Assembly: GCA_963716725.1 (NCBI GenBank)
Contig: CAVQUB010000003.1
Location: forward strand, 192,001-256,000
Length of the DNA: 64,000 nt
Source of the DNA: an uncultured delta proteobacterium
GTDB lineage: Bacteria; Myxococcota_A; Polyangia; Polyangiales; Polyangiaceae
Reading direction: 5' to 3'
Under the pieces are notes generated by a model that saw only the letters and a list, made by a program, of their open reading frames with translations, had not been told where the DNA came from and did no database searches. Of this stretch, positions 1-64,000 are shown in pieces. How positions within the stretch are numbered: position 1 is the stretch's first letter; every line of letters starts with the position of its first letter. Both the position numbers and the translations under genes were made by a program.

Positions 1-32
1 TCACCATCAAGACCAAGGCCGGTCGCATCCAG

Positions 33-1341
33 GGCTCCTCCGCACGCGCGGAGGTCTACCTTGGACGCAGGCCAACGGTGTCACGGTGTTTACGGCTCCT
101 CCGCACGCGCGGAGGTCTACCTCGTGGAGAGCGACGAGGCGAGTGCGACGCTCGGGCTCCTCCGCACGCGCGGAGGTCTACCCGCGATGCCGTTGGACGG
201 CGGGCACCGCAAGCAGGCTCCTCCGCACGCGCGGAGGTCTACCTGGCTGATGAGCGCGACCGCGTGGCCGCTCATGGGCTCCTCCGCACGCGCGGAGGTC
301 TACCCGATCGAGTGTTGGGCGACGGAGTAGTTCTCGAGGCTCCTCCGCACGCGCGGAGGTCTACCTGGCTCCGGAGATTTGGAACTCGTTGAGCCGGCGG
401 CTCCTCCGCACGCGCGGAGGTCTACCCGATCTGGGAAACCAGGGAGCAAATCAGCGTGCGGCTCCTCCGCACGCGCGGAGGTCTACCTCTGTTGGTACAA
501 TCGCGCATCGTCGGCGGCGCGGCTCCTCCGCACGCGCGGAGGTCTACCTGTCCGCGTACCAGGCGATAGGCTGGCCCGAGGGGCTCCTCCGCACGCGCGG
601 AGGTCTACCTGGCGCGAGGCAGAAAAGAAGGCGTATGGAGGCGGCTCCTCCGCACGCGCGGAGGTCTACCCCAAAGCGCAGCGTCACTGCCTACCACACT
701 GCGGGCTCCTCCGCACGCGCGGAGGTCTACCCGCCTCCCGCAGCCGCTCGACCTCCGCGGTCAGGGCTCCTCCGCACGCGCGGAGGTCTACCTCAAGGCC
801 ATGGTCGCCACTCGGCGCTGGTAGGGGCTCCTCCGCACGCGCGGAGGTCTACCGCTGACGAAGCGTTGCGCGACCCGATTGGCTCGGGCTCCTCCGCACG
901 CGCGGAGGTCTACCTGTCCTCGTACCAGGCGATAGGCTGGCCCGAGGGGCTCCTCCGCACGCGCGGAGGTCTACCTCGCCCACCGGGATGCGGAATATCT
1001 CTGCGCCCGGCTCCTCCGCACGCGCGGAGGTCTACCTGCTGCGAAACAGACGTCATCTCGAGTTGCGGTGGCTCCTCCGCACGCGCGGAGGTCTACCCGG
1101 CGAGCTCGGACTCAATGTGCCTCAACCACGGGCTCCTCCGCACGCGCGGAGGTCTACCCGCATCGCCGCTGGAGACACCTTCGTGATCGACGGCTCCTCC
1201 GCACGCGCGGAGGTCTACCTCGAGGGAAAGATGGCGTTCAACGCGACGCGGCGGCTCCTCCGCACGCGCGGAGGTCTACCCCCCGGTCCAACTTCGTAAG
1301 TCTGTGGACACTGGGCTCCTCCGCACGCGCGGAGGTCCGGC
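33..1341 (+). CRISPR. Type I-E-like CRISPR array, trailer end (continues off the left edge)
   Basis: 28-bp repeat GGCTCCTCCGCACGCGCGGAGGTCTACC at an exact 61-bp period from 33 to 1314 (22 copies, 21 complete 33-bp spacers, plus a partial spacer at 1-32). 7-bp stem CCTCCGC/GCGGAGG with ACGC loop. The last copy degenerates after 24 nt, marking the trailer. The 28+33 geometry is typical of type I-E. Confidence 0.97.
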
Positions 1342-1437
1342 GGACCGCCGAGTCGCCACGCGGTGGGGCTACTTGCCCTCGCCACGGCCGGAGTCAGAGA
1401 TATGAAACGCCCTCGGCCTCGGGGCAATATCCCCCCG

Positions 1438-2121
1438 ATGCATGACGCGCTGTCCAACCCCACCCTGACCGCTGCGTCGCAACGAGCCCTCTCGGGGCTG
1501 CGCGATTTTTCGATGTTGCAGTGGTACGTGATACCGCTGTTGGCGGTCCTCTTCTACGTCTACGCCACCGAAGCGCAGAAGGCGCGGCGCAGCGGAGATT
1601 GGGCCCCGGTCCTCGCGGGGCTGACGCTCTTCGGAATGGACTTCGTCAACGAGAGCGTCAACGGTTGGATCCTGGCCTTGAGCGGCCGGTCGGCTTTGTG
1701 GACCGCGCCCGGCCCGACCGCGCTGCGCACCATGGTCGGTTGGAACCTCGAGATCATGTTCATGTTCGCGATCTCCGGCATCATCTACCACCACTCGCTC
1801 TCCGACGACCCGCAGCAGCGGCCGCTCTGGCGGCGACGCGAGGCGTGGGTCATCGCGGCGCTGTACTCGGCCTTCTGCGTGTTCATCGAGCTCTTTCTCA
1901 ACAAGGGTGGCCTGCTCGTCTGGGAGTACGCCTTTTGGACAAACTCGGTCGCTGGCGTCTGGCTCATCTTCCTGTTTGGCTATTTTCACTTCTATGTCGG
2001 CGTCATCTTGGTGCTCAGCCTGCGCAGGCTGCGCAGTCGGCTGATGGCAATAGGCGGCATCTACGGCACGGCCATCGCCTTGAACATCTTCGGCCTCGGC
2101 GTCATGGGCTGGCAGTACTGA
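1438..2121 (+). CDS. Multi-pass membrane protein, unknown function
   Basis: About 6 hydrophobic segments; ATG at 1438 is in frame with ORF 1363-2121. Confidence 0.8.
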   Translation: MHDALSNPTLTAASQRALSGLRDFSMLQWYVIPLLAVLFYVYATEAQKARRSGDWAPVLAGLTLFGMDFVNESVNGWILALSGRSALWTAPGPTALRTMVGWNLEIMFMFAISGIIYHHSLSDDPQQRPLWRRREAWVIAALYSAFCVFIELFLNKGGLLVWEYAFWTNSVAGVWLIFLFGYFHFYVGVILVLSLRRLRSRLMAIGGIYGTAIALNIFGLGVMGWQY

Positions 2122-2185
2122 GGCGCGGCGCCGTCAGGTCCGAAAATGGCCAGACAGGGCGGCGCCCCGGCGCTACATCAGCGCC

Positions 2186-3622
2186 GTGAGCCTCGACCCG
2201 GACAGCTGCTACCGCGCGCTTTCGAGCCGTGATGGCCGCTTCGACGGCGTGTTCTTCGTCGGCGTCGAGACCACCGGCGTGTACTGCCGGCCCATCTGTC
2301 CCGCCCGCACGCCGGGCAAGACGCGCTGCGTATTCTTCGCCCACGCGGCCGAAGCGGAGCGCGCGGGTTTTCGCGCTTGCTTTCGTTGCCGGCCAGAGCT
2401 TGCGCCGGGGCTCGCCAGCGTGGACTCGGTGTCGCGGCTGGCAGCGCGCGCGGCGGAGCAAATCGACGCGGGCTACCTGAACGAGCATGGCGTGGACGAT
2501 CTCGCGGGCATGTTGAAGGTCTCGGCGCGGCACCTGCGTCGCGCGCTCGAAAGCGAGTTGGGCGTCACGCCCATCGAGCTGGCGCAGACGCGGCGCTTGG
2601 CGATGGCGAAGCAGTTGCTCACGGACACCCGCATGCCTTTGGCGGAGGTTGGCTTCGCGTCGGGGTTCTCCAGCGTGCGCCGCTTCAACGCGGCGGTGCG
2701 AACGCGCTTCGGGCGCCCGGCGTCTCTGCTCCGGGGCGCCGCGCCGGCGGGCGAAGGCGCCATCCCCCTGCGGCTCGATTTCCGCCCGCCCTTCGATTTC
2801 GGCGCCACCCTGGACTTCCTGCGCGCGCGCGCGATCCCCGGCGTGGAGCGGGTCGGCCCGGACGAGTACACGCGCAGCATCTGCATCGAGGGCGTCGTGG
2901 GCGCCGTCTCCGTGCGAATGCACCCAACGCGCTCTGCCCTCGTCGCGCGCGTGTCGTCGTCCCTCACGTCAAAGCTCATGCCCGTCGCTCAGCGCCTGCG
3001 CGCACTCTTCGATCTGGACGCGCGGCCGCAGCAGATCGCGGCTCATTTGCGGCGCGACCCCCTGCTCGCTCCCCTGGTGAAGCGCCACCGCGGGCTGCGC
3101 ATCGTGGGAGCGTTTTCCGGCTTCGAGACCGCCGTGCGCGTGGTGCTCGGCCAGCAGGTCTCGGTTCCGGCGGCGACGACGCTCTCCGGGCGCGTCGCGG
3201 AGCGCTTTGGCGGCGCGTCCGGGCTCGAGGGCGTCGAGCGGATCTTCCCGGAGCCGAAGGTGCTCGCGGCAGCGACCGTCTCCCAGGTGCGCTCTGTCGG
3301 CGTCACCGAAGCGCGAGCACGGACCATCATCACCCTGAGCCGCGGCGTCGCGACCGGGCGCATCGACCTGGCGACGAGCGAGCCGGAGCCGCTCGTGGCG
3401 CAGCTCCTCGGGCTGGCCGGCATCGGGCCATGGTCTGCCCACGCGATCGCGCTCCGAGCGCTCTCGTGGCCCGACGCCTTTCCCGGCGGCGACTTGGTGC
3501 TGCGCCGCGCCCTCGGCGTCGACTCCGCGCGGGAGGCCGAAGAGCGAGCGGCGGAGTGGGCGCCCTGGCGTGCCTACGCCGCGATGCTCTTGTGGCGTGC
3601 AAGCTCGAAAGGAGAAGATTGA
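2186..3622 (+). CDS. alkA: Ada-type regulator / DNA-3-methyladenine glycosylase II fusion (AdaA-AlkA)
   Basis: Ada Zn motif (YCRPIC...RACFRCRP), AraC HTH (GFSSVRRFN), AlkA_N, and HhH-GPD motifs (GQQVSV, GIGPW, DAFP, WAPWRAYA). Confidence 0.93.
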   Translation: MSLDPDSCYRALSSRDGRFDGVFFVGVETTGVYCRPICPARTPGKTRCVFFAHAAEAERAGFRACFRCRPELAPGLASVDSVSRLAARAAEQIDAGYLNEHGVDDLAGMLKVSARHLRRALESELGVTPIELAQTRRLAMAKQLLTDTRMPLAEVGFASGFSSVRRFNAAVRTRFGRPASLLRGAAPAGEGAIPLRLDFRPPFDFGATLDFLRARAIPGVERVGPDEYTRSICIEGVVGAVSVRMHPTRSALVARVSSSLTSKLMPVAQRLRALFDLDARPQQIAAHLRRDPLLAPLVKRHRGLRIVGAFSGFETAVRVVLGQQVSVPAATTLSGRVAERFGGASGLEGVERIFPEPKVLAAATVSQVRSVGVTEARARTIITLSRGVATGRIDLATSEPEPLVAQLLGLAGIGPWSAHAIALRALSWPDAFPGGDLVLRRALGVDSAREAEERAAEWAPWRAYAAMLLWRASSKGED

Positions 3623-4185
3623 TGCTGGTGCACACAGTGATGGCGTCACCGCTGGGCAAGCTAAAGCTCGTGGCGAACGATCGCGGGCTGGTCGCCGTGG
3701 CACTGCCAGGTCAAGACGCGAAGGACGAGAGCATCGCGGTGCGAAGCCACGCCGTGCTCGACCAAGCGGCGCGAGAGCTGTCCGAGTATTTCGCCGGCAA
3801 GCGCCATCGCTTCACCATCAAGCTAGAGTTGCGGGGCACGCCGTTTCAGAAGCATGTGTGGCGGGCGCTCGCGCGCATCCCCTTCGGAAGGCGTCGGAGC
3901 TACGGCGAGCTGGCCCATGCCATCGGCAAGCCGGGTGCCGCCCGCGCCGTGGGTCGCGCCAACGCCACCAACCCCATTGCCATCCTCCTGCCCTGTCATC
4001 GGGTCGTCGGTGCGGACGGCGCTCTCACGGGCTACGCCGGCGGGGTGGCCGCCAAGCGCTGGCTGCTCGATCACGAGGAAAGCGCCGCCGCGCTCTGCTC
4101 GCACGCGAGTGCGCCATGCCCAACCCGAGTCAGAACCACCGCGGCCTCTGCTTGCGCAACTCGGCGAGATCGGCGGCTGGCGTGA
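3622..4185 (+). CDS. ogt: Methylated-DNA-protein-cysteine methyltransferase
   Basis: ATG overlaps the alkA stop (TGATG); GTPFQ..VW, SYGELA, ARAVGRA and active-site PCHRV motifs. Confidence 0.93.
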   Translation: MLVHTVMASPLGKLKLVANDRGLVAVALPGQDAKDESIAVRSHAVLDQAARELSEYFAGKRHRFTIKLELRGTPFQKHVWRALARIPFGRRRSYGELAHAIGKPGAARAVGRANATNPIAILLPCHRVVGADGALTGYAGGVAAKRWLLDHEESAAALCSHASAPCPTRVRTTAASACATRRDRRLA

Positions 4186-4376
4186 GACGCAGAATCCGAA
4201 CCGGTGCGCCGCGGTCGCGTGCTCCCAGCCGATGGTCTGGCAGAGCCGACTCGCTGGTGTGGCGCGCCCGACCAACTCGAGTGCGAGATCGCCGAGCTGA
4301 CGCGCGCCGACCGCCGCCAAGCGGTCCGCTCGACACCCGCACGACACATTCCCGCTACGAGTAGAAATCTGGGGCG

Positions 4377-4392
4377 TGGCACGGGTTCTGCT
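4377..4392 (+). promoter_or_regulatory. sigma54 (-24/-12) promoter of the metalloprotease gene
   Basis: TGGCACGGGTTCTGCT fits TGGCACG-N4-YTGC (GG-N10-GC), about 20-30 bp upstream of the start. Confidence 0.7.
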
Positions 4393-4410
4393 CTTCCGAA
4401 TCGGTGAGAG

Positions 4411-6141
4411 GTGCCGACCATGTTCAACGCACGCCCCTTCATTCCGGTCCTGATGCTCGCCGTCAGCGTCAGCGCCTGCGCGGCGCCCGAATCGATCGCG
4501 GACTCGGAAACCTGTGAGCGCGCAGACACGTGTTTCGAGTTCTGCTTGTGCGCGACCCATGAGGTCGAGCAGTGCAAGTCGGCCTGCGACAAGCAGGGCA
4601 ACCTGAGCCCAACCGGCGGCGGGTGGGCATCGGGCGGAGCGGGTCCAAGCACCGGCGGCAGCGGCGCAGGTGGCAGCGGCGCGGGCGGCAGCGGCGCGGG
4701 TGGCAGCGGCGCTCCTGCCGGAGGCTCCGGCGGTAATCCTGCGAGCGGCGGCCAAGGTGGCGCCCAGAGTCCCGCGGGAGCCCTCGCCAGCGGCATCGAC
4801 ATCGCCGAGATCGCCGTCTACCAAGGCGTGAAGATCTCCATCGCGAAGGGCGGCAGCGCCATCACCAATCGCAACGCTCCCGTGGTCGCGGGGCGCCCCG
4901 CGCTGGTGCGGGTCTTCTTGAGCCCAAAACCGGGCTTCAGCCCCCGGGAGCTCTTGGTTCGCCTCACCCTCGCGGGCAAGAACTACGAAAAGAAGCAGCT
5001 CGTCAGCGCAGCTTCGACGGACGAGACCCTCGCGAGCTCTGTCAACTTCCAGCTCGACTCGAGCGCCATCGGCAAAGCCAGCGACTATTCAGTCAGCGTG
5101 GAAGAAACCGGAGCCGCGGCCGGCGGCGACACGAAGGGCGCGCGTCATCCGAGTCAGGGAACGGAGGCCCTCGGCGCCAAGGATGCCGGCGGCAAGCTCG
5201 ACGTGGTGATCGTGCCCATCGTCGTCGGTGGCCAAGCGCCCGACACGAGCCAAGCGCGGCTCGACGCCTACCAGCAGCGGCTGTTCCAGCTTTATCCCGT
5301 GCCGGACGTCACGGTCTCGCTGCACGCTCCGGTCACCTACTCTGGGAGCATCAGCGGCAAGAGCGGGAGCCAGTGGGGCGCCGCCCTCGACTTCCTGTAC
5401 TCGCTCCGATCCAGCGAACAGCCGAGCTCGGACAAATACTACTATGGGGTGTTCGCCCCCGCTCCGAGCTTCTCGCAGTACTGCAGCGGAGGTTGCATCG
5501 CGGGTCTCAGCGCGCTGTCCCCCGCCGACGACGTCTTCAGTCGTGGCTCCATTGGCCTGGGGTTCTTCGCTCAGAACAGCTCTTTCAACAGTCCCGATAC
5601 GATGAGCCACGAGCTCGGTCACGCGCACGGTCTGCCCCACGCGCCCTGCGGAGTCGCCGGCGAAGGACCCTTTCCCTACGCCGGAGCCAAGATCGGTGCG
5701 TGGGGTTGGGATCTGCTCGGGTCGACGCTGCTGCCACCGACGAGTCGCGTCGACGTGATGAGCTACTGCGATCCGACCTGGATCAGTGACTTCAACTACG
5801 ACCGCCTGTTCAAGAGGGTGACCCACGTGCACGGCGTGCAGAGCCAGTGGATCGTGGAGCCCAACCGCGCGCCGGGGCGCTTCGTCAGCGTATTGGTGGA
5901 CGAAAACGGCGCTCCGAGCTGGGGCCACAGCTTCGACCTCGTGGATCCCGTTCTCGGCGACGCCGTCGAGCTCGAGCTGCTGGACGAAAGCGGGTCGGCT
6001 CGCGGCACCACCTCGGCCTACCGCTACGCGCTGAGCCACACCGAAGGCGAGCTGCTCCTGGTGCGCGAGTCCTCCTTCGCAACAGCTCACGCCATCCGGC
6101 GCGACGGGCGTCCCTCGCTCGCGGTGGCCGAGCGGCGCTGA
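4411..6141 (+). CDS. Secreted/lipoprotein zinc metalloprotease (M66-like, myxobacterial type)
   Basis: Lipobox (VSAC), Cys cluster, Gly/Ser linker, HELGHAHGLPH (HExxHxxGxxH) and Met-turn DVMSYC. Confidence 0.82.
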   Translation: MPTMFNARPFIPVLMLAVSVSACAAPESIADSETCERADTCFEFCLCATHEVEQCKSACDKQGNLSPTGGGWASGGAGPSTGGSGAGGSGAGGSGAGGSGAPAGGSGGNPASGGQGGAQSPAGALASGIDIAEIAVYQGVKISIAKGGSAITNRNAPVVAGRPALVRVFLSPKPGFSPRELLVRLTLAGKNYEKKQLVSAASTDETLASSVNFQLDSSAIGKASDYSVSVEETGAAAGGDTKGARHPSQGTEALGAKDAGGKLDVVIVPIVVGGQAPDTSQARLDAYQQRLFQLYPVPDVTVSLHAPVTYSGSISGKSGSQWGAALDFLYSLRSSEQPSSDKYYYGVFAPAPSFSQYCSGGCIAGLSALSPADDVFSRGSIGLGFFAQNSSFNSPDTMSHELGHAHGLPHAPCGVAGEGPFPYAGAKIGAWGWDLLGSTLLPPTSRVDVMSYCDPTWISDFNYDRLFKRVTHVHGVQSQWIVEPNRAPGRFVSVLVDENGAPSWGHSFDLVDPVLGDAVELELLDESGSARGTTSAYRYALSHTEGELLLVRESSFATAHAIRRDGRPSLAVAERR

Positions 6142-6265
6142 GCCTTGCCCCGAAGCAGGCCGAGGGCGCGGAAATCGACGACCTGAAACCTCTGGGTGCG
6201 CCTAACCCCTGGTCGATCTATGCTTTCGCTCAGGAGGGCGGCGCCCGAGTTCGAGCCAGTCGCGA

Positions 6266-7327
6266 ATGTTGGAATCTGCCGCGCGGCACGCCGCGAGTAT
6301 CGAGGTCGAGAGCACATCGGCTCTCCTTGTGCTGTCCGGGCCGCAGCACGTCTTCCTGGGCGAGGTCGCTCGTCAGAGCGGCGCGGAGATCAGCCTGCGC
6401 GGCAACGTCATCCACCTGGCTGGAGACGAAGACGACGTGCGCGTCGCGCAGCGCTTCTTGGTCGACGCCATGGTGCTGGTGAGCCGCGGCCACCAGCTGA
6501 CTCCGAGCGACGTTGGCCGCGCGCTGCGCGAGCTACGCATCGATCCGGACATCTCCCTCGTCGATCTGCTCGACGAAGCCATCTTGGTCTCGCCTCGACG
6601 CAGGGCCGTGCTGCCCAAGAGCCCGGCGCAGCGGGGCTACATCGAGGCCATTCGAAAGCACGACCTCACCTTCGGCATCGGCCCGGCGGGAACCGGCAAG
6701 ACCTACTTGGCGATGGCCATGGCGGCCTCCGCCTTGATGGCCAAGACCGTGAAGCGCATCGTGCTCACGCGTCCTGCGGTGGAGGCCGGCGAGAAGCTCG
6801 GTTTCTTGCCGGGTGACCTGGCCGAGAAGGTCAACCCGTACCTGCGCCCGCTCTACGACGCGCTCCACGACATGCTCGATTTCGACAAGGTCGAGCAGCT
6901 GCGGGAGCGTGGACAGATCGAGGTCGCGCCGCTGGCCTTCATGCGCGGCCGCACGCTCAACGACTCCTTCGTGATCCTGGACGAGGCCCAGAACGCCACC
7001 AGCGAGCAGATGCGCATGTTCCTGACCCGCCTCGGCTTCGGCTCCAAGGCCGTGGTCACCGGCGACATCACCCAGACCGACTTGCCGCGCGGCGCCCGCA
7101 GCGGCCTCCGAGAGGCCCGCGATCTCCTGTCGGCGGTCGAGGGCATCGCGTTTCGCGCGTTCAGTGACGTCGACGTGGTGCGCCACCCCATCGTTCAGAA
7201 GATCGTCATCGCCTACGAGGCGCAAGACGCCGAGCAAGCCCGGCTGCGCGAAGACAAACGCCTGGCGCGGGAGGCCCTGAGGCCCGAGAGCGCCGACGAG
7301 GGATCTCCGGACGACCGGCCGCGTTGA
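6266..7327 (+). CDS. phoH: PhoH family ATPase
   Basis: GPAGTGKT Walker [37 protein letters not shown]. Confidence 0.96.
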
Positions 7328-7368
7328 CGAACGCGCTCTGCTCGGGCGAGCGCTCCGCGAGCGAGGCT
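7322..7368. repeat. Left imperfect direct repeat flanking the Uma2 gene
   Basis: CGTTGACGAACGCGC (7322-7336) is identical to 8023-8037; similarity extends about 45 bp. Confidence 0.85.
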
Positions 7369-7387
7369 GCCGGCGTTCAGCTCGAAG

Positions 7388-7954
7388 TCAGAGCTGCCAC
7401 AGCAGCGCCAAGTCGAGCACGATCGCGTCGAAAGGTTCGGCGCGCACCGCCGCGGCCTCGCGCCAGGTGTCGATGACGCGATACGTGTCACCGTCCAGCC
7501 GGAGCACTTCCAGCGTCTTCGCAATCGGATCGACGAGCCATGCGTGTCCAACGCGCGCGCGGGCGTAAAGCGGAAGCTTGTCCGCGCGGTCGAAGGCCTG
7601 AGTCGATGGTGAGAGCACCTCGCACGCCCAGTCCGGTGCCTGCGTAAAGAACGGAACGTCCGGGATCTCCGGCATGCTGGCCCGCCGCCATCCCGCTAGG
7701 TCGGGGACCACCACGTCGGCGCCGAGGTGCAGCTCGGGTTCGTCGAGGATCACCCAGCCGCCCGGGCCTCCGCGTCCACGCCGAAACGGCGGCCCCAACT
7801 CTTCCCCCAGAACAGACGCCGCGTTGGTGTGCCGGGCCGCGGGGCGTGGATGCGTGTGCAGGACACCCTCGACGAGTTCGGCAACCTTGTTCGGCGGTGC
7901 CGTCAAGACGTCCTCGTAGGTCGCACGGCGGCGCGCGGGACTGACCACGCTCAA
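7388..7954 (-). CDS. Uma2 family (PD-(D/E)xK) endonuclease
   Basis: AELVEG, EPELHLG..VVVPDLAGWR, PDWACEVLSPST, DRADKL.LY, WLVDP. Confidence 0.93.
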   Translation of the reverse strand: MSVVSPARRRATYEDVLTAPPNKVAELVEGVLHTHPRPAARHTNAASVLGEELGPPFRRGRGGPGGWVILDEPELHLGADVVVPDLAGWRRASMPEIPDVPFFTQAPDWACEVLSPSTQAFDRADKLPLYARARVGHAWLVDPIAKTLEVLRLDGDTYRVIDTWREAAAVRAEPFDAIVLDLALLWQL

Positions 7955-8022
7955 AGCGTGCCTTCCTCGACCTCTCGGTGCAACCCCCTACCGGACACGA
8001 GGGATCCCCGAACGCCCAGCCT

Positions 8023-8069
8023 CGTTGACGAACGCGCCCGCTCGGGCGAGCCTCCGCGACCGAGGGCAA
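8023..8069. repeat. Right imperfect direct repeat flanking the Uma2 gene; contains TTGACG (-35-like) upstream of the HD-GYP gene
   Basis: Copy of 7322-7368. Confidence 0.85.
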
Positions 8070-8071
8070 CG

Positions 8072-10075
8072 GTGAGCGTCCAGTCCGAACCCAAGACCAC
8101 CGACGGCGAGCTCCGCGCGTTGTCACCCCGCGCCGAGGGCGCGGTGGCTGCGCTGACGGCCCTCTCTGATGCGCTGGCGCGGCACCCCCTGGCGCAGGGC
8201 GCGGCGATCACTCGCCCCCACCCCTTGCTGTCGATGGTGCGCCGCGGGCCCGTCAGCGTGCTGCTCTGCCCGTCGTCGGTCTGGGACTCGGGTCGCGAGC
8301 TGCTCGGTCCCTACACCGATCGCATCGCTGCCGCCGAAACGCGGCTGATTCTGCTGGGCCGCCCCGCCGATCCGGATCTCGCTCAGGCTTTGAACCTGGG
8401 GCTCGCCGCCATCGTGCCCAGCGAACCCAACGCGGCCGAGGTCGCAGTGGCCGTGCACCAAGCCTTCGAGCTGATGGACGTCAAGGCGCGCAGCGAGAGT
8501 CGCGGCAAGTGGCTGAACCGCTATCGCTACGAGCTCGGCGAGCTGATCGAGATCGCCCGCGCGCTGACCACCGAGCGTGAGATCGGCAAATTGCTTGGGC
8601 TGATCCTCGAAAAGAGCCGCTTCGTCACCGGCGCTGACGCCGGCAGCATGTACGTGGTCGAGGGCACCGACCACGACATCACCAAGAAACTGCTGCGCTT
8701 CAAGACCAGCCAGAACGAGTCGGTGCAGTTCGATTCGCGGGAGTTCACCATGCCCATCAGCCCGCGCAGCATGGCGGGCTGGGTGGCGCTCGAGAAGAAG
8801 AGCATTCGAATCGACGACGTCTACGACATGCCGAAGGACTCCACCTTCGGCTTCGACCGGTCCTTCGATCAGAAGGTCGGCTATCGCACCAAGAGCATGC
8901 TCTGCACACCGCTGATCACCAAAGAAGGTGAGGTCATCGGCGTGCTCCAGCTGATCAACAAGAAGCGCGACGCGAGCACCAAGCTGCTCTCCCCCGAAGA
9001 CGTCGAGCGCCTGGTGGTGCCCTTTGACGACCGCGCCGAGCAGCTGATGCAGACGCTGGCGGCTCAGGCCGGCATCGCCCTCGAAAACGCGATGCTGTAC
9101 GACGAGATTCGGTCCATCTTCGAGGGCTTCGTGCGCGCCAGCGTCGACGCCATCGAGCAGCGTGATCCGACCACCAGCGGTCATTCACGCCGCGTCGCCG
9201 AGCTCACCGTGGGCCTCGCGCACGCCGTCGAGCGCACCGACACCGGGCCTTACAAAGACGTGGTCTGGAAGCGCGAGGACATCAACGAGATCGAATACGC
9301 CTCCCTGCTGCACGACTTCGGCAAGATTGGCGTGCGCGAGCACGTGCTGATCAAGGCCAAGAAGCTCTACCCGCACGAGCTCGTGCTCCTGAAACAGCGC
9401 TTCGATTTCGTCCGACGCGGCATCGAGGTCGATCTCTTGTCACGCAAGCTGAGCCTGATCGAGCGCGGGGGGCCGGCGGCGGATCTCGCGGACCTCGACC
9501 GCGAGCTCGCGACCCGGTTGGCCGAACTCGACGACGCCTGGTCCACCGTGAATCACGCCAACGAGCCCACCGTGCTCGCTGCCGGCGACTTCAAGAAGAT
9601 CGAGGACCTCGCCAAGCAGAGCTTCGCCACCCTCGAAGGCGGCCACGCGCCGCTCTTGACGGCCGAAGAGGTGAAGAGCCTGAGTGTGATGCGCGGCTCA
9701 CTCACCGCCGAAGAGTTCGACGAGATCCGCAGCCACGTCAGCCACACCTACCGCTTCTTGTCCAAAATCCCCTGGGGCAAGACCTTCGCCCGGGTGGCGA
9801 TCATCGCCGGCGCGCACCACGAGCGACTCAACGGCACCGGCTACCCCAACCGCTGGCGAGCCGAAGAGATCCCCGTGCAGTCGAAGATGATGAGCATCAG
9901 CGACATCTTCGACGCGCTGACGGCCAGCGATCGCCCCTACAAACGCGCGGTGCCCGTGGACAAGGCCATGCACATCCTCGATCTCGAGGTCAAAGACGGC
10001 CACGTCGATCCCGAGCTGGTGCGCATCTTCCGCGACGCCAAGGTCTGGGAGCAGATCATGGGCGCGCTGTACTGA
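8072..10075 (+). CDS. Degenerate receiver-like + GAF + HD-GYP cyclic-dinucleotide phosphodiesterase
   Basis: GTG at 8072; GAF (ADAGSMY...YRTKSML..PL...VIGVLQLIN); GHS.RV, LLHDFGKIG, HHERLNGTGYP, DIFDALT..DRPYK. Confidence 0.9.
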   Translation: MSVQSEPKTTDGELRALSPRAEGAVAALTALSDALARHPLAQGAAITRPHPLLSMVRRGPVSVLLCPSSVWDSGRELLGPYTDRIAAAETRLILLGRPADPDLAQALNLGLAAIVPSEPNAAEVAVAVHQAFELMDVKARSESRGKWLNRYRYELGELIEIARALTTEREIGKLLGLILEKSRFVTGADAGSMYVVEGTDHDITKKLLRFKTSQNESVQFDSREFTMPISPRSMAGWVALEKKSIRIDDVYDMPKDSTFGFDRSFDQKVGYRTKSMLCTPLITKEGEVIGVLQLINKKRDASTKLLSPEDVERLVVPFDDRAEQLMQTLAAQAGIALENAMLYDEIRSIFEGFVRASVDAIEQRDPTTSGHSRRVAELTVGLAHAVERTDTGPYKDVVWKREDINEIEYASLLHDFGKIGVREHVLIKAKKLYPHELVLLKQRFDFVRRGIEVDLLSRKLSLIERGGPAADLADLDRELATRLAELDDAWSTVNHANEPTVLAAGDFKKIEDLAKQSFATLEGGHAPLLTAEEVKSLSVMRGSLTAEEFDEIRSHVSHTYRFLSKIPWGKTFARVAIIAGAHHERLNGTGYPNRWRAEEIPVQSKMMSISDIFDALTASDRPYKRAVPVDKAMHILDLEVKDGHVDPELVRIFRDAKVWEQIMGALY

Positions 10076-10091
10076 GCCGGCGAACCCGGGG

Positions 10092-11021
10092 CTACTTGCC
10101 CGAAGTCTTGGGGAACACCAGCACGAAGGACCTGGGCGTCGGCTGGTAGAGCACGACCTTGTCGCCGAGCTTGGAGCCAACGTAGTGCTTCACCCAAGGC
10201 AGCGAGGTCCAGGTCTCCGTGTCCTTGATGTATTCGGGCACGATCAGATCGAGCTCGACGTAGCGATCGCCGGTGGCCTTCGCGAGGTCGGGGCCATAGG
10301 TCCAAGCCTCCCGGCCTGCGCGCGGGCTGACGTCGTTGTGCAAGGCGCCGCCGTAGGCGATCACCAGCTGGTCCTTGCCCGCCTTCTTGTTGCGATCCAC
10401 CTCCGCAACAGCGACCTCGCGGGTCAGCTTCGCGATGGTCTCGAGCATCACGCCGATGTCGCCGGCCCCAGCCTGGGTGATGCGCGTCAGATCCTCGCAG
10501 CTCGGTCGCAAGAGATCGGGAACGATGCCCAGCTCCTTGGCGCGCTTACCCAGCAGAACGTACTCGTTTTGGTTCGTCTCGGCCTGAGGCTCGGTCACGG
10601 GCTTCTGCTGCTTCGCGACCTGTTTCGTCTGCTTTTGACACTTCGGGTTCGGGAGCATGAGCTCCACGGCGAGGAAGCTCACCTTGCTCGCCAGCGTGGG
10701 CAGGATCTGCTCGGTGAAACGCTTGGTGGTCGAGGGCAGGTGCTCGCTGCCCTTCTGCGCGTGCGCCTCGCCGATGCCGAGAACGGCGGGCTTGGCCGCG
10801 AGGACTACGCCGATCGCTGCGTCGACCTTGTCGAAGGTGCGGCAGCCGAGCTCGCCACAGGCGCCGGGATCAGAGACCGTCACCGCCGGCTCGGGCGCGC
10901 TGCTGGCCGCGGCGGTCGCTGGCAGCGGTGGAGTCGGGTCCGGCTCCGGCGTGGGCTTGGCAGCGCCCGCACAACCGAGCAGATAAGCCGAGGCGAGAAC
11001 GGCGAGAGTGAGTCGCGGCAT
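10092..11021 (-). CDS. Hypothetical lipoprotein
   Basis: Lipobox LLGC, Pro-rich linker, globular domain with GIGEAH and YGGALHND. Confidence 0.8.
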   Translation of the reverse strand: MPRLTLAVLASAYLLGCAGAAKPTPEPDPTPPLPATAAASSAPEPAVTVSDPGACGELGCRTFDKVDAAIGVVLAAKPAVLGIGEAHAQKGSEHLPSTTKRFTEQILPTLASKVSFLAVELMLPNPKCQKQTKQVAKQQKPVTEPQAETNQNEYVLLGKRAKELGIVPDLLRPSCEDLTRITQAGAGDIGVMLETIAKLTREVAVAEVDRNKKAGKDQLVIAYGGALHNDVSPRAGREAWTYGPDLAKATGDRYVELDLIVPEYIKDTETWTSLPWVKHYVGSKLGDKVVLYQPTPRSFVLVFPKTSGK

Positions 11022-11116
11022 GGGAGCTCCAGCTTAGACCAAGAGCCGCGACCGAACTTGGGAAGCCGCGTATTCGTGACACGGCTCCGATCCGTGCTAG
11101 CGCTCGGCTCCAAGAG

Positions 11117-12085
11117 ATGACGTCGCCGACAGAGCCCTCCAGGTCGCGTCGCGTCGCCGCGATCGCCCTGGCGGCCGTGGCGATGGGCGCGCTGATGCCG
11201 CGAGCCCAGGCCGCGCCCAAGAAGCAGCGCTGTCCGGCCGGCATGGTCGGCGTCAGCGGCCGGTTCTGCATCGACGCCGTCGAAGCCAGCCTTGACGTCG
11301 TCGACGCCAAGGGCCGCACGCTGAGGCGTCACTCGCCCTACCAGACCGTCGCCACGGAGACCCGAGTAGTGGCCCGCGCCCGCCGCGGCGTGGTGCCCCA
11401 AGCCTACGTGAGTCAAGAGCAGGCCGCCGCGGCCTGCGAAGCCGCTGGCAAGCGCTTGTGCAGCGACGACGAGTGGCTCAGCGCGTGTCGTGGCAAGACC
11501 CCCAGCCTGTACCCCTACGGCGACGAGCACGCTGCCGGGCGCTGCAACGACAAGGGCGTGTCACCGCTGCGAATGCTGCACGGCGCGGCCGATGGGCTCG
11601 AGGTCTTCGGCATCGACGCGATGAACGACCCGAGGCTCAATCAGATCGCGGGCACCGTGGCGCGCACCGGGCAATTCAAGCGCTGCAAGAGCAGCGTGGG
11701 CGCCTACGACATGGTGGGCAATCTGCACGAGTGGACGGCCGACTCGGGCGGGACCTTCCGAGGCGGGTACTACCTCGACAACGAGATCAACGGCCGCGGC
11801 TGCGACTATGTGACCAAGGCGCACAACACCAAGTACCGCGACTACTCCGTCGGCTTTCGCTGCTGCAAAGGCGGCAAGACGGCGCCGAGCAAGACGACCA
11901 ACGACAAGACGACCAAGGACAAGAAGCAGAAGCAGGCCACGCGCACCCACGTGGTCGAGAGCGGCCAGACCTTGAGCGGGATAGCGCAGCGCTTCGGCAG
12001 CAGCGTGGACGCCATTTGCGCGGCGAACGGCATCGACAAGCAGGCGCCCATCGTGCCCGGACAAGAGCTGGTGATCCCGGAGTGA
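11117..12085 (+). CDS. FGE-sulfatase (SUMF1)-like domain + C-terminal LysM protein
   Basis: Signal peptide; GKRLC..EW, YDMVGNLHEW, GFRCC; LysM HVVESGQTLSGIA...GQELVIP. Confidence 0.88.
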   Translation: MTSPTEPSRSRRVAAIALAAVAMGALMPRAQAAPKKQRCPAGMVGVSGRFCIDAVEASLDVVDAKGRTLRRHSPYQTVATETRVVARARRGVVPQAYVSQEQAAAACEAAGKRLCSDDEWLSACRGKTPSLYPYGDEHAAGRCNDKGVSPLRMLHGAADGLEVFGIDAMNDPRLNQIAGTVARTGQFKRCKSSVGAYDMVGNLHEWTADSGGTFRGGYYLDNEINGRGCDYVTKAHNTKYRDYSVGFRCCKGGKTAPSKTTNDKTTKDKKQKQATRTHVVESGQTLSGIAQRFGSSVDAICAANGIDKQAPIVPGQELVIPE

Positions 12086-12140
12086 CGTCGTGTCCGCTTG
12101 CGAAGCGGGCCTTCTCGGCCTAGATCATGCGCTGCTTTCG

Positions 12141-12578
12141 ATGACTTACCCTGGGCTCGCTCTGATCGTGTGTGCTGCTACCGCCACCGCCCTCTCCTGC
12201 TCTGACGACGGCGGCGACGGGCCGAAGGACTGCAAGGTCGTCGCAGCCTTCGATCTGACCCTGCGGGCGGCGGGCGGCCCGCTGCCACCGGACACCACCG
12301 TCGAGGTGCAGTACGGCGGCGGGGTCGAGAGCTATCGGGTGGACGCGGGCATGCAGTCCCAAGAGGTCGTTCTTTGCGACGACGACGCCCCGGAGACCGG
12401 CGTCGGCGGCGTGACGGTGGTGCATTGCAAACTGTGGACGCAGGGCGCAGCGACCGTGAAGGTCACCGCCAGCGGCTTCCCGCCCGTCGAACAGACCCTC
12501 GAAGCCAAGGCCCAGGGCAAGTGCATCCAGACCGTGCCGGTCGAGATCGTCTTGGGCGACCAAGACGCCGGGCCCTGA
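12141..12578 (+). CDS. Hypothetical lipoprotein
   Basis: Lipobox ALSC; small beta-rich Cys-containing domain. Confidence 0.7.
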   Translation: MTYPGLALIVCAATATALSCSDDGGDGPKDCKVVAAFDLTLRAAGGPLPPDTTVEVQYGGGVESYRVDAGMQSQEVVLCDDDAPETGVGGVTVVHCKLWTQGAATVKVTASGFPPVEQTLEAKAQGKCIQTVPVEIVLGDQDAGP

Positions 12579-12657
12579 GCACGCGCGCAGCGGTTGTTGG
12601 GGGCGGCACGGATGACAGACAGCCCGGACGGCGCTATGGCTCCGCCCGGAGGGATGC

Positions 12658-13806
12658 ATGAGAGCTACGCACATCGCTGCGCGCGACGGATTCGCGCGCG
12701 CCGACGAGATCACCGCGATCACCGAGTTCGACAGGGCGTGGCAGGTCGAGGGACACGGTCCCCAGCTGCGCGCGGTGCGCGCGGCGGCCGAGGGCCTGCG
12801 CGAGCGGCTGGTGCGAGGACCTCGGACGGTGAGCGTCCGCTCGCTCCCGATCACCACCCTGGGCTACCCAACCAAGTACGGATTTGGCGGCGCTGCGCTC
12901 TCGCCGGCGCCGTGGCTGATCATGACCCACCGCTGCCTGCTCGTGCAGTTTCTCCAGCGTGGCGAGCTGAAGACGCTCATGTTCAACCCCACCGACGACG
13001 TCGCCGCGCGCAAGACGCCCTTCTTCGAGCGAACGATCCGACAATTCGGCGACTACATCGCGTTCAACCTGCTGGCCAAGCGCTTCGACAGCCTCGAGCA
13101 CCAGCTGGCGGCTCTGGGGGTCACCCGCGAATCCGTCGACTACGTGGCCTTCGACCACTTTCACACTCAAGATTTCCGGGGCCTGCTCGGCACCCAAGAC
13201 GCGGCCCACGCCCCGCGTTTCCCCAACGCCAAGCTCCTGGCCCAGCGCGCCGAGTGGGACGACTGGGACGATCTGCATCCCCTGCAGCGCGCTTGGTACG
13301 TGGCCGACGGCAAGGCCACAGTCCGCACCAACCAGGTCGTGCTGCTCGACGGGGACTTCGAGCTCGGAGACGGCGTGATGTTGCTCCGCACGCCGGGCCA
13401 CACCAGCGGCAACCAGACCTTGTTCGTGAACACGCCCGACGGCATCTGGGGCTCCAGTGAGAACGGCATCTCGGCCGACAACTGGTCGCCTCACGAGAGC
13501 CGCATCTCCGGTCTCGCGCGCACGGCCCGCATGCAAGACCTCGACGTGATCCCGAACTCGAACACGCCCGAGCTCGGCGCCCAGCAATACACGTCCATGC
13601 TGCTCGAAAAGACCATCGTCGACCGCGTCAACCGCGCGCCGGGCTTCGTGCAGATGTTCCCCTCGAGTGAGGTCACGCCGAGCCCGCTCGCCCCGGGGCT
13701 CTCGCCCACCATCGTGCACGGCGGACTGGTCTACGGCGAGGTGAGCCACGCCGAGGCCAAGCGCGTGACGCGAGCCAACGGCAACGGAGTGGCCGCGCGG
13801 CTCTGA
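12658..13806 (+). CDS. Metallo-beta-lactamase-fold hydrolase
   Basis: DHFHTQD (variant of HxHxDH) and TPGHTSG motifs. Confidence 0.8.
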   Translation: MRATHIAARDGFARADEITAITEFDRAWQVEGHGPQLRAVRAAAEGLRERLVRGPRTVSVRSLPITTLGYPTKYGFGGAALSPAPWLIMTHRCLLVQFLQRGELKTLMFNPTDDVAARKTPFFERTIRQFGDYIAFNLLAKRFDSLEHQLAALGVTRESVDYVAFDHFHTQDFRGLLGTQDAAHAPRFPNAKLLAQRAEWDDWDDLHPLQRAWYVADGKATVRTNQVVLLDGDFELGDGVMLLRTPGHTSGNQTLFVNTPDGIWGSSENGISADNWSPHESRISGLARTARMQDLDVIPNSNTPELGAQQYTSMLLEKTIVDRVNRAPGFVQMFPSSEVTPSPLAPGLSPTIVHGGLVYGEVSHAEAKRVTRANGNGVAARL

Positions 13807-13813
13807 TCCGCGC
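13795..13813. repeat. Left 19-bp direct repeat flanking vapBC
   Basis: GCGCGGCTCTGATCCGCGC, identical to 14564-14582; contains the MBL gene's TGA. Confidence 0.9.
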
Positions 13814-13868
13814 GGTTTGCGCCCGAGCTCGCCTTGACCCGACTGTGCCCAGGCATCATGATGCCTGA

Positions 13869-14132
13869 GTGCGGACCACCTTGACGCTCGACCCCGACGT
13901 CGCGAAGTTGCTCGAAGCGGAGGCTCATCGCCAGCGCAAGTCGTTCAAAGAGGTGGTCAACGAGGCGATCCGCCGGGGGCTCTCGCCGCGCAGGGAGCGG
14001 CCGCGAGCACCCTACCGGGTCCGCCCGCACAGGACCCACCTGCTGCCCGGCATCGATGTGGCGGGTTTCAACCGGCTCGCGGATGAAATCGAGGACGACG
14101 TGCGGCTTTCCAAGTCGCAGACCGGGCGATGA
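13869..14132 (+). CDS. vapB: VapB-type RHH antitoxin
   Basis: MRTTLTLDPDV...SFKEVVNEAIRRGL; its stop overlaps the toxin ATG (ATGA). Confidence 0.9.
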   Translation: MRTTLTLDPDVAKLLEAEAHRQRKSFKEVVNEAIRRGLSPRRERPRAPYRVRPHRTHLLPGIDVAGFNRLADEIEDDVRLSKSQTGR

Positions 14133-14560
14133 TCGTTCCCGACGTCAACCTGCTGCTCTACGCCGAGCTCGACGCGTTTACGCAACACGACCGGGCTCGA
14201 GTGTGGTGGGAGAGTTTGCTGGGAGGCGATCGGTCGGTGGGACTCGCTCCCGTCAGCGTGTTTGGCTTCTTGCGCATCAGCACCAACCGAAAGGTGTTCT
14301 CTGAACCGCTGGCGATGACCGACGCCATCGAGCGGGTCGAGAGTTGGCTCCAGCAGCCCTGCGCGACCTTTCTCGTGCCGGGCCCGCTCCATCTCGTTAC
14401 CGCGTTCCGACTGCTGAAGCAGATCGGCACGGGAGGGAACCTGACCACCGACGTGCAGCTCGCTGCTCACGCCATCGAACACGGCGGGGAGCTGCACAGC
14501 AACGACACGGATTTCGCTCGCTTCGAAGGGCTCCGTTGGGTCAACCCAATCGCCGGCTGA
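14129..14560 (+). CDS. vapC: VapC PIN-domain toxin
   Basis: MIVPDVNLLLYA, NLTTDVQLAA.AIE, SNDTDFARF..LRW.NP. Confidence 0.93.
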   Translation: MIVPDVNLLLYAELDAFTQHDRARVWWESLLGGDRSVGLAPVSVFGFLRISTNRKVFSEPLAMTDAIERVESWLQQPCATFLVPGPLHLVTAFRLLKQIGTGGNLTTDVQLAAHAIEHGGELHSNDTDFARFEGLRWVNPIAG

Positions 14561-14563
14561 TCG

Positions 14564-14582
14564 GCGCGGCTCTGATCCGCGC
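14564..14582. repeat. Right 19-bp direct repeat flanking vapBC
   Basis: Identical to 13795-13813. Confidence 0.9.
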
Positions 14583-15188
14583 TCACTTGCCCGCGGGCAG
14601 CGAGTTGATGTCCACGCGGGGCCCGTAGGATCGCAACACCGCGCGTTCGCGCCCGAAGTCGTCGCCGATGGTGCCCTCGGCATCCAGAGCGACGATGCCG
14701 ATGTCCGGACAGAATACGGTCGTGACGCGCTTCTGCACCGCGGTGCTCTCTTCAGTGGTCTCGACGCAGCCCGTGAAACGGCCCGCGGGCGTATCTACGG
14801 TGGCGTCGGTGCTGCGCACCACCACCTGGCCAAACTGACCCTTGAACTGCGCGGCCACGCTGAGCGGTGCCTTGAGCAACCAGCCGCCGTTGCTGAGGCG
14901 AATGCCTTGCTTCTCGATCTCGAGCCGCTGCGCCTTGCCGCCGACCACGAGCACCGCCTGGTTCGCCCGCGGCCGGTCGACGTGCATCATCAGCACGCCC
15001 TTCTCGCCGCTGTTCTCGATGGAGGTCTCGAAGGCGTAGACGGTGTCGGCTTTGAGCGGCATGTAGCGCTCGACGTCGGTGATGACCGGCTCGGTAGGAC
15101 CGAGCTTGCTGTCGTTCTGCGCGGCGGCCCCGCCGCAGCCGACGACGGCCAGCAACAGCCCGAGCTCAAAGTTTGTGCGAATAGGCAT
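14583..15188 (-). CDS. Hypothetical lipoprotein
   Basis: Lipobox VVGC; V.TPAG.F..C and FCPDIGIV motifs. Confidence 0.8.
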   Translation of the reverse strand: MPIRTNFELGLLLAVVGCGGAAAQNDSKLGPTEPVITDVERYMPLKADTVYAFETSIENSGEKGVLMMHVDRPRANQAVLVVGGKAQRLEIEKQGIRLSNGGWLLKAPLSVAAQFKGQFGQVVVRSTDATVDTPAGRFTGCVETTEESTAVQKRVTTVFCPDIGIVALDAEGTIGDDFGRERAVLRSYGPRVDINSLPAGK

Positions 15189-15549
15189 GGAGCACCAACA
15201 CCGCCAACAGGATGACCGAGGCGAGCAACAGGTAGCGGATCAGGGGATCCGGATCGATGCGCTGACGCAGCTCGAGGGCCGCGTCACGCACGCGCTCGTC
15301 TTCGGCCCGATCGGCCAACGCAGGCGCGTCCGCCCTCACCGTGGCAAAGTCGCCACGCTCGAAGGCCGCCACCAAGCGATCGAGATCCGGATCCACCGGG
15401 AACGTGAGCAAGAACCGTGGCCGTTCGCGGCCGTTCGCGTCGAGCTCGGAGCGACTGCCTGCCGCCTCACGCTTCTTCTTCCGCTTCTTCTTGCGCGGCT
15501 CGGGCTCGGCCTCGGCCTCGGCCCGTTCGCGCTCCTCGTCGTCAGCCAT
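15166..15549 (-). CDS. Small hypothetical protein with C-terminal TM helix
   Basis: ATG at 15549, Lys/Arg patch, C-terminal hydrophobic helix. Confidence 0.7.
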   Translation of the reverse strand: MADDEERERAEAEAEPEPRKKKRKKKREAAGSRSELDANGRERPRFLLTFPVDPDLDRLVAAFERGDFATVRADAPALADRAEDERVRDAALELRQRIDPDPLIRYLLLASVILLAVLVLHAYSHKL

Positions 15550-15645
15550 GGATCCGGCCGGAGCGTAGCGCGGCTCGGGGCGCGATCGCACGCGGCATCG
15601 GCGCCACGGCCGGATCCGCCTCCGCACTCCCTCGCTGCCCGGCGT

Positions 15646-16365
15646 TCACTGACAGGGCATCGAGGCGTAGGTGAGGGTCCCCGGCACGACCTTCAGCTCC
15701 ACGCAGGCCGGCGTTCCGTCCTTGCAGGCGAAGGCGTTTGGCGTGCAGGTCTTGTCGGGCGCGGTGAAGGTGGCCTTGTAGTCGCCAGCGGGCACGTCGA
15801 AATAGCCGGTCACGCCCAACTGACAGGTGGTGGCCGAGGGAGTGCACAGCACAGGCGTCGTTCCTTCGAACGCCAGCTGCACCGGGCCCTTGGTCGAACC
15901 TGACTTTGGGGAGAGGTCGAACTTCACGCCTTCAATGGGATCCGTTTGAAGAGACACCATGCCCAAGCCGAGATCGATCGAGCCGCCCAGAATGCCGGCG
16001 AGCGACTCGAACCAATTGGTGCTCTGGAAGCCGAACGGGTGCAGCCCCGACTCGAGGGACTCCTCGCTGATCACCTGAAAGCGCTTGGACAAGTACCCCG
16101 CCTTTTCGAACGAGAGCACGAGCTCGGCGTTCTTGGGCACCTTCAGATCTCCAATCCCGAGGTCGTCGCTCTTCGCGCACGGGATCTCGGGACGGTCAAC
16201 CACGCAGATCCGTACGTCGGGCACGCCCTTGCTCGCTTCATCGAGCACCGTGGCGTGAATCAGCCCATCGAGCTTGACGGCGTTGCTCTTGTCGGAGTCA
16301 TCCGATGAGCACGCCGAGGCGAAGACCAGCAGAAGCGCCAGGGGCGCCAGGACAAACCGCGTCAT
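15646..16365 (-). CDS. Hypothetical lipoprotein (carboxypeptidase-regulatory-like beta domains)
   Basis: Lipobox ASAC; GVPDVRIC, LSFEKAGY, VPAGDY. Confidence 0.75.
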   Translation of the reverse strand: MTRFVLAPLALLLVFASACSSDDSDKSNAVKLDGLIHATVLDEASKGVPDVRICVVDRPEIPCAKSDDLGIGDLKVPKNAELVLSFEKAGYLSKRFQVISEESLESGLHPFGFQSTNWFESLAGILGGSIDLGLGMVSLQTDPIEGVKFDLSPKSGSTKGPVQLAFEGTTPVLCTPSATTCQLGVTGYFDVPAGDYKATFTAPDKTCTPNAFACKDGTPACVELKVVPGTLTYASMPCQ

Positions 16366-16432
16366 GAGCGCATCGGAGGGCCGGCGGACCGCGGCGTCAA
16401 TGCTGGGGCAACCCGAATGAATACGGCCCCGC

Positions 16433-17513
16433 TCAAATCGCGATCTGCGAACCGATCTCGAACACGCGGTCGGGAGGGATCTTGAAGAAGGTCGTCGCGC
16501 CCTGGGCGTTGCGCGACATGAACGAAAACAGGTGCTCCCGCCAGCGCGCCATGCCCTCGCGCCCCTCCGCGAGCACCGTCTCGCGGCCCAGGAAGTAGCT
16601 GGTGTGCTCGAGTGAAAAGCTGAGCAGGCCGTGTTGGACGAGGAGCTGCGGAACGTCGGGCGCTTCCATGAACCCGTAGCGAGCGACGACCCGGGTGAAG
16701 CCCAGGGGCAGGTCGTCGATCTCGATCCGATGTTCTTCGGGTTCGCGCGCCCGCTCGGTCACCACGATCGTCAGCAGCACGATCTGCTCGTGGACCACCC
16801 GGTTGTGCAGGAAGTTGCTCATCAGCGCCGGCGGCGCCGCGCCGAGGTTGCTGGCCATGAACACGGCCGTTCCGGGCACGCGTTCCGGCCGCTCGGTGTG
16901 CATCAGCTCCAGGAAGTCTTCGATCGGCACGACCTGGGCGCGGATCCGCTCACCGAGCACCTCGCGTCCGCGCTTCCAGGTGGTCATGGCGGTGAACACC
17001 AGCGCCGCGACCAGCAGCGGGAACCAGCCGCCCCAAGATGATCACGGTCAGCGGGACGACCCACTGGGCAGCGGCGGGCGTCACCAACTCGAGGCCCTCG
17101 ACCGCCGACAGCACGCTGATGGCCGGGGTGATCATCCCGTCGCCATAGAGCAACGCGGCTCCAAAGAGCCCGAGGGCGATCACGATGGAGGATTTGGCTC
17201 TGCTGGCCGCGCCGCGCTCCATCGCCAGGGCCATCAGCGCCAACACGCCACCCTCGCCGCGGTTGTCCGCGCGCAGCACGTATGCCAGGTACTTCGCGCT
17301 CACCACCAGGGTCAGCGCCCAAAACACCAGCGACAGGATGCCAAGCACGTTGGCCGCGTCGACCCGCAGGTGATGCTCGCCGCCGAAGCACTCGCGCAGG
17401 GCGTAGAGAGGGCTCGTTCCGATGTCGCCGTAGACGACTCCGAGCGCGCCCAGGCACAAAAGCAGGAATTGGCGACGTCGTGGTGCGACGTCGGCCAGGG
17501 CCGATGCTGTCAT
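16433..17513 (-). pseudogene. kup: Kup potassium transporter with large internal deletion and frameshift
   Basis: N-terminal part has LGVVYGDIGTSPLYA, ADNRGEGG, YGDGMITPAISVLSAVEG. It joins out of frame near 17030 directly to GGWFPLL...MTTWKRG, RVPGTAVF, YGFME, FFKIP. The central TM block is absent. Confidence 0.88.
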
Positions 17514-17700
17514 TTTCGATCCTCGACTTCCTACCGAGGGTCAGCGCACTTTCGTGCGCCCTGGAGTGTCGGAATCGGAGCGAGGTGCCCCGGGGAGTGT
17601 TTCCCTTATCCCCGAGCCAGCGCTAAAGATTAGCGTCGGCGTCCAGACCCGGCTCCCGCCCTTGGCGGGATTCGGCTGTCTCGTCCGCTAGGGGCGAGAC
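17514..17700 (-). promoter_or_regulatory. Structured 5' leader of kup (candidate riboswitch)
   Basis: At least five hairpins, including GCGCAC-GAAA-GTGCGC and a CCTCG/CGAGG stem covering the GAGG RBS; starts with GCCGAATCC. Confidence 0.45.
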
Positions 17701-17887
17701 GGCGCCGCACATAGCTCCAGCCCGAGCGCCGGTCAACACGAGCAGCGTCGGCCGGTTGACCCGAACGGTGACATAGTCATCTTTTGGCGATTTTCGTCTC
17801 CCGACTGACGCTGTTCCCTCAGGGCTCGCCAGCCCCGCCTGAAGCGCGCGAGGCCTGCATGGCCGTTCTGCTACGCGCCGGCGCGGA

Positions 17888-18126
17888 GAGCGCAAACAGG
17901 CTCTCAGGCACCTCGGCGCCGAGGTGATTCTGTGCTCCGCCGAGGGCAGCTTCGCCGAAGCCGCGAGGATCCGGGACACTCTGGCGGCCGAGCACGGCTG
18001 GTTCAACCCGAATCAGTTCTCTATCCCGCTCAAAGTCGAGTGCCACGAGCGCACCACCGGCCCGATCGGCGGTAGCCGGCGCTGACGCGTCGACTTCCCG
18101 GTGCTTTGCTTGGTCGCCGTCGAGAT
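17888..18126 (+). pseudogene. Cysteine synthase (CysK/CysM-like) internal remnant
   Basis: Translates ERKQALRHLGAEVILCSAEGSFAEAARIRDTLAAEHGWFNPNQFSIPLKVECHERTTGP, then a stop, then LVAVE. No start codon and no PLP-Lys region. Not in the supplied ORF track. Confidence 0.75.
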
Positions 18127-18386
18127 CAACGAGCGAGTGTCGAGCCCGGCTCGGGCGTGCGGGTGGCGAAGAGCTCGAGGTGCCCACAGGCGACACAGCG
18201 CTTTGCGTCGATCGCCTTCGCTTCCACGCCGCTCATGCTCACACCCCCACCCGTCCGCAGCCGTTCGAGGAACCCCTGATTCGTCGTCGGTGTCCCGGCC
18301 ACCCAGACCGCCACCCACGTCTGCGCCGTCCCGGTGTCCGGCACGAACCCGTCCTCGAGAGCGCCACCGCATGCTGTGCATTTCAT
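18126..18386 (-). CDS. Small zinc-ribbon protein (PF20097/DUF6487-like)
   Basis: MKCTACGGALEDGF...RCVACGHLELFA; start overlaps the stop of the upstream oxidoreductase gene. Confidence 0.8.
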   Translation of the reverse strand: MKCTACGGALEDGFVPDTGTAQTWVAVWVAGTPTTNQGFLERLRTGGGVSMSGVEAKAIDAKRCVACGHLELFATRTPEPGSTLAR

Positions 18387-19828
18387 ACTCCGGCCACCTT
18401 CCCGCTCCCCTCGCGCACCGCCATCACGCCCTTGCGGAACGCCGCTTCGTTCAACGGGATCATGGCGGCCTTCTTCTTCAGGCTGCGGCGCAGCACGGTC
18501 AAGAACGAGTCCTCTTCGAGCAGCTTGGCCGCTTCTTGCAGCGCGCCCAGGGCAACTACGTTCTTGACCAGCACCGCGCCCAGGCCTTGAGCGATGGCCG
18601 CGCACGGCACGCCGACCACGCGCACGCCTTCCGCCACCTTCGGCTGGTGGGAGATCACGCTCGAGTCGTAGATGATGATGCCCCCGGGGCGGACGGTCTC
18701 GGAGAACTTGTCCAGGCTCGGCGCGTTGAAGGCCACGAACACGTGGGGCGAGGGCGCCCCCGGGCTGAGCACCTCTTCGCGCGCGATGTGCACGTCGGCG
18801 TAGCTGGTCCCGCCGCGAGACTCCGGGCCGTAACTCGGGATGTGCGTGGCGTCGAAGCCCTCGTTGATGGCGGCCTTGGTCAAGAGCAACGCCACGGTCT
18901 GGGCGCCATCTCCGCCCGAGCCCGCGAGCTTGATGGAGACGTCGACGGGATCGAAGTGATCGGGGAACTTCTTGCAAAAGGTCGGCGGCGGCTCGCGCCC
19001 GGCGTCCACCACTTCGAGCAGCTGCCCGACGTCGAAGCTAGGCTTCTCCGGCCTGAACCAAACTTCGCGGCTCTCGTCCTTCACGATGCCGAGCGGGTAG
19101 ACCTTGGTGAGCACGTCCCGCACGTGCGCCTCGGAGTCTTGGCTGCTGAGTCCCCAGTGGGTCGGACATTCGGCCAGGATCTCCACGAACCCGAAGCCCC
19201 GGCCCTCGACCTGCAGCGTGAGCGCCTTCTTGATGGCGTTCTTGGCCCGCTTGCGCTGCTTCTGATCGTAGAGCGCGCAACGCTCGACGTACATGGCGCC
19301 GTCGAGGGTGGCGATCAGCTCGCTCACCTTCATCGGAGCGCCCTGCATCAACCCGCGGCCGTCGGGTGTGGTGCTCGACCACTGCCCCATCAAGGTGGTG
19401 GGCGCCATCTGCCCGCCGGTCATGCCGTAGATGGCGTTGTTGATGAACACCACGCTGATCGGGATCCCGAGCTGCGCTGCGTGGATGATTTCCGCCAAGC
19501 CGATCGACGCGAGATCACCGTCGCCTTGGTACGAGACCACGATCGACTCGGGGTTTGCCAGCTTGTGACCGAGCGCGACCGCGGGTGCACGCCCGTGGGC
19601 GGCCTGAGTGTTGCCCGTGTCGAAGTAATAGAAGAGAAACACCGCGCAGCCCACCGGCGAGACCATCACCGTGCGCTCTTGCACGCCGAGCTCGACCAGG
19701 GCCTCGGCCAGGTACTTGTGAGCCAGACCGTGGCCACAGCCCGGGCAGTAGTGCGTGCTGGCGCCCTTCAGCCCCTTGCCATGGGCGTGCCGGTCGAAGT
19801 GCTCGAAGAATGCCGATCCGCTGGTCAT
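18383..19828 (-). CDS. 2-oxoacid:ferredoxin oxidoreductase, fused beta (TPP) + gamma subunits (Vor-like)
   Basis: YCPGCGH, SPVGC, HGRA, GDGD...NNAIYGMTGGQ (TPP), then gamma domain GSGGDG, PSYGPESRGG, NVVALG. Confidence 0.92.
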   Translation of the reverse strand: MTSGSAFFEHFDRHAHGKGLKGASTHYCPGCGHGLAHKYLAEALVELGVQERTVMVSPVGCAVFLFYYFDTGNTQAAHGRAPAVALGHKLANPESIVVSYQGDGDLASIGLAEIIHAAQLGIPISVVFINNAIYGMTGGQMAPTTLMGQWSSTTPDGRGLMQGAPMKVSELIATLDGAMYVERCALYDQKQRKRAKNAIKKALTLQVEGRGFGFVEILAECPTHWGLSSQDSEAHVRDVLTKVYPLGIVKDESREVWFRPEKPSFDVGQLLEVVDAGREPPPTFCKKFPDHFDPVDVSIKLAGSGGDGAQTVALLLTKAAINEGFDATHIPSYGPESRGGTSYADVHIAREEVLSPGAPSPHVFVAFNAPSLDKFSETVRPGGIIIYDSSVISHQPKVAEGVRVVGVPCAAIAQGLGAVLVKNVVALGALQEAAKLLEEDSFLTVLRRSLKKKAAMIPLNEAAFRKGVMAVREGSGKVAGV

Positions 19829-21201
19829 TGCATCACCTCCGTGAGCGGGCGTGCGGTGTCGTAGACTTCTTGGTCCGTGGGCAAGATGCCTCCCATATGT
19901 CTCAGGTGATGGATCGGAACGCCGTGCACTCCGGCGTGGTGGAAGGCGAGCCGCATCTCGTCCTCCAGCTGACCGTCGCTGGCCTCGACCACCACGATGC
20001 GCTGCACGTGTCCGAGCAGCTTCACCAGATCGTCGATGGGGAAGGGCCAGAGCGAGATGGGCTGGAACAGCCCGACCGGTCGGCCCTCGCGTCGCAAGCG
20101 CTCGACGGCTGCCTTGGCCATGCGCGCGGGCGTGTTGCAGGCGACGACCAGCGTGCGTGCGTCTTCAGTACGGTAGCCCTTCGAGCGCTGTTCGTGCTTC
20201 TGCATCTCTCGATACTTCGCGCTCAGCTTCTCGTTGTGCTTCTCGAGATCGTTCCAGTCTTGGAAGATCGAGCTGTTGAGGTTGCCTCGGTGAGCCGCGT
20301 CTCCCCACACGGCCCAGTCGGGAAGGCCCGGCTCGACCATGCTGTCCGGCAGGTTCACGCGACCGGTGATCTGCCCGAGATAGCCGTCCGCAGCGATCAC
20401 GACGGGATTCCGATACTTGAACGCCAGATCGAAGGCCTCGAAGGTGAGATCGAGCATTTCTTGCGGCGAAGTCGGGGCCAACACGATGGCGTGCGTATTG
20501 CCGTGACCCAGGCCGCGGCACGCGAGCTTGATGTCGCTCTGCTCGGGCCCGATGAAGCCGAGCCCCGGGCCCGGCCGCATCACGTTGATGAACACGCCGG
20601 GAAGCTCGGCGCCGATCATGTAGGAGATTCCCTCGAGCATCAGGCTGAAGCCCGGCGAGCTGGTGAAGGTCATGGTCGGCAGACCGGCGCCGCCGCAGCC
20701 GTACATGTGGTTCACCGTGGCGACCTCGCTGCACGCTTGCAGGAACACGCCGCCGAGCTTGGGCAGGAGCTTGGCCAACAGCTCGGCTCCCTCGGTGGAC
20801 GGCGTGATCGGATAGCCGAAGACATGGCGACAGCCGGCGAGCAGCGCGCCGATCGCCGCTGCGTGGTTGCCCTTGAGCACCATGGGCTCGACCTTCGGCA
20901 ACGCCACGCGCCGCGACGGGATGTTCTCCGGACGCGGGCGCGGCGCTCGCTCGCCGAACAGCTGCGCCGGATGCTCGAGCTCGTAGAGCTCGTGACCGAT
21001 GCCGTAGGGCTCCGGGCACGCTGAGATACAGAGGCCGCAGTGGTTGCAGATGTCGTAGTCGATCTGCACGGGAATGAGCCCCGACGTCTGGTTGATGTCG
21101 CCCCCGGACGCGATGGCGTGCTTCGGGCACGACTCGATGCATCGCCCACAGCCCTTGCAGAGCGCGGGCGTGATGAGGACCTCGGGTCTTTCCTTGGCCA
21201 T
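19825..21201 (-). CDS. 2-oxoacid:ferredoxin oxidoreductase, fused 2x[4Fe-4S] delta + alpha subunit (Vor-like)
   Basis: CKGCGRCIESCP and CNHCGLCISACP; GNHA, GYPITP, SSPGFSLM, MRPGPGLG. Confidence 0.92.
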   Translation of the reverse strand: MAKERPEVLITPALCKGCGRCIESCPKHAIASGGDINQTSGLIPVQIDYDICNHCGLCISACPEPYGIGHELYELEHPAQLFGERAPRPRPENIPSRRVALPKVEPMVLKGNHAAAIGALLAGCRHVFGYPITPSTEGAELLAKLLPKLGGVFLQACSEVATVNHMYGCGGAGLPTMTFTSSPGFSLMLEGISYMIGAELPGVFINVMRPGPGLGFIGPEQSDIKLACRGLGHGNTHAIVLAPTSPQEMLDLTFEAFDLAFKYRNPVVIAADGYLGQITGRVNLPDSMVEPGLPDWAVWGDAAHRGNLNSSIFQDWNDLEKHNEKLSAKYREMQKHEQRSKGYRTEDARTLVVACNTPARMAKAAVERLRREGRPVGLFQPISLWPFPIDDLVKLLGHVQRIVVVEASDGQLEDEMRLAFHHAGVHGVPIHHLRHMGGILPTDQEVYDTARPLTEVMQ

Positions 21202-21393
21202 GTCTGCTCCCTCAAAAGCGTACGCGATGGGCACACGCCCCGCGGTTGATGCGGAGTTCGAGCCTAGCGCTGCTCACCCGGCGTGGCTCCCGCTAAAGTT
21301 GCGGTGGCCGCGCGGAGTCACGCTGCGCCCTTGTGGCACCGCGCCCGACAAGATAGCGTCGATGCGATCTTGGACGACCACGGCCCAGCGAAA

Positions 21394-22812
21394 ATGCCCG
21401 TACAGCTGGGGGACGTGCTGGTGGGAAAATACCGCGTCGAGAGCATCCTCGGGGCGGGAGGGATGGGCGTCGTCGTCGCCGCCACCCACCTGCAGCTGGG
21501 TCAGCGCGTTGCGCTCAAGTTCCTGATCCCGGAGCGGCTGGGCAACGAGGAGGCCGTTCAACGATTCCTACGCGAAGCGAGGGCATCGGCGCAGATCCAG
21601 AGCGAGCACGTGGCGCGCGTCGTCGATGTCGGGACGCTCGAGACCGGATCACCGTACATGGTGATGGAGTATCTGGTCGGCAGCGATCTGTCCCAACTCT
21701 TGGCGCAGAACGGCTGCTTCCCGATCGCGGACGCCGTCGACTACCTGCTCCAGGCGTGCGTCGGGGTTGCCGAAGCCCACGCGCTGGGGATCGTGCATCG
21801 CGATCTGAAACCCGCGAACCTCTTCGTCGCTCGTCGCTCCGACGGCGCGGGCATCGTGAAGGTCCTCGACTTCGGCATTTCAAAGGCAGCAGCCACGGAC
21901 GACCAGCAGGCCGCGCTGACCAAGACATCTGCCTTGATGGGGTCACCGCTGTACATGGCGCCGGAGCAGATGAAGGCGTCCCGTTCCGTGGATTCGCGCG
22001 CCGACATTTGGGCGCTCGGGGTGGTCCTTTACGAGCTCGTCGCTGGGCGCCCCCCGTTTACCGGCGACACGCTACCGGAGGTCTGCGCCGCCATCCTTGC
22101 GGCAACTGCCCAGCCGCTGTCGACGCTCCGACCAGACGTGTCCGCGGAGTTCGAGAGCGTGGTGTCACGCTGCCTCGAGAAGGAGCCGGAAGAACGCTTC
22201 GCAGACGTCGTCGAACTGGCGTCGGCGCTGCTGCCGTTCGCGGGCAAGCGCTCGCACGTCTTCGCCGAGCGAGCTTCCCGGGTGTTCGCCGCGCATGGCA
22301 TGACGACCACGGCGACCGGCATGGGACCGGCCCCGTCGACTGTTCCGCGGCCGGCGCCTCAGCCGGCCAGCTCCGGGACCGTGGTTTCTTGGAGCGAAAC
22401 GCAGCCGCAACCGCGGTCGTCCCGGGGACTTCTGGTCGCTACCGTCGTTGGTGCGGTCGCGGTCGCGGGTGTGGGTGTCGGCTGGGCGGCGCTTCGCCCC
22501 GCCGCATCGGCCGCAGCGTCAGGCAGCGCTGCGCCGACCGACACCGTGCCTGCGCTGCGGAGCGCATCCCCAACCCGAACCTCCGCCCCCACAAGTTCGT
22601 CGGAAGTACCGCCAGCGCCTGCCCTCAGTGCGTCCGCTAGCGCCGCAGTGCCCAAGGAGCGGCCCGTGCCGAAGAAGGAAGCCACCCGCAAGGCCGAACC
22701 ACAGCACGCTGAAGCTGCCAAACCGAAGCCTGGGGTCTCCGCGGCACCGACGCCCGCGCCAACACCTGCCCCAACCGTCAAGAAGAGCCCGCTGAGTGTG
22801 GATATCAAGTGA
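21394..22812 (+). CDS. Membrane Ser/Thr protein kinase
   Basis: GAGGMG, VALK, HRDLKPAN, DFG, YMAPE, DIWALG; TM helix and Pro/Ala-rich tail. Confidence 0.95.
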   Translation: MPVQLGDVLVGKYRVESILGAGGMGVVVAATHLQLGQRVALKFLIPERLGNEEAVQRFLREARASAQIQSEHVARVVDVGTLETGSPYMVMEYLVGSDLSQLLAQNGCFPIADAVDYLLQACVGVAEAHALGIVHRDLKPANLFVARRSDGAGIVKVLDFGISKAAATDDQQAALTKTSALMGSPLYMAPEQMKASRSVDSRADIWALGVVLYELVAGRPPFTGDTLPEVCAAILAATAQPLSTLRPDVSAEFESVVSRCLEKEPEERFADVVELASALLPFAGKRSHVFAERASRVFAAHGMTTTATGMGPAPSTVPRPAPQPASSGTVVSWSETQPQPRSSRGLLVATVVGAVAVAGVGVGWAALRPAASAAASGSAAPTDTVPALRSASPTRTSAPTSSSEVPPAPALSASASAAVPKERPVPKKEATRKAEPQHAEAAKPKPGVSAAPTPAPTPAPTVKKSPLSVDIK

Positions 22813-22831
22813 AGCCCCGAGGTCGCCCCTG

Positions 22832-23860
22832 ATGAAATGTCTTTCCCGTCCGCTATCGCAGTTGGTCACGACTTGTGTCGTTCTGCACGCGTCGATTGCC
22901 GCAGCGCAGCCAGACCCGCCTCCACCCCCGCCCACGGAAGAGCCGGCCCCCGCGCAGGCTCCGTCGCTGTCCGAGTCACTGACCGGTCCGGCGAAGGCGA
23001 GTTACGAGGAGGGTCGCATCCTCTACGGCGAGGGCGACTTCGCAGGGGCATTGGTCAAATTCAGCGCGGCGCACGAGCAATCGAAGGATCCCAGGCTGCT
23101 GTGGAACATGGCGGTCTGCGAGAAGAACTTGCGCCGCTACGCCAAGGCGCAGCAACTCGTCGAACGCTACATCCGCGAAGGCGGCAGCGTGCTCACGGAC
23201 CAAGACCGCATCGACGCCGTCGCGTTGGTACAAGCGCTAAAACCCTACGTGACGGCGGTCACGGTCGAGGTCGATCAACGCGGGGCCGAAGTCTCCGTCG
23301 ATGACGAGGCCGTCGGCACCTCGCCCCTCGCCGAACCGCTGCGCCTGAACGTGGGTGCACGACGGTTCAAGGTGTCGAAGCCCGGGTTCAAGGACCACAT
23401 CGAGTCGCGCACCATCGCTGGTGGGACCGACGCCCGCATTTCCGTCAAACTCCTGCCGCTCGTCAGAGAAGGATCCGTTCGCGTGAGTGCGGACTCAGAT
23501 GCGCGGATCAGAATCGACGGCAAGCTCGTCGGCCGCGGCCGATACGTGGGCAAGCTGCCCAGCGGAACCCACTTTCTCCGAGTTGAAGCGCCGGGCAAGC
23601 AGCCCTACGACAGCGACTTCGTGGTCGAGGACGACCGGACCGCTAGCCTGCGAGTAACGCTGGAGTCCGACCGCCCCTTGCGAGCCGCGGAGGGTGGCGG
23701 CGTTCCGACCTGGGCCTGGCTGGTGGGCAGCGCCGTGCTCGCCGCAGGGCTCGGCGCCGGCGGATACTTCTTGTTGAAGCCGGAGCCCGAGACGGCTCCT
23801 CAGCCCGCGTCCGGCAGCATGGACCCCGGGCGTGTCCACGTTCAGTTCTGGAGGCGATGA
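22832..23860 (+). CDS. TPR + PEGA domain protein
   Basis: Signal peptide, TPR-like helices (LLWNMAVC), two PEGA-like repeats (GAEVSVDD..VGTSPL; ARIRIDG), C-terminal TM. Confidence 0.88.
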   Translation: MKCLSRPLSQLVTTCVVLHASIAAAQPDPPPPPPTEEPAPAQAPSLSESLTGPAKASYEEGRILYGEGDFAGALVKFSAAHEQSKDPRLLWNMAVCEKNLRRYAKAQQLVERYIREGGSVLTDQDRIDAVALVQALKPYVTAVTVEVDQRGAEVSVDDEAVGTSPLAEPLRLNVGARRFKVSKPGFKDHIESRTIAGGTDARISVKLLPLVREGSVRVSADSDARIRIDGKLVGRGRYVGKLPSGTHFLRVEAPGKQPYDSDFVVEDDRTASLRVTLESDRPLRAAEGGGVPTWAWLVGSAVLAAGLGAGGYFLLKPEPETAPQPASGSMDPGRVHVQFWRR

Positions 23861-23863
23861 ATC

Positions 23864-25351
23864 ATGACACACCAGTTCTCCCGTTGCTCCCGCGTCGCAG
23901 TCTGGAGTGCGTTGATCGCGAGCGGATTGATGGTCGGCGCCTGTGAGGCCGAAAAAGAAGAGCCGTCTGGATCGCTCATGCTGACCTTCCAGACGGACAT
24001 GGCGATCCCCAAGGATATCGACGCCGTCTGGATCGAGGTGACGAAGAACGGCGTCATGGTCTTTAGAAATCGCTACGACGTCGGTCCCAGCGGCGTGAAG
24101 ATCCCGTCGACCCTCGCCGTCGTCGCCGATCCCGGCAAGTCGCCACGGGTAACGATCCGCGTCGTGAGCGAGCGCTTGGCGGCGGTGCGAACGCTGCGCG
24201 AAGTCATCACGACGATTCCACCGAGTCGAACCGCGATGCTACGCATCCCGCTGCAGTGGCTCTGCGACGGATCGGGTCAACAGGTTCCGAACACCAATCC
24301 GCCTCAGTTCATGAACAACTGCGCGGGTAAAGAGACCTGCATCGCAGGCACCTGCGCGTCGTCTGAAGTCGACTCGGCGGCGTTGCCGGAATTCCGCATC
24401 GGAGACGTCTACGGCGGCGGCAACGGCGACGGCTCTGGCACTTGCTTCGACACGGTCAAGTGCTTCGAGGGCGGCTACGAGGTGCCGGTCGATCTCGGCA
24501 CGTGCTCCATCGACGAAGCCTCGGTCGGCGATGGCACGAGCGGAGGAGCAGACCTGAACGTCGCGATGGTGCTGCCGCCCAGCGGCGATGGCATCTGTGA
24601 TGCGGGCAAATGCTGGGTTCCCCTCGACGCCGACGGAGAAACCGGTTGGCGGAAGGAGAACGGTCGGATCGCTCTGCCCCGGGCGGTCTGCGAACGACTC
24701 GACGCCGGCGCGGTGCAAGCGGTCGCTGTGACGACCGCGTGTTCGACCAAGACGTCCAGGATCCCAACCTGCGGACCTTGGTCGAGCGTGAGCGGCAACG
24801 GAGGCGCGGGGGGCGCAGGCCCGGGCGACGCGGGCACCGACGGCACCGACGTGCCAGGCTGCGGGGCCGATAGCTGCAGCGCAAAGCTCTTCTGTTGCGA
24901 GGGGGGCTGCAAGGACCTGCAGTCGGATCCAACCCACTGCGGCGCTTGCGGCAATCCGTGCGGTTTCGAGCAGAATTGCGTCGCTGGCAAGTGTACCGGC
25001 GGCGGCATCAAGTGCTTGCCGCCGGGGCAAGACTGCAGCGGCGACGGCCAGACCTGCGGCGTGTGCGCGGATCCTTGCGTGGGCTGCGACATCGTCACCT
25101 GCGTCAGCGGCAAGTGGACGACCACCGCAGTGCCGCCCGATGCAGGCGCGTGCGGCAGCGGCGGCGGCGGCGGCAGCGGCGGCGGCAGCGGCGGCGGCTC
25201 GGGTAACGCCGGCGGCACTGGGGACGCGGGCCTGAGCTGCGAGCCCGGCGCCTGTCCGCCAGGGCCGAGCGGGTCGGTGACTTGCTGCGTCTCGATTTTC
25301 GGCCCGTGCGGCTTCAACTTCCAGAAGGGCGGCGGCTGCCAGGTGCCCTAA
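23864..25351 (+). CDS. Cys-rich myxobacterial lipoprotein
   Basis: Lipobox VGAC; DPTHCGACGNPC motif; Gly linkers. Confidence 0.85.
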   Translation: MTHQFSRCSRVAVWSALIASGLMVGACEAEKEEPSGSLMLTFQTDMAIPKDIDAVWIEVTKNGVMVFRNRYDVGPSGVKIPSTLAVVADPGKSPRVTIRVVSERLAAVRTLREVITTIPPSRTAMLRIPLQWLCDGSGQQVPNTNPPQFMNNCAGKETCIAGTCASSEVDSAALPEFRIGDVYGGGNGDGSGTCFDTVKCFEGGYEVPVDLGTCSIDEASVGDGTSGGADLNVAMVLPPSGDGICDAGKCWVPLDADGETGWRKENGRIALPRAVCERLDAGAVQAVAVTTACSTKTSRIPTCGPWSSVSGNGGAGGAGPGDAGTDGTDVPGCGADSCSAKLFCCEGGCKDLQSDPTHCGACGNPCGFEQNCVAGKCTGGGIKCLPPGQDCSGDGQTCGVCADPCVGCDIVTCVSGKWTTTAVPPDAGACGSGGGGGSGGGSGGGSGNAGGTGDAGLSCEPGACPPGPSGSVTCCVSIFGPCGFNFQKGGGCQVP

Positions 25352-27108
25352 AACTGGAAGTACACGAATGGAACCGCGTCTGCGGAAGCCATGGCCCTGA
25401 GCGCGAGCCCCACCACGAAGAGCGCCATCGCCTGGGCCGGCGCGGGCATCTCGCTGAAGATTTTCTGGGAGCCTTGGTACCAGCGCTCCGGTGTGAAGTG
25501 CGAGACGAGCCCCAGCAGCAGCACCCCGACGATCGGCGCCGGCAGGTTCGGGTGATAGGTGGTGAGCGTGGCGAGTTGCGTGAAGACAGTCGCGGCCTTG
25601 GCGAAGGTCTCGGCCCGGAAGAAGATCCACGCGGCGCACACCAAGTGGAAGGTGCCGAACACCGCGAGCCCGTGGGCCCAGAAGGCGCGCTGCTTGGGCA
25701 CGTCTAGCCGTTCGCGCCACTCGGTGTAGGCCCGCGTGAGCGCGAGCGCGACTCCGTGGATGCCGCCCCACACCACGAAGGTCCAGTTGGCGCCGTGCCA
25801 AAGCCCGCCGAGCAACATCGTGAGCATCAAGTTCACGTAGGTGCGGACCTCGCCTTTGCGGTTGCCGCCCAGGGGCAGGTACAGGTAGTCGCGCAACCAG
25901 GTCGAGAGCGAGATGTGCCAGCGCCGCCAGAAGTCCTGAATGTTGGGGGCCTTGTAGGGCGAGTTGAAGTTGAGCGGAAAGCGCACGCCGAGCAGCAGCG
26001 CCGAGCCGATGGCGATGTCGGTGTAGCCCGAGAAATCGCAGTAGATTTGCACCGCGTAGCCGAGCACCGCGGAGTAGCACTCCAGGGCTGAGTACTGCGT
26101 CGGCGCGTCGAACACACGATCGACGAGGTTGAGCGCCAAGTAGTCGCCGATGGCCATCTTCTTGACCAGGCCGGTGGCGATCAAGAAGAGCCCCTCGCTG
26201 CCCTCGGCGCTGTTCCAGCGGGCCGGACCCGCGAGCTGCGGCAAGAGATCCCGGGGCCGCACGATGGGACCCGCGACCAGGTGCGGAAAGAACGCCACGA
26301 AGGATAGGTACTCGACGTAGCTCTCGTGCGGCTCGATCTGCCGCCGGTAGACGTCGATCACGTAACTCATGGACTCGAAGGTGAAGAAGCTGACGCCGAT
26401 AGGCAGCGCGATGCGAAGCGTGACCTCGGGCACCTGCACGCCGACGCTCGACAGCACCGCGCTGGCCGAGTCGATGCCGAAGTTGAAGTACTTGAAGATG
26501 CCGAGCACCCCCAGGTTCAAGATCACGGTGCCGACCAGCCAGGCCTTGCGGCGCTGCTCGGACTTGGCCCGCGCAATGGCGTGTCCCAAGAGCCAATCGA
26601 CGGTGGAGGATCCCCAAATCAACGGCAGGAAGCGCCAGTCCCAGTGCGCGTAGAACACGTAGCTCGCGCCCAGGATGAACAGCAGGCGCACCTTCTTGGC
26701 GCGCACCAGCGCGTAGAGCGCCAGGCCGGCGAGCACCACGCCAAGCGTCGACAGCGGCGCGGTCTGCGGAACCGGGAGCCCGATGCTGGCGAGGCCGAGC
26801 GTCAGCGGATCGCGACCGAAGTCGCGAAAGGTGAGCCAGGCGAGCGCCGCGAAGTTGATCACGACGGACGCGGCGGCGATACGCGAGCGAGGCAGCGTGT
26901 CGTTGGACTCGCGACGGCAGAGCGCGACGGTGAGCACGAGCGCGATGGCGCCGACGCCGATGCCGTGCAGCGCCGGAGGCCGGAAGAGCGCATAGCCCGC
27001 GACGCCGAACCAAGGCAATAGTGGCGCCCAGCGACGACTGACCAACACCCAGGCCACCGCGAATACGAGGGCAAAGAACTTCGCGTAGGCGAGGGTGTTG
27101 AAGAGCAC
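25348..27108 (-). CDS. MBOAT family O-acyltransferase (AlgI/DltB-like)
   Basis: LPIGVSFFTF, FFPHLVAGPI, DFSGYTD, NFNSPY, FWRRWHISLS.WLRDYLY, GLWHGA; GTG start at 27108. Confidence 0.93.
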   Translation of the reverse strand: MLFNTLAYAKFFALVFAVAWVLVSRRWAPLLPWFGVAGYALFRPPALHGIGVGAIALVLTVALCRRESNDTLPRSRIAAASVVINFAALAWLTFRDFGRDPLTLGLASIGLPVPQTAPLSTLGVVLAGLALYALVRAKKVRLLFILGASYVFYAHWDWRFLPLIWGSSTVDWLLGHAIARAKSEQRRKAWLVGTVILNLGVLGIFKYFNFGIDSASAVLSSVGVQVPEVTLRIALPIGVSFFTFESMSYVIDVYRRQIEPHESYVEYLSFVAFFPHLVAGPIVRPRDLLPQLAGPARWNSAEGSEGLFLIATGLVKKMAIGDYLALNLVDRVFDAPTQYSALECYSAVLGYAVQIYCDFSGYTDIAIGSALLLGVRFPLNFNSPYKAPNIQDFWRRWHISLSTWLRDYLYLPLGGNRKGEVRTYVNLMLTMLLGGLWHGANWTFVVWGGIHGVALALTRAYTEWRERLDVPKQRAFWAHGLAVFGTFHLVCAAWIFFRAETFAKAATVFTQLATLTTYHPNLPAPIVGVLLLGLVSHFTPERWYQGSQKIFSEMPAPAQAMALFVVGLALRAMASADAVPFVYFQF

Positions 27109-27205
27109 GAGGGGCCCCCCTACCACGGCCCGACCGAGGACTGGTGCTCGGGCCGCGCGCGTCGGGGTTGACGACCGACCGCGCGAGGAGAACCTTATCG
27201 CCACC

Positions 27206-27718
27206 TTGCTCAAGCGTGTTCTGTTCGGTCTGCTCAAGGGCGCCCTGGTCGGCGGCCTGCTCGGCGCGGCGGTGGTCTTCGGCCTCGGCATGCCGGTGTT
27301 CGCGGCGTGGCTGGCCTATGTCGCCGGCGCGCTCACCGGCAGCCTGACCGGCCTCATCGCCGGCAAGGGCATCTGGGAGAAGGATGCGCGCATCGAGGCC
27401 GGGCTCAAGGCCACGGTGGGCGCGCTGATCGGCGTGGGAGCGATGTTCGCGATCCGCAGGTGGCTGAACGTGAGCGTGGACCTCGGTGAGCTGGGTCGCG
27501 GCGTCGTCGGCGATCTGCCGATCGCGAGCCTGCCGATGATCGCCACTGCGCTCGCGCTGTTCTACGAACTGGACAACACCGGGACCTCGGACCCGGAAGC
27601 TCCCGCGCCGAAGACTCGCGTCGACACCAGCGCGGCCCCGGACGACAGCGCAGCGCTGGAGTCCGCGCTCGACGACGAAGCCGAGGTCGAGGCCTCGCGC
27701 AAGGCTACCCGGCACTGA
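27206..27718 (+). CDS. Hypothetical membrane protein
   Basis: TTG start MLKRVLFG; four TM segments and an acidic tail. Confidence 0.75.
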   Translation: MLKRVLFGLLKGALVGGLLGAAVVFGLGMPVFAAWLAYVAGALTGSLTGLIAGKGIWEKDARIEAGLKATVGALIGVGAMFAIRRWLNVSVDLGELGRGVVGDLPIASLPMIATALALFYELDNTGTSDPEAPAPKTRVDTSAAPDDSAALESALDDEAEVEASRKATRH

Positions 27719-27722
27719 GTCC

Positions 27723-28519
27723 ATGCCACCAGCTCGCATCGTCCTGTGGGTCGCTAGCGTCGCGGGCCTGGCCCTGCTCGCTCGCAGCCTGCTGATGGAC
27801 CCGCTGCCCATGTGGGTGGCGGTCAGCGCCTTCGTTGCCTACGCCGCGCTCTGTACCGTCGGCGTGCTGTGGCCTCAGCTCGAGATGTACGGCGACGTCG
27901 AGTGGCGCGCCGAGCCCGGTGCCAAGACCGTCGCGCTCACCTTCGACGACGGGCCCAACCCGAAGACCACCCGCAAAGTCCTTCAGATCTTGGCTCGCGG
28001 CGGCCATCGCGCGACCTTCTTCGTGGTCGGCAGAAAGGCCCTCGCCCACGCCGACGTGGTACGGGAGATCCAGGCCGCGGGTCACGAAATCGGCGTGCAC
28101 GGGCACCTGCACGATCGGCTTTATTCGTTGAAGCCTCCCAAGTACGTCGCGGAGGACATCGGCCGTGCACAGAACGCCGTGGAGCAGGCCGTGGGGTTGC
28201 GGCCAACGCTGTTTCGACCGCCGGTGGGCTACCTGAGCTCGCGCACCGCGGCGGGCGCCAAACACGCGGGCGTGCGGACCATTGCGTGGTCGGCCCGTGG
28301 ACTCGACGGGATCGGACCGACGGACGCCGAGAAGGTGTACGCGCGAATCGAGAAGGGGCTCACCGACGGCGCCATCGTGCTGATGCACGACGCTTCGGAG
28401 CACGACGACTTCGAGCCGGCGAGCGTCGAGGCCTTGCCGCGGATCTGGAGGAGCTCGACGACCGAGGTCTGCGCGCGGTCACGGTCTCCGAGTTGCTGGA
28501 CGGCGACAAGGCAGGGTAG
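27723..28519 (+). CDS. Polysaccharide deacetylase (CE4); apparent 1-nt frameshift near 28445
   Basis: TFDDGP, HGHLH, RPPVG, LMHD; the expected C-terminus LEELDDRGLRAVTVSELL continues in another frame. Confidence 0.88.
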
Positions 28520-28583
28520 CGCGGCGTCCAGACGCGCCAGGGCTCACGTCCGGACACAGTTGGCTCCGCAGAAGTAGCGCGGA

Positions 28584-31001
28584 TCAGGGCAGCGACGAGC
28601 CGTAGCTGACCAGGAACAAGTCGTGCACGTTGTTTCCTTGGAGCGGCGGCGCAAATCCGACGTTCGTGTTCTTGCCGTGCACACCGAAGGCCACCAGTCC
28701 GCCCTTCGGGCCATAGCCCAGGCCGACGATGCGCTCCTCGCCGACCCCCGAGATCGTGAGCGAGTCGAGGTGTTGTCCGGCCGGCGTGAACGCGGCGATG
28801 AAGGCGTCCATGGACCCGCCCCCGCCGACGGGCTCGCCGAAGCTCAGGGTGCTGCCGTCGGTGTAGCCGCCGAGCACGATGTTGCCGGAGGCGTCCAGCG
28901 CCAGCGCGCTGACCCCGTCGGCGCCGGCGCTCCCCGCGAGGGCGTGCCACAGGTAGCTCCCGTCGCTGCCCTTGTACTTGGCGACGAAGGCGTCCGATTG
29001 GCCCGCCCCGAGCACGGGGGTTCCGTCGCCGAAGTCGCAGCCGCCCGTAATGGCCGCGCCGCCCACCAAGACGTCGCCGTTCGCGTCGAGCACGAGCGCG
29101 ACGCCGCGGTCCGGTCCGTAGCTCGGGGAGGGGTTCGTGCAGCCCCAGCTCTTGCCCCACAGCGTCGCGCCGTTCGAGGCCGCCAGCCGCGCCACGAACA
29201 AGGCGTGGCCGCCCGGCTCGGTCAGCGCGGGACTGGTGATGTCGAGGCTCTCGCGGAAGTAGCCGGTGACGAACACGTCCCCCGCGGCATTCAGCGCGAC
29301 CGCCTGCCCAGCGTCGTTGGTGGTCGGGCTCGCGAAGACCTTCTGCCAGACGTTCGTCCCGTCGATGCGCGCGACGAGCACGTCGGTGTCCACACCGCTG
29401 GTGACCACGGCGCCGGTCACCGCCACGACCCCCGACGCGTTCACCGCGATGCTGCCGGGCTTCCAAGAGTCCAGGTTCACCCAAGTCGCCTTGCTGGGCA
29501 CGAGCAAGGTCTGTCCCAGGCAGGCGCCGTCCGCAGCGGCGAGCTTCAGCACCGCGAGGCCGTAGGACGCTGGGGTCACTGCCAGCGCCGGGCACGCCGC
29601 GCTGCCGAGGTCGAGACTCCCGGAGTAGGCGATCAAGGCGTACACGTTGCTCGCGGCGTCCATCGCCACTGCTATCGCTGCCTCGAACGCGCTGGACGGG
29701 CCGATGGTCCGCGCCCAGACCGCCGCGCCGGCGGAGTCGTGCACCGCTACGAACGCGTTGGCGTCCACCTTGGCGTCGAGCTTGCCGGTGCCGAGGTCCA
29801 GATCGGGACCATAGTGGTAGCCGGAGATCGCCGTTCGCCCGCTGCTGCCCATGGCGAACCCGAAGGGGGTCTCCCAGTTGCTGGTGGCAAAGTCCTTCGC
29901 CCAGCGCCCACACTTCTGACTGACGCACTGGCCCGTCGAGCAGTCGGCGCCGACGCTGCACCCTCCGCCGACAGCGCAGCCCTTGGAGCAGCTGCCGCCG
30001 CAGTCGACGGCGGTCTCGGTGCCGTTCTGCACGGCGTCGGTGCAGGTCGGCGCTTGGCATTTGTTCCCGAGACAAACGCCGCTGCTGCAATCGATAGCGC
30101 CCACGCACGCCTTCGTGTCAGCGCACTTCGGACAGTTCGAACCGCAGTCCTCGTCCGTCTCGGTGCCGTTCTTCACCTTGTCGTCGCACTCCGGGGCCTT
30201 GCATTTGCCGCCGGTGCACACGCCGCTGCCGCAGTCGCCCGCGACGGTACACGCCAGCCCGTCGGCGCACTTCGGGCAGGATGGGCCGCCGCAGTTCAGA
30301 TCCGTCTCCGTGCCGTTCTTGACCGTGTCCGTGCAGTTGGGCGCGGCGCAGGACTTGGGCGTGCCGATGCAGACCCCGCTCGTGCAGTCGCCCTCGACGG
30401 CGCAGGGATCGCCGTCTTTGCAGGTCTTGTTCTGAGAAGCGACGCAGGCTCCGCCGCAATCGGCGCCAGTCTCGGTGCCGTTCTTCGCGCCATCGCCGCA
30501 GGTTGGGACTTGGCACACGTTGGAGCCACACACCGCGCTCGTGCAGTCCGACCCCTGAGCGCAGGCCTTGCCGTCAGCGCATTTGGGGCAGGCAGGCCCA
30601 CCGCAGTCTTGAGACGTCTCTTGCCCGTTCGTCTGCCCGTCGGTGCAGTCCGGTGGGCTGCAGGTGAACTGGGCGCTGTCGCAGACCTTGCTGCCGCAGT
30701 CCGCGCCGCTCTTGCACCCCTTGCCGTTGTCGCAGGGCGCGCAGCCGCCCCCGCAGTCCGTGTCCGTCTCGTCGCCGTTCTCTTTCCCGTCCGCGCAGGT
30801 CGGCGTCGAAGCGTCCCCGCCGCTGCCGCCGGTCGTGCTGCCGCCGCTGCCGCCGGTCGTGCTGCCGCCGCTGCCGCCGCCGTCGGTCGTGCTGCCGCCG
30901 CTGCCACCGCCGCTACCGCTCACGTTGGTCGATTCGGAGGTACACGACGCGAGCAGCGCCCAGGCGATCGTCCCGAAGCCGAGCCAACGCCTGGTCATCA
31001 T
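28584..31001 (-). CDS. Surface lipoprotein with Cys-rich NG.ETD.DCGG repeats and a C-terminal beta-propeller
   Basis: Lipobox LASC; six C.D..KNG.ET..DCG repeats; propeller repeats (D..G.VFVTG, DAFVAKY). Confidence 0.88.
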   Translation of the reverse strand: MMTRRWLGFGTIAWALLASCTSESTNVSGSGGGSGGSTTDGGGSGGSTTGGSGGSTTGGSGGDASTPTCADGKENGDETDTDCGGGCAPCDNGKGCKSGADCGSKVCDSAQFTCSPPDCTDGQTNGQETSQDCGGPACPKCADGKACAQGSDCTSAVCGSNVCQVPTCGDGAKNGTETGADCGGACVASQNKTCKDGDPCAVEGDCTSGVCIGTPKSCAAPNCTDTVKNGTETDLNCGGPSCPKCADGLACTVAGDCGSGVCTGGKCKAPECDDKVKNGTETDEDCGSNCPKCADTKACVGAIDCSSGVCLGNKCQAPTCTDAVQNGTETAVDCGGSCSKGCAVGGGCSVGADCSTGQCVSQKCGRWAKDFATSNWETPFGFAMGSSGRTAISGYHYGPDLDLGTGKLDAKVDANAFVAVHDSAGAAVWARTIGPSSAFEAAIAVAMDAASNVYALIAYSGSLDLGSAACPALAVTPASYGLAVLKLAAADGACLGQTLLVPSKATWVNLDSWKPGSIAVNASGVVAVTGAVVTSGVDTDVLVARIDGTNVWQKVFASPTTNDAGQAVALNAAGDVFVTGYFRESLDITSPALTEPGGHALFVARLAASNGATLWGKSWGCTNPSPSYGPDRGVALVLDANGDVLVGGAAITGGCDFGDGTPVLGAGQSDAFVAKYKGSDGSYLWHALAGSAGADGVSALALDASGNIVLGGYTDGSTLSFGEPVGGGGSMDAFIAAFTPAGQHLDSLTISGVGEERIVGLGYGPKGGLVAFGVHGKNTNVGFAPPLQGNNVHDLFLVSYGSSLP

Positions 31002-31111
31002 AGATCCACGAGGCTAACAGACGATCCCAGCATCGTCGATGGAGCGCCAGGTACGCTGGAAGCGAGCGCGCAGGCCCCAGGATCGACCCCGGGGGGGGGC
31101 GGTCCCCGCTT

Positions 31112-32587
31112 TCACAGCGGCCGACGACTCGACTTCGCCACGTCGCCCTTGGGCAACTCGATCACGAAGCGCGCACCGACAGTCGTCGTCTCGTCGAGCA
31201 CGATGCTGCCGCCTGCGGCCTCGACCAGACCGCGACACACGGCGAGACCGAGGCCCGTGCCTTCGCCGACGTCCTTGGTAGTCACGAAGGGCTCGAACAG
31301 CTTCTCTCGCACCCCCGCCGCGACGCCGGGTCCAGTGTCCTCGACCTCGAGGCGTACGCCGCTCGGGATCGGCCGGGCGCGCACGGTGATCTTGCCACCC
31401 GCTCCGCAGGCGTCGGCCGCGTTCAGCACCAAATTCAAGACGACCTGCACCATGTGCTCGTGGCTCAAGCTCACCGTCGGCAGGTCGGGAAAGACGTCGA
31501 CGGCGAGCTCGACGTCGTGCATCGACTTCTGCGGCGCGACCAGCGCCACGGTGTCGTAGATCGAGGCTTCGACGTTGCCGGGGCTCAATTCCCCCTCATC
31601 GGGGGACTTTCCCGGTCGCGCAAACTGGAGCAGATCCCTCAAGATGCGGTGGATGCGCTCGCTCTCTTTGCGCATGCGCAGCAAGAAGTCGCGCTGCTCC
31701 TCCGGCTCGAGCCCGCCGTCGAGCAGGAGCTCCTGCATGCCGATCAGCGCGGCGATGGGGTTGCCGATCTCGTGGGCGAGCCCAGCCGCGAGACGTCCGA
31801 CCGAGGCCAGGCGCTCGGATCGCACGAGGCGATCTTGGGCCTCGCGCAGGCGCAGGGTAGCGCTCTCGACCTCGTCGATCTTCTTGCGTAGCGACTCTTC
31901 TTCGGCGAGCAGCTTGTCGGTCATGGTGCGCAGGTTCACGCCGAGCTCGGCCAGCTCCCGGGGACCGCGCGCCGACACCTCGAGGTGACGCGCCCCGCCA
32001 ACCACTCGCTCCGCGGCCCGAGAGAGCTGATCGAGGGGCCGGACGATCAGGCGCGTCAGGGCAAAGTAGGCAGTGACGAGCAGCGCCAACGCGACCACCG
32101 CGGTGTAGAGCCCGACCAGTCGCACCAACGGCGCGGCGCGCGCGGACTGGTCGTCCGTACGCACCACGGCGACCACCGCGCCTTCCGGATCGGGCACGGT
32201 CACCGCGATGGCTCGCCCGTGGCTGGTGGTGAGCTCGAAGACGCGCTCCCGCGTCACGTCGACGGTTCCACCGATGGCCAGGGCGGCCACCGGATCTCCG
32301 AGGCGCAGCACCGGCGCACCGGAACGGTCATAGACGCCGATGGCTTCGACGCCTTCGGTGCCGATTTCGGCCTCGAGCAAGGCCGACAGCTCCGTGGACG
32401 AGCGCTGGACCCGGGCCTCCCCCACGTGACTGGCCACCGCACGCCCCAGCGACCGGGCGCTGCTCTCCCGCACTTGCTGAAGTGTCAGGCGCGTGTAGGT
32501 CGCGACCGCAAAGAACAGCGGTACAAAGGCCAAGAGCATCAGCCCGCCGAGCAGCATCAGGATCTGGAGTCGGAGCCCCGGCTTCAC
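31112..32587 (-). CDS. Sensor histidine kinase (2 TM, HAMP, HisKA, HATPase)
   Basis: LAHEIGNP, NLVLNA.DA, DTGPG, FEPFVTTK, GTGLGL. Confidence 0.94.
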   Translation of the reverse strand: MKPGLRLQILMLLGGLMLLAFVPLFFAVATYTRLTLQQVRESSARSLGRAVASHVGEARVQRSSTELSALLEAEIGTEGVEAIGVYDRSGAPVLRLGDPVAALAIGGTVDVTRERVFELTTSHGRAIAVTVPDPEGAVVAVVRTDDQSARAAPLVRLVGLYTAVVALALLVTAYFALTRLIVRPLDQLSRAAERVVGGARHLEVSARGPRELAELGVNLRTMTDKLLAEEESLRKKIDEVESATLRLREAQDRLVRSERLASVGRLAAGLAHEIGNPIAALIGMQELLLDGGLEPEEQRDFLLRMRKESERIHRILRDLLQFARPGKSPDEGELSPGNVEASIYDTVALVAPQKSMHDVELAVDVFPDLPTVSLSHEHMVQVVLNLVLNAADACGAGGKITVRARPIPSGVRLEVEDTGPGVAAGVREKLFEPFVTTKDVGEGTGLGLAVCRGLVEAAGGSIVLDETTTVGARFVIELPKGDVAKSSRRPL

Positions 32588-32696
32588 CGCGGGTCATTGT
32601 CGCCGATCCGAGGTCAGAAGGCGGCGAATCCGGTGGGGCGCACGTGTCCCCGGAAAGTGGGCCGAAGTGCCCCGCGTCTGATAGCGGCATCCTCGA

Positions 32697-34831
32697 ATGG
32701 ATCCTCTCGTCCGGGTCTCCTTGCGCATCCAACGAGCCCTGGCGCGCGTCACCGGGGTTGGCCTCGGAATCGGCTTTGGCGCGTACCTGGTCTTCAGCGT
32801 CGCCGGAGCTCCCGGACTCGGCTGGGACCTGTGCGTCGGGGTGCTGCTGCTCGGGGCCATCGTGCTGGCCGTGACCCGCCGCCTGCGCCGGCTCGATCCC
32901 GACGCGACGATTCGACTCGACCTGGAGCTGTTCACGCATTTGGTGGTCCTGGTCTTTGCGCTGGTGGCCCACGCACCGGGCAAGCTCGACGGCCCCTACC
33001 ACCCGGCGGTGTACGCCCTGGCCATGGTCGCCGCGGCCTTCGCCCGGCCGCCGGCGGCCCTCGGCACCGCAGCGTTCACGATCCTGCTCGAGTCCGCGCT
33101 GCGCATGATAGCGATGGGTCAACGGCTCGAGGAGTTCTGGCCCAACCTCGCCTTCGTGGGCTTGTTCGCGTTCCTGAACCTCAGCTTGTTCCGCGCCGAG
33201 ATTGCCCGCGTGAGGCGCCTCTCACGCGTTCACATCGAGGGCGAGATCGAGCGCATGAAGAACGCGGCACGCTCGTTCCGTCTGATCGGCGCGCCGAGCT
33301 CCGCCATCGATCGGAGTTCCATTCCGCCGCGGAACGAAGAGGACCGCCTGCTGCGCTCGGGAGTCGACGAGATCCACCAGGCGCTCGCCTTCGCCCTCGA
33401 CCTCTTGCGGCGCACGCTGGGCCTCCGGACGGCGGTATTGCTCTGGCTCGACTCGAACGGGCAGACCCTGCACATCCAGGAGATCTCCACCAGCGACGAC
33501 AGCATCGTGCCCGGGCCCTTCTCGGCCAAGGACGGCATCTTCGCTGCGGCCATCGGCGGAGCGCACGCCGGTCGCCCTGCACGGCGCCAAAGCCTCACAG
33601 CACACCCCCTACTACGGCGAGCTGCCCCGGGTCGGTGCCGTGTGTGCGGCCCCGCTGGTCGAGCACGGGCACGCCCGCGGGCTGGTCGTCGTCGATCGCG
33701 AGGGCGGCGAGCCCTTCACGGATCAAGAGCAAGAGCTCCTGGCCAATGCAACCGTGTTCATGCTGCGCGCCATCGAGAACGAGCGCGTCTTCGTCCAGCT
33801 CGAGCGGGCGAAGATCGAGCAAGGCAAGCTGTATCGAGCCGTGGACACGCTGAACACCGCACGCAGCGAGGCTCAGGTCATCGAGGCTTGCGTGGCATCC
33901 GCGCGGGAGTTCGCGGCCTTCGACTTCGCGGTGGTCACGCTCTTCGACACCAGCAGCGGCGAGCACGAGATCTGCGCGGTCAGTGGCGAAGGCCAAGATG
34001 ACCTGGTCGGCAAGCGCTTCCGCCACAACTCCGGCCTGGTCTCGATGGTGGTCGCGAACCGCCATCCGCTGCCCTACCGCGGTGACTACGATCCCGGCCG
34101 GCAGGTGGTGTTCTCCCGCCGCCTCGCGCCGCCCCCAATGCCGTCGCTCCTGGTCCTGCCGTTGCTCGTGCACGAGCGCGCGCTGGGCACGCTGGTGCTC
34201 GGCTCGCAGCGCCGAGCCGCCTTCGGCGAGAGCGTGCGTCCGACGCTCGAGGTCCTGGCGAGCCACGTGGCGGTGTCCTTGGCCAACGCCCGCATGCTCA
34301 AGCGTCTGGAAGAACTGGCCACCACCGACGGGCTCACCGGCCACTTCAACAAGCGCGCCTTGATCGAGGTCGCCAGCCAGAAGATCAGGAGTTCGAACCG
34401 CTTCAAGAAGCCGCTCAGTGTGCTGGTCTGCGACATCGATCACTTCAAGAAGGTGAACGACACCCACGGTCACGACGTGGGAGACATCGTGATCCGCGGC
34501 TTCGGTGACGTGCTGCAGCCGCGCCAAGCGTGACACTGACGTCGTCGCCCGCTTCGGTGGCGAAGAGTTCGTGGTGGTCTGCGAAGAGACCGACGCCGAA
34601 GGCGCCGCGTTGCTTGCCGAGCGGATCCGCTCCGAGCTCGAGAGCGCGACCTTCCACGGCACCAATTGCTCGGTGAAGGTGACCTGCTCGGTGGGGGTGG
34701 CGACCTTTCCGGCCGCCGGCCACGACTGGGACACGCTGTTCAAGGCCACCGACGAGGCCCTCTACGCGGCCAAGCGCGGCGGGCGCAATCGCGTCACCGT
34801 CTGGTCACCGCGCGTGGGCGCGGCGGCGTGA
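32697..34831 (+). CDS. Membrane GAF-GAF diguanylate cyclase; two apparent 1-nt frameshifts (~33555, ~34520)
   Basis: TM region, two GAF-like domains, TDGLTG, DIDHFKKVND.HGH, RDTD..ARFGGEEF, LY.AK.GGRN, spread over three frames. Confidence 0.88.
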
Positions 34832-34837
34832 CACGAC

Positions 34838-35959
34838 TCACCGATACGCGCCCTCGACCCGGCGCGGCGCGAGCGCACGGGCAACATCGCGCATCGTCGC
34901 GACCAAGGAGCCCAGCTCGTCGCGATCGCTGAGCGCACGGTCGACTGCGATCTCGATCTCGGTGGGGGACAGCACGAACCCGTCCACGGCCTGGGCGAGC
35001 CCGAGCAAGCCCTGCCGAGGCGCCTCGCCCAGCGCCGCTTTGACCTCGTCCTCGGGATCGCCCATCACCACGAACGCTGCGTCGAAAGCCGGGTCTCCCA
35101 GCTGAATGTCGCGTTTCCGAAAGCGCTCGATGCGCGAGCGCTCTGACTCGAGCCCAAGATGCAGATCGAAAGGCAGCGGCCGCTCGAAGACCAGGCGGAA
35201 CTGCGTGCGAAAGCGCTTCCCGCTGACGTGATCCACGTGGACGGTCAGCTCTCCCTCTTCGAGCTCGAGGCGCAGCTCGTCCACCTCGACTCTCCCGCCC
35301 AAGCTCTGAGCGAGCTCACCGAAGACATCCATCACCTTTTGCTCGAGCTCGGGCCGCTTCAGCCGCGCCCGCTCGGCCAAGATGGCCTGACCGGTTTCGC
35401 CCAGCCAGACCAGCGCCTGGGTGCAGCGCTCCACGCCGGCGGCCGCGTCCACCGAGACTTCGAGCGTGTCGTCGTCGAGGGAGAGGCGCAGCCCGCGAGA
35501 GTCGCCCGTCATCAACAGCTCGCCCGCCTCACCGGACAGCAGCTCTCGCGCCTGATCCTCGTGCACGGCGTCGACCCTGAAGACGTGATCGAAGTCGTCG
35601 GAGACGATTGCCTTGCCCGCGCGACCTCCAAGCACACCGCGGCGCGTCACCGAGAGTTCGAGGCCCAGCGCACGCGGGAAGCGAGCGACGCCGCTGAACG
35701 TCATCGGGCTCGTCCCGTCGGGCTGTGCGGCGAGCTCGATCCGCAGCTCGCCCACGCGCCCGCTGGCCACGTCCACCGCGTGCTTGATCCCGAGCTGCTC
35801 GGCCGCGCCCGCGAGCACTTCGTCGCCCAAGGTGTAGACCCGCTTGCTGCGCTCACGCGGGGGATTGGGCAGGAGTGGCGCCTCGGTGCCCGCGAGCATG
35901 GCGTACCAGAGCACGGCTGCCGCGGTGCCGACTCCCAAGAGCAGGACCAGTGCCTCCAC
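34838..35959 (-). CDS. Hypothetical protein with N-terminal TM and internally duplicated domain
   Basis: GTG at 35959 just after the HAD stop; two similar D.DFD..F.V segments. Confidence 0.75.
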   Translation of the reverse strand: MEALVLLLGVGTAAAVLWYAMLAGTEAPLLPNPPRERSKRVYTLGDEVLAGAAEQLGIKHAVDVASGRVGELRIELAAQPDGTSPMTFSGVARFPRALGLELSVTRRGVLGGRAGKAIVSDDFDHVFRVDAVHEDQARELLSGEAGELLMTGDSRGLRLSLDDDTLEVSVDAAAGVERCTQALVWLGETGQAILAERARLKRPELEQKVMDVFGELAQSLGGRVEVDELRLELEEGELTVHVDHVSGKRFRTQFRLVFERPLPFDLHLGLESERSRIERFRKRDIQLGDPAFDAAFVVMGDPEDEVKAALGEAPRQGLLGLAQAVDGFVLSPTEIEIAVDRALSDRDELGSLVATMRDVARALAPRRVEGAYR

Positions 35960-35960
35960 G

Positions 35961-36605
35961 TCAGACCTTCCTGAAGCGCATGCCAGCAGAGCGCGCCGCA
36001 ACGCCGTCGGCGTCGTCACGATCGCCGATCACCAGGCAGTCGGCGGGATCGACGCCGAGCCGACGCGCGGCTTCGAGGTATCCCGCCGGATCGGGCTTGA
36101 GGCGACGCGGACCGCCGGCCTCGCCGCTGGCCACCACAGCGTCGAACAAGCCCGCCGCGTCGAGGGCCGCCAGCTTTCCACTGGCCGGGTAGTCGCTGAC
36201 CAGCGCGGTCTTGCCGCCCGAAGCGCGGAAGCTGGCGATCTCGTCGAGCAGCTCCCGGCGCTTGAAGCGACGGATCCACTTCTGCGGGCGCTCGATCATC
36301 CACTCGCTCACGTGGCGCTCGACCACCCGGGCCTCGACGCCGAGGGAGGCGGCGGTCCGTTCCACTTGCATCGCGAAGGGGCTCTCCACCTCGCGGTCCA
36401 CGTCTTCACGCATCAACTCGTGCTCATGCCGAAACCGCTTCAGCGTGCCAATGGCGCCCCAGCCCCCGAGCATCAGCTCCGCCGCCATGGCGAACTTCAC
36501 CCAGCGCGCGGTGTACAGCGTGCCGTCCAGATCCACGAGCCACGCCCGGGCGGTCTGGGAACTGGGATCGGCGGAGGGGGCGGGCGGCATGGCGGCTCGG
36601 TCCAC
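35961..36605 (-). CDS. HAD family hydrolase
   Basis: DLDGT, KPDP, IGDR..AD. Confidence 0.9.
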   Translation of the reverse strand: MDRAAMPPAPSADPSSQTARAWLVDLDGTLYTARWVKFAMAAELMLGGWGAIGTLKRFRHEHELMREDVDREVESPFAMQVERTAASLGVEARVVERHVSEWMIERPQKWIRRFKRRELLDEIASFRASGGKTALVSDYPASGKLAALDAAGLFDAVVASGEAGGPRRLKPDPAGYLEAARRLGVDPADCLVIGDRDDADGVAARSAGMRFRKV

Positions 36606-36703
36606 CGATTCATCGCACAGCGCGCCCTCGATCGCGAGCGGCGCGCGGCGGAAGCCGACTCGAGTGGCGATTTCCTCTTGTCGCTCTGAGGCGGAGCCAG
36701 CTG

Positions 36704-37345
36704 CTAGCTCGGCTTACTCGCGCGGATGGTCAGCTTGATCACCACGTCGTCGCGGATCAGATCGTCGACCTTGCCCGGATAGTTCAGCCCAAAGTCCTTG
36801 CGGTTGATGCTGAACTCCGCGTCGACGGCGGCGCTGCCGGACTCGAGCTTGATGGTCGCCGGGAAGGTGATGCTCTTCTTCTGCCCGTGCAGCTCGAGGT
36901 TACCGGTCACGGTGTGGGTCGCGCCCTTGTCACCCCCGGCCTTGATACCAGTCGACTCGAAGCGGGCCTTGGGGAACTTCTCGACGTCGAAAAAGTCGGC
37001 GCTCTTCAGGTGACCGGTGAGCTTGGGGTTGTCGGAGTCGATGGAGGCAGAGTCGATCTCGACGCTCACTTGGCTCTTGGTCGGATCGCTGCCCACCAGG
37101 CTCACGCTGCCGGTGAAGGTTCCGAACGATCCATCGTGCTTGCCGGTGACCTTCGCTCCCACGAACTGCACCTTGGAGTCGGCGGCGGAGAAGCGCAGCG
37201 TCTCGGCGCCGACCGCCGCCGCCGAGGCCGCAACGGGAGCGGCCACTTCGGCCTTGGGTTTGTTCTTGGCGGGGTCCTCGCAGCCCACGGCCATCAAGAG
37301 TGAGAGTCCGAGGGTCAGGCCCAGGCTGGTTTGCATCGAGATCAT
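36704..37345 (-). CDS. YceI family lipoprotein
   Basis: Lipobox AVGC; S.V.F, HLKSADFFDVEKFP, GNLELHG, INRKDFG. Confidence 0.92.
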   Translation of the reverse strand: MISMQTSLGLTLGLSLLMAVGCEDPAKNKPKAEVAAPVAASAAAVGAETLRFSAADSKVQFVGAKVTGKHDGSFGTFTGSVSLVGSDPTKSQVSVEIDSASIDSDNPKLTGHLKSADFFDVEKFPKARFESTGIKAGGDKGATHTVTGNLELHGQKKSITFPATIKLESGSAAVDAEFSINRKDFGLNYPGKVDDLIRDDVVIKLTIRASKPS

Positions 37346-37453
37346 GGTGGCTCCTTCGCGGCCGACAGCATGGGGCCGCGGACGGGCAAGGGCTAGCCGG
37401 CGGCGGAGGAACTCACTGTTGCGTATTTGCAACAATCGAACAGAATCGTTGCG

Positions 37454-38410
37454 GTGCCAGCGATCTCCCGCTCCGCGGCGGCTCCCGCCCTCGACGATCT
37501 CTCCGGCTTCGTGCGCGTGGTCGAGCTCGCCTCCTTCGCCCGGGCCGCCCGGGAGCTGGGCGTGCCCACTTCGACCCTGAGCCGCGCCGTCGGGCGTCTC
37601 GAGTCCAGATTGGGCGTCCGCCTGCTCCACCGCACCACGCGTCGGGTGCGCGTCACCGACGAAGGCGCCGAGCTGCACCTGCGCGTTGCTCCCGCACTGC
37701 TCGCGCTGCGCGACGCAGTCCGCGACGCCGAGGCCAGCGAGACGGTGCCGCGCGGTCGCGTACGGCTGACTGCCCCGAGCGACATCGCAGCCACCTTCCT
37801 CGCCGACGTGATCGGCGAGTTTGCCCTCGCCTACCCCGAGGTGGACGTTGAACTCTTGGTCACTCAACGCACCGTCGATCTGGTCGCCGAGGGCGTCGAC
37901 CTCGCGGTGAGGGCGGGCGTGTTGCGTGACTCGTCGTTGATCTCACGCCGCCTCGGCAGCGTCGAAGGCTGGCTCTGCGCTTCTCCCGAGTACCTCGCTC
38001 GCCGCGGGGTGCCGCGTACGCTGGCCGACGTCGTCGACCACGATCTGATCCTGTTTCGCGCGAACCGCGGGCGCGCCACCTGGCGACTCGAGATCGGCTC
38101 GCGGCAGTCCAGCCTCGACGTGCGCGGTCGCATCTCTTGCGACGACTTCACCTTCGTGCGCGCCGCTCTGCTCGCCGGCGCGGGCATGGGGCTGCTGCCG
38201 GCGCCCGTGGCCGCTCACGACATCGTCGAAGGCACGCTGGTCCACGTGCTCGACGCGCACAGCGAGGACCTCGGCGCGCTGCACCTGGTCTACCCCTCGG
38301 CCCGGCACCTACCGGCCAAGATCAGCGCGCTGCGCGACTTTTTGGCCGAGCGCTTTGTCAGCTACTGCGCGCCAGCGAAACCCAAGCAGCGCTCGCGCAG
38401 ATCGCGTTGA
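37454..38410 (+). CDS. LysR family regulator (CrgA/DmlR-like), divergent from the YceI gene
   Basis: FVRVVE.ASF..AA..LG, LESRLGVRLLHRTTR, VDLVAEGVDLAVR; start codon uncertain. Confidence 0.92.
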   Translation: MPAISRSAAAPALDDLSGFVRVVELASFARAARELGVPTSTLSRAVGRLESRLGVRLLHRTTRRVRVTDEGAELHLRVAPALLALRDAVRDAEASETVPRGRVRLTAPSDIAATFLADVIGEFALAYPEVDVELLVTQRTVDLVAEGVDLAVRAGVLRDSSLISRRLGSVEGWLCASPEYLARRGVPRTLADVVDHDLILFRANRGRATWRLEIGSRQSSLDVRGRISCDDFTFVRAALLAGAGMGLLPAPVAAHDIVEGTLVHVLDAHSEDLGALHLVYPSARHLPAKISALRDFLAERFVSYCAPAKPKQRSRRSR

Positions 38411-38437
38411 GCGCGGGCGCCCCGAGCTCCCAGACAG

Positions 38438-39199
38438 TCACCGGCTCTCGGCGACGCGCCGGAGCGCCGGGACAGGCAGGGCGAGTCTCTCGGCGTGAGC
38501 CAGCGCGCGCGCCAGACGCGCCGGCGCGCTCCGACCCGCGCAGGCATGTTCGGGATCGGCCGCGATGGCGCTCTCGAAGGCGGCGAGCATGACAGCTTCG
38601 TCCAACGACTCGTCGCAGAGGGCACGCTCGATAGCGAGCACGTCCCGCGCGACTCCGAGGGCGAGCTCGCGGTGGTCGCGCCACAACGCGGACACGGTGC
38701 CACCCTGGACGAGACCGGCGATGTTGGTCGTACCGATGTACAGGTTCTTGGACGCCAGCTCCCGAGTCAGCTCGGATTCGTCCCGGCAAACCCGGGTCGT
38801 GACCTGCACCGCGCGGAGGGCCTCCGTCAGCAGATCCGCGCGGGGGCCATAGATCAGCGTGGGCAGCAGCTCCTTGATCAGCGTCGTCGGCTTCTTCTCG
38901 AACCAGACCACCGCGACGCTCGGGTTCTCGATGCCGTGGGAACGCCAAGTCAGAAAACGTAGCTCGTTCTGCACCAGACCGACGCGCGATCGCCAGCGGG
39001 CGGGCAGGTCCGCCAACACGCTGTCGAGATCCGTCTCACCGACGGCGACGAGCGCCAAATCCGGCTCGGGCACGCGTGCCGCGACCTCCGACATGCTCAT
39101 GCCGCGCGTCACCGGCACCACCGTGTGGCCGCAGCGGAGCAGCCCCCGCGCGAAGACCGAGCCGAGCTCTCCGATGCCGACCACCACCACCCTTGCCAT
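38438..39199 (-). CDS. Rossmann-fold oxidoreductase-like protein (ketopantoate reductase-like)
   Basis: VVVVGIGELG, LVQNE, KNLYI..TN. Confidence 0.7.
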   Translation of the reverse strand: MARVVVVGIGELGSVFARGLLRCGHTVVPVTRGMSMSEVAARVPEPDLALVAVGETDLDSVLADLPARWRSRVGLVQNELRFLTWRSHGIENPSVAVVWFEKKPTTLIKELLPTLIYGPRADLLTEALRAVQVTTRVCRDESELTRELASKNLYIGTTNIAGLVQGGTVSALWRDHRELALGVARDVLAIERALCDESLDEAVMLAAFESAIAADPEHACAGRSAPARLARALAHAERLALPVPALRRVAESR

Positions 39200-39246
39200 A
39201 TTTTCGCGGATTGGTAGCACGGCGCGCGGCAGGGCGGTTCGACGGC

Positions 39247-40533
39247 TCAGACCGCCGCTGTGCGGTAGGGGCCCTCGTTCTTCACCTTCCTGGGGAAGAA
39301 CCCGGCGCCGCGGGTCGCGACCAAGGCGCCGATACCGAAGAGCACCACCGCTGCGGTGACGAAGCCGCCGACCCACGGAAGCCAGGAGCCGACCAGAAAG
39401 ATGGCGCAGCCCACCGCGAGATGCACATAGGGGCTCTTGCTGCGGTGGTGAAACACTGCCGCCCCCAGCGTGGTGAGCGCGGCGCAGATCCCGGCGTAGG
39501 CGCCGAGCACTCCGAGCAAGAGCGCGACGATAGCGATGGGGATGCCCACCACGGTCACGCAGAGCGCGATGAACGCCACGCAGGCGACCAGGGATCCGAC
39601 GATGCCCAGGGCGAGGGTGCGCATCGGGCGGGCTGCCACTTCGCCCTGCATCGCGTCCATGCGACCGGTGGCGAGGGCCAAGAGCACGGTGCCGAACACG
39701 AACAAGAGCGCCGTGCGGGTGATGCTGCCGCCGAGGTCGCTCAGCCACTGCATGAATCCCGACTTGGCCTCGTCGCCACGCGACACGCCGATATGCAGGT
39801 CGCCGTCGCCGCGACGAGCCTTGCCGCCGATGACGTCCACGTCCCCGTCAACCTTGGCTCCGTCGTCAGCGTCGAATGATCCGCCCACCACACTGACGTC
39901 ACCCCGCACGTGACCGCCCTTGCGCAGCTTGACCGAGCCGCCCATCACCGAGACGTCGCCGGTCACCGTGCCAAAGACCTCGGCCGAGCCGCCCATCACG
40001 ACCAGATCGTGCACCGTCTCGCCCGCCTCGACCCGCGTGCTGCCGCCGGTCACCACCCGGTCGTCACCGCGCTTCTCTACTCGATCGGGCTTCGCGGCCG
40101 GCGGCGGCTCGGGGGGAGCCGGCTCCGCCGCGGCTTCCACTGCTGCTGCGTCAGCAGCAACGGCAGTCGGCGCAGGAACTGGTGCCGCCGCGGGCGCTGC
40201 GTCGGCTACCTGCACCGCGGGCGCGATGGAGATCAGCGATCCATCGCGCTTGGCGACGTAGTGTCCATCCGAGAGCAACAACTCCAGGACTTTGTCGGCG
40301 GGTTGCTCGCTCACCTCTACATCCACCGGAGTCGACGAGGGCGCCTCGATCACCACGCTCCACCCGGCCTTCTGGGCCAGTCGCTTGACCGCCTCGGCAC
40401 GCGGCACTTGCTTCACCGAGAGCGAGACCTTGGGATCTTCGGCCGGCCACGTGCCTTGGCGCGAGACCTCAGCCAGCGCTGAGCCCGTGAGGCAGAGGAC
40501 CGCAATACCGGCCAGGATTCGACGAGACGTCAT
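39247..40533 (-). CDS. Signal peptide + STN-like domain + bactofilin-like beta-helix + multi-TM protein
   Basis: VSLSVKQ...AVKRLAQKAGWSVV; repeated GDV.V.GG units; about 5 C-terminal TMs; ATG at 40533. Confidence 0.75.
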   Translation of the reverse strand: MTSRRILAGIAVLCLTGSALAEVSRQGTWPAEDPKVSLSVKQVPRAEAVKRLAQKAGWSVVIEAPSSTPVDVEVSEQPADKVLELLLSDGHYVAKRDGSLISIAPAVQVADAAPAAAPVPAPTAVAADAAAVEAAAEPAPPEPPPAAKPDRVEKRGDDRVVTGGSTRVEAGETVHDLVVMGGSAEVFGTVTGDVSVMGGSVKLRKGGHVRGDVSVVGGSFDADDGAKVDGDVDVIGGKARRGDGDLHIGVSRGDEAKSGFMQWLSDLGGSITRTALLFVFGTVLLALATGRMDAMQGEVAARPMRTLALGIVGSLVACVAFIALCVTVVGIPIAIVALLLGVLGAYAGICAALTTLGAAVFHHRSKSPYVHLAVGCAIFLVGSWLPWVGGFVTAAVVLFGIGALVATRGAGFFPRKVKNEGPYRTAAV

Positions 40534-41036
40534 CAGCGTGCTCCCTTCCATTCCACTTGGCGCGGCACCTGGCGCGCGACCGCAAAGCCCAACACCGCCA
40601 GGACCAAGGTCGCCGACAGCCAGACGACCAGCAGCGACGGTCCCGCATTGGATGCGGCCTTGACCACCGACATGCCCACTCGAAAAGCGATGGGCGCGGT
40701 CTGAGCCACCGTCCGCGGCAACTCGTAGACGAAGCTCGGCAGCTGCCAGATGGCCGGTACCGCGCCGATCCCGGCGAGGATCATGCCGGCGGCGACAGCC
40801 CAGATCGGAATTGGCGCGGCGGGTCGCGCTGCCGTCAACGCTTCGGACACCGACAAGCTGAACATCGCCGCTCCCCCGAGCCGATGAGCGCAGTCCGCGC
40901 AATGCTCCACGTGGTCGGCCACTTCCCGAGTCACCAGCCCCGGCTCTCCATCGGCAAGAGCAGTGAGCGACAACTCGCTCGGATGCCCATCGGGCTGCCA
41001 GAGCTCCTCGTCCGAAAATCGTTGATCGCGCGTCAT
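40533..41036 (-). CDS. Zinc-binding (ZAS) membrane anti-sigma factor
   Basis: H...L.A.ADG...HVEHCADC (HxxxCxxC) and two TM helices; overlaps the sigma factor stop. Confidence 0.85.
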   Translation of the reverse strand: MTRDQRFSDEELWQPDGHPSELSLTALADGEPGLVTREVADHVEHCADCAHRLGGAAMFSLSVSEALTAARPAAPIPIWAVAAGMILAGIGAVPAIWQLPSFVYELPRTVAQTAPIAFRVGMSVVKAASNAGPSLLVVWLSATLVLAVLGFAVARQVPRQVEWKGAR

Positions 41037-41632
41037 GCAAACTTTCCTTCGTCTCCGAGCGCATCGGCTATGGAACGTCGACCGCGGGAAATCCACGTGC
41101 ACACCGTGCCCATGGGCACACCCAGCTTCGCCGCGATCTCGCGATAAGGCAGACCGTCGACGTGAAACATCTCCATGGCGCGGCGGTGGTCCGGCAACAG
41201 CGCCGCCATCGCGGCGCGGATCGCCGCGCTACGACGGGCATGCTCGAGGCGGTCGTCCGCCGCGGGCGTCGAGTCAGCGACACGGTCGAGCGGATCGTCG
41301 TCGTCGGCGTTCGGTCGGACGATGCGGGCTCGGGCTCGGCCCCGCGCACGCCCCATGTCGAGGGCGACATGGCGGGCGATCCCGAGCAGCCAAGGTCGCA
41401 GCGGCTCCCCCGTCCTCAACCGATCCGAGCCTTCGAGGGCTCGCTTCAAGGTCTCGTTGGTGCAGTCTTCGACGTCCGCGTGCATGGGGCTTTCTCGGAG
41501 AACGCTGGCCGCCACCGCGCGCACCAGGGGCCGGAGCGCCCCCACCTCGGCCCCGAAGACCCCCTCACGCTCGGCGAGTCCGAGCCCGCGGGCATCCCGC
41601 AGCGCGTCGCGTGGGGTCTCAGTGGAATCCAT
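41033..41632 (-). CDS. ECF RNA polymerase sigma factor
   Basis: DVEDCTNET, WLLGIARH (region 2); L..L...R....M....GLPYREIA..LG...GTV.TWISRGR (region 4). Confidence 0.92.
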   Translation of the reverse strand: MDSTETPRDALRDARGLGLAEREGVFGAEVGALRPLVRAVAASVLRESPMHADVEDCTNETLKRALEGSDRLRTGEPLRPWLLGIARHVALDMGRARGRARARIVRPNADDDDPLDRVADSTPAADDRLEHARRSAAIRAAMAALLPDHRRAMEMFHVDGLPYREIAAKLGVPMGTVCTWISRGRRSIADALGDEGKFA

Positions 41633-41683
41633 CCAGACGGCGAGCATCCTCGCCCCTCTTTCGCCGCAGGCCCGAGGATTATT

Positions 41684-42592
41684 TCAGGGGTCTGGGTCCG
41701 TCGCTGAGCTGGAATGAACCGGATCCAACAGGGCAAAAGCCGCGCTCGTGTGGTCGCCCTCGGGCTCGACCACCCGCACGATGCTCGGGCCCTCCAGGGC
41801 TTGGCCGCCGAGCGTGCGCAGGGCTGGCCGCTTCGGATCTTGGTTCGGCTCGGGGCCGACGACGCCCTGATCACGACTCGTGAGCTCGACCACGGTCCCC
41901 ACCGGAATGGCTCCAATGGCTCGCGCCAAGAGTCCGAGGGCGACGTGGTCAGCCCCTGGCTCGCTGCAGAGCTGACGGAGCGCCGTGAAGGGGGACAGGG
42001 CCTCATCACGCGTCTTGGGCGATACGCGCACGAGGAGCGCGCGACAGGCGACGATGATCCGGGACAAGAGGCGCGGAGAAATCTCGCCCTGGTAGAGCTC
42101 ACCCAGCCGCGGACGCTCGAGCCAGGCGACCTCGAAGGCGCTGAGCGCCGCCCACTGCCGAAGCTCGGATTTGGGCCCCGTGATGGCGAGCGCGACCGTC
42201 GCTGCCGGAGCCAGCACGTCGAGGGAGTCCGGCAGCTCACTGAACACATTCAGGTCGATGTCCGTTCCCGACGCCAGGCGCGCCCGCCCCGAATCCACCA
42301 GCAGCGCGGCGAGCACGGCGCCGACTGTGGCGGTCTCGGTCGCTCCCGCACGCTGCGCCACACGCGCGGCGATGAAGGCACACTGCACCGCGCGCGACGG
42401 GTCGTCATTCGCCGCGGCAGCCAGCGGCACCGCGATGGTGAGCGCCGGATCGTGCGCCATGCGCGCGATGCAACCAGCGACGTGGTCGAGCTCTGCGAGC
42501 GGGGGCTCGTGCTCGGCCAGCCGAGCAAAGCAGTGCCGCGTGGCGACCACAGCGCTCGCGTACAGCTCGAAGGCCAGCGTCGCGTCGGTCAT
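41684..42592 (-). CDS. Degenerate HD-GYP-like protein
   Basis: Keeps SRII, LSP..AL and IPVGTVVEL...GVV of HD-GYP C-termini but lacks HD, HHE and GYP. Confidence 0.6.
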   Translation of the reverse strand: MTDATLAFELYASAVVATRHCFARLAEHEPPLAELDHVAGCIARMAHDPALTIAVPLAAAANDDPSRAVQCAFIAARVAQRAGATETATVGAVLAALLVDSGRARLASGTDIDLNVFSELPDSLDVLAPAATVALAITGPKSELRQWAALSAFEVAWLERPRLGELYQGEISPRLLSRIIVACRALLVRVSPKTRDEALSPFTALRQLCSEPGADHVALGLLARAIGAIPVGTVVELTSRDQGVVGPEPNQDPKRPALRTLGGQALEGPSIVRVVEPEGDHTSAAFALLDPVHSSSATDPDP

Positions 42593-44988
42593 CGACGCGC
42601 TCGTTGATTCGCGCGACGCTCCTGGACCGCGTCGCGCGCGACGAGCGCCGCTCGTCGAACTCGATCGCTGGTGCCCAGGTGCCGCCCTGCGTGGTGGGTC
42701 AAGGTCTCGAGGGCCGCGTCGGTCTTGCCGATCTCGCCCAGCGTCGCGGCGGCCAGAGCGCGCGTCTCCTCGTGGGCGCCGAGGCTCAGCAGCTTCTTGT
42801 GCCCGAGGATCTCGATGGCGATGGCCTCGGCCCGGGCCGGGGCCAGGACGGCCAAGGCGTGAAACAGCGCGCGGCGTTCCTCGATCTCGAGCCCGTCGAA
42901 GTGCGCAGATTTGAGCCGCAGCGCCACAAATGGGGCGGCGCACCGGACCTCGTGATCGGTCAGCGCGCGCAGGACGTGGATCCGTTCGATGGCCAGCCCG
43001 TCTTCGAGGCGAGCCTTGAGCTCGAGGCGAAGGGCTTCGCTCGTGGAGCCGCTCGCGCCCAGCGCCTCGATGCGAACCGCTGGGTGAGGACTCTGCGCCG
43101 CTGCTTTCAACGCTTCCAGGGAGGCAAGGGTCTCGATGCCCACGAGCAGCCGTACGACCTCGACCCCGAAGCTCGGCTCCGCTTCCCGGGCGAGCTCTCC
43201 GAGCGCGCGCTCGTGACCCGTGAGCTCCGATTCGAGGTGGTGTCGCACCTTGGCGTGCAGCGACAAATCCGAGATCTGAACCAGAGTGTTGGCGAGCACC
43301 GCAGCAAACTCGGGGCCAAGCGCCGGCAAGAGCGCCCCGAGCGCATCCAACGCGGTCGCGCTGGTCCCGTGAACACCCAGCCGCGCGAACAGCGAGCGCA
43401 CGAGCTCTGGTGGCGCGACGGCAGCCAGCACGCGCTGGCGCTCCGCCAGGAGCATGGCCGGTGGCGCACGCACCGAATCGCCGAGCTTCACCAGGAGATC
43501 CAGCGCCGCCGCGGGCCGGGAACTCGCGGCGGCCTCGAGGTGGTCACGCAGTGCGGGGCCGAAGGCGGCGAGGGTGGGGGCGAGGGCCGCGCCTTCGAGC
43601 GAATTGGAGATGACGCTCAGTAGACGGTCGGGCGACCGGGAGTCCACGGCGGCGAGCTCGTGCGCGAGGGCGCTGGTCGACTCGTCGTTCACCGCGAGCG
43701 CCGCGGTGATGACGGCAAGATCCGATTCGAAGGAGCTTTCGTCGAGCGGTGCTCCGTTGGGCGCAGCACGCCATTGTCGCAGCTCGAGGCCGGAAAACAC
43801 CTCGTCGCGCAGCGCCGCGAGCGCCGAGCCGCCCGCGAGGACCGCCAGCGGATCCAAATCGGCGGGCAGCGCGGCGCGGTGAAAGGTCCGGCGGCGGGCG
43901 CGCGGCGCGCCGCGTGGCGGGGTCGTGCTGCGGCGGGAGGGAGTGACGCCGGATGGTGGCGGGGGAGCGGACTGGCTCGCAGCTGGCGGCGGCGCGCCCG
44001 ACACGGGCTGCACGTTGCGCGCGGACGGGGACCGCGACGCCGGCATCGATGCGGGCGTCCGCTGCGGGCTCGCGGGTGGGACCGAGCTCCAGCTCGGATC
44101 GCCTTGCGGCGGTTGGGTCAGGCGCGCTGGATCCAGCATGGCGTGACTGCCCGATTCCGAGGCGAGAGCGCTCGCCAGAGGATGAGCGTACATCACCTCG
44201 CGCGTGTCGCTCGCTTGCTTCATCGCGGCGCGCAGCGTGCCCGCATCGGCAAAGCGCTGACCTGGGTCGATGGCGAGCGCGCGGTCCAACAGCTCCACCA
44301 AATCGCGCGGTGCGCGGGAGGTCACGTTCTCCAACGAGCGCACGCGCTCAGGATCGCGGAGCTCGCGCGGGCTCTGATCGGTCATCAGTGCGAAGAGGAC
44401 CGCCGCGACGCCCCACAAGTCGCCGCTGACGCTCGGCGCGCCGTGCTCCTGCTCGGGCGCCGCAAAGGCGCGATCGGCGGCCACTCCGAGCGCCACTCGA
44501 AGGCGTGCCTCACCAAAGCCGATGACGTGGACGCTGCCCCGGTCATCGAGCAGCACGTGCGAGAGCGACAGCGCGCCGTGACACACGTCGCGAGCATGGG
44601 CGGTCCCGACCAGCTCGACGAGCTCGAGGGCGATGCGCAGGGCCTCTGAAGGAGGGATCCTTCCCCGGCGTCGCTTCGCCAGCTGGCTCGCGCTCTCACC
44701 GAAGATCAGCGGCATCACCACGCCGGGAAGCGCTCCGCCGATGAAATCCACGGGGGCGACGACCTGCGGGTGGGCCACGTCGTCCGCGACCCGGAGCGAA
44801 GTCAGCATCTCCAAGGTGGGCCGGAGCTCGGGGTGAATCAGCTTGACCGCCGCGATCCCCGAAGGGTGCCCGTCGGCGACGTAGACCGCGCCCACGGCGC
44901 CGACGGCGAGCAGGCGGCTCAGCCGCAACCCGCCGTCCAGCTCGGTCCCGACTCGTGCGCGGGGACCCTCCTGATCTCGCTCCGGCAA
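42589..44988 (-). CDS. Pseudokinase + Pro-rich linker + HEAT-repeat protein
   Basis: GAVGAVY, AVK, APE, DLW are present, but HRD is replaced by HGA and DFG by GFG; C-terminal HEAT-like helices. Confidence 0.8.
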   Translation of the reverse strand: MPERDQEGPRARVGTELDGGLRLSRLLAVGAVGAVYVADGHPSGIAAVKLIHPELRPTLEMLTSLRVADDVAHPQVVAPVDFIGGALPGVVMPLIFGESASQLAKRRRGRIPPSEALRIALELVELVGTAHARDVCHGALSLSHVLLDDRGSVHVIGFGEARLRVALGVAADRAFAAPEQEHGAPSVSGDLWGVAAVLFALMTDQSPRELRDPERVRSLENVTSRAPRDLVELLDRALAIDPGQRFADAGTLRAAMKQASDTREVMYAHPLASALASESGSHAMLDPARLTQPPQGDPSWSSVPPASPQRTPASMPASRSPSARNVQPVSGAPPPAASQSAPPPPSGVTPSRRSTTPPRGAPRARRRTFHRAALPADLDPLAVLAGGSALAALRDEVFSGLELRQWRAAPNGAPLDESSFESDLAVITAALAVNDESTSALAHELAAVDSRSPDRLLSVISNSLEGAALAPTLAAFGPALRDHLEAAASSRPAAALDLLVKLGDSVRAPPAMLLAERQRVLAAVAPPELVRSLFARLGVHGTSATALDALGALLPALGPEFAAVLANTLVQISDLSLHAKVRHHLESELTGHERALGELAREAEPSFGVEVVRLLVGIETLASLEALKAAAQSPHPAVRIEALGASGSTSEALRLELKARLEDGLAIERIHVLRALTDHEVRCAAPFVALRLKSAHFDGLEIEERRALFHALAVLAPARAEAIAIEILGHKKLLSLGAHEETRALAAATLGEIGKTDAALETLTHHAGRHLGTSDRVRRAALVARDAVQERRANQRARR

Positions 44989-45012
44989 CGACAGTGCCCT
45001 CCCCCCGTCCCG

Positions 45013-46392
45013 TCAGCGCGCGCGCAGCGCCTCGGGCAAGAGCTCGAAGTACTTGGCGAAGGTCTTGATGCCGCCGGATGCCTGTCCCCAATCGAAGTAC
45101 TCGTTGGGCGCGTGGTAGCCGTGGTCCGGCAGCGAGAGGCCGACGAGCTGGATCGGACACCGAAGGTGGCGCTGCATCGTCACCACGGCCCCGATGCTGC
45201 CACCCTCTCGAACGAACGCCGGCGACTTGCCGAAACCGAAGCGGAGGGCCCGACTCGCGACCTCCGTGAGCCGCCCCGCAGCGTTGCCACGAAACGGAGC
45301 CAGCGCGCTCTGTCGCTCGACGACCACGTCGGGGTTCAGACGCTTCACCTCGGCCTTCAACAGCTCGAAGGCTTTGGCTGGGGTTTGGTTCGGGACGAGC
45401 CGCAAGCTCACCTTGGCTTCGGCAAAGGGCGGCACGATGGTCTTGATGCCTCGCCCTTGGTAGCCGCCAGCGATGCCGTGCACCTCGAAAGAGGGCCGGG
45501 TCCAGATGGCCTGCATCACTTCGAGCGCGTCTGAAGATCGCAGCGAACGCAGACCGTAGACCTTCTTGAACCGGGACACCGAGAAGCCTGCGCGCGCGAA
45601 GGACTCGAGCTCCGCCCGAGTGGGCTTCACGACGTCGTCGTAGAAGCCCTTGATGCGGATCTTGCCTGTGCCTCCATCGTGGAGCGCGGCGATGACGTTC
45701 GCCAGCTCGACCATGGGGTTGCGTGCCGCGCCGCCCGTCAGGCCCGAATGCACGTCCTGCGTCCCGGTCTCGAGGCGCAGCGTCGCGCCCTGCAACCCGC
45801 GCAGTCCCGTGGACACGACCGGCTTGCCAGGGGCGAGCCAGACCGTGTCGGACACCACGACCAGATCCGTGCGCAGGGACTTGGCGTGTTGCTTCATGAA
45901 GCCCTCGAAGTTCGGGCTCCCGATCTCTTCTTCGAGCTCCCAAATGAACTGGATATTGAGGGGTACGCCGGCGTTTCGCGCGAACGCCGCGGCGTGCAGC
46001 ACCGCCAACGCCGGCCCCTTGTCGTCCGTCGCGCCACGCGCGTAGTAGCGGTCGCCCTCGATGGACATGCGAAAGGGCTCACGCTCCCAGGCGTCTCCGT
46101 CAGCGGGTTGCACGTCGAGATGGTTGTAAATGCTCACCGTGGGCTGCTTGCGGTCACTCACGAACCGGCCCACGACCACTGGGTTGCCACGTGTCTTCAG
46201 GATCTCGGCGCTGCCGCCCAGCCTGACCACCGCCTTGGCCGCGGCTTCGGCGCCTCGCGCGATGTCAGGGCGATGCTCGGGGGCAAGGCTGATGCTCGGG
46301 ATCTCGACCCACCGGCGCAGCTCTGACTCGTATTTCGATCGCACGCCGCGCACGTAAATGTCGAGCGCCTTCGGATCGATGCCGACAACCAT
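45013..46392 (-). CDS. M20 family dipeptidase/deacylase
   Basis: YNHLDVQP, ARGATDDKG, EEEIGS, DVHSG, HAPNE. Confidence 0.93.
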   Translation of the reverse strand: MVVGIDPKALDIYVRGVRSKYESELRRWVEIPSISLAPEHRPDIARGAEAAAKAVVRLGGSAEILKTRGNPVVVGRFVSDRKQPTVSIYNHLDVQPADGDAWEREPFRMSIEGDRYYARGATDDKGPALAVLHAAAFARNAGVPLNIQFIWELEEEIGSPNFEGFMKQHAKSLRTDLVVVSDTVWLAPGKPVVSTGLRGLQGATLRLETGTQDVHSGLTGGAARNPMVELANVIAALHDGGTGKIRIKGFYDDVVKPTRAELESFARAGFSVSRFKKVYGLRSLRSSDALEVMQAIWTRPSFEVHGIAGGYQGRGIKTIVPPFAEAKVSLRLVPNQTPAKAFELLKAEVKRLNPDVVVERQSALAPFRGNAAGRLTEVASRALRFGFGKSPAFVREGGSIGAVVTMQRHLRCPIQLVGLSLPDHGYHAPNEYFDWGQASGGIKTFAKYFELLPEALRAR

Positions 46393-46496
46393 GCGGCGCA
46401 TCCTAGCAGGTCGGTCTCGAGTTCCGCGCGCAGATTGATCGCCTCGGATCGCCGGACGCGACACGTCGATCCGCTGACCGACGCCCTGGTTGCCGC

Positions 46497-47516
46497 TCAG
46501 GGGCAGTGCCACTTCAAGCCGCTGCCGTCATAGCGACAGCGACAGTACGAATTTGCGTACGGACACAGCGCTTGGCTGTCGCTACAGGCGCTCTCGGCAG
46601 CCGGCTTCGCTGTCGGGCAGGTCAGGCAACTCCAGTTGGTGGTCGTGCCGCCGCACCCGCAGGCGTTGTTGCCGTAGTTGCAGGTGTCATCGTAGCCGTT
46701 GCAGTTGGCTCCGTCGTTCGGCTCGCTCTGCGGGCACGGGTTGCAGTGCCAGGTCCCACCCCAGCAAGTGCACTGGTTGTTGCTGTACTTGCAGATCGTC
46801 CCAGGAGCGCTGCACGACGAGTTGTTCTGCGGCGCAGCGGGCGAACACGCGCTGGTCGTTCCACCGCTGCCACCCGCGCCGCCGCTGCCGCCCGCGCCGC
46901 CGGTCGTTCCACCGCTGCCGCCGGTCGTTCCTCCGCTGCCGCCGGTCGTTCCACCGCTGCCGCCGGTCGTTCCACCGCTGCCGCCGGTCGTGCCTCCGCT
47001 GCCGCCGGTCGTTCCACCGCTGCCACCGGTCGTTCCACCGCTGCCACCGGTCGTGCCGCCGCTGCCGCCCGCGCCGCCACTGCCGCCCGCGCCGCCCGCG
47101 CCGCCACTGCCGCCCGCGCCGCCACTGCCGCCCGCGCCGCCGCTGCCGCCCGCGCCGCCGGTCGTTCCACCGCTGCCGCCGGTCGTTCCACCGCTGCCGC
47201 CGGTCGTTCCACCGCTGCCGCCGGTCGCGCCGCCGCTGCCGCCGGTCGTGCCACCGCTGCCGCCGGTCGTTCCACCGCTGCCGCCGGTCGTGCCACCGCT
47301 GCCGCCGGTCGTGCCACCGCTGCCGGCAGACCCGCCCGTCGCTCCGCCGGAGCCACCGGTGTTCCCGGAACCGCCAGCGCCACCCGTGGCGCCGCCGCTT
47401 CCCCCGGTGTTCGAACTGCCTCCAGTTCCGAACTGGAACTCTTCGTAGTCGTTCGAACAGGCAACGGCCAGCGCGACGGTCGCGCTGACAACCCAAAGCG
47501 TGCGACGTCGGATCAT
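46497..47516 (-). CDS. Lipoprotein with long Gly/Ser/Thr spacer and three C-terminal Cys-rich modules
   Basis: Lipobox AVAC; GGTTGGS repeats; three C..P....C......C.Y....C.C..W.C modules. Confidence 0.85.
   Translation of the reverse strand: MIRRRTLWVVSATVALAVACSNDYEEFQFGTGGSSNTGGSGGATGGAGGSGNTGGSGGATGGSAGSGGTTGGSGGTTGGSGGTTGGSGGTTGGSGGATGGSGGTTGGSGGTTGGSGGTTGGAGGSGGAGGSGGAGGSGGAGGAGGSGGAGGSGGTTGGSGGTTGGSGGTTGGSGGTTGGSGGTTGGSGGTTGGSGGTTGGSGGTTGGAGGSGGAGGSGGTTSACSPAAPQNNSSCSAPGTICKYSNNQCTCWGGTWHCNPCPQSEPNDGANCNGYDDTCNYGNNACGCGGTTTNWSCLTCPTAKPAAESACSDSQALCPYANSYCRCRYDGSGLKWHCP
46855..47330 (-). repeat. Coding tandem repeats: 21-bp (GGTTGGS) and 18-bp (GGAGGS) units
   Basis: Two blocks of about 8 units of CCGCCGGTCGTTCCACCGCTG-like sequence separated by 18-bp units. 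Confidence 0.9.
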
Positions 47517-47595
47517 GGTCGAACCTTGGATCAGATTCGCACGCCGCGCGCCAAAGTGCCAGCTACGTCCGCTCGCACCTCGGAGCACACGGTCG

Positions 47596-49488
47596 CTATT
47601 TCTTCTTCATGGTGGGGGGCGGGAGGGGATCCGGCGGCGGCGGCGGCGGCGGTCTGAAGCCGGTGTTCGTGGTGGTCGGCGGCGGAGGTGGATCCATGGG
47701 CGGCACCAGATCCGGCGGTGGCTGCGCGAACTCCGACGCATCCGGCTTGGGCTGGATCTCGAGGGCCTGACCCGCGTCTGCCAGGACGGGCGGGCCTTCG
47801 TGCTGCTCGCGCATGTGGGGCGGCGGCAGCGGATCGGGCGGCGGCGGCGCCAGCGGATCACAGGCCAAGGGAGTGAGCGCGATGGCAGCTGCGGCGGCCG
47901 CGCCCCAGCGCGGAACCGCGCGGGTCCTGGCCACGCCATGCACCGCACTCGAGATGGCGTGACTCACCTCGGCGACGCGGGCTCCAAGGGAGCGGTTCGC
48001 GCGCTCGACCTCCTCGAAGACAATGCCCGAGAAATCGTCGAAGGCCGCGGCATCGAGCGACGGCGGCGACTCGGCAAAATCGACGATCTCGTTCATGCGC
48101 GCCACCGAGTCCAGGTTCACCTGCCGGATGGTTTCGATCGTGCGAGCATGGAGCGTCGAGGTCCGCGCCTTCGGATAAAACTGCCGCAGCAAGTGCCAGT
48201 AGTAGCCGAGCGACAGGTTGCTGTTCATCAGCCCGTCGCAACGGAAGTTCCGATCGAGGAAGGTCCTCGCGAAAATGCGAAAGGCGCGCTCCGCCGCTGG
48301 GTCGCTGATCTCGTAGTCCCACCCGAAGACGTCGCCCACCAGCCGCTGCTCGCGCGCGAGCTTCTGGTGGAGCGGCGTGCCCGGGTAGATCTCGGTTCGG
48401 CAGAAGTTCATCGGCACGTCGGCGTTGCGCTTCAAGAAGGCGAGGCTCTCGCGCAGCGACCGAATGCGGGTCTCCGGATCGAAGATCAGCATGTTGAAGC
48501 AGGCGTAGACGTCGATCTCGCGCAAGAAATCCAGGGCGCGTTGGTTCTGCGCGATGTCCACGCCGCGCCCGAGAGTCTTGAGCCCCTGGGTGCTGCCGGC
48601 CTCGATCCCGATGTACATGCGCAGCAGCCCGATCTCCCGCAGCACGCGGAACACCTCGGTGTCGAGATCGTCGGGACGGGCTTTGAGCACCAAGGCGACG
48701 TCGTTCACACCACGCCGCCGGAATGCGTCGCGCAAGCTCGTGACGCGCGCCAGGTCGCGGACGGCGTTGCGGGTGAAGAAGTCGTCATCGTGAAACACGA
48801 GCATTCGTGCGCCGCGCTCGCTACGCACCGCGGCGACCTCGTCAGCGACGTTGTCTGCGCTGCGCGAGCGGTAGCGCTCTCCCCCTGCGTCGGCGATGTA
48901 GGCGTGGATGCAGCAGAAGGTGCAGTGGCCATAGCAGCCTCGGGTACCCACCAAGAACGCCGCAGGGATGCCCATGTGCAGCTGCGGCTCCCCGGTACGC
49001 ACCGGGAAGTGAATCGCGTCGAGGTCCGATGCCAGCGGCCGAGGCGGGGCTGCGTAGATGCTGCCATCCGGCCGGCGCTGCACCAGACCGGCCACGTCGT
49101 CCAGTGACGCACCGAGCCGCTCGCACAACTCGACCAGGGTCGACTCGCCCTCGTGTCGCACGACGCTGTCGATGCTGGGAAAGCGCTCCAGCACCTCGCG
49201 ATAGGCAAAGGTGGGGAAGTGCCCGCCAACCGTCAGGTGTCCCGAAAAGCCTCCGTCGCGCAGGCTTCCCGCGAGCTGCCCAAACTCCTCGGCACGCCGC
49301 TGAAACGTCATCGACAAGCCGATCACGTCAGGCTCGAAGCGACGCGCGGCCTCGTGCACCGTCGCCGTGTCCGCCGGCGATGAGAAGGGCGCCAGCTCGC
49401 TGCGATGCCCGGCCGCATCGAGCGCCGACGCGAGGTAACGAATCGCCAGGTTCTCCTCCAACTCCGACCCCACGAGCAGCACTTTCAT
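47596..49488 (-). CDS. Cobalamin-dependent radical SAM protein with fused signal-like, Pro-rich DPxPPP tail
   Basis: B12-binding N-domain (ENLAIRYLAS, IGLS, VGGHFP), TRGCYGHCTFC (CxxxCxxC), DDDF, GIEAG, IYPGTP. Confidence 0.92.
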   Translation of the reverse strand: MKVLLVGSELEENLAIRYLASALDAAGHRSELAPFSSPADTATVHEAARRFEPDVIGLSMTFQRRAEEFGQLAGSLRDGGFSGHLTVGGHFPTFAYREVLERFPSIDSVVRHEGESTLVELCERLGASLDDVAGLVQRRPDGSIYAAPPRPLASDLDAIHFPVRTGEPQLHMGIPAAFLVGTRGCYGHCTFCCIHAYIADAGGERYRSRSADNVADEVAAVRSERGARMLVFHDDDFFTRNAVRDLARVTSLRDAFRRRGVNDVALVLKARPDDLDTEVFRVLREIGLLRMYIGIEAGSTQGLKTLGRGVDIAQNQRALDFLREIDVYACFNMLIFDPETRIRSLRESLAFLKRNADVPMNFCRTEIYPGTPLHQKLAREQRLVGDVFGWDYEISDPAAERAFRIFARTFLDRNFRCDGLMNSNLSLGYYWHLLRQFYPKARTSTLHARTIETIRQVNLDSVARMNEIVDFAESPPSLDAAAFDDFSGIVFEEVERANRSLGARVAEVSHAISSAVHGVARTRAVPRWGAAAAAAIALTPLACDPLAPPPPDPLPPPHMREQHEGPPVLADAGQALEIQPKPDASEFAQPPPDLVPPMDPPPPPTTTNTGFRPPPPPPPDPLPPPTMKKK

Positions 49489-49600
49489 GCGCGACCTCCC
49501 AGGCGGTGAGTCTGCCAGACTTCAATCGATCTGGAGGTCCAATAATGCGGTGGCGCCGGAGACGCGCTCGACCCACGCGGGCCTGTGCTATTTTGCGCTG

Positions 49601-50830
49601 ATGCGCGGTCGATTTCTGGGTGTTGCTCTGTTCACGCTGTCGAGCCTGGCGAGCGCCTACGACGAGAACCACGTGTTCATCACCAATCGCGGTGGCAACA
49701 ACGTGCTCGAGCTCGACGAGAACCTGACCTACGTCAAGAGCTGGTTCGACGGGGCGGCCCTCAGCGTGCCCAACGGCATGGCCTTCGATCCTCTCGACCG
49801 CCTCTACTTGGCCGACACGGGCAACGACCGCATCGTCGTGTTCGACGACAAGGGCGCCGTCGTCACGACCTGGGGCACGAAGACGCTCTTGGCGCCGCAG
49901 GTCGAGAGCTTGAACTTCAACGCGGCGGGCAGGTTGTTCGCCAGCGCCAACCCAGGCAACGGCACGGTCGCAAGCTGGAAGAACGACGGCAGCGACCAGA
50001 AGGTGTTTGTCAGCGACTCGTCCTACCTGAGCCTGGGCAACGTGAACTTCAGCATGGGCGGCAACGTGCTGCTCGCGGACTTCTCGGGCTCCCGCGGCGT
50101 GCGCGAGCTGAACCCAACGACCGGCGCGCTCATCACCGAGTTCGGACAGGGCACGAGCAAACACGAAGACATGGTCGTCGACGCCGACGACAACGTCTTC
50201 GTCTCGGCGTTCACCCAGAACAAGATCCTGAAGTTCGACGCCACGCGAAAGCAGGTGGGAACCTATTCTCCTCCGGGTTTGGTTCAGCCCACTGGCATCG
50301 TCTTGACCGCCGGCTGCAAGCTGCTCGTGGCCTCGTTTGGCACCCACGAGATCTTCGAGCTCGACTATGACGGCACCTTCATCAAGAAGTTCACGGTTCC
50401 CGGCTTGTCGCTGCCCGAGAGCTTGGTGATCGCGAAGCTCTCGGTGGCCGGATCGATTTCCCTCGGCAAGGCCGTGCCGGACTGCGAGGGGCCCGACGGC
50501 GGCAGCGGTGGCGCGAGCGGCGGCGCCGGCGGCAGCGCGGGCAGCGGTGGCGCGAGCGGCGGCGCCGGCGGCACCGCGGGCGGCGGCGGGGCGGCCGGCA
50601 GCGGCGGCGCCAGCTCGGGGGGAAGCGCCGGCAAGGGCGGCGGCTCCGCGGCGACGGGTGGCGCGGCGAGCGGCGGCGCTCCGGCGAAGGGCGCCACGAC
50701 CTCCGACGACGATGGCGGCTGCGGCTGTCGCGCGGCCCGATCAGATCCGCGTTCGAGCCTCGCCAGCGCCTTGATGCTGCTCGGGGTGGCGCTCTTGCGC
50801 CGGAAGCGCTCGCGTCTCGACGCCGAGTAA
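49601..50830 (+). CDS. NHL-repeat beta-propeller with MYXO-CTERM sorting signal
   Basis: Signal peptide; P.GMAFD...LYLADTGNDRI; Gly linker; GGCGCR-TM-RRKR tail. Confidence 0.9.
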   Translation: MRGRFLGVALFTLSSLASAYDENHVFITNRGGNNVLELDENLTYVKSWFDGAALSVPNGMAFDPLDRLYLADTGNDRIVVFDDKGAVVTTWGTKTLLAPQVESLNFNAAGRLFASANPGNGTVASWKNDGSDQKVFVSDSSYLSLGNVNFSMGGNVLLADFSGSRGVRELNPTTGALITEFGQGTSKHEDMVVDADDNVFVSAFTQNKILKFDATRKQVGTYSPPGLVQPTGIVLTAGCKLLVASFGTHEIFELDYDGTFIKKFTVPGLSLPESLVIAKLSVAGSISLGKAVPDCEGPDGGSGGASGGAGGSAGSGGASGGAGGTAGGGGAAGSGGASSGGSAGKGGGSAATGGAASGGAPAKGATTSDDDGGCGCRAARSDPRSSLASALMLLGVALLRRKRSRLDAE

Positions 50831-50851
50831 AAGTCGCGCGAGGCTCGGCGC

Positions 50852-53344
50852 ATGCTTCAAGGCCTGCGTTGGCTGACGGCGCTTCCGCTCGCATTCGTGA
50901 CGATCGGCTGCGACGACGAACATCTCGAACGTGGCCCGCTCCTGGTGTCCGATGGCGCCAGCGTGCAGGTTCGGCTCTCGCCCTTCGGGCTCGAGATCCG
51001 AGATGCGGACCAGCGGCCCGTGCTGGAGACCACTCGCGGCAGCCGCGACGATGGCTACGGGGGTCCCGGCGTCACGGTGGACAGCCCCGACTTCGTCTCC
51101 CAGGTGTTGCCGGGCTGGGACGGCTACCGTGCCAATGAAGCACCTTGGCACAGCGGGCTGGTGGCCACGGTGCGCGAGGCGGACCAGACGTCGGTGGTGC
51201 TGGATCTCGATGGCGACGGCACACATATGGTGTTTCGCGTGCAGGTCGAGGCGTCCCGCGTGCGGCTGTCCCTCGGCGCCGGCGCCAGCGCGGGCGGCTC
51301 CGACGCGCTGAACAAGACCACTCTTGGATTTCGCTCTCACCCCGACGAGAGCTTCTTCGGGATGGGTGAGCGCTTCGGCGAGGTCGATCATCGGGGCTGG
51401 CCCATCTACAGCTACGCCGAAGAAGGGGCCCTGGGCAGAGGCGAGAACACACCCATTGGCGAGGAAAACCCCTTTCCGAACGGGCCGAGCATGACCTATT
51501 TCCCGGTCCCCTTCTTCATGTCGAGCCGCGGCTACGCCGTGCACGCCGACACGACCTACCGCAGCGAGGTGCACTTCACCTCCGAGCGCGAAGACGCCTG
51601 GCGCCTCGCCGTCAACGCCGATCACTTCGACGCGACGGTGTACGTCAACGCCGATCCACTGCTGAGCCTCGATCAGTACACGGAGGACACGGGGCGGCCG
51701 CCCGTGCCCGCGCAGTGGGTGTTCGGACCCCGACGCCGCGTGGGTTCGAATTCGATGGTCGACGGTGTGCCCGAGTGGAAGCTGATGCGCGACCGCGACG
51801 TGCCCTGCACCGGCGTGGACGACTCCGTGCATTTTCTGCCCGCGCTCTCCCACAAGGGCCGTGAAGCGGAGCTCTCCGCCTGGACCTCTGCCGCCCACGC
51901 CGCGGGCTACAAGGTCATGGCGTACAACAACCCCTACGTCGCCTCGAACCACGACAACGCGCTCGACGACTACGCCTACGGCAAACAGCAGGGCTTCTTC
52001 GTCAAAGGGCCCGACGGCCAGCCGACGCTCACCGAGTTCATCTCGGGACAGCTGCTCGAAGTCGCGGCCATCGATCTGACGAACCCCGCCGCCGACGCCT
52101 GGTTCCAGAGCCTGCTGAAGCGCACGCTCGATCTCGGCTACGACGGCTGGATGCACGACTTCGGCGAGTACACGCCGCGCGACGCGGTGTTCCACGACGG
52201 GCGGCGCGGGGACGAGGTGCATGACGAGTATCCCGTGCTGTCGGCCAAGTCGGCCCACGATCTGTTGGAGCGCGAACGACCGGGCGACTACCTCTTCTTC
52301 GTGCGATCGGGCTACAGCGGAACCCAGCGTTGGGTTCCCGCGGTGTGGGGCGGCGACGCCGAAGCAAACTTCGACGAGAGCCAAGGTTTGCCGTCAACGC
52401 TGCGCGCCGGCATCAGCCTGTCGATGAGCGGCGTGCCCTATTGGGGCAGCGACATGACGGGCTTCAAATGCCTGACCGCAGCGCCCCGTGACAAAGAGGT
52501 CTTCTTGCGCTGGGTCGAGTTCGGCGCGGTTTCACCGATCATGATGGAACAGAACGCCTGCTCGAACCCCCTCGGCAAGCAGACCAAGTGGTCGCTCTGG
52601 AAGGACGACGAAACCGTCGAGGTCTACTCGCGCTACGCGCGGCTACACACTCGCCTGCAACCGTACTTTCTCACGCTGGCGCGCGAGGCAAACGCCAGCG
52701 GTCGCCCGCTCTCGCTGCACCCGTTTCTGATCTTTCCCGAGTCGCCTGCGGCCCGCGCCGTCGACGATGCGTACTATCTCGGGCCCGCGCTCTACACGTC
52801 GCCGGTGGTGCGGCGGGGGCAGCTCGACAAGAAGACCTGGCTACCCCCGGGACGCTTCGTGCACTTCGACACTTACGAGCTCTTCGCCGGCGACCAAGTC
52901 GTCAGCATCGCCGCGCCCCTCGGCCGGCTCCCGCTCCTGCTCGTCGAAAACCAAATCCTCCCGCTGCTCGACCCCAGCATCGACACCTTGGTGCCCGCAA
53001 CCGACGCTGACGTGGTCAGCCTCGACGATGTCGCCGATCGCCTCGACGTGAAGGTCGTGCTCGGCGCGAGCGGGCAGGCGCGGCTCGAGCTCGCAGACGG
53101 CACGGTGCTGGAGGCGGTGCGTGCCAGCCAAGACGCGGGCAACCCCGACGCCCTGGCCAAGGTCACCGACAGTGAAATTGCGAATTGCACGGCCTGCTTC
53201 ATCGACGACCAGAAGGGCGATACGAAGCGAGTGCGCGTGACCACCGCGTTGGCGTCGGGCTCGGACCTGCGTTGGGGCGATCTGCGGCTGGTGGTCAGCG
53301 GCGGTCCGGCGCGCCGAGTGCGCTGGGAAGTGCTGCGGCTCTGA
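50852..53344 (+). CDS. Glycoside hydrolase family 31 lipoprotein
   Basis: Lipobox TIGC; FFGMGE, PVPFFMSS, TGRPP.P.W, IDLTNP, WMHDFGE, WGGD, GSDMTGF. Confidence 0.92.
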   Translation: MLQGLRWLTALPLAFVTIGCDDEHLERGPLLVSDGASVQVRLSPFGLEIRDADQRPVLETTRGSRDDGYGGPGVTVDSPDFVSQVLPGWDGYRANEAPWHSGLVATVREADQTSVVLDLDGDGTHMVFRVQVEASRVRLSLGAGASAGGSDALNKTTLGFRSHPDESFFGMGERFGEVDHRGWPIYSYAEEGALGRGENTPIGEENPFPNGPSMTYFPVPFFMSSRGYAVHADTTYRSEVHFTSEREDAWRLAVNADHFDATVYVNADPLLSLDQYTEDTGRPPVPAQWVFGPRRRVGSNSMVDGVPEWKLMRDRDVPCTGVDDSVHFLPALSHKGREAELSAWTSAAHAAGYKVMAYNNPYVASNHDNALDDYAYGKQQGFFVKGPDGQPTLTEFISGQLLEVAAIDLTNPAADAWFQSLLKRTLDLGYDGWMHDFGEYTPRDAVFHDGRRGDEVHDEYPVLSAKSAHDLLERERPGDYLFFVRSGYSGTQRWVPAVWGGDAEANFDESQGLPSTLRAGISLSMSGVPYWGSDMTGFKCLTAAPRDKEVFLRWVEFGAVSPIMMEQNACSNPLGKQTKWSLWKDDETVEVYSRYARLHTRLQPYFLTLAREANASGRPLSLHPFLIFPESPAARAVDDAYYLGPALYTSPVVRRGQLDKKTWLPPGRFVHFDTYELFAGDQVVSIAAPLGRLPLLLVENQILPLLDPSIDTLVPATDADVVSLDDVADRLDVKVVLGASGQARLELADGTVLEAVRASQDAGNPDALAKVTDSEIANCTACFIDDQKGDTKRVRVTTALASGSDLRWGDLRLVVSGGPARRVRWEVLRL

Positions 53345-53377
53345 GCCCGGGAGGGGTCGCGACTCTCGGTCGTGGGC

Positions 53378-53743
53378 TCACTCCGCGGAGAGCGCTTGCG
53401 TCTTCACTTCGTCGAGCACCGTACTGAGCTCGGTGAGCGCGTTGGCCTTTCCGCTGGCTACCGATGAGGCCTGCTTCCGATATCCGAGATAGGCATTGCC
53501 GAGTCGGCGCATGGCACCGGTCAGTTGATCGACGCGCGCGGAGTCGGCCGTGGTTCCCTTGAAGACGCCCGCGGCGAGTCGATCCGTCGTTCCGAGCCGC
53601 GCGACCAAGCGCGACGCGCTGTCTTTGAGCGGATCAGGCGCAATGTCCGCCTCGTCCCAGTTTGCCAACCGAAGCGTGGCTTCGAGCGACTCGACGAGCT
53701 CCTCGAGAGCTTTTCGGAAAACCACGATCCGTTTGTCTTTCAT
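53378..53743 (-). CDS. Small helical hypothetical protein
   Basis: ATG at 53743 (MKDKRIVVF); amphipathic helices. Confidence 0.7.
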   Translation of the reverse strand: MKDKRIVVFRKALEELVESLEATLRLANWDEADIAPDPLKDSASRLVARLGTTDRLAAGVFKGTTADSARVDQLTGAMRRLGNAYLGYRKQASSVASGKANALTELSTVLDEVKTQALSAE

Positions 53744-54040
53744 GTTCGTGACGAACTCGTAGCACCAAAACACCCCAGGTCTGACGATTGATTCGAAAGC
53801 GGTGTGAAATGGCTCCGCGCCGCCAAGCTCGGGGCGAATTGCAGCTGCGAGCCGCCGACTTCGTCACTCTCGCCACCCGGACTGACGTACGCGCGTGCGT
53901 CACGGGCGACCGAGCAGCGCGCGTTCCCCTGGGGCCGGAGCGCTTCCCTTGATGAGCAAGCTGCAACCCGAAGACTCGCTCCCAGAAGAGGAAGGCCATC
54001 TTGGCTGACGTTCGCGGAGTGAAAAGGCCAAGCGCGTGGG

Positions 54041-55237
54041 CTATCGCACGACGAGGCGCGCCCAGTCGCCGGTCGGAAAACTCGTCTCGTTGGCGAGAAC
54101 CGCCACGGCATAGCCGAGCCTTGGGTAGACCCGAAGCTCGGAGCGATATCCGCCTCCGCCTCCCAGGTGGTACGCGAACGGCTCCCCGCCGATCTGCCCC
54201 AGGTGCCAGCCGAGCCCGATCTCGGTTGCCTTGCCGCCGGACGTGACGAACGGCGTGAGCATGGTCGAAATCGTCGCCGTGGAGAGGAACACCCCGCCAG
54301 GCCCAAGCCCGTCGGCCAACACCATCTCGGCGAGCGCGAGCAGATCGTCGACCGGGCCGCTGAGGCCACCGTACGGCGCCCCATCGACGTCGAAGGGTCT
54401 GAGAACGCGATACGGACCAGCGCTTCCGTCAAAGAAGCGCCCATCGAGCATCCAACGTGCCGCGAGGCCCATGAAGCTCAGGCGCCGCTGGTAGCCAGTA
54501 GCCCTCTCGGATCTACCCCCGAAGGCCGAAGCTGCGCAGCCCAGGGGCTCGAGCACGTCCTTGGTGATGTGCTCTTGGAAGGTTTCGCCCGACTCGCGCT
54601 CGACGATGAGCCCGAGCAACAGGTAGCCCAGGTTCGAGTACGAGGACTTCTCGCCAGGGACGAAGGCGAGGTCGGGAGCCGTGCCGACTCGCTGCCGAAC
54701 CATGTCGGCAAGCGAGGGAGGCGGTTCGGTGGTCAAGTGGACCCACGACACGGGAATCGGGTTTCTGAGCCCCGCGCCGTGCGCGAGAAGGTGCCGCACG
54801 GTGGCGTCGCGGCCCGAGCGCGCCACCCTTACTTCCGGCAGGTAGCGGCTCACGGGGGCATCGAGGTCGATGCGCTTGGCCTCGACCAGCCGCATGATCG
54901 CCATCGCCGTGAAGAGCTTGGTGATCGAGAACCATGCGAAGGGCGTCGATCGAGAGACCGGAGTGTTGCTCCTGACATCGGCGAGCCCGGCACTTCGCAC
55001 CGTTTTCGTGCCGCCGCGCCGCAGCGTCCCTACGACGACGCCAGGCGCGTCGGTCGCGCCGGCGAGCGCGCGTTCGAGCTCGCCCACGCCTACGTTCTCC
55101 AACCGCGTTGTCGCGCACCCGAACAGGTTCATGGCGATCACCATCGCGGCCAGCTGGTGCGGTGGAACAACTAGGAGAACGGGCTGCTCGAGAACTCTCT
55201 CGGTGATCAACCCGCCTGGATCCCGGCCCGAAGGCAA
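54041..55237 (-). CDS. Serine hydrolase, beta-lactamase family
   Basis: SITK (SxxK), LLAH.AG, YSN, HLG; possible lipobox LFGC; start codon uncertain. Confidence 0.88.
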   Translation of the reverse strand: MPSGRDPGGLITERVLEQPVLLVVPPHQLAAMVIAMNLFGCATTRLENVGVGELERALAGATDAPGVVVGTLRRGGTKTVRSAGLADVRSNTPVSRSTPFAWFSITKLFTAMAIMRLVEAKRIDLDAPVSRYLPEVRVARSGRDATVRHLLAHGAGLRNPIPVSWVHLTTEPPPSLADMVRQRVGTAPDLAFVPGEKSSYSNLGYLLLGLIVERESGETFQEHITKDVLEPLGCAASAFGGRSERATGYQRRLSFMGLAARWMLDGRFFDGSAGPYRVLRPFDVDGAPYGGLSGPVDDLLALAEMVLADGLGPGGVFLSTATISTMLTPFVTSGGKATEIGLGWHLGQIGGEPFAYHLGGGGGYRSELRVYPRLGYAVAVLANETSFPTGDWARLVVR

Positions 55238-55353
55238 GGTGGATGTGTATCATACCAAGCACGTGATCGTGCGGTGCGGTGCGACCAGGGTCGCGGCAAA
55301 CCGCTGTCGAACGGACCGGACACAGGGCCAGCAGCAGTCGTTGGCCCGCGCGA

Positions 55354-56433
55354 TCAATTCGATCGCGTGCACATCGACACGACGAGCTCGCTGCTGAACG
55401 GGCCAGACGGCCCCTGGCCCTTCAGCCGCGCGAAGAGCAGCGGTGGAGGCTCGGGGAAGGCTGCATCCATCGGCTGCTGCGCGGGGCAGGATTCTCCCAG
55501 CAGGTCCTGGTCGCTCGTCGCGTCGACGCTGGTCGAGTGCTCACCCGTAGCCGGGATCGTGGTCTCGATCAGGTGGAGGGACCAACCGCTGGTGTCGAAG
55601 GGCGCGATGGGAGCGGAGCTGCCGAATGAATACTGAAACGGCACGATACGGATGTCGCCCGAGACCGATCCCAGCCCGGGTCCGGCCGCATGCGGGACGT
55701 GACCGTGGAGCGTCGTCATCGTGAAGGGACCCGCCGGTTGCACCATCGCGTTGCCAAAGGCCGACGGATGGGTGAGCCCGCTGTGGCATGTCAGCACCAC
55801 GCGCGGCGGCCAGGCGCTTCCGAATTCGACGCCTGAGCCGCACTTGGCCTCGAAGCTGCCGCCGTCTGCCTTGCCCTTCACGATGATTCCGTAGGGCTCG
55901 ATGCGATCGAGCTCGTCTTTGCAGCGAGTGCCGATCTCCGGCGCGGCGTCGGCGCTCGCCCACAGCTTGTAGTCCCAGGACTTCTGGGCGCCGCCGCTGG
56001 CGGTGAGGGTCTGCGCGACGCTCTTGTCCGGGCGCACCAGCTCGATGCTCTCGGGCATGAGGCAGGTGTCATTGCCCGAACTCAGGCGACCCCTCACCTG
56101 CAGGTGCGCCGGCTTGCCCGGCATCTCGAGCAACGCGAGGCTGACATCGTCGCAGAGCACCGTAACCTTGGCGCTGCCGCTCGTGGGCGTGCAATCGGTC
56201 GCGCCGCCCGTGCCGCCGAGACCCGCGCTGCCGCCGACGCCCGCACCACCGGCCACGCCACCGCTACCGCCTGCGCCGGTGCCAGCATTGCCCGTTCCGC
56301 CGGTCCCGGCGCCGGCCCCGCTGCCGCCAGCGCCGCCAGCGCCGCCCGATGCGCCGCCCGACGATCCCGAGCTGCTGCACGCAACGCCCAGGCAACACAC
56401 CAAGAGTAAAGCGACCGACTGGGCTCGGAACAT
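55354..56433 (-). CDS. Hypothetical Gly-linker lipoprotein
   Basis: ATG at 56433 (MFRAQ), lipobox GVAC, Gly linker, Cys-containing domain. Confidence 0.82.
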   Translation of the reverse strand: MFRAQSVALLLVCCLGVACSSSGSSGGASGGAGGAGGSGAGAGTGGTGNAGTGAGGSGGVAGGAGVGGSAGLGGTGGATDCTPTSGSAKVTVLCDDVSLALLEMPGKPAHLQVRGRLSSGNDTCLMPESIELVRPDKSVAQTLTASGGAQKSWDYKLWASADAAPEIGTRCKDELDRIEPYGIIVKGKADGGSFEAKCGSGVEFGSAWPPRVVLTCHSGLTHPSAFGNAMVQPAGPFTMTTLHGHVPHAAGPGLGSVSGDIRIVPFQYSFGSSAPIAPFDTSGWSLHLIETTIPATGEHSTSVDATSDQDLLGESCPAQQPMDAAFPEPPPLLFARLKGQGPSGPFSSELVVSMCTRSN

Positions 56434-56570
56434 GATGGGTGCGCGTCTGATGCCCCGGCGGCTCGCCGCGTTCAAGCCAACAGGTTGGCGGCTGCGCTCA
56501 AGCAAGTCGGCGGAATCACGGGGGAACGACCCGAGGAATTTTTTTGGAATAGGCCCAGCCCCTGCGCGGT

Positions 56571-56783
56571 TGACCCAAGTGAACCTGCAAGGAGGTGTCG
56601 AAGAGTCAAGAGAACAACGGCCCTGCGTGAACCTACGAGAGCGAGCCATTGCGCGCCCTCCTCCCCGAGCCCGCCCAAACGCAAAGAAGGCGCGGCCGCC
56701 ACTCTCGAAGTGGTGAGGCTCCTGTCGTCCACGCACGGCTGCTCTCAAAAACCCCTGGTGCGCTGCACCGGGGGTTTTTTTTT
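56571..56783 (+). ncRNA. Candidate small RNA (~210 nt)
   Basis: GG-N10-GC at 56546-56559, long imperfect hairpin, ends in a U9 terminator, no convincing ORF. Confidence 0.4.
56747..56783. terminator. Bidirectional intrinsic terminator
   Basis: AAAAA-CCCCTGGTGC-GCT-GCACCGGGGG-TTTTTTTTT. Confidence 0.9.
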
Positions 56784-56805
56784 GCGTGCCTCGGGGCGAG
56801 CGAGC

Positions 56806-59346
56806 TCACTTCCAGTCGACGAGCAGCCGACGGAGCCGGCCTTCGCTGCCAGCTCGGTCCGCGATCAACACCTCACGACCCAACAGCGCCGGCGAGATCG
56901 TGGGCGGCACCGCCGAGCTGAGGCTCATCAGTCGCACTGCAGCACTTGCCTTGCCGCCCGCCCACTCGGACGCCCAGACCCCCGCGGCTCCGTCTCTCAC
57001 GGCGTTCATCAAGACCCGACAAGCGTCGTCTCGACACTCCAGCGCGAGCGCATTCGGAGCGCTGCCGCTGAGCGGGATCGTCAGTGACTTGCCGAGGGGA
57101 CGGGCATCGGCACCGAGCTCGACGACGCGGACCTCCGCATCGCCGGACGCTCCGCTCGGGGAAACGCTCTCCTCGATCCACGCCAGCAGCGCGCCCTTGC
57201 CAACCAAGGCGAGGGCCGGCGAGCGCGAGTGCCGGGGCGTCTTCTCGACCACTTGCTCGCTGCCGACGAGGGATGCATCCGACCCTTTCAGGGCAGCGAC
57301 GTAGATGTCGCCAACACCGGGCTGGTCCTTGTCGCGCGCGTCGGACCAGGCGATGAGGGCGTCTGGTCCCCGCGCGACCAGGGCGACCTCTGCCGCGGAT
57401 CCGGCCGCGCTGGTGATGCGCTTGTCCGGGCCGGCGCTCAAGAGCATGCGGTTGATCCGCGCCGCGTACACCTCGGCATCGCCGCTCCGCTCGTCGATCC
57501 AGGCCAGCAACCAGCCGTCGCCGACGCCGGTTGCCGCCACGTCGCTCTTCTCCCCGGGGGCGCGGGTCAGCATGCGTTGCCGGAGCTTCTTGCCCTTGTC
57601 GTCCACGACCGTGACAAACACCTGCGGCACCTTGTAGTCCATCGCGGTCCATGCGAGCAGCGCGTCGGGCTGCCCGGCGGTGCTGGCCGCGAGCGCAACA
57701 CCTCCCAGAGAGCGTGCACGGATCGAAATCGTCTCTGCGGCGAGCGGCGCGCCAGACCCAGGGAGCGCTCGCACTTGGAGCAACGCTCGCGTTGGATCCA
57801 TCCGCCCGTCAGGCGCAGCTTTGGTGGGCCGCACCCAGGGCGTGCTGGGATCGAAGTAGGTGACCCACGCCGCCAGGGACGTCGGACCCACCTTGGTCGA
57901 CGAGAGGTCGGCGAGCGGATCCGTCTTTGCGATCACTTCGATGGCGGCAGCGCGGGGCGGCGGCGGGCGCCCCGCTCGGCGCGCGGCCGGCACGAAGCCT
58001 CCCCGCTTGCCCTCGGCGCGGATCGCCCACACCGGGGTGGGGTTGGTGGCTTGCGCGCCCAGCACGCGACATGGCTTCATCTCGCAGGAAAGCCCCCACA
58101 CGAGATCCGGTGCCTCGCCCCGGAGCGAGGCGATCTTCAGCGGCTCCGACGCGACCACGCGGAGGCTCGCGTCGAGCTCGACGTAGGTGGGCAAGAGCGG
58201 CGCGTCCGGGCACTCCTGCTCTTTTCGACACACCTTCGCCACGGTGAGCGCGGTGAGCCCCGCCGGAAGCGCAGCCAGCTCCGGGATCGATCCGTCCCGC
58301 ACGCCGTGGTCCAAGGTGGCTCGGGCTTCGCCCAGCTTTCCGTCGCTCGAGATGGGTGCGAGGGAGATCTTGCGACCGGTCGCCGGACGCTCGAGCAGGC
58401 TCTCCCAGGCGAGGTAGGCGCTGCCTCCCTTCTCGTGGGGTGGGACGAGACGGATCAGCGCCTGCTCGCCGATACTGTCTTCGAGGACCGTGGGCGACGC
58501 CGCGAGCTTGCCCCCGGAGTTGATCGACGCGAACCAGAGCTTCTCGTGATCGGACCAAGCCAGGAGCAGCCCTCGTTCTATCCTCACCATGTCGAGTTCG
58601 CGCACCTTCGGTGCTGCGGACGTGACTTCGACCCGCGAGGATGGCGCCCCGTGGTCGTCGAGGATCTCGAGGTGGACTCGGCCGGTTTCGCCGACCGCGG
58701 CCACGGCGGCCCCGGCGCCGAACCTCACGGCCTGCCAGGCGCGAGCATTCTTGACGAAGGGCTCGGGCTGCATGCGCTCTTGTCCCACCAGCGCGGCAAA
58801 GAGATCGGCGCCGCCCGGATTCTTCACGCCCCAGAGCGCGAGCGTGCCGCTCGACGTGGCGACCAGATCGATCCAGACGACGTCGCCAACCACTTCCGTC
58901 AGACTGACCGGTAAGCCCTTCGGTCGCCCACGCAGATCGAGCTCGAGTGAGTCGAGGACGGTGCGCCCGCCGTCCTTTCGGGTCGAGAGCAGCGCGAAAC
59001 CGGCGGGCTCTGCCTCGACCACGGCCACGCCGACTTCACCCGGCGCGTTCGAGAGGCGCAGCGGCGCGCCGCGAGGCATCCCGATATCGTCGAAGCCGAC
59101 GCCGAACCAGGCCCGGCCTTTCTCCGCGGCCTGCGCCCAGACCGCGACACCCCCGGACGAGGTCGTCGCGACGTAGGGGCCAACTGTGCCGGCGGGCACG
59201 CTGGCGAAGCGCACGCTGTCGAGGGCGTCTTTGCCCGCGGACGCGCCGGCGCTCGGAGCCACGGGCCCAGGTCGCGCCGGCTTGGCGACCTCGCTCTGCC
59301 CCGCACAAGCGCCGACGGCGAGAGCCAACATGAAGATGCAACGCAT
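56806..59346 (-). CDS. Large hypothetical lipoprotein (probable beta-propellers)
   Basis: Lipobox VGAC; repeated LLAW.D/E strands. Confidence 0.82.
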   Translation of the reverse strand: MRCIFMLALAVGACAGQSEVAKPARPGPVAPSAGASAGKDALDSVRFASVPAGTVGPYVATTSSGGVAVWAQAAEKGRAWFGVGFDDIGMPRGAPLRLSNAPGEVGVAVVEAEPAGFALLSTRKDGGRTVLDSLELDLRGRPKGLPVSLTEVVGDVVWIDLVATSSGTLALWGVKNPGGADLFAALVGQERMQPEPFVKNARAWQAVRFGAGAAVAAVGETGRVHLEILDDHGAPSSRVEVTSAAPKVRELDMVRIERGLLLAWSDHEKLWFASINSGGKLAASPTVLEDSIGEQALIRLVPPHEKGGSAYLAWESLLERPATGRKISLAPISSDGKLGEARATLDHGVRDGSIPELAALPAGLTALTVAKVCRKEQECPDAPLLPTYVELDASLRVVASEPLKIASLRGEAPDLVWGLSCEMKPCRVLGAQATNPTPVWAIRAEGKRGGFVPAARRAGRPPPPRAAAIEVIAKTDPLADLSSTKVGPTSLAAWVTYFDPSTPWVRPTKAAPDGRMDPTRALLQVRALPGSGAPLAAETISIRARSLGGVALAASTAGQPDALLAWTAMDYKVPQVFVTVVDDKGKKLRQRMLTRAPGEKSDVAATGVGDGWLLAWIDERSGDAEVYAARINRMLLSAGPDKRITSAAGSAAEVALVARGPDALIAWSDARDKDQPGVGDIYVAALKGSDASLVGSEQVVEKTPRHSRSPALALVGKGALLAWIEESVSPSGASGDAEVRVVELGADARPLGKSLTIPLSGSAPNALALECRDDACRVLMNAVRDGAAGVWASEWAGGKASAAVRLMSLSSAVPPTISPALLGREVLIADRAGSEGRLRRLLVDWK

Positions 59347-59439
59347 GCGGCTCGGAAGCTACGAGCGCGCCCTGCGGCGCGCAACAGGGAAGACGTGGAC
59401 CGGTTTCAGCGTTCTGGAACAATCAGCTAGGATCTGCCA

Positions 59440-61097
59440 GTGACACTTGCGCAGCGCCTGCTCGTCGCGACTCTGCTGCTCACCGTGGTCACCACGGTGA
59501 GCCTCGGATTCGGCGTGCGCGAAGCTTGGCGGCGCACGGAAGAAGAGCGATTCCGTGAGCAGGGCGCGGCGGCCTTCGCGCGCCTCGAGAGACAGCTGGG
59601 CACCGCGGTTCGGGACCTGCCTGAGCTCGTCGAGCCTCTGTGCAAGCACGATCCGATGGTGGACAGCGCGCTGGTGGGCCTCAAGGCGCGCGATCTCGAC
59701 TCGCGCCGGTTGTCGCTCAGCCTGCGCGTGCCCGAGCTGATGAAGGCCCTGCGCCTCGACGAGCTAGTGCTGGTGACCAGCGAGGGCGAGATCCTCGGCG
59801 CGGGGCACGCCGACGGGTTGGTGGGCAAGCGCGACAAGAAGCTGGCTCAGCGCATGCAGAGCGGTGTCGGTTCGGCCCGCGTGCGCACCTCCGATCCCCC
59901 GCTGGCCATCGAAGCCGGGTGTTTGCTCCGCGATCGCGAGCACGAACGGCTGTGGGTCGGCCTGTTCGCCGCGCGTCATCTGGATCCGATGCTGCAGGCG
60001 ACGGCGGAATCTCACGGGGTGCGCCTCTCGCTCTCGAGACCCGCAGGCGGGCAAGACATGGTGACGGCCGTCAACGTGGCCGAGCTCGGGGGCATGACGC
60101 TGTTTGCGAGTCAGTCACGCGTGCCGCTCGCGCGGGCGCTGAAGGCTCTCGACTCCGCCATTGTCGTGATCGGGGAAGCTCCTTCGGTGCCGCGCTGCTG
60201 ATTGCGCTCATGCTCTCCCGGGGCCTGGCGCGCCCCATCGTCAAGATGGCCGAGCAGGCCCGGGCGGTGATCGGGGGCGAGCCCAAACCGGTGAGGGGCA
60301 AGGGCGGCAAGGAGTTGGTCGAGCTGGCCAACGTGTTCAATCAAGCCATCGCGGACCTGACCCAACTTCGGAAGCGGCTGGCGGCCACGGAGCGCATCGC
60401 CGCACGCCGGGAGATTGCCCGGCGCGTGGCCCACGAGATCAAGAATCCGCTCGCGCCCATTCGAGCCGCCGTCGAGACCTTGCGCCGTCTGCGTGCGCGG
60501 AACGATCCAGCCTTCGACGAGTACTTCGACGAAGCGACCCGGACCGTGCTCGACGAAGTGACCCGTATCAACAACATCGTGTCGGAGTTCACCCGCTTCG
60601 CGCGCTTGCCCCCACCGAACCCGTCACCCATCGAACTGGCAGACGTGATTCGAAAGGTCGTGAACCTGCACGCGAGCAGCGGCGCCGACATCGAGCTCTC
60701 GGTCTCGCCCGTTGTCGTGGTGAACGCCGACGGCGACCAAATGGTGCAGGTGCTCACCAACCTGATCCAGAACGCCATCGACGCGGCCCAGGCGTCGAAG
60801 AGCCCCCGAGTCACGGTGACGCTCGCCCCGGAGGGAGCGGACAAGATCCGTCTCTCGGTGCGCGACAACGGCCCGGGTGTGTCTGCGGAGCTGCGCGGTC
60901 GTCTGTTCGAGCCCTACGTCACGACAAAGCCGGAGGGCACGGGCCTCGGCCTCGCCATCGTGCACCGCATCGTGCTGGAGCACGGCGGCGAGATCGTCTA
61001 CGCGGATGCCGCGGGTGGCGGCGCCGAATTCACGTTGGTGCTGCCTGTGGCGGGGCCGACTTTGCTGACCGAGGCTCCGGCCCCTTCTTCGGTCTGA
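59440..61097 (+). CDS. NtrY-like sensor histidine kinase; apparent 1-nt frameshift near 60175
   Basis: TM and periplasmic part in one frame; TM2-HAMP, AHEIKNPL, NLIQNA, DNGPG, GTGLGL in the next. Confidence 0.9.
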
Positions 61098-61138
61098 GGG
61101 AAGGGACTGGGCTCCCCCAGCGTGTAACTGATCAGAGC

Positions 61139-61711
61139 ATGTCGAAATTCGCGGTCAGCCTGTTGCTAGTGGCCTTCGCCAGCGGTTGTTCGTTTTCGAC
61201 CACCCTGGTCGCCGGGACGCCCGGCGGAGCGCAGGGAGCGCACTTCCCCCCGTACGCTGCCCAGACGACGCCCGCTGGGGAGCCTGCCCCGGCAGCGCAG
61301 CCGGCGGAGCCCGCTCGCCCCGCCCCGATCGCCGCGCGCCCTGCGATCGCGCCCCCCGCCGCGCAACCGCCGCTCGCGAACACCTCGCCGTGGTCGGTCC
61401 CGCCACGGATCAGGGAGCCCGCCGCGCCTGCGCCGTCTCCAGCCCCCCGGGCGGGCGCGCCCCCCCGGGCCACGACGCCCGCGACGCCCACGACTCCCCC
61501 GTCCCGTCCAGCGCCCTCCACCCACGCGGCGGCGGCGTCGCGGCCGCCCCATGCGGCACAGCCTGTCGCAGCGAACGCGCCGCCCACCGAAGCCAAGCCG
61601 GCGCCCCACAAGAAGCTGCCCAAGAAGCTCAAGAAGCCGGGCGGCAAGAACACCTGGCTGGTCGACCGAGACCCGAACACGCTGCCCCAGAACCCGCCGC
61701 CGCCCCAGTAA
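61139..61711 (+). CDS. Pro/Ala-rich lipoprotein
   Basis: Lipobox ASGC; low-complexity body. Confidence 0.7.
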   Translation: MSKFAVSLLLVAFASGCSFSTTLVAGTPGGAQGAHFPPYAAQTTPAGEPAPAAQPAEPARPAPIAARPAIAPPAAQPPLANTSPWSVPPRIREPAAPAPSPAPRAGAPPRATTPATPTTPPSRPAPSTHAAAASRPPHAAQPVAANAPPTEAKPAPHKKLPKKLKKPGGKNTWLVDRDPNTLPQNPPPPQ

Positions 61712-61777
61712 TCGCCGAAGGCGCTTGGCGCTTCGCCCATAGCCCAATAATCTCGCCGCCATGCGCAGTGGGCGAGC

Positions 61778-63388
61778 ATGAACGGTCTGTCCCAGCGAAA
61801 GCTGATGGCTCTGGGGCTACCCCTGCTGGCGGGCATCGTCGTTGCGTTCGTGCGCCAAGACATCGCGAGCTACGCGCTCGCGGTCGGCGTGATCGGGGCG
61901 GTCGGAGCGTGGATGGCGGGTTCGGGTGAAGCGCCCTCCGGCTCCCTCGACGGGGTCGTGACGGCGCTGCGACGGCTGCGCGAAGGCAAGCGACCTGAGC
62001 TGCCGCCCAGCGCCGATCCGGCGATGAAGCCGCTGCACGACGAGATCAACGACCTGCACGAGACCATGGCCGATCTCGAAGCCCGCGACGAGCAGCGCGC
62101 CGGCGCTGTCGACGCTGCGTCGCTCGCGGTCTCCGACGCGCTGCGCACGCTGACCGAGGGCGTAGCGGGTCAACTCGACGCCAGCGAAGACACGGCGAAG
62201 ACCATCAAAGAGTCGACCTCGTCGCTGCGTGAGATCGCCCAGCACGTCGAGGTGCTGGCGGCGAGTGCCGAGGAATCGAGCTCGTCGATTCTGGAGATGA
62301 CGGCCACGAACGAAGAGGTGGCGACGAATATCGTCGAGCTCGCCTCCAGCGTTCGCGAGAGCGTCTCCAGTATCGAAGAGATGGCCTTCTCGATCAAAGA
62401 GGTCGCCAAGAACGTCGACGCGCTCTCGCTGACGGCTGAAGAGACCAGCTCGAGCATGAACGAGATGGATGTCTCCATCGACCAGGTCCAGTCGAACGCC
62501 AACGAGACGGCGAGGCTCAGCGAAGAGGTGGCTCAGGACGCCGAGCGGGGCGCCGAGTCCATTCTGAAGACGATTGGGGAGATCTATCGCATCAAGGAGA
62601 GCAGCCAAGAGGCGGTCGCGGTCATGTCCAACCTGGGCTCCCGCATCGACGCCATCGGTCAGATCCTCAACGTCATCGACGACGTCGCGGAGCAGACCAA
62701 CCTGCTCGCGCTCAACGCCGCGATCATCGCGGCGCAGGCCGGGGAGCACGGCAAGGGCTTTGCGGTCGTCGCCGACGAAATCAAGGATCTGGCGGAGCGC
62801 GCCGGCGCTAGCACCAAGGAAATCGCCGACCTGATCAAGACCATCCAGTCCGAGAGCCGCAACGCCATCGTGGCCGTCGAGCGCGGCGCTCAGAACGTCG
62901 ACCGTGGCGTCGAGGTCTCGAACGAAGCCGAGCGCGCGCTGAAGAAGATCCTCGAGAGCTCTCAGAAGAGCACCAACATGGTGAGAGCCATCGCCCGCGC
63001 CACGGTGGAGCAGGCCAAGGGCAGCAAGCAGGTCACCGACGCCATCGGGCGCATCGCGGAGACCGTCCAGCAGATCGCCGCGGCCACCGCTCAACAGGCG
63101 CGCGGCTCGGAGCTCGTGATCCGCACCAGTGACAAGATGCGGGCCATCTCCCAGCAGGTCGAGCGCTCGAGCCAAGAGCAGGCGCGGGGCGGGCGTCAGG
63201 TCACCCAGGCCATCGAGAGCATCAGCCACATGGTCAACCAGATCAACGCCTCGCACCGCTCGCAGACCCGTGGAACCGAGCACGCGCTCGTCACGGCGAC
63301 TCGGCTCGAAGAGACCGCGCGTCGGCAGGACGCCGCGCTGCGGGAGCTGATCACTCACACCGAGAAGCTGCGCAAAGCGCTGTCTTGA
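61778..63388 (+). CDS. Methyl-accepting chemotaxis protein (2 TM, no periplasmic sensor)
   Basis: VAEQTNLLALNAAIIAAQAGEHGKGFAVVADEIKDLA signalling hairpin. Confidence 0.95.
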   Translation: MNGLSQRKLMALGLPLLAGIVVAFVRQDIASYALAVGVIGAVGAWMAGSGEAPSGSLDGVVTALRRLREGKRPELPPSADPAMKPLHDEINDLHETMADLEARDEQRAGAVDAASLAVSDALRTLTEGVAGQLDASEDTAKTIKESTSSLREIAQHVEVLAASAEESSSSILEMTATNEEVATNIVELASSVRESVSSIEEMAFSIKEVAKNVDALSLTAEETSSSMNEMDVSIDQVQSNANETARLSEEVAQDAERGAESILKTIGEIYRIKESSQEAVAVMSNLGSRIDAIGQILNVIDDVAEQTNLLALNAAIIAAQAGEHGKGFAVVADEIKDLAERAGASTKEIADLIKTIQSESRNAIVAVERGAQNVDRGVEVSNEAERALKKILESSQKSTNMVRAIARATVEQAKGSKQVTDAIGRIAETVQQIAAATAQQARGSELVIRTSDKMRAISQQVERSSQEQARGGRQVTQAIESISHMVNQINASHRSQTRGTEHALVTATRLEETARRQDAALRELITHTEKLRKALS

Positions 63389-64000
63389 GCCTCGCCGCCG
63401 CGCTCCCCGCTGTCGCTGCGGCGTTCGCGGTCACGCTGGTGCGCATCCAAGTCAGGCGCAGACTGGCGCCTGTTCGCTCCGCCGCGACGCGCGCCTGGCA
63501 GCCGCGGGATCTCGTGCTCGCGTTGGCGGTGGTCGGGGCTGCGCTCGCCACACGACTGATCCTGCTCGAGGCGCGCCCGATCGACAACGACGAGCCCGTG
63601 GGTCTCGGAATCGCTTCGCTCGGGGCTTGGGCAGCCGAAACGGATTCGCGTTTGCACCCGCCGTTGCCCGCGCTCTTGATGACCTGGCTGGGCGGCGCGA
63701 CGAAGATCGAGGCCGCGCGATCCGTGTCGGTGCTGGCCGGCACGGCCAGCGCGGCCATCGCCTTCGCGATGGTGCGTGGGAGCGCCGGGCGAGGGCCGGC
63801 GTTCTTGGCAGGCCTCTGGCTCGCGCTGATGCCCGCTGCCATCCACACCTCGCAGCTGGCTCGGGGCTACGCGCTCTGCGCCTTCGGCCTGATCGCTGCC
63901 CACGCGTGTCTAGAGAAGGCGCTCGCCACCGGCCGAGAGCGCTGGTTCGCGCTGTACTCCGTCGCAGCCGCTCTGGCTCTGACCAGCGAATACTGGGCGC
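63385..64000 (+). CDS. GT-C fold (PMT/GT39-like) membrane glycosyltransferase, partial
   Basis: TTG overlaps the MCP stop; own translation gives TM-R..L...IDNDE...HPPL...ARSVS...SQLARGYAL; runs off the window. Confidence 0.78.
   Translation, partial: MSLAAALPAVAAAFAVTLVRIQVRRRLAPVRSAATRAWQPRDLVLALAVVGAALATRLILLEARPIDNDEPVGLGIASLGAWAAETDSRLHPPLPALLMTWLGGATKIEAARSVSVLAGTASAAIAFAMVRGSAGRGPAFLAGLWLALMPAAIHTSQLARGYALCAFGLIAAHACLEKALATGRERWFALYSVAAALALTSEYWA

Follow-up and report, generated by a model that had tools for sequence, protein, structure and literature searches.

A predicted cobalamin-dependent radical SAM enzyme joined in one reading frame to a signal-like segment and a conserved acidic-proline tail

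A radical SAM gene with a long C-terminal extension

The window analysed here is a stretch of 64,000 nucleotides from a myxobacterium; its G+C content is 70%, a level at which proline-rich ORFs are easily produced. At positions 47596-49488 of the (-) strand, on which all features described below lie, the ORF listing gives a single frame of 630 amino acids plus stop, beginning with ATG. The ORF listing and Pfam together describe the whole of it (47596..49488) as a class B radical SAM enzyme followed by a signal-like segment and a proline-rich tail; in order, the chain comprises a B12-binding and CxxxCxxC radical SAM core, a basic stretch, 15 apolar residues, Cys543 and the tail. The C-terminal end of the translation reads ...HGVARTRAVPRWGAAAAAAIALTPLAC-DPLAPPPPDPLPPP-HMREQ...-EFAQPPPDLVPPMDPPPPP-TTTNTGFR-PPPPPPPDPLPPP-TMKKK, exactly as described in the original prediction, in which the frame of the enzyme continues through segment and tail.

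Within the core, a B12-binding domain occupies residues 12-121 (49126..49455; Pfam PF02310, E 1.3e-18, 67.4 bits against a cutoff of 32.1) and a Radical SAM domain residues 181-341 (48466..48948; PF04055, E 3.3e-16). The latter contains the CxxxCxxC cluster motif (48913-48936), whose residues C185, C189 and C192 are invariant in both of our alignments, A1 (65 sequences) and A2 (66 sequences). A family-specific helical region, residues 397-519 (47932..48300), ends the enzyme; the AF2 model places helices there with pLDDT >90, a level that the core exceeds as well. The best Foldseek matches were OxsB (E 6e-24), MgmA (8e-20, TMt 0.72), TsrM (2e-19), CysS and TokK. By its B12-binding Rossmann domain, its CxxxCxxC domain and its overall fold the protein is a class B radical SAM enzyme, with cobalamin binding and methyl transfer as predicted properties. 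Class B enzymes are not all methylases, and OxsB, the best structural match here, is a non-methylase. None of the curated NCBIfam B12 radical SAM families reached its cutoff (BchE came closest with 105.5 against 481 bits; ApyD scored 85.5 against 750 and MJ_0865 63 against 360). Three of the best-scoring families act on lipids, namely HpnR, HpnJ and a radical SAM of the ladderane type, and each of them remained far from its cutoff. A Pfam scan detected no RiPP recognition element in the window protein.

The enzyme is followed by the basic, n-region-like stretch RTRAVPRW (residues 521-528, 47905..47928; ORF translation and codon comparison) and then by the apolar segment GAAAAAAIALTPLA, which includes Cys543 (residues 529-543, 47860..47904). 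Among 66 orthologues P540 is invariant, and C543, W528, A533, A534, A537, L538 and L541 are each at least 90% conserved. The uncharged run ahead of the cysteine is mostly 15-19 residues long. Counted over 51 representatives of the family, positions -30 to -15 relative to the cysteine (16 residues) contain 181 R/K against 45 D/E, and the residues after the cysteine 67 R/K against 118 D/E. This segment looks like an internal signal peptide or signal anchor, as predicted from its sequence: a positive n-region and an uncharged h-region within the range of ~7-22 residues typical of SPII signals are present (RTRAVPRW plus 15 apolar residues), but at residues 521-543 of 630 rather than at the N terminus.

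The segment had been described beforehand as lipobox-like. The term is right only loosely for the window protein, because its segment ends in PLAC, with proline at -3, and fails the strict PROSITE-style rule [LVI][ASTVI][GAS]C. Only 6 of 114 window-clade members pass. In the wider family a strict lipobox occurs after residue 440 in 51 of 95 long representatives, against 4 of 95 within residues 30-440. The same rule passes just 16 of the 42 N-terminal signals of a split lipoprotein family described below, and therefore undercalls in this lineage.

Several lines of evidence establish that the frame is continuous. Full-length matches without internal stops were found in eight genomes. Contigs of two studies cover 47671-48354 and 47740-48612 with zero differences, and a contig of a third, ~95% alike, spans the entire stretch with one listed indel, a 3-nt insertion. 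Contigs of three studies thus bridge the junction in frame, which answers the suggestion that reads across it might expose an artefact. At the level of sequence, the fusion of enzyme and tail is real and conserved.

No gene neighbour is conserved around the window orthologues (seven loci); the downstream lipoprotein, M20 peptidase and kinase recur in two of the seven, and in another the sequence breaks off on the downstream side. A listing of sequencing runs that contain the stretch included no RNA run. There were no Rfam matches, cobalamin riboswitches included, in 44000-53000, and no sigma-70-like or terminator-like sites in 46400-49900.

Conserved motifs in the tail and their family-wide counterparts

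The tail is 87 amino acids long, rich in proline, and carries three to four copies of PPDP[L/P]PPP. Its first motif block, DPLAPPPPDPLPPP (residues 544-557, 47818..47859), has an identity of 0.79, with P550, P551, D552, P553, P555 and P557 invariant in 66 orthologues and synonymous codon changes within the block among eight. A variable spacer (residues 558-585, 47734..47817; column identity 0.19) separates it from the middle block EFAQPPPDLVPPMDPPPPP (residues 586-604, 47677..47733; 0.59), in which P591, P600 and P602 are at least 90% conserved. The last block, PPPPPPPDPLPPPT (residues 613-626, 47611..47652; identity 0.82), lies four residues from the C terminus; D620, P621, P623 and P625 are invariant in the 66 orthologues, and in 80 of 118 homologues the last motif stands 3-5 residues from the chain end. 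Column identity is thus 0.79-0.82 in the first and last blocks and 0.17-0.19 in the spacers, compared with 0.70 in the enzyme core. The expectation that the DPxPPP repeats would be conserved while the spacers vary was confirmed (~80% against ~18% identity), and the tail motifs are, on this sequence comparison, under strong purifying selection.

Among the 120 best homologues, 116 contain at least two strict P[PM]DP[LPV]PxP motifs, and 116 have the hydrophobic segment with its cysteine. A six-frame scan of the 7.9-Mb assembly returned this ORF as the only one of at least 80 amino acids with two or more PPDP[LPVIM]PxP; the feature therefore exceeds chance. Neither Pfam (up to E 1) nor NCBIfam matched anything in the window tail, which accordingly lacks the C-terminal TonB_C domain of a TonB-like protein. 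In AF2 monomer models the tail has pLDDT <50 except at the last motif, where values reach about 51-60, and the models gave no sign of the tail docking on the core.

The architecture extends beyond the window clade. We collected 1010 representatives of 50% identity clusters at E <=1e-30, in which fused and split forms are mixed. A sister clade at ~50% identity has DPLPPP repeats behind LGAAAC, and paralogous clades keep the layout with other acidic-proline motifs, VVDPPPPD (up to 11 in tandem) or EMAPP. Tails contain the generalised motif [DE][PMYAV][LPAVIM][PA]xP at 15 times the density of cores; this motif occurs at least once in 36 of 51 lipobox-bearing tails and is absent from the other 15. 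Motif class follows the enzyme tree with three changes over the labelled rows, the minimum for four states. Some tails bear exported-type domains: TonB_C and CarboxypepD_reg in one distant representative (TonB_C at 41.3 bits, above the Pfam cutoff of 24.6), a glucuronyl esterase in another. A Pfam domain was absent from 32 of the 35 long tails scanned. The tail of paralogue C12 gave a tonB_Cterm score below cutoff (21.1 against 27.1 bits), and Pfam and NCBIfam found nothing in that of C15 or in the split lipoprotein.

In the split form, the gene of a paralogue without a tail immediately follows that of a free-standing lipoprotein, an order seen in seven of seven genomes. One such pair, in genome G000, comprises C9:75115-76209 (lipoprotein) and C9:73481-75103 (enzyme). 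The lipoprotein has an N-terminal signal peptide with a cysteine and carries ..SSGDxCxxCxxIAEMAPxPI; AEMAPxP is kept in 40 of its 42 homologues. EM[AV]PxP occurs six times in the 1.97 million residues of the window genome, three of them in radical-SAM-linked proteins. A split enzyme with an adjacent lipoprotein, as had been anticipated, hence exists in a paralogous clade with AEMAPxP, whereas no DPLPPP version was found for the window clade in a word-based search with the tail alone (58-186 aa, 37 candidates scored). We do not claim that the C-terminal domain of this lipoprotein is homologous to the fused tails, since BLASTP was not significant and hhalign gave a probability of 7%. One sequence considered as a tail-less sister of the window clade, P0121, proved to be cut by a contig end; the 55 of 150 family members scored as short are consequently an upper bound on true tail-less forms.

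Candidate roles of the tail

We give an even chance to the proposal that the motif-bearing, exported tail is the enzyme's own substrate, modified in the cytoplasm, probably by C-methylation, and then exported. This had been the central idea of the original prediction. The two comparative checks, conserved repeats and a split form, both favour it; modification, export, lipidation and release are predicted steps. A single gene would then specify, on one chain, both a class B (cobalamin-dependent) radical SAM enzyme located in the cytoplasm and the exported substrate of that enzyme. Before export the acidic-proline motifs would be modified, each chain acting either on its own tail or on that of another molecule, and the chemistry would most likely be C-methylation of an unactivated carbon. 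The apolar segment would then insert N-in/C-out, and the tail would be threaded across the inner membrane. Cys543 may become diacylglyceryl-modified and signal peptidase II may cut the chain, which would free the modified polyproline tail as a lipopeptide, while the enzyme would stay behind as a tail-anchored protein. A fuller scheme, in which Sec, Lgt and LspA use an internal lipoprotein signal ~520 residues into the chain of a polyprotein to cut a C-methylated polyproline lipopeptide from its maker, we hold to be less likely than not.

A precedent in favour of this reading is that RiPP precursors carrying SPII signals undergo modification in the cytoplasm first and lipidation afterwards (PMC13056109). 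Several points speak against it. A tail behind an export signal is only briefly cytoplasmic and radical SAM enzymes are slow, and a periplasmic partner might bind the motif as a ligand. The same side of the balance holds the atypical lipobox of the window clade, the undetected RiPP recognition element, the low pLDDT of the tail and its lack of docking in AF2, the non-methylase OxsB as best structural match, the 15 lipobox-bearing tails that lack the generalised motif, the 32 long tails without a Pfam domain and the non-significant comparison of split lipoprotein and fused tails.

The ligand idea belongs to an alternative that we regard as rather unlikely, in which the tail is not a substrate. 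Here a type II signal anchor would tie an enzyme acting on a lipid or other target to the inner membrane, and the tail would be a periplasmic spacer or ligand, rigid and TonB-like through its prolines, with acidic-proline motifs that bind a periplasmic or outer-membrane partner. TonB itself has a proline-rich spacer, and TonB_C exceeds the Pfam cutoff in one representative tail, with the weak tonB_Cterm match in the C12 paralogue beside it. The sub-cutoff NCBIfam matches to HpnR, HpnJ and the ladderane-type radical SAM would suit a lipid target; the failure of the window clade at the strict lipobox rule and the lack of docking in AF2 also agree with an anchor. In the split form, however, a soluble tail-less enzyme and an exported lipoprotein are separate, so that no physical tether is present, and the pairing is still kept in all seven genomes. 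The motifs are short, come in 3-11 copies with free spacers between them and differ in type from clade to clade, a pattern that fits recognition by an enzyme better than a spacer. Moreover, a stable transmembrane helix would call for a longer and more hydrophobic run than these ~15 alanine-rich apolar residues.

If the tail stayed in the cytoplasm, the kinetic conflict between export and modification would disappear. The segment would then be a peripheral or re-entrant membrane anchor or an oligomer interface, and the tail a substrate or regulator; the atypical lipobox of the window clade is in keeping with this. We consider such an arrangement improbable in view of the charge distribution around the segment, which is that of exported proteins (the excess of R/K before the cysteine and of D/E after it), the canonical lipoboxes of paralogues, the exported-type domains on some tails and the N-terminal signal peptide with cysteine of the split partner.

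Separate translation of the tail as a small lipoprotein from an internal in-frame GTG, with the full-length fusion protein incidental, is very improbable. The original prediction had offered it as an alternative and located the GTG at about 47930-47945, where two such codons do lie, at 47932-47934 (V519) and 47941-47943 (V516), both at the end of the helical region. Like the window, five of seven orthologue loci have an in-frame GTG ahead of the basic stretch, and a sixth has ATG; GTG is, however, a common valine codon at such G+C, and in one of eight orthologues, L018, the 30 codons that lead up to the apolar segment include neither ATG nor GTG nor TTG. Methionine is not enriched upstream (10 observed against ~13 expected in 51 family members). 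No full-length homologue seen has a stop separating enzyme and tail, no promoter-like site was found in 46400-49900, and a word-based search of 5.8 billion proteins, with 37 candidates scored, found no free-standing tail-like protein of 58-186 aa. An internal start is thus unsupported, because the GTG is not conserved and methionine is not enriched upstream.

An error of assembly or a frameshift as the source of the fusion, or meaningless high-G+C read-through as the source of the tail, has practically no chance of being right: 70% G+C readily yields proline-rich ORFs, but the independent contigs of three studies agree, more than 100 homologues from separate assemblies have the same layout and the motif residues are invariant, and as far as sequence data can show this reading is already refuted.

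Relation to known systems

Mmp10, PoyB/C, the bottromycin methylases and ApyD are class B radical SAM enzymes that C-methylate unactivated carbons in polypeptides, and MgmA, the MCR glutamine C-methylase (PDB 9ccb), has a fold matching that of the window enzyme. To our knowledge none of these shares a chain with its substrate or with an export signal. The window protein misses the cutoffs of all curated class B families by far. It resembles the CUAEP/CCAEP-tail radical SAM (seleno)protein family (NCBIfam NF040546) in that the latter is named for a short conserved motif in the C-terminal tail of the enzyme; the score is 29.1 against a cutoff of 500 bits, the motif differs and that family has no hydrophobic/cysteine export segment. 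The anaerobic sulfatase-maturating enzymes (anSME) are cytoplasmic radical SAM proteins whose target is a short motif in proteins still awaiting export; in contrast to the window enzyme they are SPASM-type, not B12-dependent and unfused. Processing at an internal signal sequence is known from the Bradyrhizobium FbcH cytochrome b/c1 polyprotein, but there signal peptidase I cuts, and two respiratory subunits are linked rather than an enzyme and its substrate.

Borosins (OphMA-type) carry enzyme and core peptide on one polypeptide with the substrate C-terminal. Their enzyme is a SAM-dependent, Rossmann-class alpha-N-methyltransferase, fungal or bacterial and cytosolic, and its core peptide follows without an intervening export signal. 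Only the fusion principle is common to them and the window protein, whose enzyme is of the radical SAM rather than the alpha-N-methyltransferase type. Our literature search found no report of a B12 radical SAM enzyme fused to a lipoprotein or a proline-rich tail.

Should the tail prove to be a substrate, a cobalamin radical SAM enzyme would turn out to be attached, through an internal export signal, to several copies of the peptide that it modifies. A defined peptide substrate motif, [D/E]-x-x-P-x-P, could then be assigned to a branch of the class B radical SAM enzymes that is now an orphan, and bacterial cell biology would gain a natural test case for the processing of an internal lipoprotein signal. 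Two recent ideas, the enzyme-precursor fusion and the lipoprotein-pathway RiPP, would reach a new enzyme class and gene design. If, in addition, the internal signal serves to cut the modified tail from the enzyme, the product would be the first RiPP-lipoprotein of the radical SAM class and the gene the first in which an export signal links an enzyme to a substrate fused to it; the same logic would be reused across a whole myxobacterial enzyme family with clade-specific acidic-proline motifs.

A close parallel is provided by the DAG-RiPPs (PMC13056109). In these RiPP-lipoprotein hybrids, exemplified by DybH/DybA and NedBC/NedA, a cytoplasmic MNIO enzyme modifies the precursor, the product then enters the Lgt/LspA/Lnt pathway, and the precursors can also be large (>30 kDa). 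The terms 'radical SAM', 'cobalamin' and 'fused' are absent from the main text of that paper. As there, the system described here combines a short conserved motif and a lipoprotein-type signal with a conserved cysteine with a modifying enzyme predicted to be cytoplasmic. An SPII-type signal and a conserved motif are linked to the putative modifying enzyme, by fusion in the window protein and by adjacency in the paralogue, and the split pair, a lipoprotein gene followed by an enzyme gene, has the same layout as the DAG-RiPP loci. The DAG-RiPPs differ in using an MNIO rather than a cobalamin radical SAM enzyme, in having separate precursor and enzyme genes where the window signal lies ~520 residues inside the enzyme chain, and in their motifs, CPxCGxG or EGKCG as opposed to acidic-proline. 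If the tail is indeed modified by its own enzyme, the window protein would be a radical-SAM, fused analogue of the MNIO DAG-RiPPs.

A single reading frame for enzyme and tail

The window gene (47596-49488, minus strand) is one open frame of 630 codons in DNA of 63-74% G+C. Pfam matches on this strand place a B12-binding domain at residues 12-121 and a radical SAM domain at residues 181-341, and the CxxxCxxC cysteines (C185, C189 and C192) were all invariant in two alignments. An AlphaFold2 model built with 65 relatives as input had pLDDT >90 over residues 1-520, and its top PDB matches in Foldseek were OxsB, MgmA, TsrM, CysS and TokK, all cobalamin radical SAM enzymes. The protein fell below the cutoff of every curated NCBIfam family, with BchE the best (105.5 bits versus a cutoff of 481) and HpnR, HpnJ, ApyD and MJ_0865 scoring lower. 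Judged by its domains, its structural matches and this lack of an NCBIfam family, the predicted enzyme is a class B radical SAM protein of an uncharacterised branch. At E up to 1e-70, the enzyme family turned up in 26 of the 251 genomes sampled from the phylum.

The long C-terminal helix is followed in the same frame by RTRAVPRW, the apolar segment GAAAAAAIALTPLA, Cys543 and a tail (minus strand) that reads DPLAPPPPDPLPPP ... EFAQPPPDLVPPMDPPPPP ... PPPPPPPDPLPPPTMKKK. Translation of the ORF bore out in full the layout of enzyme, apolar segment and motif tail in the original prediction; the structure models did not place the tail. In public runs of two studies, contigs match the window exactly over 47671-48354 and 47740-48612, and a contig from a third, ~95% alike, covers 47400-49600 with a 3-nt insertion as its sole listed indel. 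The junction is in frame in all three studies, and in whole-genome searches the window's assembly and seven relatives gave matches over the full length, uninterrupted by stops. To the extent that sequence data can decide, an assembly or frameshift artefact is excluded.

Directly downstream lies a lipoprotein gene (MIRRRTLWVVSATVALAVAC...; 46497-47588, minus strand). Its product has a long GGSGGTT/GGAGGSG repeat run, a Cys-rich C-terminal part, no match in Pfam or NCBIfam and no acidic-Pro motif. The repeats yield long ORFs in several other frames, and the gene adjoins the radical SAM gene in two of seven orthologue loci. Divergent to the window gene is a gene (49487-50830, plus strand) for an NHL/SGL beta-propeller protein. 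Its linker is rich in Gly/Ser, and it has a MYXO-CTERM sorting tail (20.1 bits versus a cutoff of 20), which marks the organism as a myxobacterium. No conservation of gene neighbours was found around the window's orthologues.

Conserved motifs in variable tails

A search of 5.8 billion proteins gave 295 homologues at E up to 1e-10, of which the best 120 were analysed. These were 559-712 aa long; 116 of the 120 carried an apolar segment and then a Cys, and 116 had at least two strict P[PM]DP[LPVIA]PxP motifs, typically three or four. Two of the four short on motif count (P0025 and P0027) seem truncated or frame-shifted, and the others (P0085 and P0097) have looser motif variants. In 80 of the 118 motif-bearing homologues, the last motif stopped 3-5 residues short of the C-terminus. 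In a 66-orthologue alignment P550, P551, D552, P553, P555, P557, D620, P621, P623 and P625 were invariant and C543 was at least 90% conserved. Averaged over alignment columns, identity to the window protein was 0.79 in the first motif block and 0.82 in the last; the spacers had 0.19 and 0.17 and the enzyme core 0.70, as anticipated by the proposal that DPxPPP repeats are conserved while spacers vary. Synonymous codon differences occurred within the first motif block among eight orthologues. When the complete 7.9-Mb assembly was scanned in six frames, no ORF but this one had at least two motifs. A sister clade (enzyme ~50% identical) also has DPLPPP repeats, after a canonical LGAAAC.

For the wider family, 1.84 billion cluster representatives were searched, 1010 matched at E up to 1e-30 and the best 150 were examined. 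Among the 95 of these with at least 600 aa, 51 had a strict lipobox pattern past residue 440 (median Cys position 551) and only four had one within the longer stretch of residues 30-440. The 51 carried 181 R/K versus 45 D/E before the apolar segment, and 67 R/K versus 118 D/E over the 16 residues past the Cys, which is how charges lie around an N-in/C-out export signal.

Tails range from 60 to ~490 residues. Of 35 long tails scanned, 32 had no Pfam domain and the others held CarboxypepD_reg plus TonB_C, a glucuronyl esterase and ankyrin repeats (one each). In the ankyrin member, P0187 (909 aa), the repeats replace the Pro-rich tail, an unusual domain to find with an exported segment. The common feature of tails is a short acidic-Pro motif, which in the window's clade reads PPDP[LP]PPP. 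A second clade has VVDPPPPD-type repeats, with as many as 11 in tandem, and a third has (TH)xxEMAPP soon after the Cys. One family locus has GVAEAAPPPIDE twice. The pattern [DE][PMYAV][LPAVIM][PA]xP was found in 36 of 51 tails, at a density of 0.68 per 100 residues versus 0.045 in cores.

In a FastTree phylogeny of 147 enzyme cores (137 representatives, after omission of 12 shorter than 470 aa, and 10 orthologues), the midpoint separated 37 of 38 EMxP tails from all 10 DPxPPP and all 6 hhDPxPxD tails. Three changes, the minimum for four states, are needed to explain the labelled rows. Because related sequences have labels in common, the tree, as labelled, shows clade-specific motifs and not co-evolution as such.

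Other C-terminal ends were also seen. Five loci (L023, L036, L038, L047 and L048) form a clade without a hydrophobic segment whose conserved C-terminal peptide is G-x-G-x-PLT[DE]-x-G-D-x-[VT]-ATPLQ, and in another clade (L035 and L041) the radical SAM ORFs end in PWAAETxRLG; both ends may be tails of this kind that stay in the cytoplasm, or may belong to the fold. At L012 (G034:C9:72302-74218, 39% identity) the reading frame crosses three TGA codons, which may reflect a broken gene, selenocysteine or recoding.

Paralogues and a split form

The window's genome holds three paralogues of the enzyme, on contigs C12, C15 and C9. The first (C12:72770-75004, minus strand) has an LGAAGC lipobox, HPTEMVAIP, a weak TonB_C-like domain (21.1 versus 27.1 bits) and RPEMAPRPP twice at its very end. 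The second (C15:317557-319201, minus strand) lies in two overlapping frames, which match residues 1-347 and 343-540 of the query; a frameshift or assembly error must therefore be present. Its tail has LGATGC, then VADPLPGD/VVDALPDD/VADPPPAD repeats, and its C-terminal domain (~100 aa) is common to loci L021, L022, L024, L050 and L052. The L050 tail (G180:C4) has eleven head-to-tail 10-residue units, [WM][VI]VDP[PLA]P[PQIV]D[AV], between the lipobox Cys and this domain.

The third paralogue, on C9, is without a tail. Directly upstream, ~11 bp apart, is a lipoprotein gene whose product includes SSGDECTVCKTIAEMAPTPILPD. Split versions of the fusion, sought as an enzyme beside a DPxPPP lipoprotein, thus exist in another form: an AEMAPxP lipoprotein adjoins the tail-less enzyme, with order kept, in all seven genomes inspected for this paralogue, and a word-based search of 5.8 billion proteins, in which 37 candidates were scored, found no free-standing tail for the window's DPLPPP clade. 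In 40 of 42 split-lipoprotein homologues (33-95% identical) [IV]AEMAPxP is kept after WVSSGDxCxxC. Across the ~7055 likely coding ORFs of the window's genome, which total 1.97 million residues, EM[AV]PxP has only six occurrences, three of them in these radical-SAM-linked proteins, versus a chance expectation of 0.001 per protein of that size.

The strict lipobox test is a PROSITE-style rule. In the window's clade the box at Cys543 reads PLAC, and the rule accepts just 6 of 114 members. Among the split lipoproteins, whose N-terminal signals are genuine, it likewise rejected 26 of 42, many of them with Pro at -3 or -2.

Relation of enzyme and tail

From these sequences, a cytoplasmic Fe-S/SAM/B12 enzyme is predicted to be paired with an exported (lipo)protein that bears the motif: most clades fuse the two, and one keeps them as adjacent genes. 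Since the linkage takes both forms and motif type tracks enzyme clade, the simplest reason would be an enzyme-substrate relation. The main rival, that the tail is a TonB-like anchor and spacer and not a substrate, is conceivable but doubtful, as it leaves the split pair unexplained. A tail that remains in the cytoplasm is improbable, being at odds with how the charges are distributed and with the domains of exported type that some tails carry. Separate translation of the tail from an in-frame GTG, suggested in the original prediction, is most improbable: such codons are present (47932-47934 and 47941-47943), but the start is not conserved, Met upstream is not enriched (10 of 51 versus ~13 expected) and in no homologue does a stop separate the two parts.

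Under the enzyme-substrate relation, and going by enzyme class only, the likely chemistry is C-methylation, at an unactivated carbon in or beside the acidic-Pro motif; a non-methylase reaction, as with OxsB, is possible. MNIO enzymes modify RiPP precursors with SPII signals in the cytoplasm, with lipidation and cleavage later, and the authors note that the modifying step runs quickly enough to be a match for export (PMC13056109). The main text of that paper makes no mention of radical SAM enzymes, cobalamin or fusions; the likeness taken as precedent is the order of events, cytoplasmic modification ahead of export. Given this precedent and the enzyme-motif linkage, we read the window gene as a putative radical-SAM counterpart of such systems with enzyme and precursor fused, in which cytoplasmic modification would be followed by export and perhaps by lipidation at Cys543 and cutting of the chain.
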